From a virus (lineage: Duplodnaviria; Caudoviricetes), in IMG/VR virus record IMGVR_UViG_3300029305_002725, positions 1 to 64,000 of that record: a stretch of DNA of 64,000 nucleotides. One strand, given 5' to 3'. Both the position numbers and the translations under genes were made by a program. Each line of letters begins with the position of its first letter. The stretch's first letter is position 1. This document shows, piece after piece, positions 1-64,000 of the stretch. Below the pieces are notes generated by a model. The model made no database searches, had not been told where the DNA came from, and worked only from the letters and a program-made list of their open reading frames with translations.

Positions 1-753
1 GCTTCCACACCACAATGGAATCAGGCTTGCTTACGCCTTTAAAGGAACGCTTACTCGATTATCACTCCACTATCAACCTTGCGGGCTGTTCACGACTGCG
101 ACCTCGTTCTAGTTTCGCTTCAATCAAATGTATAGTGCTTGTACACTACACATCCCCCATTGCTCTTACTTGCTGAGGGATTAGGACACTTTTCATCGTT
201 CCCAATAAGAGATTTTTACTTATAACATCTGTTTTCAACGCAGATTGCTCTTCCTATTGAGCTACACCGCCATAAATTGAGTTTAAATGGGGGCGGTGGT
301 AGGACTCGAACCTACACTAAGTTATGTGACAGTAGACAGACTCTTATCGTAGTTCTCACACCTTTTGAGTGCAAGAATGCTACCCGCCTACGTGTGCTTT
401 CCTTTGCTTTCGTACTCACACGATTCATCCACCATAGCAGATGAACTGGTAGTTGCCCTTGTTAGCTAAACTCGAACTAACCTACCTACGGTTTACTGTA
501 CCTCAAACCATCCTTTTGCATTGATGCCAGTCGCTTGCGGCAACGAACTTTCTCAAGCAGTCGCTCCTTGAAAATTCACTTCACATCATCAAGTTTGAGT
601 TAGGACATGGGGGACATATCCGAATAGACCTTTTCAGTCTAAGCCAGTCCCGGCTCGTTTTGCTTGGTTTACCATTTCTGGCGGGGCTTTGTCAGTTTCC
701 CCTTTCATCCTCTTACGAGGGTCTATCAGCCAAGCCTGGATAGATAAACTATC
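1..753 (-). ncRNA. Candidate large structured ncRNA (GOLLD/ROOL-like context), running off the window edge
   Basis: ORF-free, GC-richer than the genome, many GNRA-type capped hairpins on the minus strand (CCGCAAG, GCGTAAGC, CTCGTAAGAG). Lies directly downstream of tRNA-Asp. Family not confirmed. Confidence 0.5.
222..325 (-). ncRNA. Circularly permuted tRNA-like domain (3' half precedes 5' half)
   Basis: Minus strand: T-arm GTAGG-TTCGAGT-CCTAC, CACCGCC-C-CCA, 16-nt linker, then GGCGGTG-TA-GCTC..GAGC D-arm and ATCTG-CGTTGAAAA-CAGAT arm. The acceptor strands pair 7/7. Confidence 0.75.
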
Positions 754-830
754 TGGCGACTCCGATGGGTTTCGAACCCACGACCTCCAGCGTGACAGGC
801 TGGCATTCTAACCATCTGAACTACGGAGCC
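754..830 (-). tRNA. tRNA-Asp(GTC)
   Basis: Cloverleaf, anticodon loop CTGTCAC, encoded CCA. Confidence 0.95.
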
Positions 831-891
831 ATAAGCACGAGTTATCTTACAGTATAAGCATTGAAGAAACTCTTTGAAAAGAAAATGCTAT

Positions 892-969
892 TGGTGACCC
901 ATGAGGGATTCGAACCCTCGAATTCCACCGTGAAAGGGTGGTGACTATAGCCAACTTGTCTAATGGGCC
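892..969 (-). tRNA. tRNA-Glu(TTC)
   Basis: Cloverleaf, anticodon loop CTTTCAC, encoded CCA. Confidence 0.95.
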
Positions 970-973
970 ATGT

Positions 974-1050
974 TGGCACGCCAAAAGGGACTCGAACCCC
1001 TGACCTACTGCTTAGAAGGCAGTTGCTCTATCCAGCTGAGCTACTGGCGT
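974..1050 (-). tRNA. tRNA-Arg(TCT)
   Basis: Cloverleaf, loop CTTCTAA, encoded CCA. Confidence 0.95.
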
Positions 1051-1056
1051 ATATTT

Positions 1057-1132
1057 TGGCGGCCCCTACAGGGTTCGAACCTGTGACCTGCGGATTAACA
1101 GTCCGTCGCTCTGCCGACTGAGCTAAGGGGCC
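1057..1132 (-). tRNA. tRNA-Asn(GTT)
   Basis: Cloverleaf, loop CTGTTAA, encoded CCA. Confidence 0.95.
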
Positions 1133-1138
1133 ATAAAA

Positions 1139-1165
1139 GAGCAGTTTCACAACATACTCAGGTTG
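1139..1165 (-). ncRNA. Small pseudoknot motif resembling skipping-rope RNA
   Basis: CAACCTGAGTATGTTGTGAAACTGCTC: CAAC/GTTG and GAGTA/TGCTC pairings cross. Family resemblance is from memory only. Confidence 0.35.
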
Positions 1166-1215
1166 TTCTGAAAGGAGTTTGCATATCATCAACAAATCGG
1201 GCATCCCCATACCCA

Positions 1216-1292
1216 TGGTGCGCCATCGGGGATTCGAACCCTAGACCCCATGCTTAAAAGGCATGTGCTCTAACCTACTGAGCTAATGGCGC
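1216..1292 (-). tRNA. tRNA-Lys(TTT)
   Basis: Cloverleaf, loop CTTTTAA, encoded CCA. Confidence 0.95.
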
Positions 1293-1295
1293 ATA

Positions 1296-1371
1296 TGGTG
1301 TTCTAGACTGGGCTCGAACCAGTGACCGCACGATTATCAGTCGTGGACTCTACCAACTGAGCTACTAGAAC
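1296..1371 (-). tRNA. tRNA-Ile(GAT)
   Basis: Cloverleaf, loop CTGATAA, encoded CCA. Confidence 0.95.
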
Positions 1372-1375
1372 ATAT

Positions 1376-1453
1376 TGGTCCCCTTGGGTGGATTCGAACC
1401 ATCCGATCCCTCAATTATAAGTTGAGTGCCCTAGGCCTCTAGGCTACAAGGGG
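1376..1453 (-). tRNA. tRNA-Ile(TAT), rare anticodon
   Basis: CCCCTTG/CAAGGGG acceptor, CTCAA-CTTATAA-TTGAG anticodon arm, A73-CCA. Confidence 0.85.
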
Positions 1454-1550
1454 GAATCTTGCCAACACAGAACCTCACTTGTCAGCATCAGCGACTCCAG
1501 CATACATTTGTCGCTTTCCATTAATTTTGTATTCTTGATTGGATGTATGG

Positions 1551-1579
1551 ATTATATCATACATTCCATTATTTGTCAA
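1551..1579 (-). promoter_or_regulatory. Sigma-A promoter driving the tRNA cluster
   Basis: TTGACA-17-TATAAT with extended TG. Confidence 0.85.
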
Positions 1580-1923
1580 GGGGTATTTTCAATCAATTTA
1601 TCAGTAGTCTTGAAAACCTTTCCATTAAAGACCATCGCTGCATCCAAGAACTTATTTACACGCTTATCAAGTGCGGGATAATAACGCTTCATAATACGCT
1701 CCTTGGCCTTCTTTTTGCCCTCTGCTACGCTAAACTCATCTCTAGGATCGCACTGAACCACGGCTCTATATTCAGAAGGCATCATATACTTTGCACTAGG
1801 GCAGAAGCAAAATTCTGTATCAGCAATCATCTTGTCAATCTTGTTAATTGCATCGTACCGAGTGTTCTCTAGCAGACCAATGACCTGTCGCTTCTCTTCA
1901 TTAATAAAATACTTAATTGCCAT
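1576..1923 (-). CDS. Hypothetical phage protein
   Basis: ORF with RBS and its own promoter. Confidence 0.75.
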   Translation of the reverse strand: MAIKYFINEEKRQVIGLLENTRYDAINKIDKMIADTEFCFCPSAKYMMPSEYRAVVQCDPRDEFSVAEGKKKAKERIMKRYYPALDKRVNKFLDAAMVFNGKVFKTTDKLIENTP

Positions 1924-1969
1924 TTTTTTGTTCCTCTCATTAATTTTGTATCGTTTTCAAGCTGTATGT

Positions 1970-1998
1970 ATTATAGCACATCTTCTTCAATTTGTCAA
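1970..1998 (-). promoter_or_regulatory. Sigma-A promoter
   Basis: TTGACA-17-TATAAT with extended TG. Confidence 0.85.
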
Positions 1999-2049
1999 TC
2001 CCTTTCTTAATCTCCCGATTTGAAGCAACTCTTCTCTTGAAGTGTCTGT

Positions 2050-2078
2050 ATTATAGCACACTTTCCATTATTTGTCAA
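2050..2078 (-). promoter_or_regulatory. Sigma-A promoter
   Basis: TTGACA-17-TATAAT with extended TG. Confidence 0.85.
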
Positions 2079-2419
2079 GGGGTATTTTCGGGCACATATC
2101 TATAAGATTTGCCATCCTTCTTCCAGTCAACAAGAACATATTTGATATCACCATCATTATCTTCCGTTCCAATAATAATGCTCCAAATAAAAACATCATC
2201 ATCCCCGACGAGCGTTACAAGAGTCTGGCCATTTTCGCCACTGATACTTATACTGGCTGCATCCATCATAGCAACAACAAATTCCTCTAGATCGTCGCTC
2301 GACTTCATTTCATCATAAGTCATGTTGAAGTAATTCTTAAACATAACATTACCACCATTGTCTCTAATGGCTACATGATCCATACAGCGCTGATTACGTT
2401 CAATTGCAAAATAACTCAT
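2075..2419 (-). CDS. Hypothetical phage protein
   Basis: ORF with AAGGAG RBS. Confidence 0.75.
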   Translation of the reverse strand: MSYFAIERNQRCMDHVAIRDNGGNVMFKNYFNMTYDEMKSSDDLEEFVVAMMDAASISISGENGQTLVTLVGDDDVFIWSIIIGTEDNDGDIKYVLVDWKKDGKSYRYVPENTP

Positions 2420-2468
2420 AAAATTTAACTCCTTAATTAATTTTGTATTGTATTTTGGAAGTGTCTGT

Positions 2469-2497
2469 ACTATAACATATGTTTTTCAGTTTGTCAA
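2469..2497 (-). promoter_or_regulatory. Sigma-A promoter
   Basis: TTGACA-17-TATAGT. Confidence 0.75.
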
Positions 2498-2504
2498 GGG
2501 GTAA

Positions 2505-2906
2505 TTATAATCTTTTTTCAATAACGTTACACCACGCATCAAGATCTAATTTTCTTTCCTCAATTTCATCCTCACTAATATCATAGCCCCATTCGCTCCA
2601 CGCCACAAGATCTCTACGAATATCAGCAAGTAGCTCTCTGATTAAGTCTTTTAAATTAATCTTAATAGTATAATAATTATACTCACCATCAAAATTATAA
2701 CAAATAATATGCGTTTCGTGAGTATCAAATACAATAATATATTCCCATCCCTCTGCGTCAAATTTTACAGAGCTAGGTCTTGCGGTACGATTTGTATAGT
2801 CTACAGCTTCTAACAATCTGTATGGCACATCATCAAGATAGCTACAGCGATCATGCCAGCCTCCAATTGTAATCTCGCTCCAACCGTAGCACGGTGTCTT
2901 AAGCAT
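2505..2906 (-). CDS. Hypothetical protein
   Basis: ORF in operon. Confidence 0.75.
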   Translation of the reverse strand: MLKTPCYGWSEITIGGWHDRCSYLDDVPYRLLEAVDYTNRTARPSSVKFDAEGWEYIIVFDTHETHIICYNFDGEYNYYTIKINLKDLIRELLADIRRDLVAWSEWGYDISEDEIEERKLDLDAWCNVIEKRL

Positions 2907-2909
2907 ATA

Positions 2910-3674
2910 TTATTCCTCCAAAAATTCATCTTCCAAAACAAGAACATTTACCTTACCAGTATGCGCAACGCATCCATCAATAGCAATTAACTTGTTATCA
3001 TAATAATATGGAGAAAAATCCGCACCTTCACCGAACTCTGGTCCATTTTCAAATACCATTCTTCCCCAAGATGCATGCCAATGTCCCACAACTACACATT
3101 TCTCAATGTCAAATCCGTTATGAACCATTTCCATACCGTTTAGCCACATAGCTTGTTCCCATTCAGATGCATGCGCCTCACGCCAATCTTCCTTTTTAGA
3201 AAACTTGCGATTACGACGATGATACATAGGTAATCCGTCATGACAATTAACTGGCAAATAGCCATGAGTAAACACATAGTTCTTTGTTTCAAAATAAGGA
3301 ACCATACTATCTATAAAATTTTTAGTTCTCGTATATGCAACTAGGCAGCATTCATCAAAACTTCTACCAAACGGATCATCACCAAATTTACATACAGTAT
3401 CATAAGTTCCATTGTGAAAATCATGGGATCCAGGATAACCTCTGTCGCATAGATCTCTGAGAAGTGATTCATGATTGCCCTTAATCAGAATCTTTCTAGG
3501 CAAACTAATTAAATAGCGCATAACCTCTACGGGCTTTGACCCGCGATCAAAACAGTCACCAAGCATCACTAAAAAATGCTCACTATTGTGCTTATCAAAA
3601 CCTGCCTTATTCAATGCGTCAATCATCTCGTCATAAAATCCGTGCACATCTGATACGCAAAATAATTTAGGCAT
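2910..3674 (-). CDS. Calcineurin-like metallophosphoesterase (Ser/Thr phosphatase family)
   Basis: DVHG, GDCFDRG, GNHE, THG and GHWH motifs. Confidence 0.9.
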   Translation of the reverse strand: MPKLFCVSDVHGFYDEMIDALNKAGFDKHNSEHFLVMLGDCFDRGSKPVEVMRYLISLPRKILIKGNHESLLRDLCDRGYPGSHDFHNGTYDTVCKFGDDPFGRSFDECCLVAYTRTKNFIDSMVPYFETKNYVFTHGYLPVNCHDGLPMYHRRNRKFSKKEDWREAHASEWEQAMWLNGMEMVHNGFDIEKCVVVGHWHASWGRMVFENGPEFGEGADFSPYYYDNKLIAIDGCVAHTGKVNVLVLEDEFLEE

Positions 3675-3692
3675 ATTTACATCACTTCTCCT

Positions 3693-4070
3693 TTATAGAT
3701 ACAATAAAACTATAGCTGTAATAAAAATCTGCATCAAATGAATGCACTGATCCACAATCAAATTAATCTTATGCTTATTAGCCTTCAGATCGTCCACAAG
3801 CGCATGAACTACACCATTAGCAGCCAACACCATAAAGAAAATATTCGTGGGTCTAAAGTCCATGTATGCCGCCACAGGTAACATAATCATAAACGACCAA
3901 CTCATTGAGTGCATAGCTAATGCCATAATATAATCATACTTATACAATCTTTCGGAATAATTCTCTTCCCACCAGCTGCGCTGCTTCATAGATGCTAAAA
4001 TGCCTTGTAATCTATAATCGTCTATGATATGGCAAAATATCATAAGTGCAATAACAAATAATTTAGACAT
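3693..4070 (-). CDS. DUF3307-like membrane protein
   Basis: HxxDDYxLQ, HxxVDDLK and DQxxH motifs in hydrophobic helices. Confidence 0.7.
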   Translation of the reverse strand: MSKLFVIALMIFCHIIDDYRLQGILASMKQRSWWEENYSERLYKYDYIMALAMHSMSWSFMIMLPVAAYMDFRPTNIFFMVLAANGVVHALVDDLKANKHKINLIVDQCIHLMQIFITAIVLLYL

Positions 4071-4072
4071 AA

Positions 4073-4636
4073 CTAATTCCTCTTAATATATTTCTTGGTT
4101 CTTTTAACAGCTTCTGCAATTCTATCTGCATCAGCTTTAGGCTGCTTGTCGGCATCTGGTTTTTCCTTACCAAAAATATATGCGCCAGTGCTAGTTGTTG
4201 CAGTCATACAATAATCATCAATAGAAGCATTCGTTGTATACAACGTAGGGTTTTGCATATACGGAAGAGTACAATTACAAATACCACTACCACCATTCTT
4301 AGGATTATTAGAGCATCCGTCGCAACAATCAGGATAATTAATTTCTGGTGATTCTAAACCAACCCACTTTCCCCAATACTTTGTAAGCCATTCGTCTTGT
4401 TGCTTTTCGAAATTATTATAAATTTGTGGCTCCATACACTCTGCAATAAGCCTATCTACACGCAGCCTAGAGCAAATAGCATCAGTGTCACGCATATAAG
4501 AACGAATTTTCTTAATAGCATCCTCTGCACTAATATGCATTTTACTTTCATCAACAAGAATTTCTCCAATAATAAAAAGCGCCTTTGCAGCAGGATAAAG
4601 TTTCTCTTTTAACATTTCTACATTAATATTTTCCAT
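4073..4636 (-). CDS. Hypothetical protein with Cys-rich motif
   Basis: CDGCSNNPKNGGSGICNC. Confidence 0.7.
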   Translation of the reverse strand: MENINVEMLKEKLYPAAKALFIIGEILVDESKMHISAEDAIKKIRSYMRDTDAICSRLRVDRLIAECMEPQIYNNFEKQQDEWLTKYWGKWVGLESPEINYPDCCDGCSNNPKNGGSGICNCTLPYMQNPTLYTTNASIDDYCMTATTSTGAYIFGKEKPDADKQPKADADRIAEAVKRTKKYIKRN

Positions 4637-4647
4637 AAATACATACC

Positions 4648-5007
4648 CTACTTTGCATTCTGTAATAAATCCATAATCGCATGTGCACCAACGATTTCAG
4701 GTGCTACTGCACACGTAATAAGTTCGGCACCAACACCAATAACAATACACACAAAAACAATAATGAAGCCAATTAAAATAGGACGATCAATATCAAACAT
4801 AGTAATTATTCCAATAAAAAGGTAAATAAGAAAAGCAAAAGCAAAACATCCCAAAATAATAAGCGGCAACGTGTTTAATGTATGATACCAACCATATTTC
4901 GCCAAAAATTCAGGTGCGTGCGCCATAATTGCTTCCGTAGTCGTTCCAAAAAAACTTGCTAAAGAATTAATTGCATCTGCTAATGCCGTCTGTAAAATAT
5001 TATCCAT
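4648..5007 (-). CDS. Hypothetical membrane protein
   Basis: Two hydrophobic segments. Confidence 0.7.
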   Translation of the reverse strand: MDNILQTALADAINSLASFFGTTTEAIMAHAPEFLAKYGWYHTLNTLPLIILGCFAFAFLIYLFIGIITMFDIDRPILIGFIIVFVCIVIGVGAELITCAVAPEIVGAHAIMDLLQNAK

Positions 5008-5168
5008 TTTAGTTCTCCTTATAATTTTTACAACATTCTTCTTCGTTTACAATCATTTCTTTTCCTTCATGATCTTCACAATCAAAACATACTAAAATTT
5101 GACTGCCATCAAAAATAGAATCTGCAGACATAGAATTTACACAGAACAAACAACATTTATTATCCATA

Positions 5169-5717
5169 TTATATTTTCCACATCCATTCAAGAAATTCAA
5201 CAGGAACATTTTTAGTCAGCCACACTCCATTCTGTGACTTATAAAACTTATGTCCCCGCAAATACATACACCGACTTCTAATACGAAATACCATGGGCTT
5301 TCCATGACGCTCGCCAACCCTAGTGGCAGTTTCCGTATCTGCCGATAAGTGCACATACAAGCGGCTCTTTGATACAAGTCCAGTCTTCCATATAGAATCC
5401 ATATACTTCGTTGCTGTGCCGTGATACAAATATTCAGGTGGTTCTACTTCTTCAAGCTCAACATCAACATTGACAGAGTGTCCCTGATTGGCACGGATCT
5501 TCGTCTTATCTTCATTAAATGAATAGCGCCGCTTATCATCGGTTGCTACAATCTCTTCTAACAGCTCCATGTCTAGCTTATGCGTCTTATTAACACCATT
5601 GATAAGATCATTTACATTTGCCCATCCATGCGCATCCAGAGTAATACCAATTGCCTCTGGCTTGTGGCGCAGGATTAAACTAATATACTTACTTGTCTTT
5701 GTTATACTCATAATCAA
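5169..5717 (-). CDS. kptA: RNA 2'-phosphotransferase (Tpt1/KptA family)
   Basis: LRH, RANQGHS, LYHGT and RLYVHLS signature motifs. Confidence 0.93.
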   Translation of the reverse strand: MIMSITKTSKYISLILRHKPEAIGITLDAHGWANVNDLINGVNKTHKLDMELLEEIVATDDKRRYSFNEDKTKIRANQGHSVNVDVELEEVEPPEYLYHGTATKYMDSIWKTGLVSKSRLYVHLSADTETATRVGERHGKPMVFRIRSRCMYLRGHKFYKSQNGVWLTKNVPVEFLEWMWKI

Positions 5718-6090
5718 TTATCCTCCAGTGGCTTTAACCAATTGCAATAATACGGATCTCGCCCCATCATGAAATATTCACACTTACAAACCAAAAACTT
5801 AGGACCAGCCTGACAGACATCTCCATTTTTATCTTCTCCTGCATAAAACGGACAGTCAGTTTTAAAATAAGGCATTTCGTCAACAATAAGTTTCATAATC
5901 AGCCTTCCTCCACCTTATACTTAAAAGATAATGGACAACCACAAATACTACCACCTAAACATTGGTCATTGCCCCATAAACTACATTCATACTCTGCATA
6001 TCCAGTATCATACTCATAATACGAGCGATCACAATACTCGCACTCTTCCCAGTCTTGTTCAATAACTTCAAACTCGTTATCAGTTTCCAT
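5714..6090 (-). CDS. Two small Cys-rich hypothetical proteins (5714-5896, 5899-6090)
   Basis: Translationally coupled ORFs with RBS. Confidence 0.6.
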
Positions 6091-6640
6091 CTGTAATCCT
6101 CTTCAAATTATCTCTCATATCCAAGAATGCATTACTATTGTTGAGCATGTTCATAATGACAGAAGATAGAGCTGCCTGAGTGGTGTTGTCGAACATCTTA
6201 GTGATATTCTTATTAACATCGTCTCTGACTTTCTTCATAAACTGATCAAGTGTCTTCTGTACAGATGCATCAACATTAAGTTCTCTCTTGACATAATCTT
6301 CAAATGTCGTGCTATTATAGTTACCATATCTATCCTTTGCTTTAAAACCATGAGTGGTCATAATATCAGAAATCTGCTGCTTAATATATTCTTCTACGGT
6401 ATATGTCTTAGGTTCAGAGTTCCAACCACCGCCAACAGAAATAGTTGCTGTTTTAATATAGTCATTTACGTAAGATTCAAGCTTTTCATTTACAACAGTT
6501 TCAATAATTTCCCTTGCATTTTGTGCGACTTTTGCTTCAATCGACTTTTGCACTTCATTCTCAATAAGACTTTCAAGGTTCTTTTCGACTGCACTCTGGA
6601 CCATCAGGCCCAAGTTTTCCATATCTACTGTCACTTTCAT
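6080..6640 (-). CDS. Hypothetical protein
   Basis: ORF with AAGGAG RBS. Confidence 0.75.
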   Translation of the reverse strand: MKVTVDMENLGLMVQSAVEKNLESLIENEVQKSIEAKVAQNAREIIETVVNEKLESYVNDYIKTATISVGGGWNSEPKTYTVEEYIKQQISDIMTTHGFKAKDRYGNYNSTTFEDYVKRELNVDASVQKTLDQFMKKVRDDVNKNITKMFDNTTQAALSSVIMNMLNNSNAFLDMRDNLKRITDGN

Positions 6641-6655
6641 CTTTTTGCTCCTTTT

Positions 6656-6916
6656 TTAATTCTCTATTCTATACATAACAATTGGTGCTTTCTCTCCCGC
6701 ATACGGCAAGCTTCTAATAGTGTTATAATCGATCCAATCTACCGCATCATCATAGCTCATTCCTTCATCTTCCATGAGTTCTGCTATCATTTTATCGTAA
6801 TCATAAACAACCCTATTGTCGGTTGTTACTCCGACTATAGAGTTGTCATATGATGCATTATCAAATACTAGTGAGTCTTCTGGAAGAAGTATACGTAATT
6901 TCAAATTTACTGCCAT
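6656..6916 (-). CDS. Hypothetical protein
   Basis: ORF downstream of promoter 6940-6968. Confidence 0.7.
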   Translation of the reverse strand: MAVNLKLRILLPEDSLVFDNASYDNSIVGVTTDNRVVYDYDKMIAELMEDEGMSYDDAVDWIDYNTIRSLPYAGEKAPIVMYRIEN

Positions 6917-6939
6917 ATTTTTCTTCTTCTTTCGTGTGT

Positions 6940-6968
6940 ATTATAATACATTAATTTTGTGTTGTCAA
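6940..6968 (-). promoter_or_regulatory. Sigma-A promoter with CAACACAAAATTAA motif in its spacer
   Basis: TTGACA-ACACAAAATTAATGTAT-TATAAT. Confidence 0.8.
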
Positions 6969-6990
6969 TATTACAAATTGCACAAATTTT

Positions 6991-8547
6991 TTATATCTTC
7001 TTTATTAATAATCCCACATTTTCCCAAAAATTAAAATTGAGGTCGTAATGGAACAATAATATTTTATCTTTCTCAGCTAATCTATTTTTGTCAATTCGCA
7101 GGCTGAAGTACCTCTTTTGAGGATCTAAATCATGTGCAACTTCTTCTCCCCAATTGTCATCATAGGCTGTATATTGATACATGTGATATTCTTCAGGGTT
7201 AATTCTTTTTCCAAGAGTAAGCAAATCGACAGGGTGTTTAATTCCCTTTGCTGCACCAATATTGTTACTCGACAAATCAAATACGCTATCAAATACTGTT
7301 GCATCAGTCAACTGAAATGTACACATTCCAAACAGGTTCAACTCTTTTCCAAGCTCAACAATCTTCGTAGCCGTAGCCTTAACCTTAACCCAATCTTCTG
7401 CACCCCAAGCCTTCAATGTATCAACAGCAAAACAATTGCAATTATAAACTAACTTAGCTCTTCTGATTTCCAGTTCAATAGCTTCATCACTATAATCAGA
7501 TGTAATATCATTAAAATAAAATTTACCTTCCAGCTGTTCTTCCATCCACTGAGCAACCTTAATTACATCCTGATATTCCTTTGTGCTTTTAATTCTGTTA
7601 AGGAACTCTTCTTCGCTTTCTGTATAGTTTCCTTTGCCATCATTTTTTCTTTCTACAAATTCCTTTGTAACATCATCTCTGTACATGCCCATAGTAATCT
7701 CTTTTTCAGGCTTCATAAGATCAACTCCATGAAGTGCCTTAAACTCCTTGCAATTCAAGACTGTTGTAATCAAACAGTTCTTCATTGCATCTTCTGTCAT
7801 CTCATTACTTAGCAACATAAATTTTTGCTTCTTAACAAGAGTAACATAAGCAATTAGATTAACAAGGTTTCTTGACTTACCTTCATTAGAAAGGAATCCC
7901 TGGAACAAAACATTTCCTGGCAATAATCCTCTGAAATATTCATTATATCCCTTCCAGTGTGTCTGAATACCAAATTGCGGAGCCAACAAATAAGAATCCA
8001 CAACTTTAGAAACTCCCTGTGTCAACAGCACAGGCTCCTCAATAACATTAATAACAGTGTTAATCTTATCTGCCTTACTGCGCATCATACGATACACATC
8101 ATGTGCAGTCATGTACTGGAAATTTTTCAATGATAAGATTTTTTCTGCAGGAAATCCTTGTTTATCATATTCACGGATTAATGAATACTTCTTAACCGTA
8201 TTAAATACGTTTTTGAAATCGTTAGGATCTGCCAAATCCATCATACTCTGAATAGTTTTCCAGCCGCCATAATTTTTATATGACTTTAATCTTTCAGAGT
8301 TTTGTGTAGCAAAATTATTCACTTTGTTTTGCGACACATCCTGACTAAAAGTTAAATAATATTCTTCAAAAAAGTCATAAAAGAATCTTGTTGCAGGGTC
8401 AGACAAATCATACTTAGACCTTGTAGATTCTCCATAACTTAAATAAAGATCTGGTTCCTTATACATACAGCCGCAAAATAATAACTCCGACTGGACATTT
8501 GTTTTATCAAATTTTACTGCATTATTTTCATTTTGCAACTTTGTCAC
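6991..8547 (-). CDS. DnaB-like replicative helicase (SPbeta YorI-like)
   Basis: Walker A GFLSNEGKS, LLSNEM, Walker B FAVDTLK, FQL, IDKNR. Confidence 0.85.
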   Translation of the reverse strand: MTKLQNENNAVKFDKTNVQSELLFCGCMYKEPDLYLSYGESTRSKYDLSDPATRFFYDFFEEYYLTFSQDVSQNKVNNFATQNSERLKSYKNYGGWKTIQSMMDLADPNDFKNVFNTVKKYSLIREYDKQGFPAEKILSLKNFQYMTAHDVYRMMRSKADKINTVINVIEEPVLLTQGVSKVVDSYLLAPQFGIQTHWKGYNEYFRGLLPGNVLFQGFLSNEGKSRNLVNLIAYVTLVKKQKFMLLSNEMTEDAMKNCLITTVLNCKEFKALHGVDLMKPEKEITMGMYRDDVTKEFVERKNDGKGNYTESEEEFLNRIKSTKEYQDVIKVAQWMEEQLEGKFYFNDITSDYSDEAIELEIRRAKLVYNCNCFAVDTLKAWGAEDWVKVKATATKIVELGKELNLFGMCTFQLTDATVFDSVFDLSSNNIGAAKGIKHPVDLLTLGKRINPEEYHMYQYTAYDDNWGEEVAHDLDPQKRYFSLRIDKNRLAEKDKILLFHYDLNFNFWENVGLLIKKI

Positions 8548-8551
8548 CTAC

Positions 8552-9235
8552 TTAAAATTCATCTAATAAAGCAGAGATGTCATCCAAGCCTTCCTTCTTG
8601 ATTTCTGTTCTCTGCATACTGTCATAATTGATACGCACAGCCTCTCTTTGCGCTCTTTCGACCTCAATACGTTCTGCCTTTAGTTTTTCCTGTCTCTTTC
8701 TCCACTGTGGAAATTTCTTAAGAACGACCGCAAGATCATAGTTAATTCTATTAACTCCCTCAATATTTTTGCCAGCCATCCTATTATTTCTGTTAATTTT
8801 ATTAAGAGTTGTTTGACCATCACGCCAACATGCCACAAAATCTGCATAGTCAATAGGCTTTGATTTTCGTCCATAAGTTCCAGTAATAACTGCATCAAGG
8901 CGTGTAAATACTGTACCTGGCACTTCTACAATATCATAGTTGTCTAACAAATGATTATATATATCATCTCTGTTGAACCAAAATTCTATTGCTTCCTTTG
9001 CATCATTCTCATACTCACCTATGTTACTCAGCGCATCCTTCCACATCTTATGTGGCTTTTTGCTGGCAAGTCTTTGTTCTACACGCTCTTTAAAGCACTT
9101 GCTATGATAATATTTATTTTTAAACAGTATTACATCATGAACATTATTTCTGTCAATGAGTATACTGTCCTTGCAATATTCACACTTTCTTACTGTAGAA
9201 TCAGCCATTTTTGCTCTCCATTTCTGCCAATGCAT
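8552..9235 (-). CDS. Zn-binding replication-module protein (helicase-associated)
   Basis: CxxC..HxxC motif; lies between the AAA ATPase and the helicase. Confidence 0.65.
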   Translation of the reverse strand: MHWQKWRAKMADSTVRKCEYCKDSILIDRNNVHDVILFKNKYYHSKCFKERVEQRLASKKPHKMWKDALSNIGEYENDAKEAIEFWFNRDDIYNHLLDNYDIVEVPGTVFTRLDAVITGTYGRKSKPIDYADFVACWRDGQTTLNKINRNNRMAGKNIEGVNRINYDLAVVLKKFPQWRKRQEKLKAERIEVERAQREAVRINYDSMQRTEIKKEGLDDISALLDEF

Positions 9236-9244
9236 ATATAAAGA

Positions 9245-9266
9245 TAGGGAGGACTAAGCCTCCCTA
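9245..9266 (-). terminator. Stem-loop, possible terminator
   Basis: TAGGGAGG/CCTCCCTA inverted repeat after the AAA gene. Confidence 0.5.
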
Positions 9267-9282
9267 CATTAATTTCGTATTG

Positions 9283-10428
9283 TTATTCAGAAACAATATT
9301 TAGAATCTGCTGAAGAACATTTGCATCAGTTACCTTTGCAAAATTCGTAGGAAGATTTGCCTCAGTCAGCTTCTTCTTCATTGCCTGCTTGCCTTCATTA
9401 TCTAGTTTTGCAACAGTGCTCTTAATAGTTGCTCTTAGACTGTCAACAGAGCCAGTAACTACAGGCTTATCATCAGACTCGTTATTGCTACCCATCATCT
9501 GCTTCTCAAAAATGGCCTGATCGGTATCAATTGCCTTATCCAAGTCATTTCTTAGAGTAAAGTCTGCTTTACCCTTCCCCTTCTGAATAACACTTTCCCA
9601 TGCAAGTAGAGAAGGATTCTCAATAATCTCACCTGCAGAATAAACACGGGTTCTATCCTTTACAACTTCTGCGCACACCTGACCTAGGTCGTCTCTGTAT
9701 AGTCTAACTAGGGTTTTAGTATTATAATCCATTCCCTTAAAGGAATCGTAAACCTTCTTGCCAGTAGCAACGCTGGTAATCTTACCATCATCACCCTTAA
9801 CAGAAATGGTTTCATCCTTTTCTCTTGCAGTGATAATAACGTGAACACCACATGCCATTAGAGATAGAACTAGATCCTGGCCTGAGTAATTTAACTGCGA
9901 GTAGTCTTTTAGTTCAAGGTTTGCATTACTTACAGCCACAAACTTCTCTTCTGCAGTTGCGCCAGACTTCTCAGCCTTAATCTTATTTCTCTTTCTAGAT
10001 AGATCCAGTAGGCTCTGAGAGCTAACTAGCTTTAGAACAGAGGTGCCATCTAGGACTAATGCATCAGGATAGAAATCTTCGCCATAGGCATCCTTAACAA
10101 TTTCGTCACCTTCGTTACCATCTTCGTCCAGTTCGTAGAATGGCTCATGATCTCTTACCTTGGCAATGTATTCCTTAATTTCCTTCTGAGACTGGCTATA
10201 AACAATGTAAATATTTCTTAGGTCAATACCATTGTCTTCTAGCTCAGCTAGACATTCTTCACAGCCACCGCTTTCTGCATCAAGAACCAGTAGTCTGAAA
10301 GGAGTTCCATCCTCTCTCTTAAAATGAGCCAGCTGTAGCGCCATAGTCGACTTACCAACACCGGGCTCACCATAAAATAACATATTTAGCTTAGGTTTAA
10401 TTGTGCTTCCACTTCTTGCTATTGCCAT
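9283..10428 (-). CDS. AAA ATPase (Sak4/AAA_24-like, SPbeta YorG-like)
   Basis: YGEPGVGKS, LVLDAE, LVLDG, ITAREK, KDRT. Confidence 0.85.
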   Translation of the reverse strand: MAIARSGSTIKPKLNMLFYGEPGVGKSTMALQLAHFKREDGTPFRLLVLDAESGGCEECLAELEDNGIDLRNIYIVYSQSQKEIKEYIAKVRDHEPFYELDEDGNEGDEIVKDAYGEDFYPDALVLDGTSVLKLVSSQSLLDLSRKRNKIKAEKSGATAEEKFVAVSNANLELKDYSQLNYSGQDLVLSLMACGVHVIITAREKDETISVKGDDGKITSVATGKKVYDSFKGMDYNTKTLVRLYRDDLGQVCAEVVKDRTRVYSAGEIIENPSLLAWESVIQKGKGKADFTLRNDLDKAIDTDQAIFEKQMMGSNNESDDKPVVTGSVDSLRATIKSTVAKLDNEGKQAMKKKLTEANLPTNFAKVTDANVLQQILNIVSE

Positions 10429-10461
10429 ATATCTTTACTCTCCTTTTATGTCAAATATTAA

Positions 10462-11529
10462 TTACCAGGGATCAGACTCATCATCTGCATCATCATAACT
10501 GTCGCCCCAGTCACCAGTATCTGTGCTTTCAGTGGTATTACCAGAGAAATTCTGTTCCGCAGTCTTAGATGCCTTTACCTTTTCCATTGCTTCTGCAACG
10601 TTCTTTTCAGTATAAGTCTCCTTATCAATAGTAGAAGGAGTGGCACCAGTAATAATCATTTCAGTCTTAGTAGGATTAGACACACGATTCATGGCATTTG
10701 CTTCACCCCAAGAATCCTCTTCCTCAACTTCCTGAACATTGTGAGACACCTCAATCTTTCCGTGCACAGTGATAGCAGTATAAGGCTTTAGATTCTTCTT
10801 AAACAGATTAGCTAGGCTCTTGTCAACAATATAGAACTCGGTATCTACAATATCAGAATAAGTTACAATCTTAGCAGAAACAATAAATCTACCAGTTGCC
10901 TTATCATCTACCTTTTCCTGGTCTACGCCCATAAACACAATAGTCTGAGTGAAATCATGGGCAGGCTTGTTATCTGCATCGTCATACTTGCTAAAGTCTA
11001 CTTCCTTGCATAGAGATACCTGACTAGGAATAAACTTTGTGCTTCTTCGTACGTTCTCTCCGTCCATAAAGCTACTAAATTCAATATTACCCTTGATAAA
11101 AGCAGACATATCATCCTTTAGATTTGCATTAATATATTCACATGCATCAAAAGGTGCCATGGTCTTCTTGTCATTAACTACCTTACCACTCTGATCCTTA
11201 GTCTTAGTTAAGCCTAGACCAACGCCGATCATGCGGAAGCCTTCTTCGTTAAACTTGTTTCTATTTGCCCAAGGTACGTCCTTAGTTTCAGTCTTTCCAG
11301 TGCTCTGGTTTCTCTTAGAGAAATAAACCTTCTGCTGAGGCATGCCATTTAGATTTAGATAAATGGTCTGCTTGTCATTGTATTCACATCCAAAATTTAC
11401 TGCTCTAAAATCCTTGCCAGTCTTAGTCTTCTTGTCGGTATAAAAACGTTCCTTTTCAACGCCGTTAATGATACCTCTCACCTGAAAGGTGCCCTTAGTT
11501 TCCTGTAATTCAAATACTCTGTTTGCCAT
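10462..11529 (-). CDS. Putative single-stranded DNA-binding protein
   Basis: Beta-rich sequence, acidic tail ending DDESDPW, next to the recombination ATPase. Confidence 0.65.
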   Translation of the reverse strand: MANRVFELQETKGTFQVRGIINGVEKERFYTDKKTKTGKDFRAVNFGCEYNDKQTIYLNLNGMPQQKVYFSKRNQSTGKTETKDVPWANRNKFNEEGFRMIGVGLGLTKTKDQSGKVVNDKKTMAPFDACEYINANLKDDMSAFIKGNIEFSSFMDGENVRRSTKFIPSQVSLCKEVDFSKYDDADNKPAHDFTQTIVFMGVDQEKVDDKATGRFIVSAKIVTYSDIVDTEFYIVDKSLANLFKKNLKPYTAITVHGKIEVSHNVQEVEEEDSWGEANAMNRVSNPTKTEMIITGATPSTIDKETYTEKNVAEAMEKVKASKTAEQNFSGNTTESTDTGDWGDSYDDADDESDPW

Positions 11530-11556
11530 TACGTAATACTCCTTTTCTGTCCTTTA

Positions 11557-12592
11557 TTAATTCAAGCAACCTCTATGGTTGCAATTTTCACAGCAGCAAT
11601 CATCATTTTGCATATCTTCTTCATATACAACAATATCATCAAAATTTTCTACAAAGATTCCATCAAGGTAATCTATCAATTCAATAATATTCTCACATTC
11701 AAAAATTGCATCAATGATTGTGTGCTTAATCATTTCGTAATTAGATTCTCCATCCATATAGAACTTCCATAGCCAATCTGTATTGCAGCATGTAGTAACA
11801 TAAAACACAGGCTCATCATGCGACTTAATCAAATCAATGCAACAAATATTTTCTAGGTCATTCTCTGGACTAACATAAATTGTTTCTGTCATTGCTGTTC
11901 CATGATAAATCATATAAGTACCTCTCTTTTGTCATAAATTTTGTATTGTTAATCATAAAAATATAATTTTCTCAATAATAACGATTATCTAAATTTGGAT
12001 TCATATAAACATAAATATCTTCTTCTTTATCTCCGCAATTTAATCCAATGTGTCCTCTACACTCTGGACAAACTGATTTAATTATAGATTTTTCAATAGA
12101 AACTTTCCTGTTTATTTGATATATATGACCACAATTTTGGCACTGAATCCACGTGCGATCTTTTCCCCCGCCTTTCAAACATATGTAACCTCCCTTCGCC
12201 AACAATAAAACACACATTCATTTTGTATTGTTTCTTTTACTGGCTATATAATATCATACTTTTTATATTTTGTCAAGCCCCTATAATTTGCTTCCCGTAC
12301 CCCATTACCCGCAGTTAATACTGCATTACAATTTTCTAATTTTTATACACATTACATCATCGGCAAAGCAATATAACTCGCCTTTTATACCAATATTACA
12401 AACCTTTTCTTTTTCAATATAGATTTCTTGATTGTTAACCAAAAAGCCAAGGCGCTTTTCATCATCTACAATCTGAAAAGCACACTTAACATTCTGGTCT
12501 CCATATAGTTTATTCCCTATGTGCACCCACACATGCGACCCTTCAATTTTCTTTAGTTCATTTATTAAATCTTTTATACCATACGCTAACAT
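11557..12592 (-). CDS. Three hypothetical proteins (11557-11913, 11972-12217 Zn ribbon, 12326-12592)
   Basis: ORFs with RBS; CxxC..CxxC in the middle one. Confidence 0.6.
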
Positions 12593-12653
12593 TTGATGCC
12601 CTCCTAATTTGCCGATTGTTGCTTATCATTAGTAAAACTGCAAATCCATATTA

Positions 12654-13568
12654 TTATACAAGTTGAGCGTAACGGTGTGCTACATTATCAATGCGAAATT
12701 CACTATTGTAATTATATTTATCCATAAGTTTTGCACCATCTGATGTCATCAAAAATTCCTTTAGTCCAAGCCCAGTCTTTTCCATTCCTTGGCGCAAATA
12801 ATAAGTCATGCCTGATGTTGAAATGTTTTTCATTGTCATTTCTTCTATTCCAACATGCTTTCTAAAGTTCTGAACTTTTCTATACACCCATCTAAAAAAC
12901 TTATCGTCAGAATCCATTGCATGAGCATTATCCCTTTCTTTGTACATTCTGCCCTTGCCAATTAATTTCTTAACTCTGAGTGTTTCGCCATAACAAAGAT
13001 ATTCTTCTTCATCAAATGCTTTAAGCAATAAATCATAAAGTCTATTAGTTAAGTCAAACACTCTTCCATCTGGCAAATGTAATTGCTTTGCTTCGTGATC
13101 AATCATATTTTCTTCAAGGCCAACAAGATCCCTCATACTGTTTCCAGACAGACCCTCCCATAAACATTCTACAATTGCTTTATCTGTCCAGTTGTATAAT
13201 TGATCTTCAATTTCTGTTATTTCTTCCATTGATAATGTTTTATTTGCACTTTCTGCGATTAACGGTTTGACCATATCTGTATTTATATCCTCATAGGCTA
13301 TTTCGTTTTCTAGCCCATGATAATGTTTCATCCAAGCGCAATATGCTTTAAGTATAGTATTATAATTTAATAATACATATACTGATTTTGCACCGAATGC
13401 ACGATACATTTCTACAACCTCTTCTTTTGTGAATCGACTACAATCCTTACCAAGCTTTTCTTCATAAGGCTCTACCTTTCTGAATAAACTATACAGTGAC
13501 GTTTTTGCAACGACACGGCTTCTCATGTAATCCTTTATAAAACCCTCTTTCATTTCATTTTGATACAT
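12654..13568 (-). CDS. Degenerate tyrosine-recombinase-fold protein, SPbeta MrpR(YopR)-like master repressor
   Basis: MYQNEMKE..KDCSRFT..EDQLYNWTDKAIVECLWEGLSG..KNISTSG parallels MrpR as I recall it. Catalytic R and HxxR are absent. Start chosen by the AAGGAG RBS. Confidence 0.7.
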   Translation of the reverse strand: MYQNEMKEGFIKDYMRSRVVAKTSLYSLFRKVEPYEEKLGKDCSRFTKEEVVEMYRAFGAKSVYVLLNYNTILKAYCAWMKHYHGLENEIAYEDINTDMVKPLIAESANKTLSMEEITEIEDQLYNWTDKAIVECLWEGLSGNSMRDLVGLEENMIDHEAKQLHLPDGRVFDLTNRLYDLLLKAFDEEEYLCYGETLRVKKLIGKGRMYKERDNAHAMDSDDKFFRWVYRKVQNFRKHVGIEEMTMKNISTSGMTYYLRQGMEKTGLGLKEFLMTSDGAKLMDKYNYNSEFRIDNVAHRYAQLV

Positions 13569-13658
13569 TTTATCCACTCCTTGTGGGGTTATTTTTATTT
13601 TATTATTTCCAAATTTGCTCGTCAACACATAAATTTTGGTAATCAAATAAATTTAAAA

Positions 13659-14630
13659 TCAAATTAAATCATCAAGAATATTTGCCGCCTGTTTTTGCTT
13701 CTCTTGGGAAAGCTCTGCATATCTTTGCGTAGTAGAAACATTCTTATGATGCAATTGTTTTGCACAAAGATAAATGTCGCCTGTCTTTTCATACAGGTTA
13801 GTGGCACAAGAATGTCTCATTACATGAGGAGTTACACGTTTATCTACAACATCTGTATATTTTGTCAACAAATCGTTAATTGTTCTTGTGCTAATTCGGC
13901 TACTCTCCTGAGAGACAAATAAGGCATCATTGTTTGCATTTGGAAAATATTTTTTTCTATCCTCTAGCCACAACAAAATTTGTGCCTTCATATTTTCTCC
14001 AATGAGTACATAATAATCTCTATCGCCTTTTTCAGTAACCTTAATTCTATTACGTTTCAAATCAAGGTCGTCAATATCAATTTGTACAATTGCAGAAATA
14101 CGAAGGCCAGTTGCAAAGCCCAATTTTAAAATGCACAAATCTCTGTTGACCATGCGCTCGTTTGCCTTCTTTTTTACATTCTCAAGAACACTTGCAATTT
14201 CACTTTCAGTTAAAAAAGTAACATCAGGGTTATCTCTCATTTTAGGTCTATCAGTATTTAGAACTGGGTTGCTGTTAATATGCTCTGGAACTAAAAAATC
14301 AAAAAAAGAATTTAGAGCAGACCAACTAACAGTCTTGTAACTATCAGAAATTCTTTTTGTTTTTCCATTGACCTTTCTTGTGCGCAAAGAAGAAATATAT
14401 TTATTAATATGTGTAGATTTTACCTCTGTATAAAAATCTTCATCACAGTCTTCTTCAAATGTAAACTTTATAAATTGATATAGACGATCAATATATGTTT
14501 TTGCAGTTCCATATGATTTACCAGAGCTGATTAAACTATAATAGTAGTCAGTAAAAATCTCTGGCATATTATTTAATTGTGTCTTTATATTGCTTTCAAG
14601 TTGCATTTCTTTTTCATATCTGCCACTCAT
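13659..14630 (-). CDS. Tyrosine recombinase (XerC/D-like)
   Basis: TGLRIS, EKGD, HVMRH, LHH, TQRY catalytic residues intact. Confidence 0.92.
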   Translation of the reverse strand: MSGRYEKEMQLESNIKTQLNNMPEIFTDYYYSLISSGKSYGTAKTYIDRLYQFIKFTFEEDCDEDFYTEVKSTHINKYISSLRTRKVNGKTKRISDSYKTVSWSALNSFFDFLVPEHINSNPVLNTDRPKMRDNPDVTFLTESEIASVLENVKKKANERMVNRDLCILKLGFATGLRISAIVQIDIDDLDLKRNRIKVTEKGDRDYYVLIGENMKAQILLWLEDRKKYFPNANNDALFVSQESSRISTRTINDLLTKYTDVVDKRVTPHVMRHSCATNLYEKTGDIYLCAKQLHHKNVSTTQRYAELSQEKQKQAANILDDLI

Positions 14631-15513
14631 TTATACCCCTCCTCTTTTAGCTTCTTCTTTCGGTAATTAAAAAATATTACAGATGCAAGGATCCAGATTC
14701 CAATTCTGTCATAGAAGATAACTGCAATGGCCATGATAAAAACATACCACATCCATGCAATTAGCAAACCGTCAATGCATAGCTCATTCTTAAATGTTGC
14801 TTTTAGTGGCTCCTTCTTTACTTGGGTGCTCATTTGGACTGGTTCATTTCTGATCGTCTGATAAAAACAAGTCTTATTGAAGCGATAAAGTATACCATCT
14901 ACAGTAAATCTATATTCATCTTTCTCTTCATCGCAGTCAACAAATATACCTGTATAATTACGGACGTTTCTATGTCCATCAGTATACCAAAGAATGTGGA
15001 TTTTATCTCCTGAGTTGTATCTTACCCCTTTGTAAATTACATAATCTTGTTTCAATTAAATCTCCTCCAAGCAACTAATTGCCTCCTCTAAAGCGTCAAT
15101 TGCTGCCTCTAAATTCTCTTGTGCATCCACTGAGTTAAGGCCGTTTTCGGATTCTTGGAGACCTTCAGGCATATTGTCGTAGGATTCCTGTTCGTCATCA
15201 AGTATATTTTGGACCAATGATTCGATTTTTTTAATTGCGTCTACAATTCTTCTGCGTCTTTCTTTGTTCATACAGATACCTCCAACTGAACCTGTGCCAC
15301 ATATTCATTGATTGCCTTTTTTCTGTCTTTCCTTTTCTGTTTTGTAGCTTCTCTCTGTCTCCAATACGGATGATCTTCATTCTTCTGAAGATACCAACAA
15401 TTCTTGCCAAGGCAATTTTTGCATTTCATCTGTTTGACTGTCATGCCGCAATGGTGATGCTTGCAATACGCAGCTACATTATTAGAACTGGTGTTAAACA
15501 GACATGTTGTCAT
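14627..15513 (-). CDS. Three hypothetical proteins (14627-15055 membrane, 15056-15271 acidic helical, 15268-15513 Cys/His-rich)
   Basis: Coupled ORFs upstream of the recombinase. Confidence 0.65.
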
Positions 15514-15539
15514 TTTTATCTCTCCCTTTTCTTATGGTG

Positions 15540-15568
15540 ATTTTACCATATTAATTTTGTATTGTCAA
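15540..15568 (-). promoter_or_regulatory. Sigma-A promoter of the recombinase/repressor operon, motif in spacer
   Basis: TTGACA-ATACAAAATTAATATGG-TAAAAT. Confidence 0.75.
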
Positions 15569-15581
15569 TAGTTGTTTTATG

Positions 15582-16106
15582 TTAAGATGCAACATTTTTC
15601 ATGCGCTTTTCAAAAGATGCTTTATACGGTGCAAATGCTTCTGTTTCATCATAATTCATAGACTTAAGAATTTCCATACGCTCTTCTTCATTGATTATTC
15701 TTATAATTCTAATTCTGTCTGCAATAATCCATAGACGATTTCCAGACTCTCGAAAATTATAGAAGCCGCCATCTGGAAGTCGATCAGTAAAACACTTCTT
15801 TGGAAGTTTTTCTACCTCACTTGTATAATCTAAATCCGCTGCATATTCTACTTCGCACCACACTCTTTTAAATCTCTTGCCACGCTGAGACTTGTATTCT
15901 CCATCTGCAGACATGAGCCATGGAGCGCTAGGCATTGTTGCCCCAATATGCCATCCCGGACGATGAGCAAATCCCTTGTGGTCCATCACAATTTCTGCAG
16001 GAACCCATTCATTCATAGGAGTCTCTTTTGTCTTGCCAATAAAAAGAGGGAATAACTTATTGTCGTCCCTCATCTCGAATAATTTGTAACCAATGCTTGT
16101 TTTCAT
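15582..16106 (-). CDS. Conserved-looking hypothetical phage protein
   Basis: GYKLF..LFPLFI..AHRPGWH..RVWCEVEY. Confidence 0.75.
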   Translation of the reverse strand: MKTSIGYKLFEMRDDNKLFPLFIGKTKETPMNEWVPAEIVMDHKGFAHRPGWHIGATMPSAPWLMSADGEYKSQRGKRFKRVWCEVEYAADLDYTSEVEKLPKKCFTDRLPDGGFYNFRESGNRLWIIADRIRIIRIINEEERMEILKSMNYDETEAFAPYKASFEKRMKNVAS

Positions 16107-16122
16107 AAGTTAACCCTCCTAA

Positions 16123-16473
16123 TTAAATATATTTCTTGGCCCAGTCAATAAGCCACTGCATCGTATCTTGTGTGACATTATTGTGATGTGTTGCAGAATT
16201 CTCTTCCTGCTCCAACAGCGCAACTACACAATCATCGAAGTACTCATCGCCTCTGTCATACAAATAGGTCGTGCAAACACTAGACAAATGATCCCAAAAC
16301 TCGTCTTCTGTTTTCGCGTCTAACAAAACGTTATGTGGATAAATGCACATTTCTACTACTTGTCCATTTCCATCATTTCCATCCGCATTATAATACAACC
16401 AGTATCCATGATCTTCACATAATTTAAATCTATCTTGCCACCATAAATCTTTTTCATCATATTTAGTTTTCAT
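16123..16473 (-). CDS. Hypothetical protein
   Basis: ORF coupled to the HNH gene. Confidence 0.7.
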   Translation of the reverse strand: MKTKYDEKDLWWQDRFKLCEDHGYWLYYNADGNDGNGQVVEMCIYPHNVLLDAKTEDEFWDHLSSVCTTYLYDRGDEYFDDCVVALLEQEENSATHHNNVTQDTMQWLIDWAKKYI

Positions 16474-17090
16474 ACTTCAATCTCCTTTCCGTATCTCCAA
16501 ACTTCACCGCAATAAGGTGTGCCACTCTTAATAGACTCTCGAATATGTTTCTTTACAGTACAAAATGCTTTCTTGTTGCCATGAGCAATAACATTTACTG
16601 CCTTGTCCATACTTGTAAACTTTTTAGACCCGCACCAAATATAATCTCTATTATCCTTGCGCTTTTTCTGAACTTCAATGGGCTTATATCCATCAGGCAC
16701 AGTACTTCCTTTAGCTCCATTACAAACAGTACACATGGTTTGCATATTTTCAATACAGTCTGCGCCACCCTTGCTTTTAGGTAAGATATGGTCCTTAGTC
16801 ATTAGTACATCATCGTCAGAATACAGATTGAAATGGGCTCTCTTTTGGCTACTTCCCTTAGATTTTTCCAATGCATAATAAGCTCCAACTTTCCCGCAAC
16901 AAACGCATTTATATCCCTTTTCAATAAAAGTCTTGTAACGCAAACTTGTAGTGTACACATCATGCCCTTCAACTTGAATATTATGTTCAATATTCTTATC
17001 ATTCTTATGGCATGCGTGATTAATTACATCTTCTTTAACCATCGCTTCCACTTCTTCAACAGAAAAAGTTTTAATTCTTTCAAGTGTCAT
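16470..17090 (-). CDS. HNH endonuclease
   Basis: CVCCG..TKDHILPKSKGG..NMQTMCTVCNGAKG. Confidence 0.88.
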   Translation of the reverse strand: MTLERIKTFSVEEVEAMVKEDVINHACHKNDKNIEHNIQVEGHDVYTTSLRYKTFIEKGYKCVCCGKVGAYYALEKSKGSSQKRAHFNLYSDDDVLMTKDHILPKSKGGADCIENMQTMCTVCNGAKGSTVPDGYKPIEVQKKRKDNRDYIWCGSKKFTSMDKAVNVIAHGNKKAFCTVKKHIRESIKSGTPYCGEVWRYGKEIEV

Positions 17091-17113
17091 ATTTTAATTC
17101 CTTTCTAAATAGC

Positions 17114-17144
17114 AAAAAGGAGGCCAGGTTTCCCTAGCCTCCTT
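17114..17144 (-). terminator. Rho-independent terminator
   Basis: AAGGAGGCTAGG-GAAA-CCTGGCCTCCTTTTT on the minus strand. Confidence 0.8.
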
Positions 17145-17154
17145 CTTATATTAT

Positions 17155-19711
17155 TTATTCACTTGCAACGCCAAACTCTTCAAGGATCTTGTCAATCACA
17201 AAATTATCAAGATCATTATAGTAATCTTCAGTATCTTCATGCTCCTTTTCGAAATCAATAGCAAGCGTCAACGCATAATAAAACGCATCCTTACTATCTT
17301 CAATTTCAATCTTCTTGTCCTTGATTAAAGACATCATAATGCCACCGATTTCGAAAGCATTTTCCATTTCGTTTAAATTAAAAGCACTCTTCATAATATA
17401 ATCTCCCATTAAACATATATAATTAAAATGAACTCCACTTAAAAACTCCTTTTAACTCACCCTTCGCCCATTTGCGTGCAAGTTTCAACATTCCAAAACT
17501 AGCAACAATATCTCCCTCGCCACGATCAAGACACACATCATATACAACATGCTCTCTGCCAAATCTTTTCCCATCGTCAAGATAGTATTGTTCCTTTGTC
17601 TTTACAATTCCATATTGTCCAATAATTTGGACAGTTTTATGTTCTAAAACTTCTTTATACATTACCTCACTCCCTATATTTTAAACATTATACGCGACAG
17701 TTTCACGCATAATAATATGATTGCTAGTTAAATTGAAGTCATATGTTTTGTATATGGCACCAGGCATCACATCATAACCAGTCTGGTCAAATACGTTAAA
17801 ATACTCACATCTCTCTTCATGTGTCATATCTTCGAAATCCCAATATTCATCATCACTTTCAAGCGCATAAACACGGATCCGTTCTGCAGATTCGTCCCAC
17901 CCATTAAGTGGTGACTCATAGACTTTTTTCATTTGTTTTACACCTCTCTTTATTCACCAGACTCAACATCATTGATATTAAATTTTACTTTAATATAAGC
18001 TTCATCATAACTTACGCCGCATGCGTCACAATACTCCTCCCATGCGTCGCAATCATAATCATCGGCATATAAAATTATATAATTCATATGTTTACCTCCC
18101 CCCCCCCATTATAAAATCACTCTTTTATGTGATAATCAACTTATCAAACATCATCGTATCTTGAATTTGGTAATCCCATATTTCAAGAATCTTAGCATAA
18201 GTATCATATTGGCTGTTGTAATGCCTCAAAACCCTCTCTTTTGCCTTTTCTTCATTGTCGGCAAATACATATTTACAAGTTTCATAACGGCTCATGCCAT
18301 CATCCACATAAACTCTAATCTTATAGTAATGTGTAAAACCCATATATTTACCTCCTCATAAAATCGTCATTTTATTTCCAAATTGTATCTGGATTTCCGC
18401 TATAATGAACATACAGCTTAAACTCTATTCCCTCACATGATTCTTTGAATCTAGGGTGCATGGATAGAAATTCTTCTTTTGTCATATTCATATAAAGTCT
18501 ACACATCCGTTTTACATCAGAGCCATTTCCTCCAAATGTGCGGACTTCTGTTCCATCTGGACAACAAACATACATATATCTTCTTGCCATGTTTATACCT
18601 CACAAAACCTGTACTCTTCTTCTGTAATCAAACGTTCTCTATACATATCTTCAAGAGTTCTGTATACTGCTGTCAATCTCCATGATGCATAACAAAAACC
18701 ATCGAAATGACCTACACAATGGTCATAATTTTCCTTAATCTGATTTTGTAGTCTTTCCGCAAGGTCATATCTATGAAAGAAATTTGCCTTATACATAGCA
18801 GCTTTTAATTCCAATTCATCAATGATGATTTCTTGCTGTTCGATAGTTTTATTAAGATTAATAAGCTCAAAACCAAAATCCATAGTCGAACTACGTTTAT
18901 AAACATTTTCCCTCATATATATTTACCTCTTAAAATTGCCATTTTAGTTGCTTGTCTTATACAAGTCTGGAAAAATATCTTTGTATTCTCCTATTGTACC
19001 TCTCTTACAAGAGCAACAATTATCCAAGAAGATATTAAATTTTTCCACATCAGTTTCAACTCTGTCTGTCAAGTCATAAATACAGCCTTTGCATTCGTTT
19101 TCTGCCATAACTTCTACCTCATAAAATTATCCTTTTATCAGTTCCAATTTGAATAAAATTCTCTCTGCTTCAAGTGTTCTTCGTACTCTGCAAACAACTT
19201 GTCATTATCAAACAACTGCTTCATATAAGCCTTGTCAAGATATTCGCTCTCATAAAACTCTTCAAAACAAACATAAAGTTCACCATCATAACCAAATTCT
19301 TCAATGTAATCATCAAAAGAATATTCGGTTTCATCTACTAAATTTTCATAATAATCTTTTATTGCGTCCATCTGTCTGTCTACAGAAATTCTACGCATCC
19401 AATCAGTTTTATACAGTTCGTATGCTAAATGATAAATATACATATTGTTTCCTCCTCATAAAATTACATTTTTATTTCTCCCAAACGTAATTTCCGTTTT
19501 CGTCTTCAACAATAATTGCTTCACCATCAATATCCTCTGCTTTGCCAAAATCGGCATCAATATATTCAGATTCTGCTTTTGACTTTGCTTCTTCAAGATT
19601 TTCGGCTTCCACTTCTGCTATATATCTTGCTTCAATCTTATATGTAACATAAAATTTACCCATATTTATCCTCCACATTAATTTTGTACTGTTAATGCTG
19701 CTTAAACACAA
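17155..19711 (-). CDS. Run of small hypothetical ORFs (17155-17409, 17423-17662, 17681-17932, 18125-18343, 18372-18590, 18593-18916, 19138-19443, 19472-19711)
   Basis: Head-to-tail ORFs with GAGG-type RBS; accessory region. Confidence 0.7.
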
Positions 19712-20378
19712 CCGCTTTCACTTTCTTACTAAAACAAACTCCACACGCAGAGCAAGTACTTTCTCTTCCAGGACATCTAAATGCGTTCTTAGGAAACTCA
19801 GGGTTAAGCCTCTTGTCGTTAAAATCTACATACGCAATACCAAGCCCATGAGGGTTAGGAACTTCCCACAACTTGTCCCATGCAGAAAACAGTACATTAA
19901 GGTTATCTGGCAATTCTCCGTTTTTATCAATGTATTCGTTTACAATTTCGTATTTCTTTGTGAAAGCCATATGTGAAACATTAGGAGTTTTTTTACAAAT
20001 ATCAATCATTCTTTCGAAGAATTCTGCGTCCGCAATATCACCGCTATCAAACCATCTCACTTTAGGAAGACCAGAGAACTTAATTTTACAATAAATTTGC
20101 TCAAAGAAATTATCAGGGTCATCATAATACAATCTTAAATTTCTGTAGTACGCACCCTGAACCGTTGCAATTTGCTGACATCCTTTGCCTGCATAGCATC
20201 CTTCTTTACAAGGTGCATCTTCTCTACAAGTACACAAAGGAAATGCAAGATTCAAACATGCCTTGCCAGTTTTGCTATTGTTGTTAGACATACTGATTTC
20301 GTTGCTTTTATTTGATAAAAAATCAATATACTCCTGTCTACTCATTGCGAATTCTTGTTTCTGTTTGTTCTTTTTCAT
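19692..20378 (-). CDS. Gp88-like Cys-rich (radical-SAM-like) protein
   Basis: NSKTG..TC..C..GCYA..VRWFDSGD..AFTK..C..CSACGVC. Confidence 0.7.
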   Translation of the reverse strand: MKKNKQKQEFAMSRQEYIDFLSNKSNEISMSNNNSKTGKACLNLAFPLCTCREDAPCKEGCYAGKGCQQIATVQGAYYRNLRLYYDDPDNFFEQIYCKIKFSGLPKVRWFDSGDIADAEFFERMIDICKKTPNVSHMAFTKKYEIVNEYIDKNGELPDNLNVLFSAWDKLWEVPNPHGLGIAYVDFNDKRLNPEFPKNAFRCPGRESTCSACGVCFSKKVKAVVFKQH

Positions 20379-20412
20379 AAATAGACCTCCTAAGTATTAA
20401 TGTAATTTATAT

Positions 20413-20752
20413 ACACTCAAGAATTGCGTAAGCTCCCTTTAGCAGTCTCATGTTTAACCTGTGGAACCTGGTAAAGGATCCTGTTTCGTGGGATACCCCG
20501 AATAAAGGATCCTGTAACCAGGTGTTAAAGCAGGTTATACTGAATTTAATTCCCTTGTATATATTGGCGCTTATACCAAGTTTAAACACACTCTGCATTT
20601 ACGTAGATATTTCTTTACTTGTTTCATATAGCAGATCCAAATTGATGTATATACAGCAGAATGGCAGGATGATAACCCTGCGAGACTGCTGTATAGACAT
20701 ATAATTTGGATCTCTTTGAATTAAAATGCCTTATGCGTTTACAGTATCTATC
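20413..20752 (-). repeat. Satellite array: 2 structured ncRNA-like units of the RT-associated family
   Basis: Units start at 20413 and 20588 (175 nt apart). Same ACTC..CTTTA..TCAT [hairpin] TGAAT..CCTT scaffold as 22196-23005. Confidence 0.8.
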
Positions 20753-20762
20753 TGCATTTATG

Positions 20763-21680
20763 TTAATTGTTATAGATTTCGTCCATCTTTTCGTAGAAGT
20801 CAAAGTTATTGTCTGCAATTACTTTATTCATGAACGCAAACATTCTCCATCCTTCTCCATGATATTCATTAAGTCTATTATTAAGTACAACCATACTTTC
20901 TTCAGTTGTGTAGAAATAATAATTTACAAGCACTTTGCAATCATGGAACATAATAAGATTTTTAAGAGTGTAATAAGCACCCTCTCCCTTAAATGTATCA
21001 ATCCACACCTTACTCTTAGGAGTCTTATAAGACAGCTTGATATAATTTCTCATGAACTTTTCAAGCGCCTCATAAATTTGCTTGTAATTTCTAGCATACT
21101 TAATAGAACCAATATACATTCTCACAGGGGCATAAATTTTCTTATCAAGGTCTGCGTTAAACACATTCACACCCTTAATTCTCTTATAAGGAACACCCTT
21201 ACAATTACGATTAGGAAGTGCATCAATATGCTTCTTCAGTTTATCAAGATAATCTTCTAGCACAGCAACCACGACATTCTTATTGAAGAAGTGAACTCTT
21301 TCATTAAAGCTTTCAGTATCCCTTACTTCAAGCTTGCTAAGCACCTTAACTTCTTCAGTCATCATCTTAAGAGTGTAGTCATAACCATACATTCTCTTAA
21401 GACATTCATTATAGCCGCTACTGCTACCATCATAAGACACATAATTAAGCATATGGAACATTTGTGCCATAACAAATCTTCTGTGAAGCTTAGTATTTCT
21501 CACATATCCATCTTCAATAATTTGATTTGCAATAGGATCATTTTTTACCTGAGTGCAATTTCCGTTTTCATCTACAATAAGATGAATCTTGGTGCCATTG
21601 TCAAGGTCAACAGTAAAATATTTGCTAGTATTAATACCAGCCATGTTCAATTTTTCCATTCTTTCATTTTTGTTTGCCAT
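20763..21680 (-). CDS. Hypothetical protein, RT-locus partner 2 (~305 aa)
   Basis: Lies between the two arrays; start at MANKN chosen by the AAGGAG RBS. Confidence 0.8.
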   Translation of the reverse strand: MANKNERMEKLNMAGINTSKYFTVDLDNGTKIHLIVDENGNCTQVKNDPIANQIIEDGYVRNTKLHRRFVMAQMFHMLNYVSYDGSSSGYNECLKRMYGYDYTLKMMTEEVKVLSKLEVRDTESFNERVHFFNKNVVVAVLEDYLDKLKKHIDALPNRNCKGVPYKRIKGVNVFNADLDKKIYAPVRMYIGSIKYARNYKQIYEALEKFMRNYIKLSYKTPKSKVWIDTFKGEGAYYTLKNLIMFHDCKVLVNYYFYTTEESMVVLNNRLNEYHGEGWRMFAFMNKVIADNNFDFYEKMDEIYNN

Positions 21681-21699
21681 AATTATCATACTCCTTTTT

Positions 21700-22167
21700 T
21701 TAATAATTATTTTCAATCCAATTTCTTAGGATTACCAAATCAGAATCTCTTGTAGACTGGTAAAACCACTTCCCAAGTTCATCTTCATCCCATACAAAGA
21801 ATCCATCAACAATCATGCAAAGCAAAAATCCCTCAAGTCTCGCTCTTGCAACCTCTCTGCGCTCACCAGTTGCCATTTGCTTATCAGTAAGCTTGTCTAC
21901 TGGTAGTGCTTTGAAATATTGTCTTCGTTTATTGTCGCTTCTTTCACTTGGCAAAGAATACTTATAGTTTTCATATAATGTTTCAATAAATGCCAAAATA
22001 TCAGACATTTCCAATTCAGAAGTCGTATAAAGAATTCTATCATCATCATAGAAACCATCTGTAATTACAAACTTCTTTCCAATTTTTAAAGACTGATTTT
22101 TAAAGTTAATGTAAAACGGCTCTCCATCTGAAACTCGCTTAACAAGTTCTTCATAAATTGTAATCAT
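21700..22167 (-). CDS. Hypothetical protein, RT-locus partner 1 (155 aa)
   Basis: AAGGAGGT RBS; immediately after the 5-unit array. Confidence 0.8.
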   Translation of the reverse strand: MITIYEELVKRVSDGEPFYINFKNQSLKIGKKFVITDGFYDDDRILYTTSELEMSDILAFIETLYENYKYSLPSERSDNKRRQYFKALPVDKLTDKQMATGERREVARARLEGFLLCMIVDGFFVWDEDELGKWFYQSTRDSDLVILRNWIENNY

Positions 22168-22195
22168 ACTTACCTCCTTTACTTGCTGATATTAG

Positions 22196-23005
22196 ACACT
22201 CACAGTTATGGTATATTACTTTATTTGTTTCATATATGGCGTCGAGAGAAGCTCGAAGACGGGGCAGCGCCGGAAGATAATCCGGGCGCTTCCCCGTAGG
22301 CGAGCTTATTACTTGACGCAATATTGAATTCAACTGCCTTGTTATCTAATTGGTATACTCCATTTTTAGATTACTCATAACAATGGCATATTGCTTTATC
22401 TGTTTCATATATGCAGCCATATGCCAGAATATCCTGATCATCAATCAGGTGATAACCTGATTTAAGATCAGGAGAATCTGGTTAAGGGGCTGCAAATTGA
22501 ATTCTGTTACCCTGTAATCTATCGCTATGCTACGATTTTTAAATTACTCAACAGCACTGGTGCATTTCTTTAACTGTCTCATATATGAAGGAGGATTCCT
22601 GCAATTATGCTGGGGCCACCCAGAAGAATTCAGGAATTTCCTTCTTATTGAATCTAGCTGTCTTGTAATTTATTGTTGCACTACACAATTACTCACAACA
22701 TTGGTACATTGCTATAACTGATTCATATAAGAGGCGAATTGCCTGCATATGAGATGAGGCATGATGGCATGATAAGGCTGTTAATGCTTCATCTCATTGC
22801 CGGTCAACTCGCCTTCTATTGAACTCTGTTGTCTTGTAATCATTACTGCTGTACTGCAGTTTGTTTACTTACAATATTGGCATGTTTCTTTATAAGTTTC
22901 ATATTAGCTTCCTGATAGATGGTATCCAAGGCGCATGCCTTGTTCCCCATCTGATCATGAAGATAATTGAATTACTATTGCCTTATAAACAATTGCCATG
23001 CTACA
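22196..23005 (-). repeat. Tandem array of 5 structured ncRNA-like units, each with a unique long hairpin
   Basis: Unit starts near 22196, 22371, 22544, 22689 and 22865. Conserved TTACTC..TGG..T(T/A)TA..TCATAT [55-85 nt hairpin] ATTGAA..C(T/C)T(G/A)T.A on the + strand. Confidence 0.9.
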
Positions 23006-23011
23006 AATTAC

Positions 23012-24271
23012 TTACATACTTCTCACCAACGTTTCATAAACTGCACGATTAGTTAAAATTGCATTACGCATACAAGCTATGCTCAAGTAACCATCAATTT
23101 CTTTTTCTGTCTTACTTCTGTTTGCTGTTACATTTTTGCCTACGCCTCTAAGAATGGTATAATCTTCTTTGTCATTTACACTTCCAAGACCTCCAATCTT
23201 TTTCTTATTTGTTGCACAAGCCCTCAGCGCATCCATTACAAAATTGTTCAAAGTTTCAATGTCTTTTTCTACATTAATAATAGGAAGCACAGAAGTGGCC
23301 CAAGAATATGTTCCATCTCCTTTATAGAGGTAGTTATTCACTTGATTGAGTGCTTTTGTCATAGATATTTTGCGATGCTTAATTGTTCTTGCTTCAATTT
23401 CTTTTTGGAAACTCTTTACACGATTCTTAGACAAAGTAATTTTGTCTCCTTTAATGCTAAATCCAAGGAATTTAACCCACTTATCTTTGCAGACAGTTTC
23501 TACTTTTTTAGGGTTTAAAGTCATATCCATTTCTTTTAGCATCGCCTTTAAAATCTGAAAAGCTTCATCATAACATCTACCAATCACAAGCAGGTCATCG
23601 GAATATCTTACATAGTAAACATCCATGTCGCTTATTTCTTTATCAATGTGATATAACACAACATCGGCTAAGAAGCTTGCAACTGCACATCCTTGTTTCA
23701 ATGATTGATAATGATCAATAAGATCTCCATTGTAGTCAAAACACAAATCTGTATGATAATATTTGCGCACAATGTCAATAATTTTGGACTTTCCAACTTT
23801 TGCTTCCATTCTGTCAAAGATTTCATCAATGTACTTAATAGGAACAGTGTCAAAGTATTTAGTTAAATCTGCCTTAAATCCAACTATCTTACTATTAACC
23901 TTAACCATCTCTCTTGATACTTCCTGCACAATCTTGCCGCAGCCAACACCAGACTGATATGACTTACAGCTTTTATGAACAAATTCTGGAAACATTTCAA
24001 AGAAAAGATTATTCACAATAGACAAGAAGATACGGTCTACATTCTCATTTACATAAACAATACGCATGTCTCCATTATCTTTAGGAATCTGCGCCTGATG
24101 CGGAGGTGCAATCTCATAATTGTCACTTACAATTGCCTTATACAGTGCAACTCTAACTTCAGGAGAACAAAGCTTTCTCAATTCTCCCTTGTCAATGTGC
24201 TTATCCACACCAGTTTCAAGTGCTTGCTCCCATCGTTCCTTTTCAAAGAACTTTTGCAATAGGATATCCAT
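23012..24271 (-). CDS. Reverse transcriptase (419 aa, stand-alone, unclassified group)
   Basis: IPKDNGDMR, KADLTKYFDTV, LKQGCAVASFLA, YVRYSDD, VKFLGF; GGAGGT RBS before MDILL. Confidence 0.95.
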   Translation of the reverse strand: MDILLQKFFEKERWEQALETGVDKHIDKGELRKLCSPEVRVALYKAIVSDNYEIAPPHQAQIPKDNGDMRIVYVNENVDRIFLSIVNNLFFEMFPEFVHKSCKSYQSGVGCGKIVQEVSREMVKVNSKIVGFKADLTKYFDTVPIKYIDEIFDRMEAKVGKSKIIDIVRKYYHTDLCFDYNGDLIDHYQSLKQGCAVASFLADVVLYHIDKEISDMDVYYVRYSDDLLVIGRCYDEAFQILKAMLKEMDMTLNPKKVETVCKDKWVKFLGFSIKGDKITLSKNRVKSFQKEIEARTIKHRKISMTKALNQVNNYLYKGDGTYSWATSVLPIINVEKDIETLNNFVMDALRACATNKKKIGGLGSVNDKEDYTILRGVGKNVTANRSKTEKEIDGYLSIACMRNAILTNRAVYETLVRSM

Positions 24272-24291
24272 TCTTACACCTCCAGCCATGT

Positions 24292-24830
24292 TTATTTTTC
24301 TACAACTATGGTGATACAAATTTCTTCACAGCCATAGTCTTTTTCATCGAACTCTACACTTTTAACATGCTTCTTTAAATCTCTAACAGGAACAAAGCAT
24401 TCCTTTACAGAAGGAATACAAGTCCATTGATTTTTTGCGCTCGGGTCTTTAATGCTTACATTGTAGTCATGTTCTTTATCCATTCGAAGAACATAAAGAA
24501 ATTCATTGACAGTTTTACGTGCGCTCTTTGCAATCATGGGATGCTCATCAAACAGTGCATTCAATCTATTAAAAAACTCTGCTCTTGTCATAATGTCCCT
24601 CCGTTAATTTTGTATCGTTAAATATTTTCTAATGCGCACTCAAGACTAAGCCAGTAACATTCCCAAAACCCATCATTATTACTAAGACCACGCTCAATTC
24701 TATCGGCAATACTATTGATATCTTTTCCATCTAAGTCAATTCCCATTTCAATTGCTTTTGCTTTGATGTCCTCGATGAGCAAATACTTTTTATATCTTTT
24801 GTATGCCTCATAATCTTTAATAGGTTCCAT
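24292..24830 (-). CDS. Two hypothetical proteins upstream of the RT (24292-24591, 24618-24830)
   Basis: ORFs with RBS. Confidence 0.7.
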
Positions 24831-25042
24831 TATAAATCCTCCACATTTACATAGTCTGCAATGTCGCTTTCATCTGCTTCCCTCAAAACCTTAAATTCTG
24901 CGCCAAAATAATCATTATAATCAAGCACAACTTTCTCATTGTTGTATGCATCATTAGTAATAATTTCTGCATTCCCAGAATTATCTGCATCAACAACAAC
25001 ATGTTTTACTAATGTTTCTGTAATTTCAACAACATATTTCAT
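24830..25042 (-). CDS. DpnD/PcfM-like small protein
   Basis: MKYVVEITETLVKHVVVDA..YNNEKVVLDYND; GGAGGT RBS. Confidence 0.6.
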   Translation of the reverse strand: MKYVVEITETLVKHVVVDADNSGNAEIITNDAYNNEKVVLDYNDYFGAEFKVLREADESDIADYVNVEDL

Positions 25043-25055
25043 ACAAATACCTCCC

Positions 25056-25313
25056 TTAACAGTTATTATGCTCTTGGAAGCAATCCAAAATATCCTCATA
25101 GGTATCTTCTGAAATTGGTTCATCTGCTTGAATACGGTACAAATCATTATCCGTATTAAAGATATAATCACCACTTATGTCTGCTAAGCTACAATCACGT
25201 GCTTTGACTATATCTACAGTTCCATCATCTTTGATTTCTACAATGAAACTCATGTATGTGTCTCCATTATAGTGCTCTATTTCAAATGATATTTGTTTTG
25301 TCATATTAAGCAC
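25056..25313 (-). CDS. Hypothetical protein
   Basis: ORF in operon. Confidence 0.65.
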   Translation of the reverse strand: MLNMTKQISFEIEHYNGDTYMSFIVEIKDDGTVDIVKARDCSLADISGDYIFNTDNDLYRIQADEPISEDTYEDILDCFQEHNNC

Positions 25314-25926
25314 CTCTCTTTATAATTTCATAATTACTAGGAATATTTTTTGGAGAAACATATGCGCTTCTATCCTTGCACATCCAGAATGATCGTTTAA
25401 ATTGATATGCTGCTGGATGTTTGAAAAGGACAACTTCTTCTCCTTTGTAATTCGTATATTTAATCTCACTGCCAATAGGAAGATTGCTAAGAGAATTTGG
25501 ATTTTTCTTTTCTTTTATCACTTCATAGCAGCGATTTCTCCACTCATTTGCGTACTCATTATCTGTCGGAGTTAACAAATCTAGAATGCCTTTTGGGCAA
25601 TCAAATTGATATGGTCCACAAGTTTCATCCATATCTTTATAGCTAAAATTGTAATACTCATTTAAGTTTGTACTTGTTAAACAAACTACGGCAAATACAA
25701 TTGAATGTTCTTCTTCTGTTTCTGTTGCAAACTTAGTTTGCTTTATTGCGGCATAATAAGTGCTACCAACCATTGCAGATTTAAGCACTTCATATTTTCC
25801 TACAATCTCATCACTGTCATGTGTAACCATATCCTGATTAAATATGTTGTCACACTCTTCTTTTCTGTCGATGATTATTTTACCATTTTTATATTTAGTT
25901 TGGGCACAATAACTGGTCCAACCCAT
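25306..25926 (-). CDS. DUF6927-like protein
   Basis: MGWT..YKDMDETCGP..DCPKGILDLLTPT..ANEWR. Confidence 0.65.
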   Translation of the reverse strand: MGWTSYCAQTKYKNGKIIIDRKEECDNIFNQDMVTHDSDEIVGKYEVLKSAMVGSTYYAAIKQTKFATETEEEHSIVFAVVCLTSTNLNEYYNFSYKDMDETCGPYQFDCPKGILDLLTPTDNEYANEWRNRCYEVIKEKKNPNSLSNLPIGSEIKYTNYKGEEVVLFKHPAAYQFKRSFWMCKDRSAYVSPKNIPSNYEIIKRGA

Positions 25927-25940
25927 ATAATCATCTCCTT

Positions 25941-28831
25941 TTATATATCAAATACTAACTCCTCAACATTATCTGTTGTATCATCACCAAAGCAACCTTG
26001 CTCTGGGAAATATGTTTCACCATCAAATTTTGCAATTCCATTTTCAATCCAGCCAATGAAAGTTTTTTCTGCAATCATTCGCTGTGCATGATCACCACGG
26101 CAGTTGGCAATAAATTCATTATATTCTTCATCAGAAAGTTCAAAGCTCATACCAACTCTTGCCCACATTTTCTTCATTTACACCATCTCCCGTTAATTTT
26201 GTGTTGTTATCCTACTCTTACAAGACCACCAAATCTGCCTTGTACTACAATGCTGCCAATCTCTGAGAAATATGGAACATCATAGTTGTATATATATGCT
26301 AACACATATCCATCTTTGATATCTTCTCTATCCATTTCCCACTCATCTTCATAATCTGGAATGTATAAAAGCGCATCAAGTTTTCCGAATTCTGTATATG
26401 AACGAACTACAAAATATACAAGGGCATTATGCTCTTCTTCAAAGCCCTTTACTATTTTTTGTTGGTCTTCATCAAGCCAATAGTTTGCTCCAAGTGGCGG
26501 TTCACTACATGATACAGTGCCACCTTTAAATTGTTTTATAGTTTCAGCAAATATCCCTAATGTCTTCATCCTTTTTATAGCTTCTTGTTTCTTTTTTTCT
26601 ATTGATACATTCATAATTTATACCTCCTTTTAATGCCAATATCCAGCATCTGTAACCAAATCAGCAAATAAAATTGAGCATTCATTGTAGTGTCCATCAT
26701 TTTCAGCTATATGTTTAAAATCGGCATCACATGGTTTATTACCTATAAGTAGCGACCAGTCGGCGCACATATCTTCATTGTTTATGTTTAAAATTATATG
26801 ATGCATTTGTTTTAGTTGATCAAATCTGTTTCCTTTTATGTCTATGTCCATATATCATCACTCCTTTTCTAGATAAAATCTGAAATTTTCATCCCTGGCG
26901 CATCCCAAGGATTGCTTGGACCATAGTCTCCATTTTCGCTTGATGGAACATATTCGTCTTGTTCCTCGTAACATTCTTCAAGGTCTTCTACATCCAAGCA
27001 TATAACACTTTCATCTTGCTCAATATGGAACCAACAGTAATCATCACCAGTGACTACTATTTGTGTATCATCAGAATAATTTTCAAGCAGCTTTTTTAGC
27101 TCACCCACTGTACTAAATTGTTTGCGTTTTAATATGTCATACATTAAATCATCCATCCTTTCTTAATCAAATTATATTATAAATTTGTGATTATGTCCAT
27201 TAATTTTGTGCTGTTATTCTTTCCAGTCCTCAAACATATCTCCATACCGTTCAACTATTCTGTCATATACTTCTTGAAATGTTTGGTATTTTTTAAGATT
27301 TGCATAATAGCCAATTTCATTTTGCATCCCTATGATAGTTGCAAGAATTAAGTCCCTTGCGTGTTTTGCATCGGGCATTTAAGTCACCTCAATTACATAT
27401 ATTTCTTTCTAGGTCCACCCCAACTCTGATCAGGGTCAGTACGAGAAGGAATGTTCTTATCTTTCTCTTCATCACCTAATCTATCAAAGCAGTATTTGTG
27501 ATATGCAGATACGCCAGACCTTGCAAGAGACCAATTTGGCTTAGGTAATGCATCCCATTCTACAAATGCTTCTTCACGTGTAATATCATGAGGGAACTCT
27601 TCAACAATTTCACCAGCTTTTAGTTTTGCAATGATTTCTCTCATTTTTGCATGCCACTCATCATGCTTTTCCATTTGATACCAAAAGAAATCAATCAGCT
27701 TTCCATTATGAACTCTACTGGTTTCTACTTTATAACTTGAATCTTCATAGTCAAAACAAAGTTTTCCTCCAGTGCCTACATCAAATGTTTCATCTTCATC
27801 AACACCGCCATACTCATCGTAATGACCAATTGTCTGACCAATCACTTCTCCGTGTAACACATTTCTCAGAACACACAGTTCACCTGCACGAACATTTTTG
27901 CCACACTTGGGGCACATATAACCAAAGCTTCCCATTTATGTTACCTCCGCAATTCAAACTTAAAAGCACATCGATCTGCCCAAGCATCTTCCTTGGTGAG
28001 AACACGAATTCTATATGTGTCATCATCATCGTGATCATAATGACGAACTGTTACCTGTGTAAAGTCAAGTTCAGATTCAAGTAAACAATCTAAAAACTCT
28101 GCGCTCTGTGTTGTAACAATGATGGTGCCATCTTCGTTTGATATATACTCTTTAAATCTACTGATTATGTCGGGATATTCTTCAAAATAATCTTCTTCGC
28201 TTGGCAAGGTATAAAGTTTTGCTTTCAAATGTTTTGCTATTTTTCTTACATGACTGGGTCGTCCAGTAAGAACAATTGTTTTGTTTAAATCTAGTTTTTC
28301 TAGGTTGACAATTTTCATAAGTACCTCCCAATAAAATCACTCTTTTATGTGGTCAATCTTTTGCTTTTACAGATACCGTAATATCAAAATCTTTCAAATT
28401 TTCAAATTCAAAATCATGTGCCAATCCAGATACCTCACTAATCCAGATGTCACCACCACTACACTCTTTCCACTCAAGAAATTGCTTATATTTCCTACTG
28501 TTAGCAACAACCTCTTCTTTGCTTCTAGCAATGTAAAAGAAATGAGGCAAATCACCGCTGTGCCAACCCCCATCGTTGTATGTAACTCTAAAAATCTTAT
28601 ACATAACTTTCACCTCATAAAATCGTCATTTTATTTATTCTGTGACTTCCTAGTAATTACAACATTGAGCAACAATTCATCAATGAACATCGAAGCAACA
28701 TAGTATACATCTTCAATTTCCATTCCATTTTCAATTGCTCTCATAATAATCGGACTTACCTTTTCTCTTAATTCGTCATCTAACGCTATTGCACTATTAG
28801 TCCAGTTATAATTTTTATCCCTAACAGCCAT
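25941..28831 (-). CDS. Run of hypothetical ORFs (25941-26177, 26207-26614, 26630-26851, 26869-27156, 27393-27935, 27941-28318, 28353-28613, 28631-28831)
   Basis: Head-to-tail ORFs with RBS. Confidence 0.7.
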
Positions 28832-28946
28832 ATCTATACCTCATAAAATTATCTTTTAATAACATTCAAGGTCACTATCATCATTAAACATGGTATTAAA
28901 AGCAATTACGAAAACAATTGTAAGAAAAATTAAATATGCCAACATT

Positions 28947-29276
28947 TTATTGTACCTCCGTCCATCCATTCCGCCGAATAATTGCTCTCATGTTTTCTCT
29001 TCCTACAGGATTCATACTGTGGATACGAATAGGATAGTTGCGTCCAGTTTCTTCGAGCCAATCGAGAAGCTTGATATAGTCGCCTCCGTCACATGCAAAG
29101 TCGCCTGCATCATGGTCAATGTCAATGAGTTCAATTTGATAGCGAACTTTTCCACCGCTTGCCTTAAGCATTGTTTCATGATCACGAATAATTACTTTCG
29201 CTTCATAAACGCTTCTTGCCCATCTGTATCCAGCTGGGGCTGGGCGCATATCATCAATCCAGAGTTTCATTTGCAC
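28947..29276 (-). CDS. Cyclic-phosphate-processing receiver-domain-like protein
   Basis: KLWIDDMRPAP..IDIDHDAG..IHSMNPVGRENM. Confidence 0.75.
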   Translation of the reverse strand: MQMKLWIDDMRPAPAGYRWARSVYEAKVIIRDHETMLKASGGKVRYQIELIDIDHDAGDFACDGGDYIKLLDWLEETGRNYPIRIHSMNPVGRENMRAIIRRNGWTEVQ

Positions 29277-30813
29277 TCACCTCTTCGTATTCATATCCAG
29301 TAATCCATTTAAACCTAAGTTTGTCCCACCAAGTAAACTTGTAATCAGGCCACCACGGATGCCCATATCTACACAGCTTTGACATCATATGATATTTGTC
29401 AATATATGTCCAATGGTGCATTTCCTTATCATAATATAACTTCCATCCACAACAAAGCCAACTGTTAATCTTACATGGAATATTTACAATCCACCATACA
29501 ATCCTATGACGTTCAATTGGACTATATTTCTTTTCGATGTTCTTGTACTTTTCGTCACCAACAACATCCATCCCATGTCTTCCTTTATCTACTTCTTGTC
29601 TATAATACAAACCAGAAAGTGCATCATATAATTCCCAATCTGCCTTAAAGTAATTGTTAAACCAGTTCACCCCCTTGCGATACCATTGATTCAAAAAAGT
29701 TTTTCTATTCCAACCTGAAATTCCAATAGAATCACAATAACGAGTATAATTGATGTCACTCATCTTGCATACTTATCCTTTCTGCCATCAACATGGATTT
29801 CCTTTCCACATTTTTGGCATTTGTAAATACGGATAGGAAATCTGATTCCATATTCTATTTCTTGATAGAAACCAATCTTTTCATAGTCGTGCTTACAGAA
29901 CAGCTTTTGAAACCATTTCATTTATGCTCCTCCTTCGGCGCTTCAACAAAATTGTAATCCTTGGTGTACACGAGCTCTGCCATGACTTCCATATCACCAC
30001 AAATAACCATTTGAAGAATGGTGATATCTCTGTCTGGATCATCTTCTTCTCTATAGTACCCACCATCTCGATAATAAGTATCTCTATGCCATTCTTTCTT
30101 TGTTGCCTTGTGACCGCCTTCTTTGAACAAACTTTTTGCCCTATCGCTATTTAAGTGAAAGCGTTCAAACCAACTCTTGGGATGATTCTTAAGAATTGCA
30201 CCAGTAACTGCGTTGATCTTGACGTTATTAGTGCAGGTATGGTTACCCGCGTGGTAATATGATGTATTAAACATTTCCGTCACTCCTTAAATAAAGTCGC
30301 TCACTTTCATACCAGGAGCATTCCAAGGGGCGCTAGGGCTGTAGAAATCACTTTCGTCGTCTCCATAATGTGCCTTGTATGCTCTCTCAAAATCTTCATC
30401 TGTGTAGCCAGTGTACTCTTCCTCATCATCGAACTCATCTTCATCACATGCCACATCTACGCCAAGGCCGCAGTATACTCTGCAAGCTTCGCTGTACTGT
30501 GCATCATAAGGACATTCGCCATAGTCGCAAGGTGTGATTTTAGCCATAGTTAATACCTCCTTTATACTTCAATATAATGGCAAGGAATTTTCATCTCCGC
30601 GTTATTCTTGTTAACAATCGTAAGATAATCCCAACAGTCTAACTTTACTTTGCGTTCACCAAGCGTTTTGTCAAGGTATCCACAGAACAAATCTTCGTAA
30701 TCAATCCAAAACGTTGCAACTATCCATCCACTTTCACGGATGACACATAACTCTCTTGCATTTGTTTTGGTACGCAGAAATTCTCTTAATGTCATATACA
30801 ACTTCCTTTCCAT
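29254..30813 (-). CDS. Hypothetical ORFs (29254-29763, 29918-30283, 30287-30547, 30562-30813)
   Basis: ORFs with RBS. Confidence 0.65.
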
Positions 30814-30885
30814 TTTTAATTTTGAGCTTAGCGCTCATCCTTACCCACCAGATGAACTGATGGGCAAGATCAAAGCTAAGCTTGG

Positions 30886-31932
30886 TTAGCTGAAAGTATA
30901 ATCAACAATGTCGTTGAAGCACAGGTTGGGATTCTCAATAAACAGGTTCATCCAGCACTTTGCCTTAGTGTCACCAGATGCAATCAATACCTGCTCATTC
31001 AGGTCCATTCCATAGATAGTAACTTCAAGCTCCATGTCAGTGTCGTCAAGTGCAACTCTTGCTAAGCAATCATCTTTATACGGCGCAGAATCTTCGAGAA
31101 GATTTCCGTAATACTCTTCTTCTCTGCTATACTGGCCTGCATAAAAACCTTGATTGCGAGTAAATGTGTGAGTCTTATTGATGCCAGACCAGCTCGGCGC
31201 TCTATAAGTAGTAGTCTTCATGACATATTCAAAAGGCTTGTCACACTTCTCTTTAATGAGCACCTTTGCTGCCTCAACAGTATCCATCATTTCGTCATAC
31301 ATAACGTATTCCGTTACACAATGGGCATTGTAATAGCCGCAAGAAAGATTTACTGCGCTCAGCTTTGCTTCGGGCATCAGTACAGAAATGTCAGAGAAAG
31401 AACCATTTGCAAACTTGAAATTCGTTGCGTCTTCAACGAAATCAATGAATTCTTCATTTGCGCAACTGTAAAACACCGCATCGTTGTTGCCTCTGCGGTC
31501 AAACTCAACCATGTAGTTCACTCCAAGTTCGTCGATATATCTGACTTCTGCAGCCTGTCCCTTTTCATTGGTTGTCGCATATTTTGCCTTTATAAACTTA
31601 CGTGCACCAACGCCGCCCTTTTCTTCATCTTCGCAAAGAAGCACAGAACAGTGCAGCTCCTTTACAAGATTCATAATGATAAACACGCCGCATCTATCAT
31701 CACCGCCGATGCCCTGAGGGGAAGTCATTCTGCCGTTTACCTTATAAATCTTTTCACACTGTTTAGTGTGTACGGTATCCATATGCGCTACGAGCAATAC
31801 AGGCACATCTCCCTTTGCATAAAGGAAGCCGTCTTCGTCAACAACATTGTACTTCTTGCTTGCCAAGTAGCCTTTCATGTATTGCTTGACTTCGGGCTGT
31901 GTCATTTTGCAGATATCTTCAAAAGTCTTCAT
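30886..31932 (-). CDS. M28/M20-like metallopeptidase
   Basis: AHMDTV, GGDDRCG, DEEKGGVGA, EFDR, SFSDI, NLSCGYYNAH. Confidence 0.85.
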   Translation of the reverse strand: MKTFEDICKMTQPEVKQYMKGYLASKKYNVVDEDGFLYAKGDVPVLLVAHMDTVHTKQCEKIYKVNGRMTSPQGIGGDDRCGVFIIMNLVKELHCSVLLCEDEEKGGVGARKFIKAKYATTNEKGQAAEVRYIDELGVNYMVEFDRRGNNDAVFYSCANEEFIDFVEDATNFKFANGSFSDISVLMPEAKLSAVNLSCGYYNAHCVTEYVMYDEMMDTVEAAKVLIKEKCDKPFEYVMKTTTYRAPSWSGINKTHTFTRNQGFYAGQYSREEEYYGNLLEDSAPYKDDCLARVALDDTDMELEVTIYGMDLNEQVLIASGDTKAKCWMNLFIENPNLCFNDIVDYTFS

Positions 31933-31949
31933 TTGTGTTACCTCCAATA

Positions 31950-33266
31950 TTACATGCAATCTCTTGCGTTGTAGTGAGTCAATCTACCATGGTCACGGTA
32001 TGCCTTGCCGCAATTTACGCAAATACCCATGTGTCCAATGGTCATAACCTTTCTAAGAGCGCTAGGCTCATTGTTTGCGGGATAGAAGATGCTTACACTT
32101 CTGTTGTAGTTGTAGTCAGGATAATGCTGAGAGCCTTCTGCGTTCTGAATATGCTTAACACATTCATTCGGTCCAACTTTGTATTTCCATTCACCCTCTG
32201 TATCAAGTAACTCTGCAAATTCTTCAATCATAAAATCTCTGAATTTATCATACAAATTGGTTGCACCATCATTTCCCTGAGGATACAGACGACTCTGGAT
32301 AAACAGATTGCCATCGTAATGATACATCTGCCGATAAACCTTAGGAATCTTATAAACTTCTCCCTCAATCTTATCTACAACAAATGTAATGATAGACACC
32401 TTGTCAAGCATATAAGACAATGTGCCTCCCTTGCATCCGCCGCTATAGATGTTATGACAGCTCTGCCAGTTAACACCATGAGACATCAACAAATAATCAA
32501 GAGGATTGAGGCTGATAACAAACTGCATTTTTCTTGTCAATCCAGATACAAGGTCGGAGTATTCTGCGAAGAGCTTGTTATAAGGATAAGTTGTCTTGGT
32601 TACACCATTAACAACTTTCTCTTCGGGATGCAGCTTGTCCACACCATAGTGAGTGCACACAGCATTGAATGCGCGGCTTGTCTTCATTCCCCTTTTCAAC
32701 AGAGGACTGTTGCGATCTGCGTGCTTCTGTAAGTCTTTAGGAATCGTAGAAGTGTAAGTTTTATGGAAGTAACTAATATGGTCCCAAAAATCATCTCTGT
32801 TCTGTAGAGATTTTCTTGTGGCACGAGTATCATAATCGAACTGACCAAACGTTTCCATTCTTTCCTGTTGCTGTTTCTCATTGGGCAGGTTGTCAGTGCT
32901 TAATACTTTCTTGCCAGTGAGCATATAATCAAGAAGCTCTTTTCCTTTATCATCCTTGAACTGCAAGAGCTCATTGGTGTAAAACTTGGCATCAAAATTA
33001 ACAAAGAAATTACGAATTTCACGACCATCAATATCACGGTCAAATTCCTTTTCAATTACGATACGCATATCTCCAATGTAATGCTTGGAGGTCATAAACA
33101 TCTTGATAAGCGGCTCTTTGTTCGTAAAGTATGTATCCAGAAGAGAGCACACACCCTTTTCTGTGTTTTTGTGTCCATACTCCGTGAGCAACGCCATAGT
33201 ATTGTCAACAAGTTTGTCAGTGTCACAATACTTGGACCACTTCTGACTCAACTCTTTCTTATTCAT
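31950..33266 (-). CDS. Conserved-looking hypothetical phage protein
   Basis: ISLNPLDYLLMS..WQSCH..RLYP motif; start at MNKKE chosen by RBS. Confidence 0.75.
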   Translation of the reverse strand: MNKKELSQKWSKYCDTDKLVDNTMALLTEYGHKNTEKGVCSLLDTYFTNKEPLIKMFMTSKHYIGDMRIVIEKEFDRDIDGREIRNFFVNFDAKFYTNELLQFKDDKGKELLDYMLTGKKVLSTDNLPNEKQQQERMETFGQFDYDTRATRKSLQNRDDFWDHISYFHKTYTSTIPKDLQKHADRNSPLLKRGMKTSRAFNAVCTHYGVDKLHPEEKVVNGVTKTTYPYNKLFAEYSDLVSGLTRKMQFVISLNPLDYLLMSHGVNWQSCHNIYSGGCKGGTLSYMLDKVSIITFVVDKIEGEVYKIPKVYRQMYHYDGNLFIQSRLYPQGNDGATNLYDKFRDFMIEEFAELLDTEGEWKYKVGPNECVKHIQNAEGSQHYPDYNYNRSVSIFYPANNEPSALRKVMTIGHMGICVNCGKAYRDHGRLTHYNARDCM

Positions 33267-34062
33267 CTGTCTTTTCCTCCTTGTAGATTGAAGCAATTTT
33301 TGCCTTTGCCTGATTGTATTTAGTTTCAGACATGGGGCTAGGAATGCGCTCTTCATAATCTCTTCTGTAGTTATCTACGAAGAACAACTTATCATATTTG
33401 GGAGAGTAATATGCAACAAACTTATAACCTCTGTGTTTTACAATAAAGTGGTCAACGACACCAAGTTCATTCACACATGCCTTTACTGTATTGCGGCTCT
33501 TGAGGTCATATTCGAAAAATCCGTTGATGTATCCGTCACACACATATCCCTTTGCTGTCAGCACATCGACTGTAATATGCTTGTCGAACAATCCAGGATA
33601 CTTGATAAAAGCATCTTCGATGGCCTGTACACCTGAGTTGCGGCATCTATAATAAACACATACTTTCTTGGCATCGTCGGAAGCAATGCTTGGACTTCTG
33701 GACCAACTCTGACCACAGCGCAAATCTGCTTCATAAGTCTCTTGCACAGTTAAGAGGTTGCCGTCACGGTCAACGATATTTGCCTTAACGCTTTTCTTGG
33801 AGTTTATTCTCATGCTGCTGCACTTAAAGCAATCACGTTTTGCTTCCTCTTCTGTAAAATGTGCCTCGATGCTTTCGGGGTTATTGTTAATAACTGCGCC
33901 GCAATATGCACATGTTACATAATCTTTACGGTTATCATCCTTTGTTGCAAGAATCCGCTCCTGACCGATTCTAATTCCTTCTACGACGAAATATCCGTGT
34001 TCGTAAGTCGCTTTTTTCCAGATATAATACTTGCCTTCATGTTTTCTTAAAAGAACTTCCAT
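33259..34062 (-). CDS. Hypothetical Cys-containing protein
   Basis: 267 aa ORF. Confidence 0.75.
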   Translation of the reverse strand: MEVLLRKHEGKYYIWKKATYEHGYFVVEGIRIGQERILATKDDNRKDYVTCAYCGAVINNNPESIEAHFTEEEAKRDCFKCSSMRINSKKSVKANIVDRDGNLLTVQETYEADLRCGQSWSRSPSIASDDAKKVCVYYRCRNSGVQAIEDAFIKYPGLFDKHITVDVLTAKGYVCDGYINGFFEYDLKSRNTVKACVNELGVVDHFIVKHRGYKFVAYYSPKYDKLFFVDNYRRDYEERIPSPMSETKYNQAKAKIASIYKEEKTDE

Positions 34063-34106
34063 ATGTTTTCCTTTCTGTCATATTGACCTTGATGTCGGAT
34101 GGGACT

Positions 34107-34646
34107 TTATGCTGCAAATGTCGTCTGCTCGTTTTCATCAAGCAGTGCTTCAAGCTCCCTTTCTGCTTCAGTACGTGCAGCCATGGTTGCATGCCACTTG
34201 GCTTCATATTCACTGCACTTCTCGTCCAGCTTTTCAACCTTTGCCCTTGCTTTTGCAATTGCTGCCTGACGCTCTTCTTCTGCTTTGCGTTCCGCTGCAA
34301 TGCGATCTTCTTCTGCCTTACGAATAGCTGCCTGCTCAGCCTGATATGCCTGCCAGCGCTTTGCATCTTCTTCAATCGATGCAGTCTCACGCAGACGAGT
34401 TACGATTGCATCCAGGCTTTCATTGACACGGGACAAATAACAGAAATGCTTTCCCTTGATTGCTCTCTTTTTACCAGTCAGATGAGCAGACATATCGGGT
34501 GCATAACATCCAATTGCTTCTGCTGCATCAGTAACACTGGTATACACTGCTCCAGTTTCAATGCAAATAACGGGCTTGCAATGCTTGCTGTTGACTTTTC
34601 CCTCTGCCTTAATGTTAGCTTCGTTCTGAATGTTAATGTTTTTCAT
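34107..34646 (-). CDS. NUMOD1-like DNA-binding domain plus coiled coil
   Basis: KPVICIETGAVYTSVTDAAEAIG followed by an A/E/K/R-rich tail. Confidence 0.65.
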   Translation of the reverse strand: MKNINIQNEANIKAEGKVNSKHCKPVICIETGAVYTSVTDAAEAIGCYAPDMSAHLTGKKRAIKGKHFCYLSRVNESLDAIVTRLRETASIEEDAKRWQAYQAEQAAIRKAEEDRIAAERKAEEERQAAIAKARAKVEKLDEKCSEYEAKWHATMAARTEAERELEALLDENEQTTFAA

Positions 34647-34711
34647 AATTTATATTCTCCATTTCTAGCCTGTGGCTGTTAATGTATTATTGTCGAATTT
34701 AGATAATGGGA

Positions 34712-34740
34712 AAGGGAGCCCCTTATTCAGAGGCTCCCTT
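34712..34740 (-). terminator. Stem-loop, probable terminator
   Basis: AAGGGAGCC/GGCTCCCTT. Confidence 0.6.
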
Positions 34741-34747
34741 GCGAAGA

Positions 34748-35299
34748 TTAGCGCATGGAATTGCGCTTAGCAGTGATAGTGGCGGGCTCGTTGGTGATTT
34801 CGGTTACGAACTTGATTGCCTTGGCAACCAGAACAGTGTTGTTGGGATTGCGATACTGGAAATCCTTTGCCTTGACAAGTGCCTTGACCTTGAAGAAACG
34901 GTTAGTGAAGTTGTAATCGTAGTCCTTGAAGACATGCATCAGATTGGTGCATACATGGTATCCCTTAGAACCCAGCACAACCTTGTCGCCGTAAGTGTCT
35001 TCGACATTCATTACGTACTGCTTGCCCTTGCAGCGCATATTTGCATCGGTGCCCTTGTAGGCATCAATCCAAATCCATTCCTGCTCAACTGCTTCGAAGT
35101 AGCGGTCATCAACAGAGTACTTCTTGCCAACCTTGTCGGGGTCAACGTGCTCAAGAATTTCAATCTTGATGTTGTTACCGTTTGCCTTACGAGGGAAGGT
35201 TTCAACAACCTTTGCCTTACGAAGCACGGAATTACCACAGACGGAGTACTCACGGTCAGCAGTGGACAGGGGACGGATAACAGTGTTGATAGTAAACAT
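34748..35299 (-). CDS. Conserved-looking hypothetical phage protein
   Basis: AYKGTDANMRCKGKQY..GYHVC..RFFKV; biased codon use. Confidence 0.75.
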   Translation of the reverse strand: MFTINTVIRPLSTADREYSVCGNSVLRKAKVVETFPRKANGNNIKIEILEHVDPDKVGKKYSVDDRYFEAVEQEWIWIDAYKGTDANMRCKGKQYVMNVEDTYGDKVVLGSKGYHVCTNLMHVFKDYDYNFTNRFFKVKALVKAKDFQYRNPNNTVLVAKAIKFVTEITNEPATITAKRNSMR

Positions 35300-35441
35300 A
35301 ATAATTCTCCTTTTAATAAATAAGTTTTGTCATTTGTTTGTTTGGTCTGCCTGTCAATTTGGCAGCTCTGTACGTTTATTCTGGTAAGGTTAATTGTTGC
35401 TACTTCATTGGACTCATTCCTTTCTGTTTTAATTTTTGTAT

Positions 35442-38400
35442 TTAGAGTAAATCGCTTTGATTCACTTCATACACAAGTTGCGGCTTAGGAGTTGTGCAAG
35501 TATCAAGTCGAACAGCATAGATTCGACCAGTTCCGTTGTGACAATACCAATTGCTGCAGTCTTTCAATTCTCTTTTTGCTTCTTCAAGACTGCTGCAATA
35601 TCTAGTGATTGACCTACGAAATTCATCAACCTCATTTTCAATGTAATAAATGAAAGGTTTATTTTCGTAATCAATACATTTTTGTCTGTTATCAAATTGA
35701 GTGCCATCTTCTGCAATATAAACAGTTTTCATGTGTCATTTCCTTTCTGCTATTTTTTGAGTTTAACACTCATTCTTGCTCACCATAGCTGATGAGCAAT
35801 ATCAATGTTAATCCCATCGACGATTGATGATACCAAGGATTGCGTTATCAATTGCAATCTGCGTTGTCAACGTCTTGAGGTGCTCAAGTTCTTCTTCCGT
35901 TGCCTCGATGCAAAAGTCACGGCGCAGAATCTTAAGCTTTGCCTTGATGTACTTTTCAGGTGTTGTCCACTGGGGAGAATGAGAAGTTACATATTCGTCG
36001 CTCATAGTTTTGTCCTCCTTTAGAACGGTTCACAAAGATATTTAAGTGTGCGGCTGCGTTCCGTTTCATTGATTGAAAACTTATCAAGCTTGCCATCCAG
36101 TGCCAACTGAGTAACATGAGTAATTTTCTTTTCTGTTGCCTCATCAACTACAGGATACAGCTTGTAAATTTCTCCAGTAGAATAACAGCGCTCAATGTTT
36201 TTCAGCAAGGCGAATGCCCCTCCGAAGATGGGGTCATGAATTTTGCCTGCCTTGATGATGTAACCAATGAGTGCCCGCTGTGCATCTGTGTTTGCCTTTT
36301 TGTAAAGTGTTGTGGTGTCATAGATTGCATCATAGATTTTGATGGTTACCATGATTGTCGTTTCCTTTCGGTTAGAATTTCAGTGCATCAAGCTTTGCCA
36401 TGAGTTCCGCTTTGGTGCCGCCCAGTTCCATTTCAACAAGGATTTCCTGCGCTGCATCGTGTGCCTTTTTACTCATTTCAATTCTTGCCTCTCGATATGC
36501 CACATTTTCAGGCAACATATATGAGCCAATTCCATGAACGCGAACACAAAGTTTGCTTTCTACATAAGTGGCAGACGGATATTTATCAGCCAACTCCTGA
36601 ATAAACGGCTTACATTTTGCTTCGGCTGCCTTAATGTCTGCATCAAACTGTTCCTGTGCTTCGTTTGCCTTGCGCTCCAACTCCAACATGGAATCAGAAT
36701 TCATTGCCTTTTCGTATACCTTCTTTTCAATGTATTCCTTAATAGTCTTGGTAACTTTCATTTTGTCAATCTCCTTTGTTGATTTATAGTAGTGCATAAC
36801 ACTCCATGGAACACACAACATTTCTGTTATGTGTTCGAGCAATGTTATCCAACAAAGTCAAAGTCATGCCCAATGATTGCCTTGAGCTGCGCATATGTAT
36901 ATTTCTCTTTAGGACGTTCCCACACAACATCCACAGGAATTGGAGAATCGTCAAAGAGGTATTCCAAATGTCTGGGCAACCAAACTTTTACAATATCATT
37001 TTCTCTTTTTTGTGAAAGAAAACACAGATTGTCGCTGTAGTCAACCATACGAATAAAAGTGCGGCTGCTGTCCATACAGATAGCTCTATGAGCGTTACTA
37101 GTGTTAGGGAAAATATCCTTGAATAAAAGAAATTTCTTTCCGTCACGGCGCTCAAGAATCATGCCGCTTTTGAGTTCGCTTTTAGTCATTTTTATTTCCT
37201 TTCTGTTGTTTTGTAAAACTTAACATACATTAAAATTCCAAAATATGTATGCTAAGAAAAGATATGATGCAGCAAGCAAGATTTTCATTTGCCTTGTCCT
37301 CCCACTTTATTATTTGTGATTTCTAATTCCCTCAAGAGCCTCCTCATAAGAAGAGTATTTCTCTTGTGCATTATCAAAGGATACACGGATAATATCCTCA
37401 TTTTTGTTCACAGAAATCATGATGACTTTTCCATTCCAGTCCTGAATAATCAAGTTGTGAATTCCGTTGTATTCTTCTGGGAACAGAACAGCCATATTGA
37501 ATACATAATTACACAGAATGTATTCAAAGTCGGAGTAGCTCATCTTGTCGTATCCCTCAGTTACCTTAAAGTGATTGAAGAACATTGTAGGATGCATTAC
37601 AGCGTCACGAACTATGAACTTCTTTTCTCTTACGGAATAGTCAACAACTTCGCCATTTTCGACGATGATACCACTGAACAACCTTCTAACACAGATAGCT
37701 TTCATTTGCCTTACACCTCAATAAAACCTACACGTTGTGTCACACCATGCTTTGCATAGAGTTCACGAATTTCCTTTGCTGCTTTCTGAACTTCATTCCA
37801 GTCATAGAGCCGACCAACACGGCGAGCCATGCCATCTTCATCCATGATGACGAGCTGATACTGCTTTTTATTTCCGTTTTCACAGTAGCGAGGGCAATAA
37901 TCTCTAGGATGCATTTCTGTTGTCTCCTTTCTTAATTCTCTTTTACATGATGCCCACACTCAGGGCAGACAATGGCATCCTTATCTGCATCATATGCCTC
38001 TTCAGTAAAGAAGCTATATTGACAGTTTTTACAAATATGATCAAACATTTGCCTTGCCTCCATTAGATTGAAATTCTATTTTTGAACATCCATATTATTT
38101 CAGACAGGATGCGCTTTCTTCTTTTGCGGTATTCTTGAGGGACATCTTCTTTGCGTGCACGTTTAACACGCTTTACTTTTCCTTTGTGATATTCAATGGG
38201 ATGAGGTGTGTATGGTGCTTGAATATAATACATTTGCATTTACCTCATCTACATTCACAGAACACTTGCGTTCCACACATAAAATAATCTGTGTCGATGA
38301 TGTTACAGTGTTCTTCAAGCCATTTGTGTGCTTCCTTTGTGGTCATCGCTTTGCGCAGATAGATTTTGAGATTGCCTACCATGATGTAAGCGTTCCATTT

Positions 38401-40045
38401 TTTAGTCTTGTACATTTGCGTTTTCCTCACTTTCAAGTTCCCTTTGTATTTCTGAACGGCTATCGCCAGAGCAGATAAATACTCCATTTAGGTATGCTGC
38501 ATAATGGTCACCTATATGACGGATTTCATATTTTTCCATTTGCCTTGTTCTCCATCATTTGCCGTTTCTTTTCAAGGTATTTTTGCAGAGTGTTTCCGTC
38601 TGCGTGATAGACATAGAGAGGAATAGGGTCGCCCCATTCATCATAGTTGTGTTCAGCGCATTGTTTGCTATGACAAGTTCCACCATGTTTCGCTTGACAA
38701 GCAAGGCATGATTCATCCCACTTGATGGACTGAAACCATGCATAGTTCTTTTTCACTTTGCGTCACCTCCATTGTTGATTTGGGTTGTAAAGCCCATATT
38801 TATAGGCCCAATGGACGGGGGATTTCCGTTGGGCCCATAGTATATAGGTTTTATTCAAAGAAATTTGAATGCATTTTGTATTTCAACTCCCATCCGTTTG
38901 CCTTGAGGAATGTCAGCAGGCTCTCCATGCTGGGCAGCTCAAATTCTCCCTTAACAGGAATAGGATTGACGGGGCATTTAATCCTACAGAAACACTTAGA
39001 CATCTGCACAATTCCCTTGCGAGTAGACACAGGAAATTCTTCCCATCGGACAGAGGCAACCAACTGGATATTGCGCTCCTGTCCATAATATTCCTTTGCC
39101 TTTTCAATGTTGGCAACATTACGGGAACCCTTATCCGTATTCAGATAATCAATCAGGTTTCCCTTTTTGGTAAACACAAGAACACAGTTATACTTCATAA
39201 AGAATACCTCCATTATTTTTAAGCCTATCGGCTGTTGATTACAAATTTGCCCCAGTATTATTTCAATCCAAAAAACACTTATGTTTCCGTTGTCAGCATC
39301 GGGGCATAGTGGATATGTTTGTTCTACATATCAAGCCTAAGAGCCTTGGCCGCTCTCACTCTTTGCCGTGTCATTTTCTTTACTAGATGACACTCTAGTT
39401 AGTGTGATTTCCTTTTAAGGATAACGCTCCATGAGGCCTACAACGTGTTTGCGTTATAGACCCGAGCAACGTTATTTAAGTATATAAATTATGTCTTTAT
39501 GTGTGCTTGCAATTGCGCACTGGTTGCAGTTGATATGCTTTCCAGTTTTGGCGCATATCTCGCAAGATTTCTCGAAAGCCTTTTTGGCCTTAGCAATATT
39601 AGTGGCGCTGTATTGGTAATTAACGCCGACAAATTCAAAATAAGTCATGTTTATTACCTCCTATTTGGGCATGGATTTTGTGCTTAAGCCCATAATGATA
39701 GGTAGGATACACCTACCCACGGTTATAGGTTTAATCTAATCTAACACCTAAATATGATTCGATGAGCGCATAGTCTACATAGCATAGGTCACAGAACCTC
39801 TTGACTACATCAATTGCACCCTCATGCCAACCATAGAACTCAGCTGAGCGCACAGCATCTGCTAAGAATGATATGAACTTCTTCATATCGGGAATACCAC
39901 AATTGACGTAATTGGCTGCTGATAGTGCACCACCGAATACAGGGATAGCATTCGGGTATTGCTCGTTGAGTGCCTCAATGGCAGATTTGATACTTGGGTC
40001 ATACCAGATGATGTTAGATGAATATAGTTCTTTCATACAAAACAC
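35442..40045 (-). CDS. Run of early-region hypothetical ORFs (35442-35732, 35808-36005, 36020-36352, 36372-36842, 36845-37189, 37310-37705, 37711-37959, 38245-38487, 38526-38756, 38851-39213, 39731-40045)
   Basis: Co-oriented ORFs, most with RBS. Confidence 0.65.
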
Positions 40046-40258
40046 CTCACATTTCAGAGGTTACGACAGGAACACACACATAAGCATTATGGCAAATACG
40101 GATACAGCTGTTAATGCGAGCATGAGTGCAAACTGGGTCAGCTGATTCATGCGTGTTTGAAATGTGTGCAACATAGTTGTCACCCCTTGATTATTTATTC
40201 GGGTAGTAAGCCCATAATAAGGGGCTCGACACTTGGTCAAGCCCCATGGTTATAGGTT
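38790..40258 (-). repeat. Three dispersed intergenic stem elements (38790-38850, 39686-39731, 40208-40258)
   Basis: Minus strand AACCTATA..RTG-[GC hairpin]-..TATGGGCTT. Confidence 0.75.
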
Positions 40259-40287
40259 CACTGCGCATTAATTTTGTGCTGTTGAGA

Positions 40288-40956
40288 TTAAGCGTTGGCT
40301 GCTGCTTTCTTTGCGGCCTTACGAGCCTTAGCTCTAGCCTTACGGTCAGCTTTCTTGGCTTCTTCCTCAGCTGCTACCTGTTCTGCAGACTTAGCCTCCT
40401 GTTTGTTGATAGCGTCACCAAGAAGAGCCTCAACAGCCTTGACAAATGCAGATTCTGCCTGAATTGCAGGGATACGCTTACAGTTGCCAGGAAGTGCCTC
40501 AAGGCGAGCCACCTCAGCCTTTGCTGCGTCATAGGCTGCGATAGTTTCCTCAGTTTCTTCCTCATTCATTGCATTGCGAGCAAGACGGAATTCCTCACGA
40601 GCGTGAGCCATTTCGTTGGTGATATCAATGACACGGAATCTCATGGCATTAGAGATAATTTCCTCTGCCACGTTGTGGACATCGAGTTTTGCCCCGTTGA
40701 CTTCGCCCACCATGTCAATGACAGGCTTTAATGCACCGTAAAGTGCAGACTGGTCACAAGGTGCGACAGTTTCAGCGTCACCCATGTGGTTATATCTGTA
40801 TACACGGATAGCGTATGCAGGGATACGAAGAGCCTTTACGGCAGAAATCCATACACGGGCATTGGTTACTCCAACGGCTTCGCCGTTGATACGTGCGCTC
40901 TTGAACTCACGGTTAGAAGCTAATGCTTCAGCATAGATAGACATTTCTTTAGACAT
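40288..40956 (-). CDS. Hypothetical Ala-rich protein, first gene of the leftward arm
   Basis: AGGAGGT RBS before MSKEM. Confidence 0.8.
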   Translation of the reverse strand: MSKEMSIYAEALASNREFKSARINGEAVGVTNARVWISAVKALRIPAYAIRVYRYNHMGDAETVAPCDQSALYGALKPVIDMVGEVNGAKLDVHNVAEEIISNAMRFRVIDITNEMAHAREEFRLARNAMNEEETEETIAAYDAAKAEVARLEALPGNCKRIPAIQAESAFVKAVEALLGDAINKQEAKSAEQVAAEEEAKKADRKARAKARKAAKKAAANA

Positions 40957-41645
40957 AATATACCTCCTATTAGTGGTTAGGTCACTACCCAATTATTTTA
41001 GTGGTTTATGAGCCACTTTCTGAGCACAGATATACTATACTCACAAAGTGACCCATAGTGTCACGTGGTTACTGTATAAACATTGTTCATATAGTAACCC
41101 TATGGGTACTCGGGGTTATGATTCCTCTAGGGCATTGGCTCTCCCAACTGGGCACTCTCGCCGTTGCCGTGTGTAGCCTCCCACACGTTTCATGGTGTTA
41201 CACCATTACTCCCACAGACATAGCTATTATTACATAGCGTGGACTGACTTGCTGACCTCTCGCCCTATTCAGTCCGTGGGTATAGTTACCCCTCTATTGT
41301 AATGTGTCCAGTGTTGCAATATGACACACCACGCACGCACAGTGCTGACCATGGTACAAACGACTTTGCAAAGCCTCCCATTTTATGTACAAACGTACGG
41401 TCATTTACTTGTCAAACCTAGCGTTCCAAACTAGGGCAAGGGTGAAAAACTAACATAAGGTTGCCTGTTAGGGCATAGCTGTCCCATAGTTAAGCCTGTT
41501 AGGGCTATTGGAAAAAGTACCACCTGAAAAAATTTTAAACACGTGGATTTTTCCGATACGGAAAAGCCAAAAAATGCTAGATTTTCAAGGAACATCGGCG
41601 AGTTGCCTCGCCTCACCTTGGGGTGTTGCCCCTCGGCTTGTCTAT

Positions 41646-41674
41646 ATACTACCACCACCCCCCACAAAATGCAA
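41646..41674 (-). promoter_or_regulatory. Candidate leftward sigma-A promoter
   Basis: TTGCAT-17-TAGTAT with extended TG. Confidence 0.5.
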
Positions 41675-41819
41675 ATCAATTCTATGCAACAAATATGTAT
41701 TTCTTGCGAGTTTTTTATATACTATATATTGTGTTACCGGGGTGCATAAAACCACAAGATATAGTGTTTTTTTACCATTTTTAGTAAGGTAGTTCATTTA
41801 CACACTGACTGCAAAATTT

Positions 41820-42300
41820 AAGCTAAACACACCACTACACACCGAACCATCACCAAAACAATAACTTAATAATCATATCAAATGAACAAAATACACACAA
41901 TAAACATATCACTCAAAACCAACATCTACACAACATTACATAAACCACAACAGATCCCTATTAAATAATAGTACTTTTTTATTAGTAACCAAAACCTCGG
42001 GCAACCCACAGCAATTCCCTACTAAAAACAACCAATTCCCCACACGAGGTCTAATAAATATAATAGCCAAAAAATTCGTACAATTAAATCTTGATCATAA
42101 TCAACATCTAAAAACGCTAACAATTCACTACGATTTATCCGCATACCCAACAACTTACACCAACAAATGTTCGTATTAACATATGAGCAATCATGCATAT
42201 GTTCACCAAAACTACCAAAATACCAACAATAAATTACTAAAATAACCGCATAGGGGGGGTACTTTCAACTAAAACACATTAATCTATATAAACTACTATA
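41820..42300. other. Extremely A/C-skewed non-coding tract at the transcription divergence
   Basis: Very low G on the + strand except a G7 run near 42253. Confidence 0.7.
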
Positions 42301-42373
42301 CCCTTGACTCAGGCGCCGTCAGGCTTATAACAGCAAGAAAAAATGCACTTCAAGTCCCAATTGCACTGCACAC

Positions 42374-42402
42374 TTGACAAATTAAAAAATATATATTATA
42401 CT
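42374..42402 (+). promoter_or_regulatory. Rightward sigma-A promoter
   Basis: TTGACA-17-TATACT followed by CAATACAAAATTAA. Confidence 0.75.
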
Positions 42403-42422
42403 ATGTACACAATACAAAATTA

Positions 42423-42764
42423 ATGCCAAGGAGGTGCACAATGTTCAACTTTCAAATCCACTCATCTATCATGCACGCATTAAACAAACACAACGACTTA
42501 CTTCCAAATCCGCGTCTAACACTTCTAGATGGAGCAATTTTATGTCTCACCAAATCATTCTATGAAGCTGACCGCAAACTCTTCATGTCAAATAAAGAGC
42601 TCAGCAAATTATTCCTGTCAGACCCAGGCACTATTCAGCGCTCAATAGATCGCCTTGTCACAGCAGGTCTAATCTCCAAAGAAAAAGAATATGTAGGTTC
42701 AAAACAGCGCCGCTATCTCACCTATAAACCAGAAGCCGTAGGCAACCTTTTAAATCTAATGTGA
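42423..42764 (+). CDS. Winged helix-turn-helix protein (replication-initiator-like N domain); true start probably 42441
   Basis: FMSNKELSKLFLSDPGTIQRSIDRLVTAGLISKE. Confidence 0.7.
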   Translation: MPRRCTMFNFQIHSSIMHALNKHNDLLPNPRLTLLDGAILCLTKSFYEADRKLFMSNKELSKLFLSDPGTIQRSIDRLVTAGLISKEKEYVGSKQRRYLTYKPEAVGNLLNLM

Positions 42765-42969
42765 AGTGCATTGTCAATTGCATTATGCAACTGAGTGTCA
42801 AGTGCATAGTGCACTTATATAATACTAATATATATTTATAATACTAAGTTAGATACTCGCAATGCTGACGCATTCCTCGTATCTTATATATATTTACTTT
42901 ATATATAATAATTTATATATATAATATATAATTATCTTAATTGTATAATACACTTGACATATATACCAC

Positions 42970-42997
42970 TTGACAAATGGGAAATATATGTTATAAT
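42970..42997 (+). promoter_or_regulatory. Rightward sigma-A promoter
   Basis: TTGACA-16-TATAAT with extended TG, motif downstream. Confidence 0.7.
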
Positions 42998-43219
42998 AGT
43001 TTCAGATAAATTACAATACAAAATTAATATAGAGGTGAAACAGTAACATGCTTGATATATTACTAGTTTTTATTATTCTAAAATGGACTGGCGCAGTAGA
43101 TTGGTCATGGGGCACAGTATTTATCCCAGTTTGGATCAGCATCATTGAATGGATTGGTTTGGCGCTATATTCTTGGTGGCTAAATCTAGATCTATAACAA
43201 ACAATACAAAATTAATGAG

Positions 43220-46200
43220 GTGACAACAATGGATGTCCAATCCAAAATCTTTTTTGGCACACAATTCAACAGCGCAGATGATCAATTCAACCAATGGATA
43301 AGCGAGCACCAAGGTGCCTCAATCGTTGAATTTAAATATCAGCACACATCAACATATTGGCACCATTCAATTTGTATTCTATATAAAGAACAAAAATATA
43401 ACTATGAGCCCCATGGTGGCGTTGTATGCCATGATGAATATTTTCTTGACACGCTTATCGACTAAAATAAAAAGCGCTCACATAGGCTCTCATGGGCTCA
43501 CACAAGAAAGGACAATAATATGCAGATTGAAAAGCTAAACAAATATAAGACTTCTGATGATGGTTATCATTGGTATGAGTGTCCAACCAGAGATGACATT
43601 ATTGATAAGATCAATGAAATCATCGACTACATCAACTCAGCAGAAAATGCTTGCGCAAATGTTTTAACGAGCATTAAGGAGAATTAACATGGGAAACAAA
43701 TATGAAATCTTAGCAGCCCACTACCCCTTCAAAGGCCACTATGAAAAATCATTTCAATGCAATACTCTTTGGGTTGCTTTGAAGTATTTTAGAGAATATA
43801 GGCATCAGGGCTATGAGATTATTGACGTACATTACAGAGATATCAAGGAAACATTCACTTGGGCATTTACGGAGGATTAAAAAAAATGGAAGAGTATATT
43901 TCGCGTAAATATTTAGAAGGCATCGTAGATTATTATCTCGCCCACTCTAACGGCGCAGAGCATTATGCTTACGGTATTATCAGAGGCGAAGTTAGAATTG
44001 CGCCGTCTACAAATAATGTTCCAGTAGATGAAATTCGGCTACATCATATACTTGTTGATGAAAACGGTGTACCAGAAGTCAAGCTTCAGTTTGGAGAAAC
44101 ATTCGTTCTTCTTCGTGGAGACCGAGTTGATGTTAGGGAAGTGGTGCATGGACATTGGGTTTTGGCTGATGATGGTGACGGAGATGTTTGTTCTGTGTGT
44201 GGAACGGACTTCTGCAACATAATCTATAAAACTGGGAATTGGAACTACTGCCCCAGCTGCGGCGCTCGTATGGATGCATAATAAAATACGAATTTTATGA
44301 GGTAGTTATGGATAGATTTACATGGAAAGCACCTGATGATACATATCAAATTGATGATTGTATGGCAGTTCATACAGTAACTTGTTTTGATGAAGACTTT
44401 AAGAATGCTTTTACTATTTATGAAGGAGCGGCAATTGATAAGCTTGGTCATTATGAAGACTTAGAAGAACAAGGTAGATTACTAATTCTTCCTTGTAAGA
44501 TTGGAGATAGAATTTATAGAGTTGTTCCAGACCTTTCTGTTGATTGGCCTGACCCTCCAGAATACAAGGTAGTGTGGGACACATTTAAACCAAATGATAT
44601 TTATGAGTTTGGCAAGAAGATTTTCTTAACTCGTGAAGAAGCAGAAAAAGTAGCAAAGAGCAAATAAAAATAAAATTTTAAATGGTGGTCATATGACAAG
44701 AAACGAATTTATTAAATTGTTAAAAGACAATCTTAAGCCAAATGCACAAATGGATTTTTTGGTTTGTGATTATAAAAAACCAATGGTTGCATTTTTGGAC
44801 ATTCACGATGTATGTATGAATGCCGATGTGGATGACCCGAACAATAAAAATCGTGGTGGCATCGTGTTCACAATTAAAGAAGACTTGACAACATAAAAAC
44901 AAACTTTTAAGAGGTAGTATTATGGACAGAAAATTATTAGACGCTAAAAGAGCAATCTTTAAAATGATTTCACAGTTCCACCATCCCACCATGTTTGATG
45001 ATGGCGAACTTTATATTTATAATTACTGCGAATCGGCTTTGGAAGCAGCCTTTGAAGTTCTTGGTATTGAAGAAGATTATATTCCTTTGATGGACTTTTG
45101 CAAAATGTGGGAAGATAATGACAGAGAATACTGGGTCAATGAACCGTTTGATGGCATAACCGCAGACATCCATTATGAATGTATGAAAGAAGACTACGAA
45201 TCATGGCAAAGAGCTATTGATTATCTTGACGAAGATGATCAAACACATAAAAATTCATATTTTAAGAGGTAATTATGAAAATTTATAAAAGAGAAATTAA
45301 ACCATATATCCAACCACCTCAGCTGCAAGGTTTTAACGACAAACCATTTCCTGTTCAGGGATATGACTGGGTGTCAGAAGAATTAGAAGATAAACTGAGA
45401 AATGAAATTGTAGTTGATGATCCTTGGTCTAAGCTAATTTTTGTAGAAAGATATGTAGTACTAGGTGATGGAGTGCTTGATAAGTGGGAAGCCGAATGGG
45501 TATATGACCATTGGTGCGAATTTAAATGCTCTAATTGCGGCAACTGGTCAGACTCTAAACCACACAAAGGAAAAGAAAAATATTGTCCTGAGTGTGGATC
45601 AAAAATGTTTAAGAGGTAATATATGAAATTTTTACTATGGGAAATTAAATTTGAGCCATATAGACTAGCCAAGCTCCAGTGGGTATTATTTAAACTATTT
45701 AAGATTAAGTGCAACGCCTGCGGTTATATCAAACCAAACTACGGATTTTGCCACCAGCCTTGGGAGATTGAACGTTGTGATGTAATCAATGAGGACAAAA
45801 ATCACAGAGTTATCTGTAAATGTTGCGGCACCACACGAATCCAAAGTAGCCATTATATTAATCCTAACCCAAAACAAATTGGTGAGTGGTTCAGTTTTGA
45901 TGAGGAGGATTTTATATGAGAGTTGAAAACACAAAAGTAAAATTTACAATCCCTATTCCTATTAACAAGCCAGATTGTAACGGAATTATTTATACAGAAG
46001 AAGCGGTAGAAAAAGCTGTGAGCAATCTTAATAAATATCTTCCTATACTCTATAAAAAAGATACCGAAACCGATGCAGTGGTTGTTGGCGCGACTACAGG
46101 AGATTCTCATATTGTCACCTTGGATCTAGATAACCAAATCTGTAAGCTGACGGTAGACGGAGTTATCTTCCATAGCGGTGCGGAAATTATTGTAAATGAC

Positions 46201-46260
46201 ATGACGGAAGACGGTAAGATTACTGATTTTAGAATAGCAAGTATTGGGTTGACAACATAA
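43220..46260 (+). CDS. Run of small hypothetical ORFs (43220-43465, 43689-43880, 43859-44281 Zn ribbon, 44239-44667, 44693-44896, 44922-45272, 45275-45619 Zn ribbon, 45623-45919, 45916-46260)
   Basis: Co-oriented ORFs with RBS; CxxCG..YCPxCG in two of them. Confidence 0.65.
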
Positions 46261-46271
46261 GGGGTGAAAAT

Positions 46272-46751
46272 ATGTTAGGTGTAGCGCTAACAGGACATAG
46301 ACCTGAAAGATTAGGGTATGCCAAAGATACATATGCAACAGAATCCTGGGGTCGTATGATTGATTGGCTAAAACTAAAAATTGAAGAAAATGATATAACG
46401 GATGTTTATTGTGGCATGGCAAATGGATGTGATATTGCATACGGCATTGCCGCACTAGAGCTAAAAGATGAAGGCCATTTGGTAAAGCTGCATTGTATAC
46501 TTCCTTGTAAAAATTATAACGAATCAAATACATGGTATAAGATGCTAAAGGAAGGCGCAGACGAATGGGTTGAGTTGTCTGAACAGTTTTATAAAGGTTG
46601 CGACGATGCTCGCGATCAGTATATGGTGGATCACAGTGATAAGTTATTTGCTATTTGGGATGGCAATAAATCTGGCGGTGTCTGGTCCACTATCAGAAAG
46701 GCACAAAAGAAAGGTATAGATATTATTTACTATCCAAAAGAGAATTTATAA
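46272..46751 (+). CDS. YspA-like SLOG family protein
   Basis: ALTGHRP, GMANGCD, RDQYMVDHSD, WDGNKSGG. Confidence 0.85.
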   Translation: MLGVALTGHRPERLGYAKDTYATESWGRMIDWLKLKIEENDITDVYCGMANGCDIAYGIAALELKDEGHLVKLHCILPCKNYNESNTWYKMLKEGADEWVELSEQFYKGCDDARDQYMVDHSDKLFAIWDGNKSGGVWSTIRKAQKKGIDIIYYPKENL

Positions 46752-46761
46752 GAGGTATTAT

Positions 46762-49700
46762 ATGAAGCGTTGGACAGATGAAGAAACAGGTACGAAAATG
46801 TGTGAGCCAGATTGTGTAGATGAATGGTTATTTTTCATCTGGGCAATTGGATGTGACTATGACGGGTGCCGCAATGTAGAAGATCTAAAAAAGCTAGTTG
46901 ATGAGCTAGTTGACATGGCTAATAAGGCAAGAGAGTGTTTGTGGACCAATAGGCTATTTGGCATACACGGCTCCCCTACTGATGAGGTGTAAAATATGAA
47001 CAATAATATGATGGGCCAAGCTATGTTAATTGCCTATGCTGAGCTTGGTGTTCAAATTGACAGATTTGACAACACAGATACGGGAATTATATTGCTATTT
47101 ACCGTACCAAAGGGCTCCTATCATAGAGGCGCTGACAATATAGAAATGTCTGGCAAACATCTTGCATCAAGAGTAAAGCGTACACTTGAAGAAATGGGCG
47201 TTGTTTTTGCTGATTGTAGATGTAAGATTCGTGATGAATACTGGAGCGAAGATATGGCGAAGCTTGCTAAGAAAATGGCATATAAAGACATTGGATATAA
47301 AGATTGGCAAATTAAATGAGGTGACTCAATGGAAGAACTTAAACAAGGAATCTGGGAACGAATAGTAAAGCAGCACGGCAACGAGCAAGATGGTTTCTGG
47401 ACAGAACAGTTTTGGAAATGCTCAGAATGTAACTATGAGCGCCGTGATGCATTTATTCCAAAATACAAGCCGAATTACTGTGAAGATTGTGGTGCATATA
47501 TGAAAGGTGATCAAAAATGACAGTAGAACAGCTAAATAAAGCAAATGAGATTCAAAAAGAAATTGAGATGCTAAATAAGGTCTTTTCTATGCTAGACTCT
47601 ACAATTGTATATGAAGAAGATAGAGGTACACCAATTAAAAGTTTTATTCGTTTTATTAACGGAAAGCTTAAGAATTGGGAGGAACCTAAGGCACATGTAA
47701 TTCTATTTAGAGATAATAGAGTCTCTGGTGAAGACATTCCTGTTGATGTGGAATTTCTCAAGTGCTTGCGTTCATATTTTCAGGATCGTCTGAATGAAAA
47801 GAAACGAGAGCTTGGTGATATTTGATGGCAAACTGTAAAACTTGTATGCACGAACAAGCTTGCGCCGCATGGATTCGCCATGGAGAAATGCTATATGATG
47901 ATTTTGAGTACTCTGTAGAGGATTGTCAGTATTACACTAAGGCCGCACATGGAAGATGGATGTGGGAAGGACAATTTAAAGCGTGCTCTGAATGCGGTTC
48001 ATATGTTGAATGGAGTGAAACACTTGGAGCAAATTTTTGGAAGTATTGTCCGTATTGTGGCATAAAAATGGAGGAAGATAATATTGATTGGCGTAGAAAT
48101 TTTAGCAACGAATGAAGTTGTGGTGGCGTATGAATTTAATTGGTATATATATGTTGGGATTATTATTGTTGTTACTGTTATTATGGTTTTAATATCAATT
48201 ATGAATGTTCGTTATGTCGGAATTGAAGACATTGTTGTTGGAGCAATTGTTGGTCTTGTTTTGGGCACAATATTTGGACTGCCTATTGCAAACAATATAA
48301 TTCCAAGTGAGTATGAAACACACTATAAAGTCACAATCTCTGACGAAGTATCAACGAATGAGTTTTTAGATCAATATGAAATCATTGGTCAAGAAGGAAA
48401 GATTTATACAGTGAGGGAAATAAAATGAAGGATTTTATAGACGAGCTTAGATCAAATGTTGTTTCTACTAGAAAATTTCATACCACAACAGCAAAAGTCG
48501 GAAGAGATGTGATTGAAAACGCAGAATATTTTACTTTTGACTTTTCTGATTGGTGCGCATCAAAGAAAATGAAATGGCACGAAAAGATTTTGGATGTTAT
48601 TACTACTGTATTTTATAGAACTAGACATAAAATAAGAGATGCCTATTGGGAAGTGCGTTACGGTTTTCAAAGAATGTTTAAGGGCTATGATAGCGTAGAT
48701 ACTTTTGAAACTTTTGCAAAGTTTATTGAGCGCTATACTAAAATCCTTACTGAATATAGAAAGACCCATGTTGGTTATGTTGGAACAATGACCAATGAAG
48801 AGTGGGAAACAATCATTGATGAAATGCTTTATCATTTGTATTACATGGACGAAGAACATGTGACGGAGGAGCTTGAAAAAGATGTTCCTGACGACTGGTC
48901 TGCAAGTAATAAAACTATATATGAAATTTTGGACAAACATAAGGATGAGTTCTTTAAATTGTTTTCGGAGTATTTTTATAATTTGTGGGATTGAGGTGTA
49001 ATTAAAATGATTTTGTTTTATAACCGTATGATGGCACCTGAAAGGAGATATAGACATGGCAAATTATATGGCAGAAGTCGCAAAAATGCTTGGCGTTGAG
49101 TTTGATGAAGAATTTGAGATTGAGTTCCCGTCACCTTCATCTGTTAAAGCAACCGCAGTTTTTTCGGAGAATGGATTTCGTATTATAAATACAGACGCTT
49201 ATATATTAACTCCATATTGGGCAGAGTCTGTATTCCATAACTTGTTAAAAGGTTCTTTAACTATTAAACGTAAGCCTTGGAAACCAAAAGACAATGAACT
49301 ATTTTTTGTCGTCTCGTTTGATGGCAAGGTTATGTTTAAGTATTGGGATGAAGAAAGTACACCTTATAGAACATATTATAAGATTGGCAACTGTTATCGT
49401 TATAAAGATGAAGCGGAAGCAAACCGCGATAAGTGGATGGCCTTTTATGCATCTGATGAGATTTCGGATGGTAAAATGAAATGCAAGGATTGCAACTGTG
49501 CAGTTAAAGATTTTTTTAAGTGCGCGCCAGGGAAATATGTTTGTACTGGAGTAAAAAACCCGTTTGTTATTGAAGATATTAATACAGAATGCACTGAATA
49601 TTAAAATAAAAGGAGTAAATAAAATGAGTGGACGTTATATTCGGCAAGAGCCCTATGTTGACAAGAATGGTATTTACATTCCAGACAAGGAATATGTTCC

Positions 49701-49845
49701 AGAGGGGTGTGAGAGTACATATAGATGTGTGATGACGAAAGAAATGTTTGTCGAAGCATATAATAAGTGGATTGTTGGCAAGAGAAATGTGTTTAACAGT
49801 CCGTTTGTTGGACAAGATGATGCAGATGATTGGTGTGATGATTAA
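46762..49845 (+). CDS. Run of hypothetical ORFs (46762-46992, 46996-47319, 47329-47520, 47517-47825, 47822-48115, 48084-48428 membrane, 48425-48994, 49056-49604, 49564-49845)
   Basis: Coupled ORFs; Zn ribbons in the 47329 and 47822 ORFs. Confidence 0.65.
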
Positions 49846-50029
49846 TGAGTGGCTCAATTGAGGTGCGTCGTGATGGCGAAGTAATTTGTGTGTGCAAAGA
49901 TGAAACATGTCTTTATCCGCCTGAAATTATGAAGGATATGAAGACAAATGGTTATAAATTTTATCAAGACGGAAAGATTTATAAACCAGAAAAGAAGCAA
50001 GAAAAATAAAAATATAAAGGCGGTGATGT

Positions 50030-52831
50030 TTGTTGGCGAAGCAAAAGAAATTACAACAATACGTGTTTAAGATAAACTCTACTCTATTGCGAAAAAATGA
50101 TTGGAATTTAACTTTGCCGCTAAACAGAGCTAGAAATACAACTGGGCTTGTCGTTGCCCTAGCAGATTCACAGATTTTATCTTGGATTAATGAATTGAAT
50201 GGAACAGAAGATTATGATGTGCAGGCAAAAGAAATTAAGCGTCAGATTAAAGAAATAAAAAAACAATCTATTAGCCGTGAAAATAAGACTAAAATTGCAA
50301 ATTTATATAAGCAATTATATAGGCTTCAATTTAAAGAAGATTATCTGTGCGTTATAATGGATAAAAAATCAGATTATGATCGTGCAAATCAAGGATTTTA
50401 TGTTAATGGGATCAAGTATTTGCGCCTACTGTGTACAACTGGTGGTGTTAAAACATCTACGGTTGTATATGTTAGTGAGAAACTGCATCCAGAATTAAAG
50501 AAACGTATTGAAAACGGGAAAAATAATGAAGTGAAACTTGTGCCTGCAAAATTAGGAGCATATGAGGCGCTTGCAGCCAGTGGATCTCTTGAAGTAAGTT
50601 GGCCAAAGGATAAATATGCCCCAATTCCAGGTGGAGTTATAGTTATAAGAGATGCATTTACAGAATTTTATGCAGATTTGATTAATATTGACGACAGTGA
50701 TCGTTCACAAGAACCAATTGTTCAGTTTGTTTCAAACCAACTAGTTAGAAATGACTGTTCTGATGGCTGCTCTATGATGCTCCCTTCTCTATCAAGGAGA
50801 TGGAATGGTGAACTTAATGATGATTATGAGCATACAATGAGTGGATGCAATCTTCGTTGCGCTTGGACCAAGGGTATGACATTCACTTTTGATTATATAA
50901 AATTTGCAGAAGAAGTTGTTGGCGCATCAGACGACTGTCCTGAAAAGTATTTTATTACGGATATTTGGGGCCAGAAAAGAGATATCAGAGACTCTGAATT
51001 GATTATTACAGAAAGTCAGTTAAAGCTTTGGAGCTGTTATAGTTCTTGGGAAGATTACTATAATAAGTGCTTAGAAAACAAGTATACTATCAGAGTTGCG
51101 AAGACTGCACCGCATGAAGTTGATAACGTTAGACAGTTAAATTATCAATTTATTCAGTCTTTGGACTTATCAAATGATGATATCCAGGATCTTATCTCCA
51201 CTACTGTGAATGAAATTAAGGATACTATAGGCTTAGACCCTAGAAAAAGTATTGTTTATTTATGTGGCAAAAACTTAAAAGCAGAGAACATTCAGTACAC
51301 AGATGCCGCCGCAAGAGCATTGATGGCCAATTCTGACACCATAAAAGACCCGTATATCCGTAATAGAATCAAAAAAATGATTAATAAACGTATCAGAGAA
51401 GCCAAAATTGGTGTGCTTGATGTGTGTGGTAACTTCCAAATCATCTCTGGAGACATATATGCTTTATGTGAAAGCATGTTCGGTTTAGAGATACATGGTT
51501 TACTAAAAGCGGGTGAAATTTACAGTAAATACTGGAAGGACAGCGGTGTTCAGCGTGTCATGTGTGCAAGAGCACCAATGTCAAATGAACATTCTTTGGT
51601 CTCTCAGGACATTTGCTATGATGATAAAGTGGAGTATTGGTTTAAATATATGGATACTGTTGCAGTTGTAAATGCTTGGGACACTATGCCAATGGCTTTA
51701 AATGGTTTTGATTTTGATGGAGATCTACTATTTACGACTAATAGCCCTCCTCTGCTTAAGAATCAAAAGAACTTGCCTGCGCTAAACTGCATTCAGTATA
51801 ATGCTTCAAAGAAAGTTGTTACAGAGGAAGACGTTATCAAGGCAAACAAGAATGGATTTGGTAGTAAAATTGGTAGTATTACTAATAGAATTACTGCGAT
51901 TACATCTTTGATGGCAAATTATGAGCCAGGAAGCGTTGAGTATGAGATTTTAAGGTATAGAACCCAGTGTGGACAGGCGCTGCAGCAAGAAGAAATCGAC
52001 AAAGCCAAGGGAATTTTGCCCAATCCAATGCCTAAAAGTTGGTACATTTTTAGTGAAAATATCATAAAAAATGATGATTCTGAGGAGATTAAGGCCCAAA
52101 AAATACTCAATCAGAGGCTTTGCGCGGCCAAAAAACCTTACTTTTTCGGCTATAATTACACTACTTTAAAGCAAGAATATGACACTTTTGTGCGTGATAC
52201 AGATGAACATATTCAGAGTATAACAGGTAAAAATATACGAGATTTACTTAAAAATGATGGAAATTTGCCCGAAAATGAGCAAAAAATCTTAGAATTTTAC
52301 AAAAAACGGCTGCCTCTAGACGTCTCTCCATCAACCATGAACCGAATTTGCTGGGCTATTGAGGATGAATTTGATGGTGTTGATCTCTTTGAAAATGTGA
52401 AATTTGACCATTCTATTTATAAAAGTGGCGTGGAATACCCATTGGAATATTATGAGCTTATCAAGTTAAAATGTGAAGCTTATAAGCAGAAAAAGCGCGA
52501 GATAAACAAGAAAAAGTTTGTTGACCATGAGGATATGGAAGAAAGCACAATGGATCAAATTATTAAATTAAACGCAGATTTAGAGGAAAATTGTTTTTCC
52601 ATCTGTCCAAATGAACAAGTTCTTTGTGAGATTTTACTTGATATTTGCTATCGAGATGGTGTTGATGTTAATATTGTTTGGAATTTGTGCGGTGATATCA
52701 TTGTTGACAAGCTTGTAAAGAAATCTGGTTTATATCGCTATCCTGAGCAAGACGACAATGGGGAATTTAGTTACGGTGGAATTAAATTTAGTATGAAAGA
52801 TGTTGTTGCGGGAGGTGAAGTGGATGATTAA
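50030..52831 (+). CDS. YonO-like single-subunit (double-psi beta-barrel) RNA polymerase
   Basis: 933 aa; SDG, RAP, catalytic DFDGD, IGSITN, EIDKAKG; SPbeta-like synteny before HU and terminase. Confidence 0.88.
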   Translation: MLAKQKKLQQYVFKINSTLLRKNDWNLTLPLNRARNTTGLVVALADSQILSWINELNGTEDYDVQAKEIKRQIKEIKKQSISRENKTKIANLYKQLYRLQFKEDYLCVIMDKKSDYDRANQGFYVNGIKYLRLLCTTGGVKTSTVVYVSEKLHPELKKRIENGKNNEVKLVPAKLGAYEALAASGSLEVSWPKDKYAPIPGGVIVIRDAFTEFYADLINIDDSDRSQEPIVQFVSNQLVRNDCSDGCSMMLPSLSRRWNGELNDDYEHTMSGCNLRCAWTKGMTFTFDYIKFAEEVVGASDDCPEKYFITDIWGQKRDIRDSELIITESQLKLWSCYSSWEDYYNKCLENKYTIRVAKTAPHEVDNVRQLNYQFIQSLDLSNDDIQDLISTTVNEIKDTIGLDPRKSIVYLCGKNLKAENIQYTDAAARALMANSDTIKDPYIRNRIKKMINKRIREAKIGVLDVCGNFQIISGDIYALCESMFGLEIHGLLKAGEIYSKYWKDSGVQRVMCARAPMSNEHSLVSQDICYDDKVEYWFKYMDTVAVVNAWDTMPMALNGFDFDGDLLFTTNSPPLLKNQKNLPALNCIQYNASKKVVTEEDVIKANKNGFGSKIGSITNRITAITSLMANYEPGSVEYEILRYRTQCGQALQQEEIDKAKGILPNPMPKSWYIFSENIIKNDDSEEIKAQKILNQRLCAAKKPYFFGYNYTTLKQEYDTFVRDTDEHIQSITGKNIRDLLKNDGNLPENEQKILEFYKKRLPLDVSPSTMNRICWAIEDEFDGVDLFENVKFDHSIYKSGVEYPLEYYELIKLKCEAYKQKKREINKKKFVDHEDMEESTMDQIIKLNADLEENCFSICPNEQVLCEILLDICYRDGVDVNIVWNLCGDIIVDKLVKKSGLYRYPEQDDNGEFSYGGIKFSMKDVVAGGEVDD

Positions 52832-53711
52832 TTTTAAATTTGATGATAGAAAAGATATTGAGAATAAAATGTTAGTTGGTTATGTTAATCAAGATAACCC
52901 TGAAGATACTATTAGAGACTTGGCAAGATATAATCATCATGTTCTTGAGATGGATAAAGAAGATAATTATGATGCCATTCTAGCTTACATGACTAAAAAT
53001 TGCAGTGATTTTTATGAAGAGAAATATTTTAAGATTATTTATAGAAACATTGCAAGCGCCAAGAAATATAAGTTTAGAAGTGTTGATCCGGTTGTAATTA
53101 CTAAATCTGAAATTGATAAAATAGTCAGCTTGAACGATATTAGGAAAGAAAAAATTGCATTTGTGCTTTTAGCTATTGCCAAATATTACAACAATGTATC
53201 TGATGATAACAATAATAGAATGTATATATCTATTGGTGACTTGTTCAAACTTGCTAGAGTGGCAATTCCATGTAAAGAAAGAGCAAGCTATTTGCATTTT
53301 GCTTACCAAGAAGGAATTTTAGTTGAGCACATGTTTGTTGGAACCAATTTAAAAATTGTTGGTTTTGTAGACAATGATAGTGAACCAGTTTTCGAACTTA
53401 GTGAAGATGATTATAAAGAGCTTGCGTATGCGTATCTGAATTATAAGAATGGTGGATATAAGTACTGTAAGGGTTGCGGCAAGTTATTTAAGATGCATAA
53501 GAACTCTCCCGGTAGATTGTATTGTAAAGAATGTGGGAAAAAAGAAGAATCTAGTGAATTTAAGGCAATTAAGTGTGTTGATTGTGGTGAAGATCTTGTG
53601 ATTGGCGTGTTAAATACTAAAACTTGTAGGTGCGGAACATGTCAAGACGTACGAAATAAGGAACTAAAAGCAGTGAGAAATGCTAGATACTATGAGCAAC
53701 ATAAAAATTAA
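52800..53711 (+). CDS. Hypothetical protein with C-terminal Zn ribbons
   Basis: Four CxxC motifs; coupled to the RNAP gene. Confidence 0.75.
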   Translation: MLLREVKWMINFKFDDRKDIENKMLVGYVNQDNPEDTIRDLARYNHHVLEMDKEDNYDAILAYMTKNCSDFYEEKYFKIIYRNIASAKKYKFRSVDPVVITKSEIDKIVSLNDIRKEKIAFVLLAIAKYYNNVSDDNNNRMYISIGDLFKLARVAIPCKERASYLHFAYQEGILVEHMFVGTNLKIVGFVDNDSEPVFELSEDDYKELAYAYLNYKNGGYKYCKGCGKLFKMHKNSPGRLYCKECGKKEESSEFKAIKCVDCGEDLVIGVLNTKTCRCGTCQDVRNKELKAVRNARYYEQHKN

Positions 53712-53749
53712 GACGCTTGCCTTAAAACTTACAATACAAAATTAATGTT

Positions 53750-53778
53750 AAAAACACTAGGAATTCTCTAGTGTTTTT
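53750..53778. terminator. Bidirectional terminator-like hairpin
   Basis: AAAAACACTAG-GAATTCT-CTAGTGTTTTT. Confidence 0.65.
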
Positions 53779-53882
53779 GACATTGTAAAAATTTTGAATT
53801 GAATTTTCATAAAATGATAGAACTTGTTGTGCAAATTGAACAAGGCAATATTAATAAATTAACAACACAAGGGGGCAAAAAG

Positions 53883-54218
53883 ATGGAACGAATAATGAAA
53901 AAACCAGAGCTTGTAGAAGAAATAGCTGCAAGAACTGGATTCTTTAAGTGCAATGTAAAAGAAATGGTAAATGCATTGTCAGATATTATAATAGAACATT
54001 TTGAAACAGCTGAATTTGGGGCAGATAGTGAATTCCACATAGCTCCAGGAGTTGTATTAAAAGGAACTCGCAAACCAAAAGGTGAGGCAAAAGATCCTCG
54101 CACTGGAGAAGTTGTTATTAGTCCAGAGAAAGTTATCCCCTCTGCGGTATTTAAGCAATCTGTGAGATTGAAATTATATAAAAAACCAAAGGGTTATAAA
54201 AAGAAAAAGAAGGGGTAA
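53883..54218 (+). CDS. HU/IHF-like DNA-binding protein
   Basis: MKKPELVEEIAARTG..KDPRTGE..IPSAVF. Confidence 0.85.
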   Translation: MERIMKKPELVEEIAARTGFFKCNVKEMVNALSDIIIEHFETAEFGADSEFHIAPGVVLKGTRKPKGEAKDPRTGEVVISPEKVIPSAVFKQSVRLKLYKKPKGYKKKKKG

Positions 54219-54223
54219 TATTT

Positions 54224-55435
54224 ATGGTTGATAGTTTAAAGAGAATGGAAAATGAAACTCAGGATCAGTATTTCTATCGTGTATGCAGCATGAAGGATAG
54301 TCTTGGTTTTACTTGGCCGCAAATGGCTGAAATTTTTAATAAAGAATTTGGGTGCAATAAAGGCGATACGGCGTATAGAAAAGAGTGGGCGGCATTTAAT
54401 AAAATTTTTAACGCTAATGTGGATAAGCTTGTTGGCGATAGCGCATATTTGAACGAAGTCATGGAAGCTACACAAAAGCTAGAAAAGGAAAGACATAAGC
54501 TAAATGCTACCAAGATAGAGATACATCGCAATTCAAGACAGGAAAGTAGATCCGAGTTATTTTACGAGAATGTAAGAAATGCTATTGAAACTCTGCCAAT
54601 GCCAGAAATTGTTGCAAATAGAACTCTACATCTTGTCGGAAACAAGGAGTATTTATTATGCTTAGCAGATATTCAAGCTGGTGCAAAGTTTGAAGTACCT
54701 ACAAATACATACTCTCTTGATATTTGTGAAGAGAGATTTAATAAGCTACTAAATGATGTTGTTAGCTATGTGCAAAATCATGATATTGTAAATCTAAAGG
54801 TTGTTGGTCTTGGTGATAGTGTGCAAGGTATTCTGCGTTTAACTGATTTGAAGTTAAATGAGACATCTGTTGTAGAGGCCACCGTTATGGTTGCAAGAAT
54901 GATTGCTTGTTTCTTAAATCAGCTGTCTGCGTATTGCTATGTAGAATATTACCATGTTCCAACATCCAACCATAGTCAAACTCGCCCACTTGGTAGTAAG
55001 GCAAGTGAGTTGGCATGTGAGGATATGGAATATGTTATTGGTAATTATATTTGTGATATGTTGACATCAAATAATAGAGTTGTTGTGTATTTAAACAATA
55101 AATATGATTTTATTGAAATACCTATTTTTAATTTTAATGTATTAGCTACACATGGACATACAATCAAGAATCTTGATACAGCACTTAAGGATTTGAGCGC
55201 AACTCACAGAAAATTAATTGATTATGTAATTGTTGGACATTGGCATAATGGCAAAGTTATCCCTGGTAATGAACATGATAGTCATGATACCGAGGTATTA
55301 ATGTGCCCATCTTTCCAAGGTACTGACCCTTATGCTTTTTATAAATTAGGTTTGAGTTCTAAGGCAGCATGTAAGATGTTTGTATTTGATGAGAAGTATG
55401 GCTGCACTGGAACAGAAAAGTTTATATTAAATTAA
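54224..55435 (+). CDS. Metallophosphoesterase-fold protein (SPbeta YonJ-like)
   Basis: LADIQ, LGDSVQG, SNH, THGH, GHWH. Confidence 0.75.
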   Translation: MVDSLKRMENETQDQYFYRVCSMKDSLGFTWPQMAEIFNKEFGCNKGDTAYRKEWAAFNKIFNANVDKLVGDSAYLNEVMEATQKLEKERHKLNATKIEIHRNSRQESRSELFYENVRNAIETLPMPEIVANRTLHLVGNKEYLLCLADIQAGAKFEVPTNTYSLDICEERFNKLLNDVVSYVQNHDIVNLKVVGLGDSVQGILRLTDLKLNETSVVEATVMVARMIACFLNQLSAYCYVEYYHVPTSNHSQTRPLGSKASELACEDMEYVIGNYICDMLTSNNRVVVYLNNKYDFIEIPIFNFNVLATHGHTIKNLDTALKDLSATHRKLIDYVIVGHWHNGKVIPGNEHDSHDTEVLMCPSFQGTDPYAFYKLGLSSKAACKMFVFDEKYGCTGTEKFILN

Positions 55436-55570
55436 TTACCGTTTAGTTTCTCAGGCTAGGGCGGTTAATATAGGTGTTCCGCCACCGTTAAGTGCGAAAC
55501 GTTAGGGCTGATTGTGTGTGGAAAGCACTTTCCAGGTCCACCGAGCGGCGTGGATATTCTTCGCCAAATT

Positions 55571-55599
55571 GAGTAGGGGTTCACTCCCCTACTCTTTTT
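55571..55599 (+). terminator. Rho-independent terminator
   Basis: GAGTAGGGG-TTCACT-CCCCTACTC-TTTTT. Confidence 0.85.
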
Positions 55600-55635
55600 A
55601 TTTTATAAATAATAAAAATACAAGGAGAAATAATT

Positions 55636-55860
55636 ATGGAAACCAATAAGAATTTTAATAAAGAGGCTAAGCTCATCTTTAATATGGGTGTTGGTAGAGC
55701 ACTTCTTAAAGCAGGAGCTCAGGTCATCGATGTAAAACCTGACAGAGCAAACGCTGATAAAACTGTTCTGGTCTTCAAGAATGATGAAGTGTTCCAGAGA
55801 GAGCTTGCCCGTATCAATAAGGAGATTGCAGAAGCTAAGGCTGCAGATGAAGTCCTGTAA
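55636..55860 (+). CDS. Small hypothetical protein
   Basis: AAGGAG RBS. Confidence 0.75.
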   Translation: METNKNFNKEAKLIFNMGVGRALLKAGAQVIDVKPDRANADKTVLVFKNDEVFQRELARINKEIAEAKAADEVL

Positions 55861-55906
55861 TGGGCTTCTTTTTTTATTTTAGAATACAAGGAAGGAGGTA
55901 GAGTAA

Positions 55907-57157
55907 ATGGCAAGAAGTGCTGGTAAAAAAACTACTTCCACTAAAAAGACTATTGTTGATGACAGAAAATATTTGTGTCCACATTGCTTGAAAGAAAAGA
56001 AAAAAAGTGAATTTTACATGTCTACTGACCCAAGAGTTTTAACTGGAATTACATCAATCTGCAAAGACTGTGTAAGAAAAATTGCACTGGCTTGGGATGA
56101 AAACAGACAGGAATTTGGAGCATGTACTAAAAAAACAGTTATGGATGCATTGGAATATATAGATCGACCGTTTTTGGAAAGATTGTGGGATTCCAGTTAT
56201 GCTGAATGGGCTGATGATACAAGTCAAAAACGCAGAACAACAATATGGGACGCATATATAAAGAATGTTGGTATGGTCCAGTATCGAGGATTACGTTGGC
56301 GTGATGGTGACATATTTAATACATATATTGAAGATGCTAAACAAGTTGCTGCATTAGAAACAGGCAATAAAGAAGCAGCGCAGACATTGTTGCTAAGTCA
56401 AGAAGTTGATGGAGAGTTTGAAAAAAATAGAAACAGCGTTATTAGACTTCTTGGTTATGATCCATTTGAAGGTGAAAAGATTGAAGATCAGCCATTACTC
56501 TACTCCCAGTTAATTGGATATCTTGATGCAGGCGGAGATGGCAACGAAGATATGATGCGTACATCTTCTGCTATTACTATTGTTCGTGGCTTTTTACAGC
56601 AAGCTAAACTTGATGATAAACTGGCAAAAGTTATGGCAAATAGTAGTTCAAATCCTGCAGAGATGAAAACGCTTTTGGACGCAAAGAAGAATCTTAGTGC
56701 TACTATTTCACAATTAGCGGAGCAATCATGTTTAAGTTTAAAGCATAATAAAAATGCCAGCAAAGGTGAAAATACTTGGACTGGTAAAATCAAGAAACTT
56801 AAAGATATGGACTTAAGAGATGCCGAAGTTAATGGTTTTGATATAGGAACATGTCGTGGAATGCAACAGGCTCTTGAAATTAGTGACATATCTATCATGA
56901 AGGCGTTGGCATTAGATGAGTCTGAGTGGTCAGAAGTTGTTGCGGATCAACGTAAACTTTTGGTTGATACGCAGAGAGAAAGAGATGTTTATAAAGAAAT
57001 TAATAGAATTCTTCTAAGGGAAAATCTTGATTTGAGGGATACACTAGAAGAGCATAATATATTAAACAAAGATAGCCTGCAAAACTTAAAAGATTTATTC
57101 TCACCATTTGGAGAAACTGTATCTCAAGATAATGAGGAGAGTGAAACAGATGAGTGA
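55907..57157 (+). CDS. Zn-finger protein upstream of terminase (possible small terminase)
   Basis: CPHC..CKDC; overlaps the start of the large terminase. Confidence 0.6.
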   Translation: MARSAGKKTTSTKKTIVDDRKYLCPHCLKEKKKSEFYMSTDPRVLTGITSICKDCVRKIALAWDENRQEFGACTKKTVMDALEYIDRPFLERLWDSSYAEWADDTSQKRRTTIWDAYIKNVGMVQYRGLRWRDGDIFNTYIEDAKQVAALETGNKEAAQTLLLSQEVDGEFEKNRNSVIRLLGYDPFEGEKIEDQPLLYSQLIGYLDAGGDGNEDMMRTSSAITIVRGFLQQAKLDDKLAKVMANSSSNPAEMKTLLDAKKNLSATISQLAEQSCLSLKHNKNASKGENTWTGKIKKLKDMDLRDAEVNGFDIGTCRGMQQALEISDISIMKALALDESEWSEVVADQRKLLVDTQRERDVYKEINRILLRENLDLRDTLEEHNILNKDSLQNLKDLFSPFGETVSQDNEESETDE

Positions 57158-59195
57158 TTTTAAGTTTAAGATTCTTGATGATATTACAGATGAAGATTTA
57201 ATGTCAATTTTTGATGATGATACTTATATATATGTAAAACCAACTGTTTATGCAATGTCTGATAGGAAGTTGGAGTCTTTAGTGCATATTGCAAAGATTC
57301 AAAAATATTATCAATGCAATCCTGTTAGGTTTATTGAAGATTTTTTTAATATTACATTATTGGATGCGCAGGCATACATTGTTCAGAGAACTTGGAATTG
57401 TCCCAATGTTCTTGTATTGGCATCTCGTGCATTTGGTAAGTCTACTGTTATTGACTTAATTCTAATGGCTAAAGATATGCTATTCTGTAATGTTTGGACT
57501 TATATTGCTAGTGGTTCTGGTTCACAGGCTGAACAAACGTTTATGACATTAGAACGTTTGGCTAATGACGGTATTGATGAAATGAGAAATTCTACTGGAT
57601 ATATTTTCAAAAATGAAGTAGAAATTAATAATGCTGCTGGTGATGGATTTAGTCACGGCAGTAATGGCTTTAAGTATAGTCTATATAATGGGTCTTTTAC
57701 TCAGACGCTAAACTCCAACATCGACAAGAAGCGTGGTATGCGTGGTAGTGTCGTTTTTGACGAGTGTGGTTTTTTGTCTGAAGAAATGCTTGAAGTTTAT
57801 GGTGCATTTGCCGCTGTAAACAAAGGATTCGTGTCAGGTAAAGATCGCAATGGTAAAATGATTGATACTGTTAGACTTAGAACATTTGCTACAAATATCC
57901 CAAACCAGAAATTTTATATCAGTTCTGCATCTAGTACTGACACTAAATATTATAGACTTTATAGAGAATTTGCTAAGCGTCAATTGATGGGTGATAGAGA
58001 TTATTGTGTGATTCAGGTTAGTTGTGATGTTGTTTTGAAACCAACTATTCGTGGTGAAGTTGTTAACGCACTATTAAAAAAGAGTGATATTGAAACAGCT
58101 ATTAGAACAAATCCAGAAAAAGCACGCAGAGAATATTACTGCGAATTTACTTCTGACGCTGGCATGAATGCGATTATTAGGCGTGGTGTTATTGCTAGAA
58201 ATAGTGAAACTCGTGCCCCACTACTATATAATGATACTGGCAAAAAGAAGTTTATTCTTGCATATGACCCAGCTAGAAGTAGAGATAATTCTGTAATTCT
58301 TGTTATGGAAATTTATCAAACTGAAAGTGGAGAATATAAAGGCCGTATTGTAAATTGTGTAAACTTACTTGATGTAGGTAAAAAAATTAAAAGCCCTATG
58401 AGAACACCCGACCAAATTCAATATTTAAAACAATTAATATTAGATTATAATGGTGATGCACCTGATTATGAAAATATAGAATGTGTTTTAATTGATGCTG
58501 GTTCTGGTGGTGGCGGTGTTAATATCGCCGACTTCTTAATGGAAGATTGGTATGACCAAAAAGGTAAAATGCACCGTGGACTTATTGATAAAGAATATAG
58601 CGAAGAATATGCTAGTCGTTATCCTAATGCAATTAATAAATTAAAACTTGTGTCTCCTACTCAGTATAAGTCTATTATTTATGAAGCATTAATTGAAATG
58701 CTTGATATTGATGTAATTAGTTTTACTTCTGACTATGACAATAAAGGTTATCTTACTGTGTTTGAGGCGGATGAGAAAAAGTTAGAAAAGGAAAAACAGC
58801 GTATTAGTGAAGACCTTAAAACAAAAGGTTTTACAGGTGAAGAATTTGCAAAGAAACTTGAGGAAGGATTATCTCAGGCATCTTGTGTAAAAACTAAAGT
58901 TGTTAAGCTTGATCAATTCCAAGAAATTGCATTAGCAAATATTGATGCAATGAAAGAGGAAATGGTTAATATGGTTCGTAAAAAAAGAGAGTCGGGTAAA
59001 GACTCTTTTGAAATTACACCAGAGAAAGCTAATAAATTACATGATGACCGCTCATATACAATGGCTCTTTGTGCGTGGTGGTTATCGGAAAAGCGTTTGG
59101 AAAGCGTACGTGCTCGTAAAAAACCAAATGCAATAGATTTAATAAATATGCTTCCAGTAAGTGGAGGCAGGCCACTAAATAAACTATTTGGTTGA
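57150..59195 (+). CDS. Terminase large subunit
   Basis: ASRAFGKS, VVFDECG, ISSA, AYDPAR, HDDRS. Confidence 0.9.
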   Translation: MSDFKFKILDDITDEDLMSIFDDDTYIYVKPTVYAMSDRKLESLVHIAKIQKYYQCNPVRFIEDFFNITLLDAQAYIVQRTWNCPNVLVLASRAFGKSTVIDLILMAKDMLFCNVWTYIASGSGSQAEQTFMTLERLANDGIDEMRNSTGYIFKNEVEINNAAGDGFSHGSNGFKYSLYNGSFTQTLNSNIDKKRGMRGSVVFDECGFLSEEMLEVYGAFAAVNKGFVSGKDRNGKMIDTVRLRTFATNIPNQKFYISSASSTDTKYYRLYREFAKRQLMGDRDYCVIQVSCDVVLKPTIRGEVVNALLKKSDIETAIRTNPEKARREYYCEFTSDAGMNAIIRRGVIARNSETRAPLLYNDTGKKKFILAYDPARSRDNSVILVMEIYQTESGEYKGRIVNCVNLLDVGKKIKSPMRTPDQIQYLKQLILDYNGDAPDYENIECVLIDAGSGGGGVNIADFLMEDWYDQKGKMHRGLIDKEYSEEYASRYPNAINKLKLVSPTQYKSIIYEALIEMLDIDVISFTSDYDNKGYLTVFEADEKKLEKEKQRISEDLKTKGFTGEEFAKKLEEGLSQASCVKTKVVKLDQFQEIALANIDAMKEEMVNMVRKKRESGKDSFEITPEKANKLHDDRSYTMALCAWWLSEKRLESVRARKKPNAIDLINMLPVSGGRPLNKLFG

Positions 59196-59213
59196 GAAAG
59201 GCGGTGAGTTTTT

Positions 59214-60746
59214 GTGGCAGAAAAAAAACAATTAACTGAAAAAGAAAGAATAGAGTTTTTACGTAGAGATGAACGTAATAAAGCCGCATATGCCGCCGTC
59301 AAAGATGCACTGGCATTAATTGACTTAACTCAAAATAAAAGTATCACATATACTACTTATTCAAGAGAAAGTTTACGCTCATATTTACAAAACCCTGCAG
59401 CAGAAGGCAACCAAAAGAATTTAAGAAAATTAAGTAACTATTTATATACTGTTTCTCATGTATATAGAAGACTAATTAATTTTAAAGCATATCAAATACA
59501 GTTAAAGTCATGGACGGTTTATCCAGATGTTCCTTTGACAGAAGAGCCAGATTTGGAAAGCATACTTTCCAATTATGAACAAGTTACAAAATATGTTCGT
59601 AATATGGATATGAAAAATCAGATTTTAAAATGTATGCTACAGGCTTGGAAGAATGATGTTGTGTATGGTTTCTGCTATGGAGACCCTGAGAATGATGGAG
59701 AATTTTTTATCCATCTCTTAGATCCTGACTATTGTAAAATTTCTAGTCAGCAATATTATAGAGGCGTTCTGAATTTTGCTTTCGACTTTAGTTATTTTGA
59801 CTCTGGTACGAATTCTTACTATTTGGATATTTATGATCCAATTTTTAAAAAGCTCTATAATAAATATAAGGGCGATAATACGCAAAGATGGGCAGAGTTG
59901 CCTATTGAAAACACTTTTTGCTTAAAAATAAATCTAGACATGCTTGACTATCCGATTCCTCCGTTAAGCGGACTGTTTGATAGTATCATCAGTCTTGCCG
60001 ACTTACAGGCCGTCCAAGACTTAAAAGATGAGCTTGAAGCATATAAATTGATTTATGCAAAAATTGATACTATTTCTGGTACAAAAGATGTTGATGATTT
60101 TGAGATTGACTTAGAGCTTGCCAATAAGTTCTTCCAGAAGCTACAGGCAGCGCTACCTGATAATATTGCTATTGCTATGTCTCCGATGAAATTAGAGGCA
60201 ATTGATTTCAATAGCAACAATGCTAATGATGTTAATATTATTTCTGAAGCATACGAAAATATTATTAATGCCAATGGCGGTATTGTTTTAAATCAGAATA
60301 AAATTACTAATAGTGCAAGTTTTAATAAAGCTTTACAGTTTGATTCTATGGATGCTATGGCTCCAGTAGAACAAATCAATGCATGGGTCAACTTGTGGAT
60401 CCTCAATCACCTTGGCGAAACAGGTATGATTGTTGAATATAGTGACGTATCACCATATTTTGTAGACGATAGAATTGATAAGCTACTTAAGGTTGCACAA
60501 TATGGCGTTCCTGTCAAACTCGAATTGGCATCCTTGTTAAATGCCAATCCAACCAAGGAACGTGGTATGTCATTTATGGAAGAAGCTCTCGGAATGGGAA
60601 CTACATCTTGGGCAAATCCTCTTGTATCTAGTAATGTTCAAAATGGAGACATGTCTGAAAATGGCGATGGTTCTGATGGAAGAGCAAAAACCGAAAATCC
60701 TGATGATTTGTCTGATGAGGGACAAAAAACTAGAGATAAGAAATAA
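59214..60746 (+). CDS. Portal protein
   Basis: 510 aa directly after the terminase; LRKLSNYLY..VYRRLI N-terminus, acidic tail. Confidence 0.8.
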   Translation: MAEKKQLTEKERIEFLRRDERNKAAYAAVKDALALIDLTQNKSITYTTYSRESLRSYLQNPAAEGNQKNLRKLSNYLYTVSHVYRRLINFKAYQIQLKSWTVYPDVPLTEEPDLESILSNYEQVTKYVRNMDMKNQILKCMLQAWKNDVVYGFCYGDPENDGEFFIHLLDPDYCKISSQQYYRGVLNFAFDFSYFDSGTNSYYLDIYDPIFKKLYNKYKGDNTQRWAELPIENTFCLKINLDMLDYPIPPLSGLFDSIISLADLQAVQDLKDELEAYKLIYAKIDTISGTKDVDDFEIDLELANKFFQKLQAALPDNIAIAMSPMKLEAIDFNSNNANDVNIISEAYENIINANGGIVLNQNKITNSASFNKALQFDSMDAMAPVEQINAWVNLWILNHLGETGMIVEYSDVSPYFVDDRIDKLLKVAQYGVPVKLELASLLNANPTKERGMSFMEEALGMGTTSWANPLVSSNVQNGDMSENGDGSDGRAKTENPDDLSDEGQKTRDKK

Positions 60747-60760
60747 GGAGGCGGAAATTT

Positions 60761-60946
60761 ATGAATGATAAAAAGTTTATTGTTACAAAAGATGAAGCTA
60801 TTGCAAATAAAATGATTGCATATAAGTTTAGATTAGTTTCCGCTATAGCTGGAACCTATACTTTTGTGAATGAAACGCCAGATAAATTTTCTTTTGATAT
60901 GTTCGATGTGAAGAAATTACACTTCACAAATAACTTACATTTGTAA
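60761..60946 (+). CDS. Small hypothetical protein
   Basis: AAGGAGG RBS. Confidence 0.65.
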   Translation: MNDKKFIVTKDEAIANKMIAYKFRLVSAIAGTYTFVNETPDKFSFDMFDVKKLHFTNNLHL

Positions 60947-60996
60947 TTCCCATATTGGGATTGCATATATAAAACTGATAGAAAGGAGGAGGTAAT

Positions 60997-62589
60997 ATGC
61001 CAAGAACTTTTTATACAATTGATGATCTTGCGACTTTTTGTAAGCAAAATAATTTTGCACGTTTTAGTTCTAAGGAGCACGGTAACAAACCACTCATTGT
61101 ACAATCTGTTGAAACTTTTGAGGTGTCAGATAATAGCAAAGACGGTTTAATGCCTGTGAGTCTTAAGTCTTGTCATATCGGCGTAAATAGAAATCAATCA
61201 TGTATTTCTGAAGACGTAATGAAGACAAATATGTCATCTTTTAAGGGTAGACCTATTCTGGCAAACATCATTAAAACAGATGAAGGAACTTATGAATTTC
61301 ACAGCCATGACATTGAATTTAATGAAGATGGCGAAATTGAATACCTAGAACGTCCTGTTGGTGTTATCAGCCAACTTGAAGAGCCATATTTAGAATATGA
61401 TAAAGAAGAGGGTAAAACATATTTGCATGTTAATGGACATATTTTTACTGAATATTCTAGGGCTGCTGAAATTTTAGAGAGACGCAGAACTTGCAAGTGT
61501 TCTGTTGAAATTGCTGTTAACGAAATGTCTTGGAATGGTGAAGAAGATTATTTGTCTATTGACTCTTTTACTTTTATGGGTGTTACTATTTTAGGATATG
61601 AGCAAGATGGCGTTACTGAAATTCAGGAAGGTATGAAAGGCAGTAAGATCACTATTGATAGTTTTAGCTCCAATAATAGTATGTTGGGTGTAAACTATCA
61701 AGAAAAGATGATTGAAGTTTTAGATAAGTTAAATACTACTCTATCTAATTTCAATAAAAATAATGAGAAAGGAGGAGAGGAAGAGATGGTTGATGTTGAA
61801 GACATCGTCGTCGAGGAGGAACTTAATGATCCTGAAACTGTTGTCGTAGAGGAACAGGTCGAAGGTGAGGAAGTTGTCGTTAACGAAGAGATCGTTTCTG
61901 AGGAAACTTCTTTCGAAGATGGTGATGAACCAGTGGTTGAGGAAGTTGTTGTTGAGAATGAAGCAGAAGTAGAAGAACCGGTTGTTGAGGAATCTGAAGA
62001 GAATTTTGAGATTAAATTTGAACTTAGTCACGACGATATTAGATCTTCGCTATATCAATTGCTCAATGCATATTCCGAAGATGGTTATAGTTATGCATGG
62101 ATTATTGAAGTTTTTGATAATAAGTTTATCTATGAGGATTGGACTGATGAGGGTTGTAAGTTCTTTAGACAGGCTTATTCTAAGGATGGAGATAATGTTG
62201 CATTTGATGGCGAAAGAGTTGAAGTTTTCAATGAATGGTTGTCTAAGGCAGAGAAAGACGCTCTTGATGAGTTAAAGTCTAACTATGCAGAACTAAAGGC
62301 ATTTAAGGAGAATTATGATGCCACTACTCTAAAGGCAGAAAAAGATGCTATCTTTGCCAGTGTTGAGTATGATGAAATTAGAGAATCTGATGAATTCAAA
62401 GTCCTAATGTCTGAGATGGATAATTATTCTGTTGAAGAGCTAAAGGTTAAAGCTGACTTGCTATTCGCAGCTTCTATGAAGAAGAAGTATAACTTCAATG
62501 CAAAACCTGCAAAGAAAGGTTCCGTTAGTTTGAACTTTAATGCAGAACCAGATAATAAGAAAGAAGCTTATGCTGGTTTATTTAAATAA
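60997..62589 (+). CDS. Prohead protease/scaffold fusion
   Basis: HIGVNRN..HSHD..CSVEI..GVTILG N domain; Glu-rich scaffold-like C part. Confidence 0.75.
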   Translation: MPRTFYTIDDLATFCKQNNFARFSSKEHGNKPLIVQSVETFEVSDNSKDGLMPVSLKSCHIGVNRNQSCISEDVMKTNMSSFKGRPILANIIKTDEGTYEFHSHDIEFNEDGEIEYLERPVGVISQLEEPYLEYDKEEGKTYLHVNGHIFTEYSRAAEILERRRTCKCSVEIAVNEMSWNGEEDYLSIDSFTFMGVTILGYEQDGVTEIQEGMKGSKITIDSFSSNNSMLGVNYQEKMIEVLDKLNTTLSNFNKNNEKGGEEEMVDVEDIVVEEELNDPETVVVEEQVEGEEVVVNEEIVSEETSFEDGDEPVVEEVVVENEAEVEEPVVEESEENFEIKFELSHDDIRSSLYQLLNAYSEDGYSYAWIIEVFDNKFIYEDWTDEGCKFFRQAYSKDGDNVAFDGERVEVFNEWLSKAEKDALDELKSNYAELKAFKENYDATTLKAEKDAIFASVEYDEIRESDEFKVLMSEMDNYSVEELKVKADLLFAASMKKKYNFNAKPAKKGSVSLNFNAEPDNKKEAYAGLFK

Positions 62590-62694
62590 TTTTAACAGTG
62601 CAAAATGAATGTAACGTTAACACTTAAACAATTGGTTATAATTGTTTTTGTTATATTAAACAAATTATTTATTTTATGAAAGGATGTAAATATT

Positions 62695-63192
62695 ATGGCA
62701 CAGGATATGAATCTAAATGTCTCCCACGTTGTAGCTGAATCTACTATGCTAGGTGCTACTCAGTGGGCTGAACATATTTTTAGCGTAAAAATGAATGCCG
62801 ACAGAGATAATGGCGGTATTATTGCTCGTGGTGATTATATTGATGACGAGTATTATGAGGAGGCAGCTTATGCTGCTGGCAAGGAGCCTATGCTAGTTCT
62901 AGCTCCCCCTATCATGGCTTTTGATGGCCTAAAGGAATATACTTATGAAGAGCGTTTCTACAATGCCAAGGATGCAGTTGTTAGATGTTATGTTCTAAAG
63001 GTTGGCGACAGATACTCTCTATCTGAGAACGCTTTTGATGTCGCTCCCAAGGAAGGTCAGTACGTAACTTATGATGGTTCCATTTATAATGTTGCTGATG
63101 CTGCTGATGACACTCAGTTCTGCGCAAAGGTTCTAAAGAAGATCGTGCGTAAGAACAGAATTATGTATAAGCTCGTTGTCGAGCATCTATAA
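62695..63192 (+). CDS. Head decoration/stabilising protein
   Basis: 165 aa between scaffold and capsid genes; same codon bias as the capsid gene. Confidence 0.6.
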   Translation: MAQDMNLNVSHVVAESTMLGATQWAEHIFSVKMNADRDNGGIIARGDYIDDEYYEEAAYAAGKEPMLVLAPPIMAFDGLKEYTYEERFYNAKDAVVRCYVLKVGDRYSLSENAFDVAPKEGQYVTYDGSIYNVADAADDTQFCAKVLKKIVRKNRIMYKLVVEHL

Positions 63193-63214
63193 TTTGAAAG
63201 GATGGTGAAACTAT

Positions 63215-64000
63215 ATGAAGAATCTAATGAATTTTGATGCTACCGTTCGTGCAGCTTTTGAAAACGATGAAAGCAAGCTAATGGCTTTTAGCAAGCTAAT
63301 GATTGACGCTAAGAATGGTGTATTTGAGGCTGGTATCACTGCTAAGGATGCAAGCGATAAGATTGTCTCTATTTTCCGTAATGCTCTTGGTCTAAGCGAG
63401 AATGCTAATAAGGCAGAAGTCCGTAAGGCTATTCGTAGAAACCAGAATGTTCTATTTGCTCTATCTGAGGATCTAATTGAGGATATGCTAGTTACTGGTT
63501 GGCAGGAGAACCCCTTCTTCATGGAATATGTTGATGTTAGAAACCTAGCTCTAGGCGATGAGAACATCTTTACTATGGAAGACGATTCTCTACTAAGTGT
63601 TAGCCGCGTTGCAGATGGTCATTGGAATATTGATCGTCAGAGACTAGGCAAGGGTCGTTCTTTCAGCGTGGAGACTGCTACTTATGGTATTGGTATCTAC
63701 AGCGAGTATGAGAGACTACTAACTAATGCTGAAGACTTTGCCACTTTCGTAACTAAGATTTATGAGGCTATTGACCGTTTTGTTAACGAGTCTATTTATC
63801 AGGCATTCAAGTCCGCTGCTGAGCAGCTACCTGGTGGTGCTTCTGGCGCAGGTCAGTGGGTTAAGACTTCCGACCTATCCGCTACTACTAAGGACGCTTT
63901 CATTCAGCTAATCGAAGATGTTCAGATGGCCACCGGTAAGGAAGTTGTCATCATGGGTACTAAGGTTGCTCTAAGCAAGCTAGAAAAGATTCAGGACATC
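63215..64000 (+). CDS. Major capsid protein (truncated by window end, absent from the ORF track)
   Basis: Open frame MKNLMNFDATV..FFMEYVDVRNLALGDEN..GHWNIDRQRL; position in the head module. Confidence 0.85.
   Translation, partial: MKNLMNFDATVRAAFENDESKLMAFSKLMIDAKNGVFEAGITAKDASDKIVSIFRNALGLSENANKAEVRKAIRRNQNVLFALSEDLIEDMLVTGWQENPFFMEYVDVRNLALGDENIFTMEDDSLLSVSRVADGHWNIDRQRLGKGRSFSVETATYGIGIYSEYERLLTNAEDFATFVTKIYEAIDRFVNESIYQAFKSAAEQLPGGASGAGQWVKTSDLSATTKDAFIQLIEDVQMATGKEVVIMGTKVALSKLEKIQDI

What the first reader, a model, noticed from the sequence alone, without database searches (positions are those of the whole stretch)
205..347. Circularly permuted tRNA-like domain joined to a large RNA through its variable-arm position
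Seen (minus strand): the 3' half comes first (T-arm GTAGG-TTCGAGT-CCTAC, CACCGCC, C, CCA ending at 288). After a 16-nt linker comes the 5' half starting at 271 (GGCGGTG, D-arm GCTC/GAGC, arm ATCTG/CAGAT with a 9-nt loop centred on TGA). The acceptor strands pair 7/7. The flanks pair as an interrupted helix (ATAAC/GTTAT, TACT/AGTA, ATAAGAG/CTCTTAT) leaving from the variable-arm position. No alternative 5' half exists upstream before tRNA-Asp. Known: this gene order matches two-piece tmRNAs and the permuted tRNAs of some algae and archaea. Here the G3-U70 and A73 alanine identity elements of tmRNA are absent and a full D-stem and anticodon-like arm are present. Inference: RNase P and 3' processing could give a two-piece, CCA-ended tRNA mimic carrying hundreds of extra nucleotides.
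Basis: partly seen in the sequence, partly recalled or inferred. Interest (0 to 1): 0.8.

Follow-up and report, generated by a model that had tools for sequence, protein, structure and literature searches.

The report
Back-to-front tRNA inside phage GOLLD RNA
A giant cage-forming phage RNA of unknown function (GOLLD) carries in its central linker a complete tRNA written in reversed order with a built-in CCA end; related phages keep its shape through many compensating mutations, so it is probably cut by the cell's tRNA-trimming enzyme into two clamped pieces, which gives this RNA class a testable handle.

Summary
On the minus strand, 325-222 reads T-arm, acceptor 3' strand, C, CCA (ends at 288), 16-nt linker, acceptor 5' strand (starts at 271), D-arm, anticodon-like arm. 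Joined in normal order, ARAGORN calls it a tRNA. The "large RNA" is a GOLLD RNA (Rfam E 1.7e-25, cut by the contig start; a full-length relative passes the gathering score), and the module fills its variable linker.

Selection keeps the fold. In 8 relatives all 37 pairs stay paired, and 6 of 7 acceptor pairs and 2 anticodon-stem pairs change on both sides. There are four different acceptor stems, all paired 7/7. G1-C72, discriminator C, CCA and U(-1) never change.

It is not a tmRNA, a split tRNA or a Y RNA with Ro60.

Cutting by RNase P into a two-piece RNA is the likeliest mechanism, with M. smegmatis YrlA as precedent, but it is not shown; RNA contigs give only an ambiguous hint.

Ordinary tRNAs in GOLLD linkers are published. 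I found no paper describing a permuted one. This scan has noted the same thing on other DNA (86 notes, at least 78 genomes).

The parts
393..753 (-). GOLLD 5' domain, starting directly after tRNA-Asp
   Evidence: No ORF. Aligns with the relatives at 4-12% divergence; L194 carries a largely different 5' domain. Lies upstream of the Rfam GOLLD match. Boundaries are inferred.
331..392 (-). GOLLD hairpin, positions 1-62 of the Rfam model, last element before the linker
   Evidence: Rfam alignment. RNAalifold finds three pairs with changes on both sides, including 390/333 U-A to C-G.
316..325 (-). Entry strand of the closing stem (ATAAC or ACUUA) plus variable-loop nucleotides
   Evidence: Folds. 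Invariant in relatives, so there is no covariation and the register is ambiguous.
299..315 (-). T-arm GTAGG-TTCGAGT-CCTAC
   Evidence: Canonical T54-Psi55-C56 and A58 positions. Its invariance in relatives is partly forced by my search pattern.
292..298 (-). Acceptor 3' strand CACCGCC
   Evidence: Pairs 7/7 with 271-265. Six of the seven pairs change on both sides among relatives. Two more double changes occur in a DNA contig.
288..291 (-). Discriminator C plus encoded CCA
   Evidence: Invariant in all 8 aligned relatives and in the contigs that cover it, while the neighbouring stem and linker vary.
272..287 (-). Linker, which is at once the 3' trailer of the CCA end and the 5' leader of G1
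   Evidence: Length 14-40 nt with indels among relatives. L007 and L190 add a hairpin. Only TAAACT after CCA and UAU before G1 are conserved.
265..271 (-). Acceptor 5' strand GGCGGTG; predicted RNase P site between 272 and 271
   Evidence: G1-C72 and U(-1) are invariant. The cleavage itself is inferred.
247..264 (-). U8, A9 and the D-arm GCTC-AATAGGAA-GAGC (A14, G18, G19, A21 present)
   Evidence: Its invariance is partly forced by my search pattern.
227..245 (-). Anticodon-like arm; loop GUUGAAA with nominal anticodon UGA at 237-235
   Evidence: Two stem pairs covary (U-A/G-C/U.G and G-C/A-U) while the 7-nt loop is invariant. This region was left free by the search pattern.
218..226 (-). Exit strand of the closing stem (GUUAU or UAAGU)
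   Evidence: Invariant, so no covariation.
1..217 (-). Junction and GOLLD 3' domain, cut off by the contig start
   Evidence: Rfam RF02032 match 392-33 lacks about 109 terminal model positions. The window starts at contig base 1. An RNA contig runs 120 nt further. The full-length relative L007 scores 152.8 bits.
754..1453 (-). Array of seven tRNA genes upstream in the same operon
   Evidence: ARAGORN and Rfam. All encode CCA.
1551..1579 (-). Perfect sigma-70 consensus promoter heading the tRNA-GOLLD operon
   Evidence: TTGACA-17-TATAAT with TG. No comparable promoter lies between tRNA-Asp and GOLLD.

Best explanation
Window 753-1 (minus strand) is a GOLLD RNA at the end of a phage tRNA operon. 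Its variable central linker, which in the solved GOLLD cage points into the interior, is replaced by a circularly permuted tRNA on a short stem. Shown: the fold is under selection. T-loop, D-loop, anticodon-like loop, G1-C72, C73-CCA and U(-1) are fixed in sequence. Acceptor pairs 2-7 and the lower anticodon stem need only pair. The linker is free to vary. Inferred: because the RNA is made on the same transcript as seven tRNAs and presents the determinants of an RNase P substrate (12-bp acceptor/T-stem stack, D/T-loop elbow, U-1/G+1, NCCA), RNase P cuts between 272 and 271. The same cut turns the linker into a 3' trailer, which exonucleases trim back to the encoded CCA (288). The result would be a nicked, two-piece GOLLD: a 5' domain ending in a tRNA 3' half with CCA, and a tRNA 5' half followed by the 3' domain. 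The pieces would be held together by the acceptor stem, the D/T elbow and the closing stem, so each cage subunit would display a tRNA-shaped body with a free CCA end.
For: GOLLD identity: Rfam E 1.7e-25; relative L007 at 152.8 bits, above the gathering score of 150. Permuted tRNA. Selection: alignment A1 has 37 pairs, 100% paired against 91% in shuffles (0 of 500 reach it) and 31-51% when slid; 8 pairs change on both sides. One DNA contig differs from the window by exactly six substitutions, which form three compensating pairs, plus linker indels. There are four acceptor stems, all 7/7, with CCA, C73, G1-C72 and U(-1) invariant. The connector, left free by the search pattern, shows 0-2 changes in 54 nt, against 9-23% divergence in the GOLLD domains of the more distant relatives. 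Co-transcription with tRNAs. Precedent: M. smegmatis YrlA, a closed-loop tRNA-like domain with a 7-bp acceptor stem, is cut by RNase P in vitro and in vivo and carries CCA (PMC4201824). The linker lies in the cage interior.
Against: No RNA ends were mapped. One metatranscriptome contig (X3, 865 nt) runs uninterrupted across the linker and tRNA-Asp, so uncut molecules or DNA exist. Folding energy is not exceptional (z -1.5 to -1.7). T-arm and D-arm invariance is partly ascertainment. The relatives form one shallow family (9 loci), so several double changes may be single events. A published idea for ordinary linker tRNAs is the opposite: storage inside the cage protects them from cleavage (PMC12990946). 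No such module was found in about 27 other GOLLD loci sampled, so it is not needed for GOLLD function in general.
Confidence: 0.6

Rival explanations
1. Uncut tRNA mimic. The module stays covalently closed and serves as a fixed tRNA-shaped surface inside the cage. It could be a docking site or decoy for tRNA-binding factors (modification enzymes, tRNA-targeting defence nucleases, ribosome, EF-Tu), or a rigid joint that sets the angle between the 5' and 3' domains.
For: An RNA contig bridges the linker (X3). The invariant anticodon-like loop and the D/T loops suggest recognition surfaces. S. Typhimurium YrlA and D. radiodurans Yrn1 are tRNA mimics that are not cut (PMC4201824). The review's 'inhibited storage' idea also fits.
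Against: It gives no reason to keep NCCA, G1-C72 and U(-1) invariant next to a freely varying linker and stem. The 7-bp acceptor stem is the feature the YrlA paper links to RNase P cleavage. The RNA is made in a tRNA operon, where RNase P must act.
Confidence: 0.3
2. Chargeable two-piece tRNA mimic. After processing, the CCA end is aminoacylated and the RNA acts in or on translation, in analogy to two-piece tmRNA.
For: Encoded, invariant CCA. Full cloverleaf with a U33/A37-type loop. GOLLD is reported to bind ribosomes in pull-downs (cited).
Against: Acceptor pairs 2-7 change freely, so no acceptor identity set is kept. C73 is rare in real tRNAs (34 of 1,258, mostly tRNA-His, which needs G-1; here -1 is U). 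The body is class-I-like (nearest are Thr/Ala/Trp tRNAs), not tRNA-Ser. There is no G3-U70, no tag reading frame, and tmRNA models score 20 bits.
Confidence: 0.06
3. Functionless remnant of a tandem tRNA duplication with loss of the outer halves, or an ordinary split or intron-containing tRNA whose partner lies elsewhere, or a tmRNA.
For: Permuted tRNA genes are thought to arise from tandem duplicates (background knowledge). The window ends inside the RNA.
Against: Compensatory changes in 8 pairs and 100% pairing. No downstream 3' half in full-length relatives. ARAGORN finds no tmRNA, and Rfam tmRNA scores are far below threshold. The module region is better conserved than the GOLLD domains.
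Confidence: 0.03

Closest known systems
GOLLD RNA (Rfam RF02032) with an ordinary tRNA or pseudo-tRNA in its variable linker (Kretsch et al. 2025, PMC12286853; review PMC12990946; PMC6582537)
   Same: Same RNA family, same insertion site (the linker between the 5' and 3' domains, J13/15 in the review), same setting in phage tRNA arrays, and a tRNA-shaped insert predicted to face the cage interior.
   Different: Published inserts are colinear tRNA genes that could be released whole. Here the gene order is 3' half, CCA, linker, 5' half, so processing cannot release a tRNA. It would instead nick the GOLLD chain and leave the tRNA body holding the two domains together.
YrlA-type bacterial and phage Y RNAs (Rfam RF02553; Chen et al. 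2014, PMC4201824)
   Same: The tRNA-like domain is written T-arm, acceptor 3' strand, loop, acceptor 5' strand, D-arm; the Rfam YrlA model aligns colinearly to 316-247 (30.2 bits). In M. smegmatis a 7-bp acceptor stem makes it an RNase P substrate that ends in CCA and stays as two bound halves.
   Different: The score is below the gathering cut-off of 69. YrlA opens at the anticodon stem, which continues into the Ro60-binding helix; here a full anticodon-like arm is present and the opening is at the variable-arm position. The carrier is a roughly 950-nt GOLLD. No Ro60/TROVE gene occurs in this phage or in an 82%-complete relative.
Two-piece (circularly permuted) tmRNA (Rfam RF04321, RF01849-51)
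   Same: The gene order has the acceptor 3' strand with CCA ahead of the acceptor 5' strand. The intervening segment is removed to give two base-paired pieces.
   Different: No G3-U70, no A73, no tag reading frame, and no tmRNA call by ARAGORN. Rfam scores are 20 bits against thresholds of 47-84. A full D-stem and an anticodon-like arm are present.
Circularly permuted tRNA genes of Cyanidioschyzon merolae and some archaea
   Same: Order of 3' half, linker, 5' half. The acceptor ends are made by RNase P and 3' processing.
   Different: Those genes give free, functional tRNAs through a circular intermediate made by the splicing endonuclease and a ligase. Here the outer ends are continuous with hundreds of nucleotides of GOLLD, no such pathway is expected in bacteria, and no ligase was found in the record.

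Membership tests
GOLLD RNA (RF02032) | Covariance-model score at or above the gathering score (150 bits) | tested here: inconclusive
   The window scores 97.8 bits, E 1.7e-25, and is missing about 109 terminal model positions because the contig starts inside the RNA. The full-length relative L007 (GOLLD domains about 9-12% diverged) scores 152.8 bits.
GOLLD RNA (RF02032) | Conserved 3' core with pseudoknot, preceded by a hairpin and a variable linker | tested here: met
   The Rfam alignment covers the hairpin (392-331), a long insertion at the linker, and the pseudoknotted core. The hairpin covaries in relatives.
GOLLD RNA (RF02032) | Phage or prophage location next to tRNA genes | tested here: met
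   IMG/VR virus record. Seven tRNAs lie directly upstream. In L007 it sits inside an array of about 40 tRNAs.
GOLLD RNA (RF02032) | Homo-oligomeric nanocage | not testable with these tools
   Known from cryo-EM of other members.
Canonical tRNA | Cloverleaf with conserved U8, A14, G18-G19, T-loop and a 7-bp acceptor stem | tested here: met
   ARAGORN calls the de-permuted sequence a tRNA. Residues were read from the sequence.
Canonical tRNA | Colinear 5'-to-3' gene order giving one free molecule of about 76 nt | tested here: not met
   The order is 3' half, CCA, linker, 5' half. ARAGORN and the Rfam tRNA model find nothing in the native order.
Canonical tRNA | Identity elements matching its anticodon (UGA = Ser: long variable arm, G73) | tested here: not met
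   C73. The body is closest to class-I Thr/Ala/Trp tRNAs. The acceptor stem varies freely.
tmRNA, two-piece form | tmRNA model score, G3-U70, tag reading frame | tested here: not met
   tmRNA_permuted scores 20.3 bits against 47; beta_tmRNA scores 19.8 against 84. ARAGORN finds no tmRNA. Pair 3-70 is C-G.
YrlA / Y RNA | Rfam RF02553 gathering score (69 bits) | tested here: not met
   30.2 bits, E 0.0013, and only model positions 30-81, the tRNA-like part.
YrlA / Y RNA | Ro60/Rsr partner gene and a Ro-binding stem formed by the RNA ends | tested here: not met
   No TROVE domain in G000 (63% complete) or in L007's record (82% complete). The flanks are GOLLD domains.
Permuted tRNA genes (algal/archaeal type) | 3' half, linker, 5' half order with pairing acceptor strands | tested here: met
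Permuted tRNA genes (algal/archaeal type) | Ends joined through a bulge-helix-bulge motif to give a circular intermediate and a free tRNA | not tested
   I did not look for such a motif. The ends continue into GOLLD domains. No RNA ligase was found, and the record is incomplete.

The most novel reading that the evidence does not exclude
In this phage lineage the GOLLD cage is assembled from two-piece subunits made by RNase P. It therefore holds a dozen or so tRNA bodies with free CCA ends in its interior, and these act on the host's tRNA machinery, for example as decoys for tRNA-targeting defence enzymes or as substrates that are charged or modified. GOLLD would then be a tRNA-display or tRNA-sequestering particle, which would explain why it lives in tRNA arrays.
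Probability: 0.15. Interest if true: 0.9.

Novelty: new variant of a known kind. Interest (0 to 1): 0.68.

Why it matters
GOLLD is one of the largest and most elaborate bacterial or phage non-coding RNAs. Its structure, a 10- to 14-mer cage, is solved, but its function has been unknown since 2009. A selected, permuted tRNA in the interior-facing linker ties the cage to tRNA biology more tightly than a passenger tRNA does, because it cannot be released and can only nick and clamp the scaffold. It also makes concrete predictions: an RNase P cut at one phosphodiester bond, a CCA 3' end, and two RNA species on a Northern blot. These can be tested with a T7 transcript and M1 RNA in a day. It also extends the small set of natural permuted tRNA-like modules (two-piece tmRNA, YrlA, algal and archaeal tRNA genes) to a new carrier.

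Tried and rejected
1. RNA ends from public runs. All runs are kept as contigs. In one bovine metatranscriptome (X11) the stretch is covered by two contigs, 1-261 (running 120 nt past the window start) and 288-729. Each ends in sequencing-adapter letters, and 288 is the last A of CCA. This fits a two-piece RNA, since cDNA usually loses about 10 nt at RNA 5' ends (my own knowledge). But it is one run of one study, a sister run (X3) bridges the gap, strain bubbles can break contigs, and contigs cannot show ends. I do not count it as evidence.

2. My first junction pattern had a miscounted spacer and returned two unrelated loci.

3. Wider pattern scans of viral contigs gave mostly ordinary neighbouring tRNAs or intron-containing tRNAs. 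They found no further GOLLD lineage with the module.

4. The genome-contig scan with the GOLLD core pattern returned 120 hits, with about 135 expected by chance. None had a tRNA or a module upstream.

5. About 27 other GOLLD loci from viral contigs have neither an ordinary nor a permuted tRNA in the 330 nt before the core, by my heuristic.

6. Kissing partner for the GUUGAAA loop: the only UUUCAA in the RNA (573-568) is not conserved.

7. Internal promoter in the linker: none found by the scan.

8. Link to the nearby Tpt1 gene: no RtcB, RNA ligase, T4 Rnl1 or CCA-adding enzyme in the record.

9. Acceptor variants as copies of real phage tRNAs: 0-1 matches among 1,664 tRNAs.

10. INPHARED phages: no match to the 760-nt stretch.

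11. Weinberg 2009 and Morgado 2020 could not be read.

Full report
WHAT IS THERE. The window is the first 64 kb of a 100.8-kb IMG/VR virus record that is linear and 63% complete by CheckV, so nothing lies before base 1. On the minus strand a perfect sigma-70 consensus promoter (1579-1551) heads an array of seven tRNA genes (1453-754). These are followed without a gap by about 750 nt of ORF-free sequence. Rfam matches 392-33 to GOLLD RNA (RF02032) at 97.8 bits, E 1.7e-25. That is below the gathering score of 150 only because about 109 terminal model positions are missing at the contig edge. A relative, L007, whose GOLLD domains are about 9-12% diverged and whose RNA is complete, scores 152.8 bits. 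An RNA contig also continues 120 nt past the window start. This is the variable linker between the 5' and 3' domains.

THE OBSERVATION.
- T-arm 315-299
- acceptor 3' strand 298-292
- C291
- CCA 290-288
- 16-nt linker 287-272
- acceptor 5' strand 271-265
- U8 and A9
- D-arm 262-247, with A14, G18, G19 and A21
- an anticodon-like arm 245-227

The MFE fold of the isolated segment gives exactly this cloverleaf. In native order neither ARAGORN nor the Rfam tRNA model sees a tRNA. When I join the 5' half to the 3' half, ARAGORN calls a tRNA with anticodon UGA, with or without a short stem at the variable position.

As a chance control I looked at 123 T-loop...CCA...D-arm junctions in viral contigs. 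The two 7-mers typically pair at 2-4 of 7 positions. The 6/7 cases are ordinary neighbouring tRNAs, and all eight 7/7 cases are permuted modules.

The "Ser" label is nominal. The body is closest to class-I Thr/Ala/Trp tRNAs. The discriminator is C, which is rare in real tRNAs: 34 of 1,258 phage tRNAs, 27 of them tRNA-His.

WHAT DOES NOT HOLD. With the upstream strand included, CUGUCUAC (339-332) pairs with GUAGGCGG (391-384) as in the Rfam model, and this helix shows a U-A to C-G double change in relatives. That uses up TACT. ATAAGAG/CTCTTAT would cross this helix as a pseudoknot and never varies. What remains is a 5-bp closing stem at the variable-arm position, in one of two overlapping registers and without covariation.

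SELECTION. I found the module in three viral contigs (L005, L032, L007) and five metagenome contigs (L190-L194). My pattern fixed part of the T-arm and the D-arm, so their invariance means little. The acceptor stem, linker, anticodon arm and flanks were left free.

On the 8-sequence alignment A1, all 37 pairs are standard pairs in every sequence. This compares with 91% in shuffles (0 of 500 reach it) and 31-51% when partners are slid by 1-3 columns. Eight pairs change on both sides: six of the seven acceptor pairs and two anticodon-stem pairs.

Independently, a DNA contig from an animal gut metagenome differs from the window over 176-332 by exactly six substitutions. These are three compensating pairs (2-71 and 4-69 G-C to C-G, and an anticodon-stem U-A to G-C), plus indels confined to the linker.

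Four acceptor stems now exist: GGCGGUG, GCGUCCG, GCGGGAC and GCCCGUG. All pair 7/7. Never changing are G1-C72, C73, CCA, U(-1), a TAAACT just after CCA, and the loop GUUGAAA. The linker ranges from 14 to 40 nt.

Against the window, the GOLLD domains of the more distant relatives differ by 9-23%, and L194 carries a largely different 5' domain. The acceptor stem differs at up to 10 of 14 positions. The pattern-free connector (54 nt) differs at only 0-2 positions. The module is thus at least as constrained as the cage-forming core, with a clear split between positions fixed in sequence and positions that only need to pair.

ALTERNATIVES EXCLUDED.
- Ordinary split tRNA: full-length relatives have no downstream T-arm plus complementary strand plus CCA, and the two strands present covary with each other.
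- tmRNA: models score about 20 bits against thresholds of 47-84, there is no ARAGORN call, and pair 3-70 is C-G.
- Y RNA: the YrlA model aligns colinearly to the T-arm, acceptor and D-arm part, which shows the same written order. But it scores 30.2 against 69 bits, and neither this phage nor the 82%-complete relative encodes Ro60.

HOW IT PROBABLY WORKS. Shown: a selected tRNA fold with an encoded CCA, in the linker of a GOLLD made from a tRNA operon. Known from the literature:
- The GOLLD linker is unresolved but flanked by residues that face the cage interior.
- Ordinary tRNAs or pseudo-tRNAs sometimes occupy it.
- M. smegmatis YrlA, a tRNA-like domain whose acceptor stem is closed by a loop and is 7 bp long, is cut by RNase P in vitro and in vivo. 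It ends in CCA, and its halves stay together.

Inferred: RNase P cuts between U272 and G271. Because leader and trailer are the same segment, this one cut leaves the linker as a trailer, which exonucleases trim to CCA288. The RNA becomes a nicked, two-piece GOLLD clamped by the tRNA body. The pattern of conservation fits this: cutting-site and end nucleotides are fixed, stem sequence is free, and the linker is free. It is harder to explain for a purely structural joint. I put this at about 0.6. An uncut mimic or decoy is at about 0.3. Charging is at about 0.06, because no identity set is conserved.

RNA DATA. The stretch occurs in ruminant and other animal gut samples from 11 studies, six of the runs being RNA. 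One RNA contig of 865 nt bridges the linker and tRNA-Asp, so precursor-length molecules or DNA exist. Another run of the same study shows two contigs that stop at 261 and at 288, the CCA end, each abutting adapter letters. This is what a two-piece RNA would give, but contigs cannot prove ends, so I list it as inconclusive.

NOVELTY. Papers describe colinear tRNAs in the GOLLD linker. Full-text searches for GOLLD with "permuted", "tRNA-like" or "RNase P" found no description of a permuted module. Weinberg 2009 and Morgado 2020 could not be read, so a passing mention there cannot be excluded.

This scan's own notes report the same architecture on other DNA: 86 notes in at least 78 genomes. In my own sampling it is confined to one ruminant-gut phage family and is absent from about 27 other GOLLD loci. 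I class it as a new variant of a known kind.

Noticed in passing
window 5169-5717 (-): The phage encodes a Tpt1/KptA RNA 2'-phosphotransferase (Pfam E 3e-47), about 4 kb from the tRNA-GOLLD operon, next to a calcineurin-like phosphoesterase (2910-3674). No RNA ligase, RtcB or CCA-adding enzyme was found in the 63%-complete record, so its substrate is unexplained.
   Followed up: partly
window 2078-2050, 1998-1970, 1579-1551 (-): Three perfect 12/12 sigma-70 consensus promoters with the TG extension lie within 530 bp. The last heads the tRNA-GOLLD operon. This points to a host with classical sigma-70 promoters.
   Followed up: no
L007:7558-8229 and L007:12269-12780: A related 122.5-kb phage contig carries both a ROOL RNA (296 bits) and the GOLLD with the permuted tRNA, inside one array of about 40 tRNA genes, plus a drum RNA hit. 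It therefore encodes two different cage-forming RNAs in one phage.
   Followed up: no
L075, L079, L099, L105, L124 (junction positions listed): Five other viral contigs have permuted tRNA-like modules (T-arm, 7/7 acceptor, CCA, linker, D-arm) that are not in GOLLD. Three score weakly as YrlA, and one lies beside a tmRNA gene. After the D-arm they lack a canonical anticodon arm.
   Followed up: partly
L159-L162, L166-L169, L173, L178: Phage tRNA 5' halves are followed, after the anticodon stem, by a shared ...GAAAA-N-CTAATTCGGGGAAAGCTAAG... sequence. These are probably tRNA genes interrupted by a structured insert such as a group I intron. Not examined.
   Followed up: no
window 292-298 / 265-271 and relatives: The acceptor stem is the fastest-changing part of the whole RNA (up to 10 of 14 positions), and its variants reassort with linker types: L007 and L190 share a linker but not a stem, while L007 and L191 share a stem but not a linker. 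Whether this is neutral compensatory drift, recombination, or selection for change is open.
   Followed up: partly
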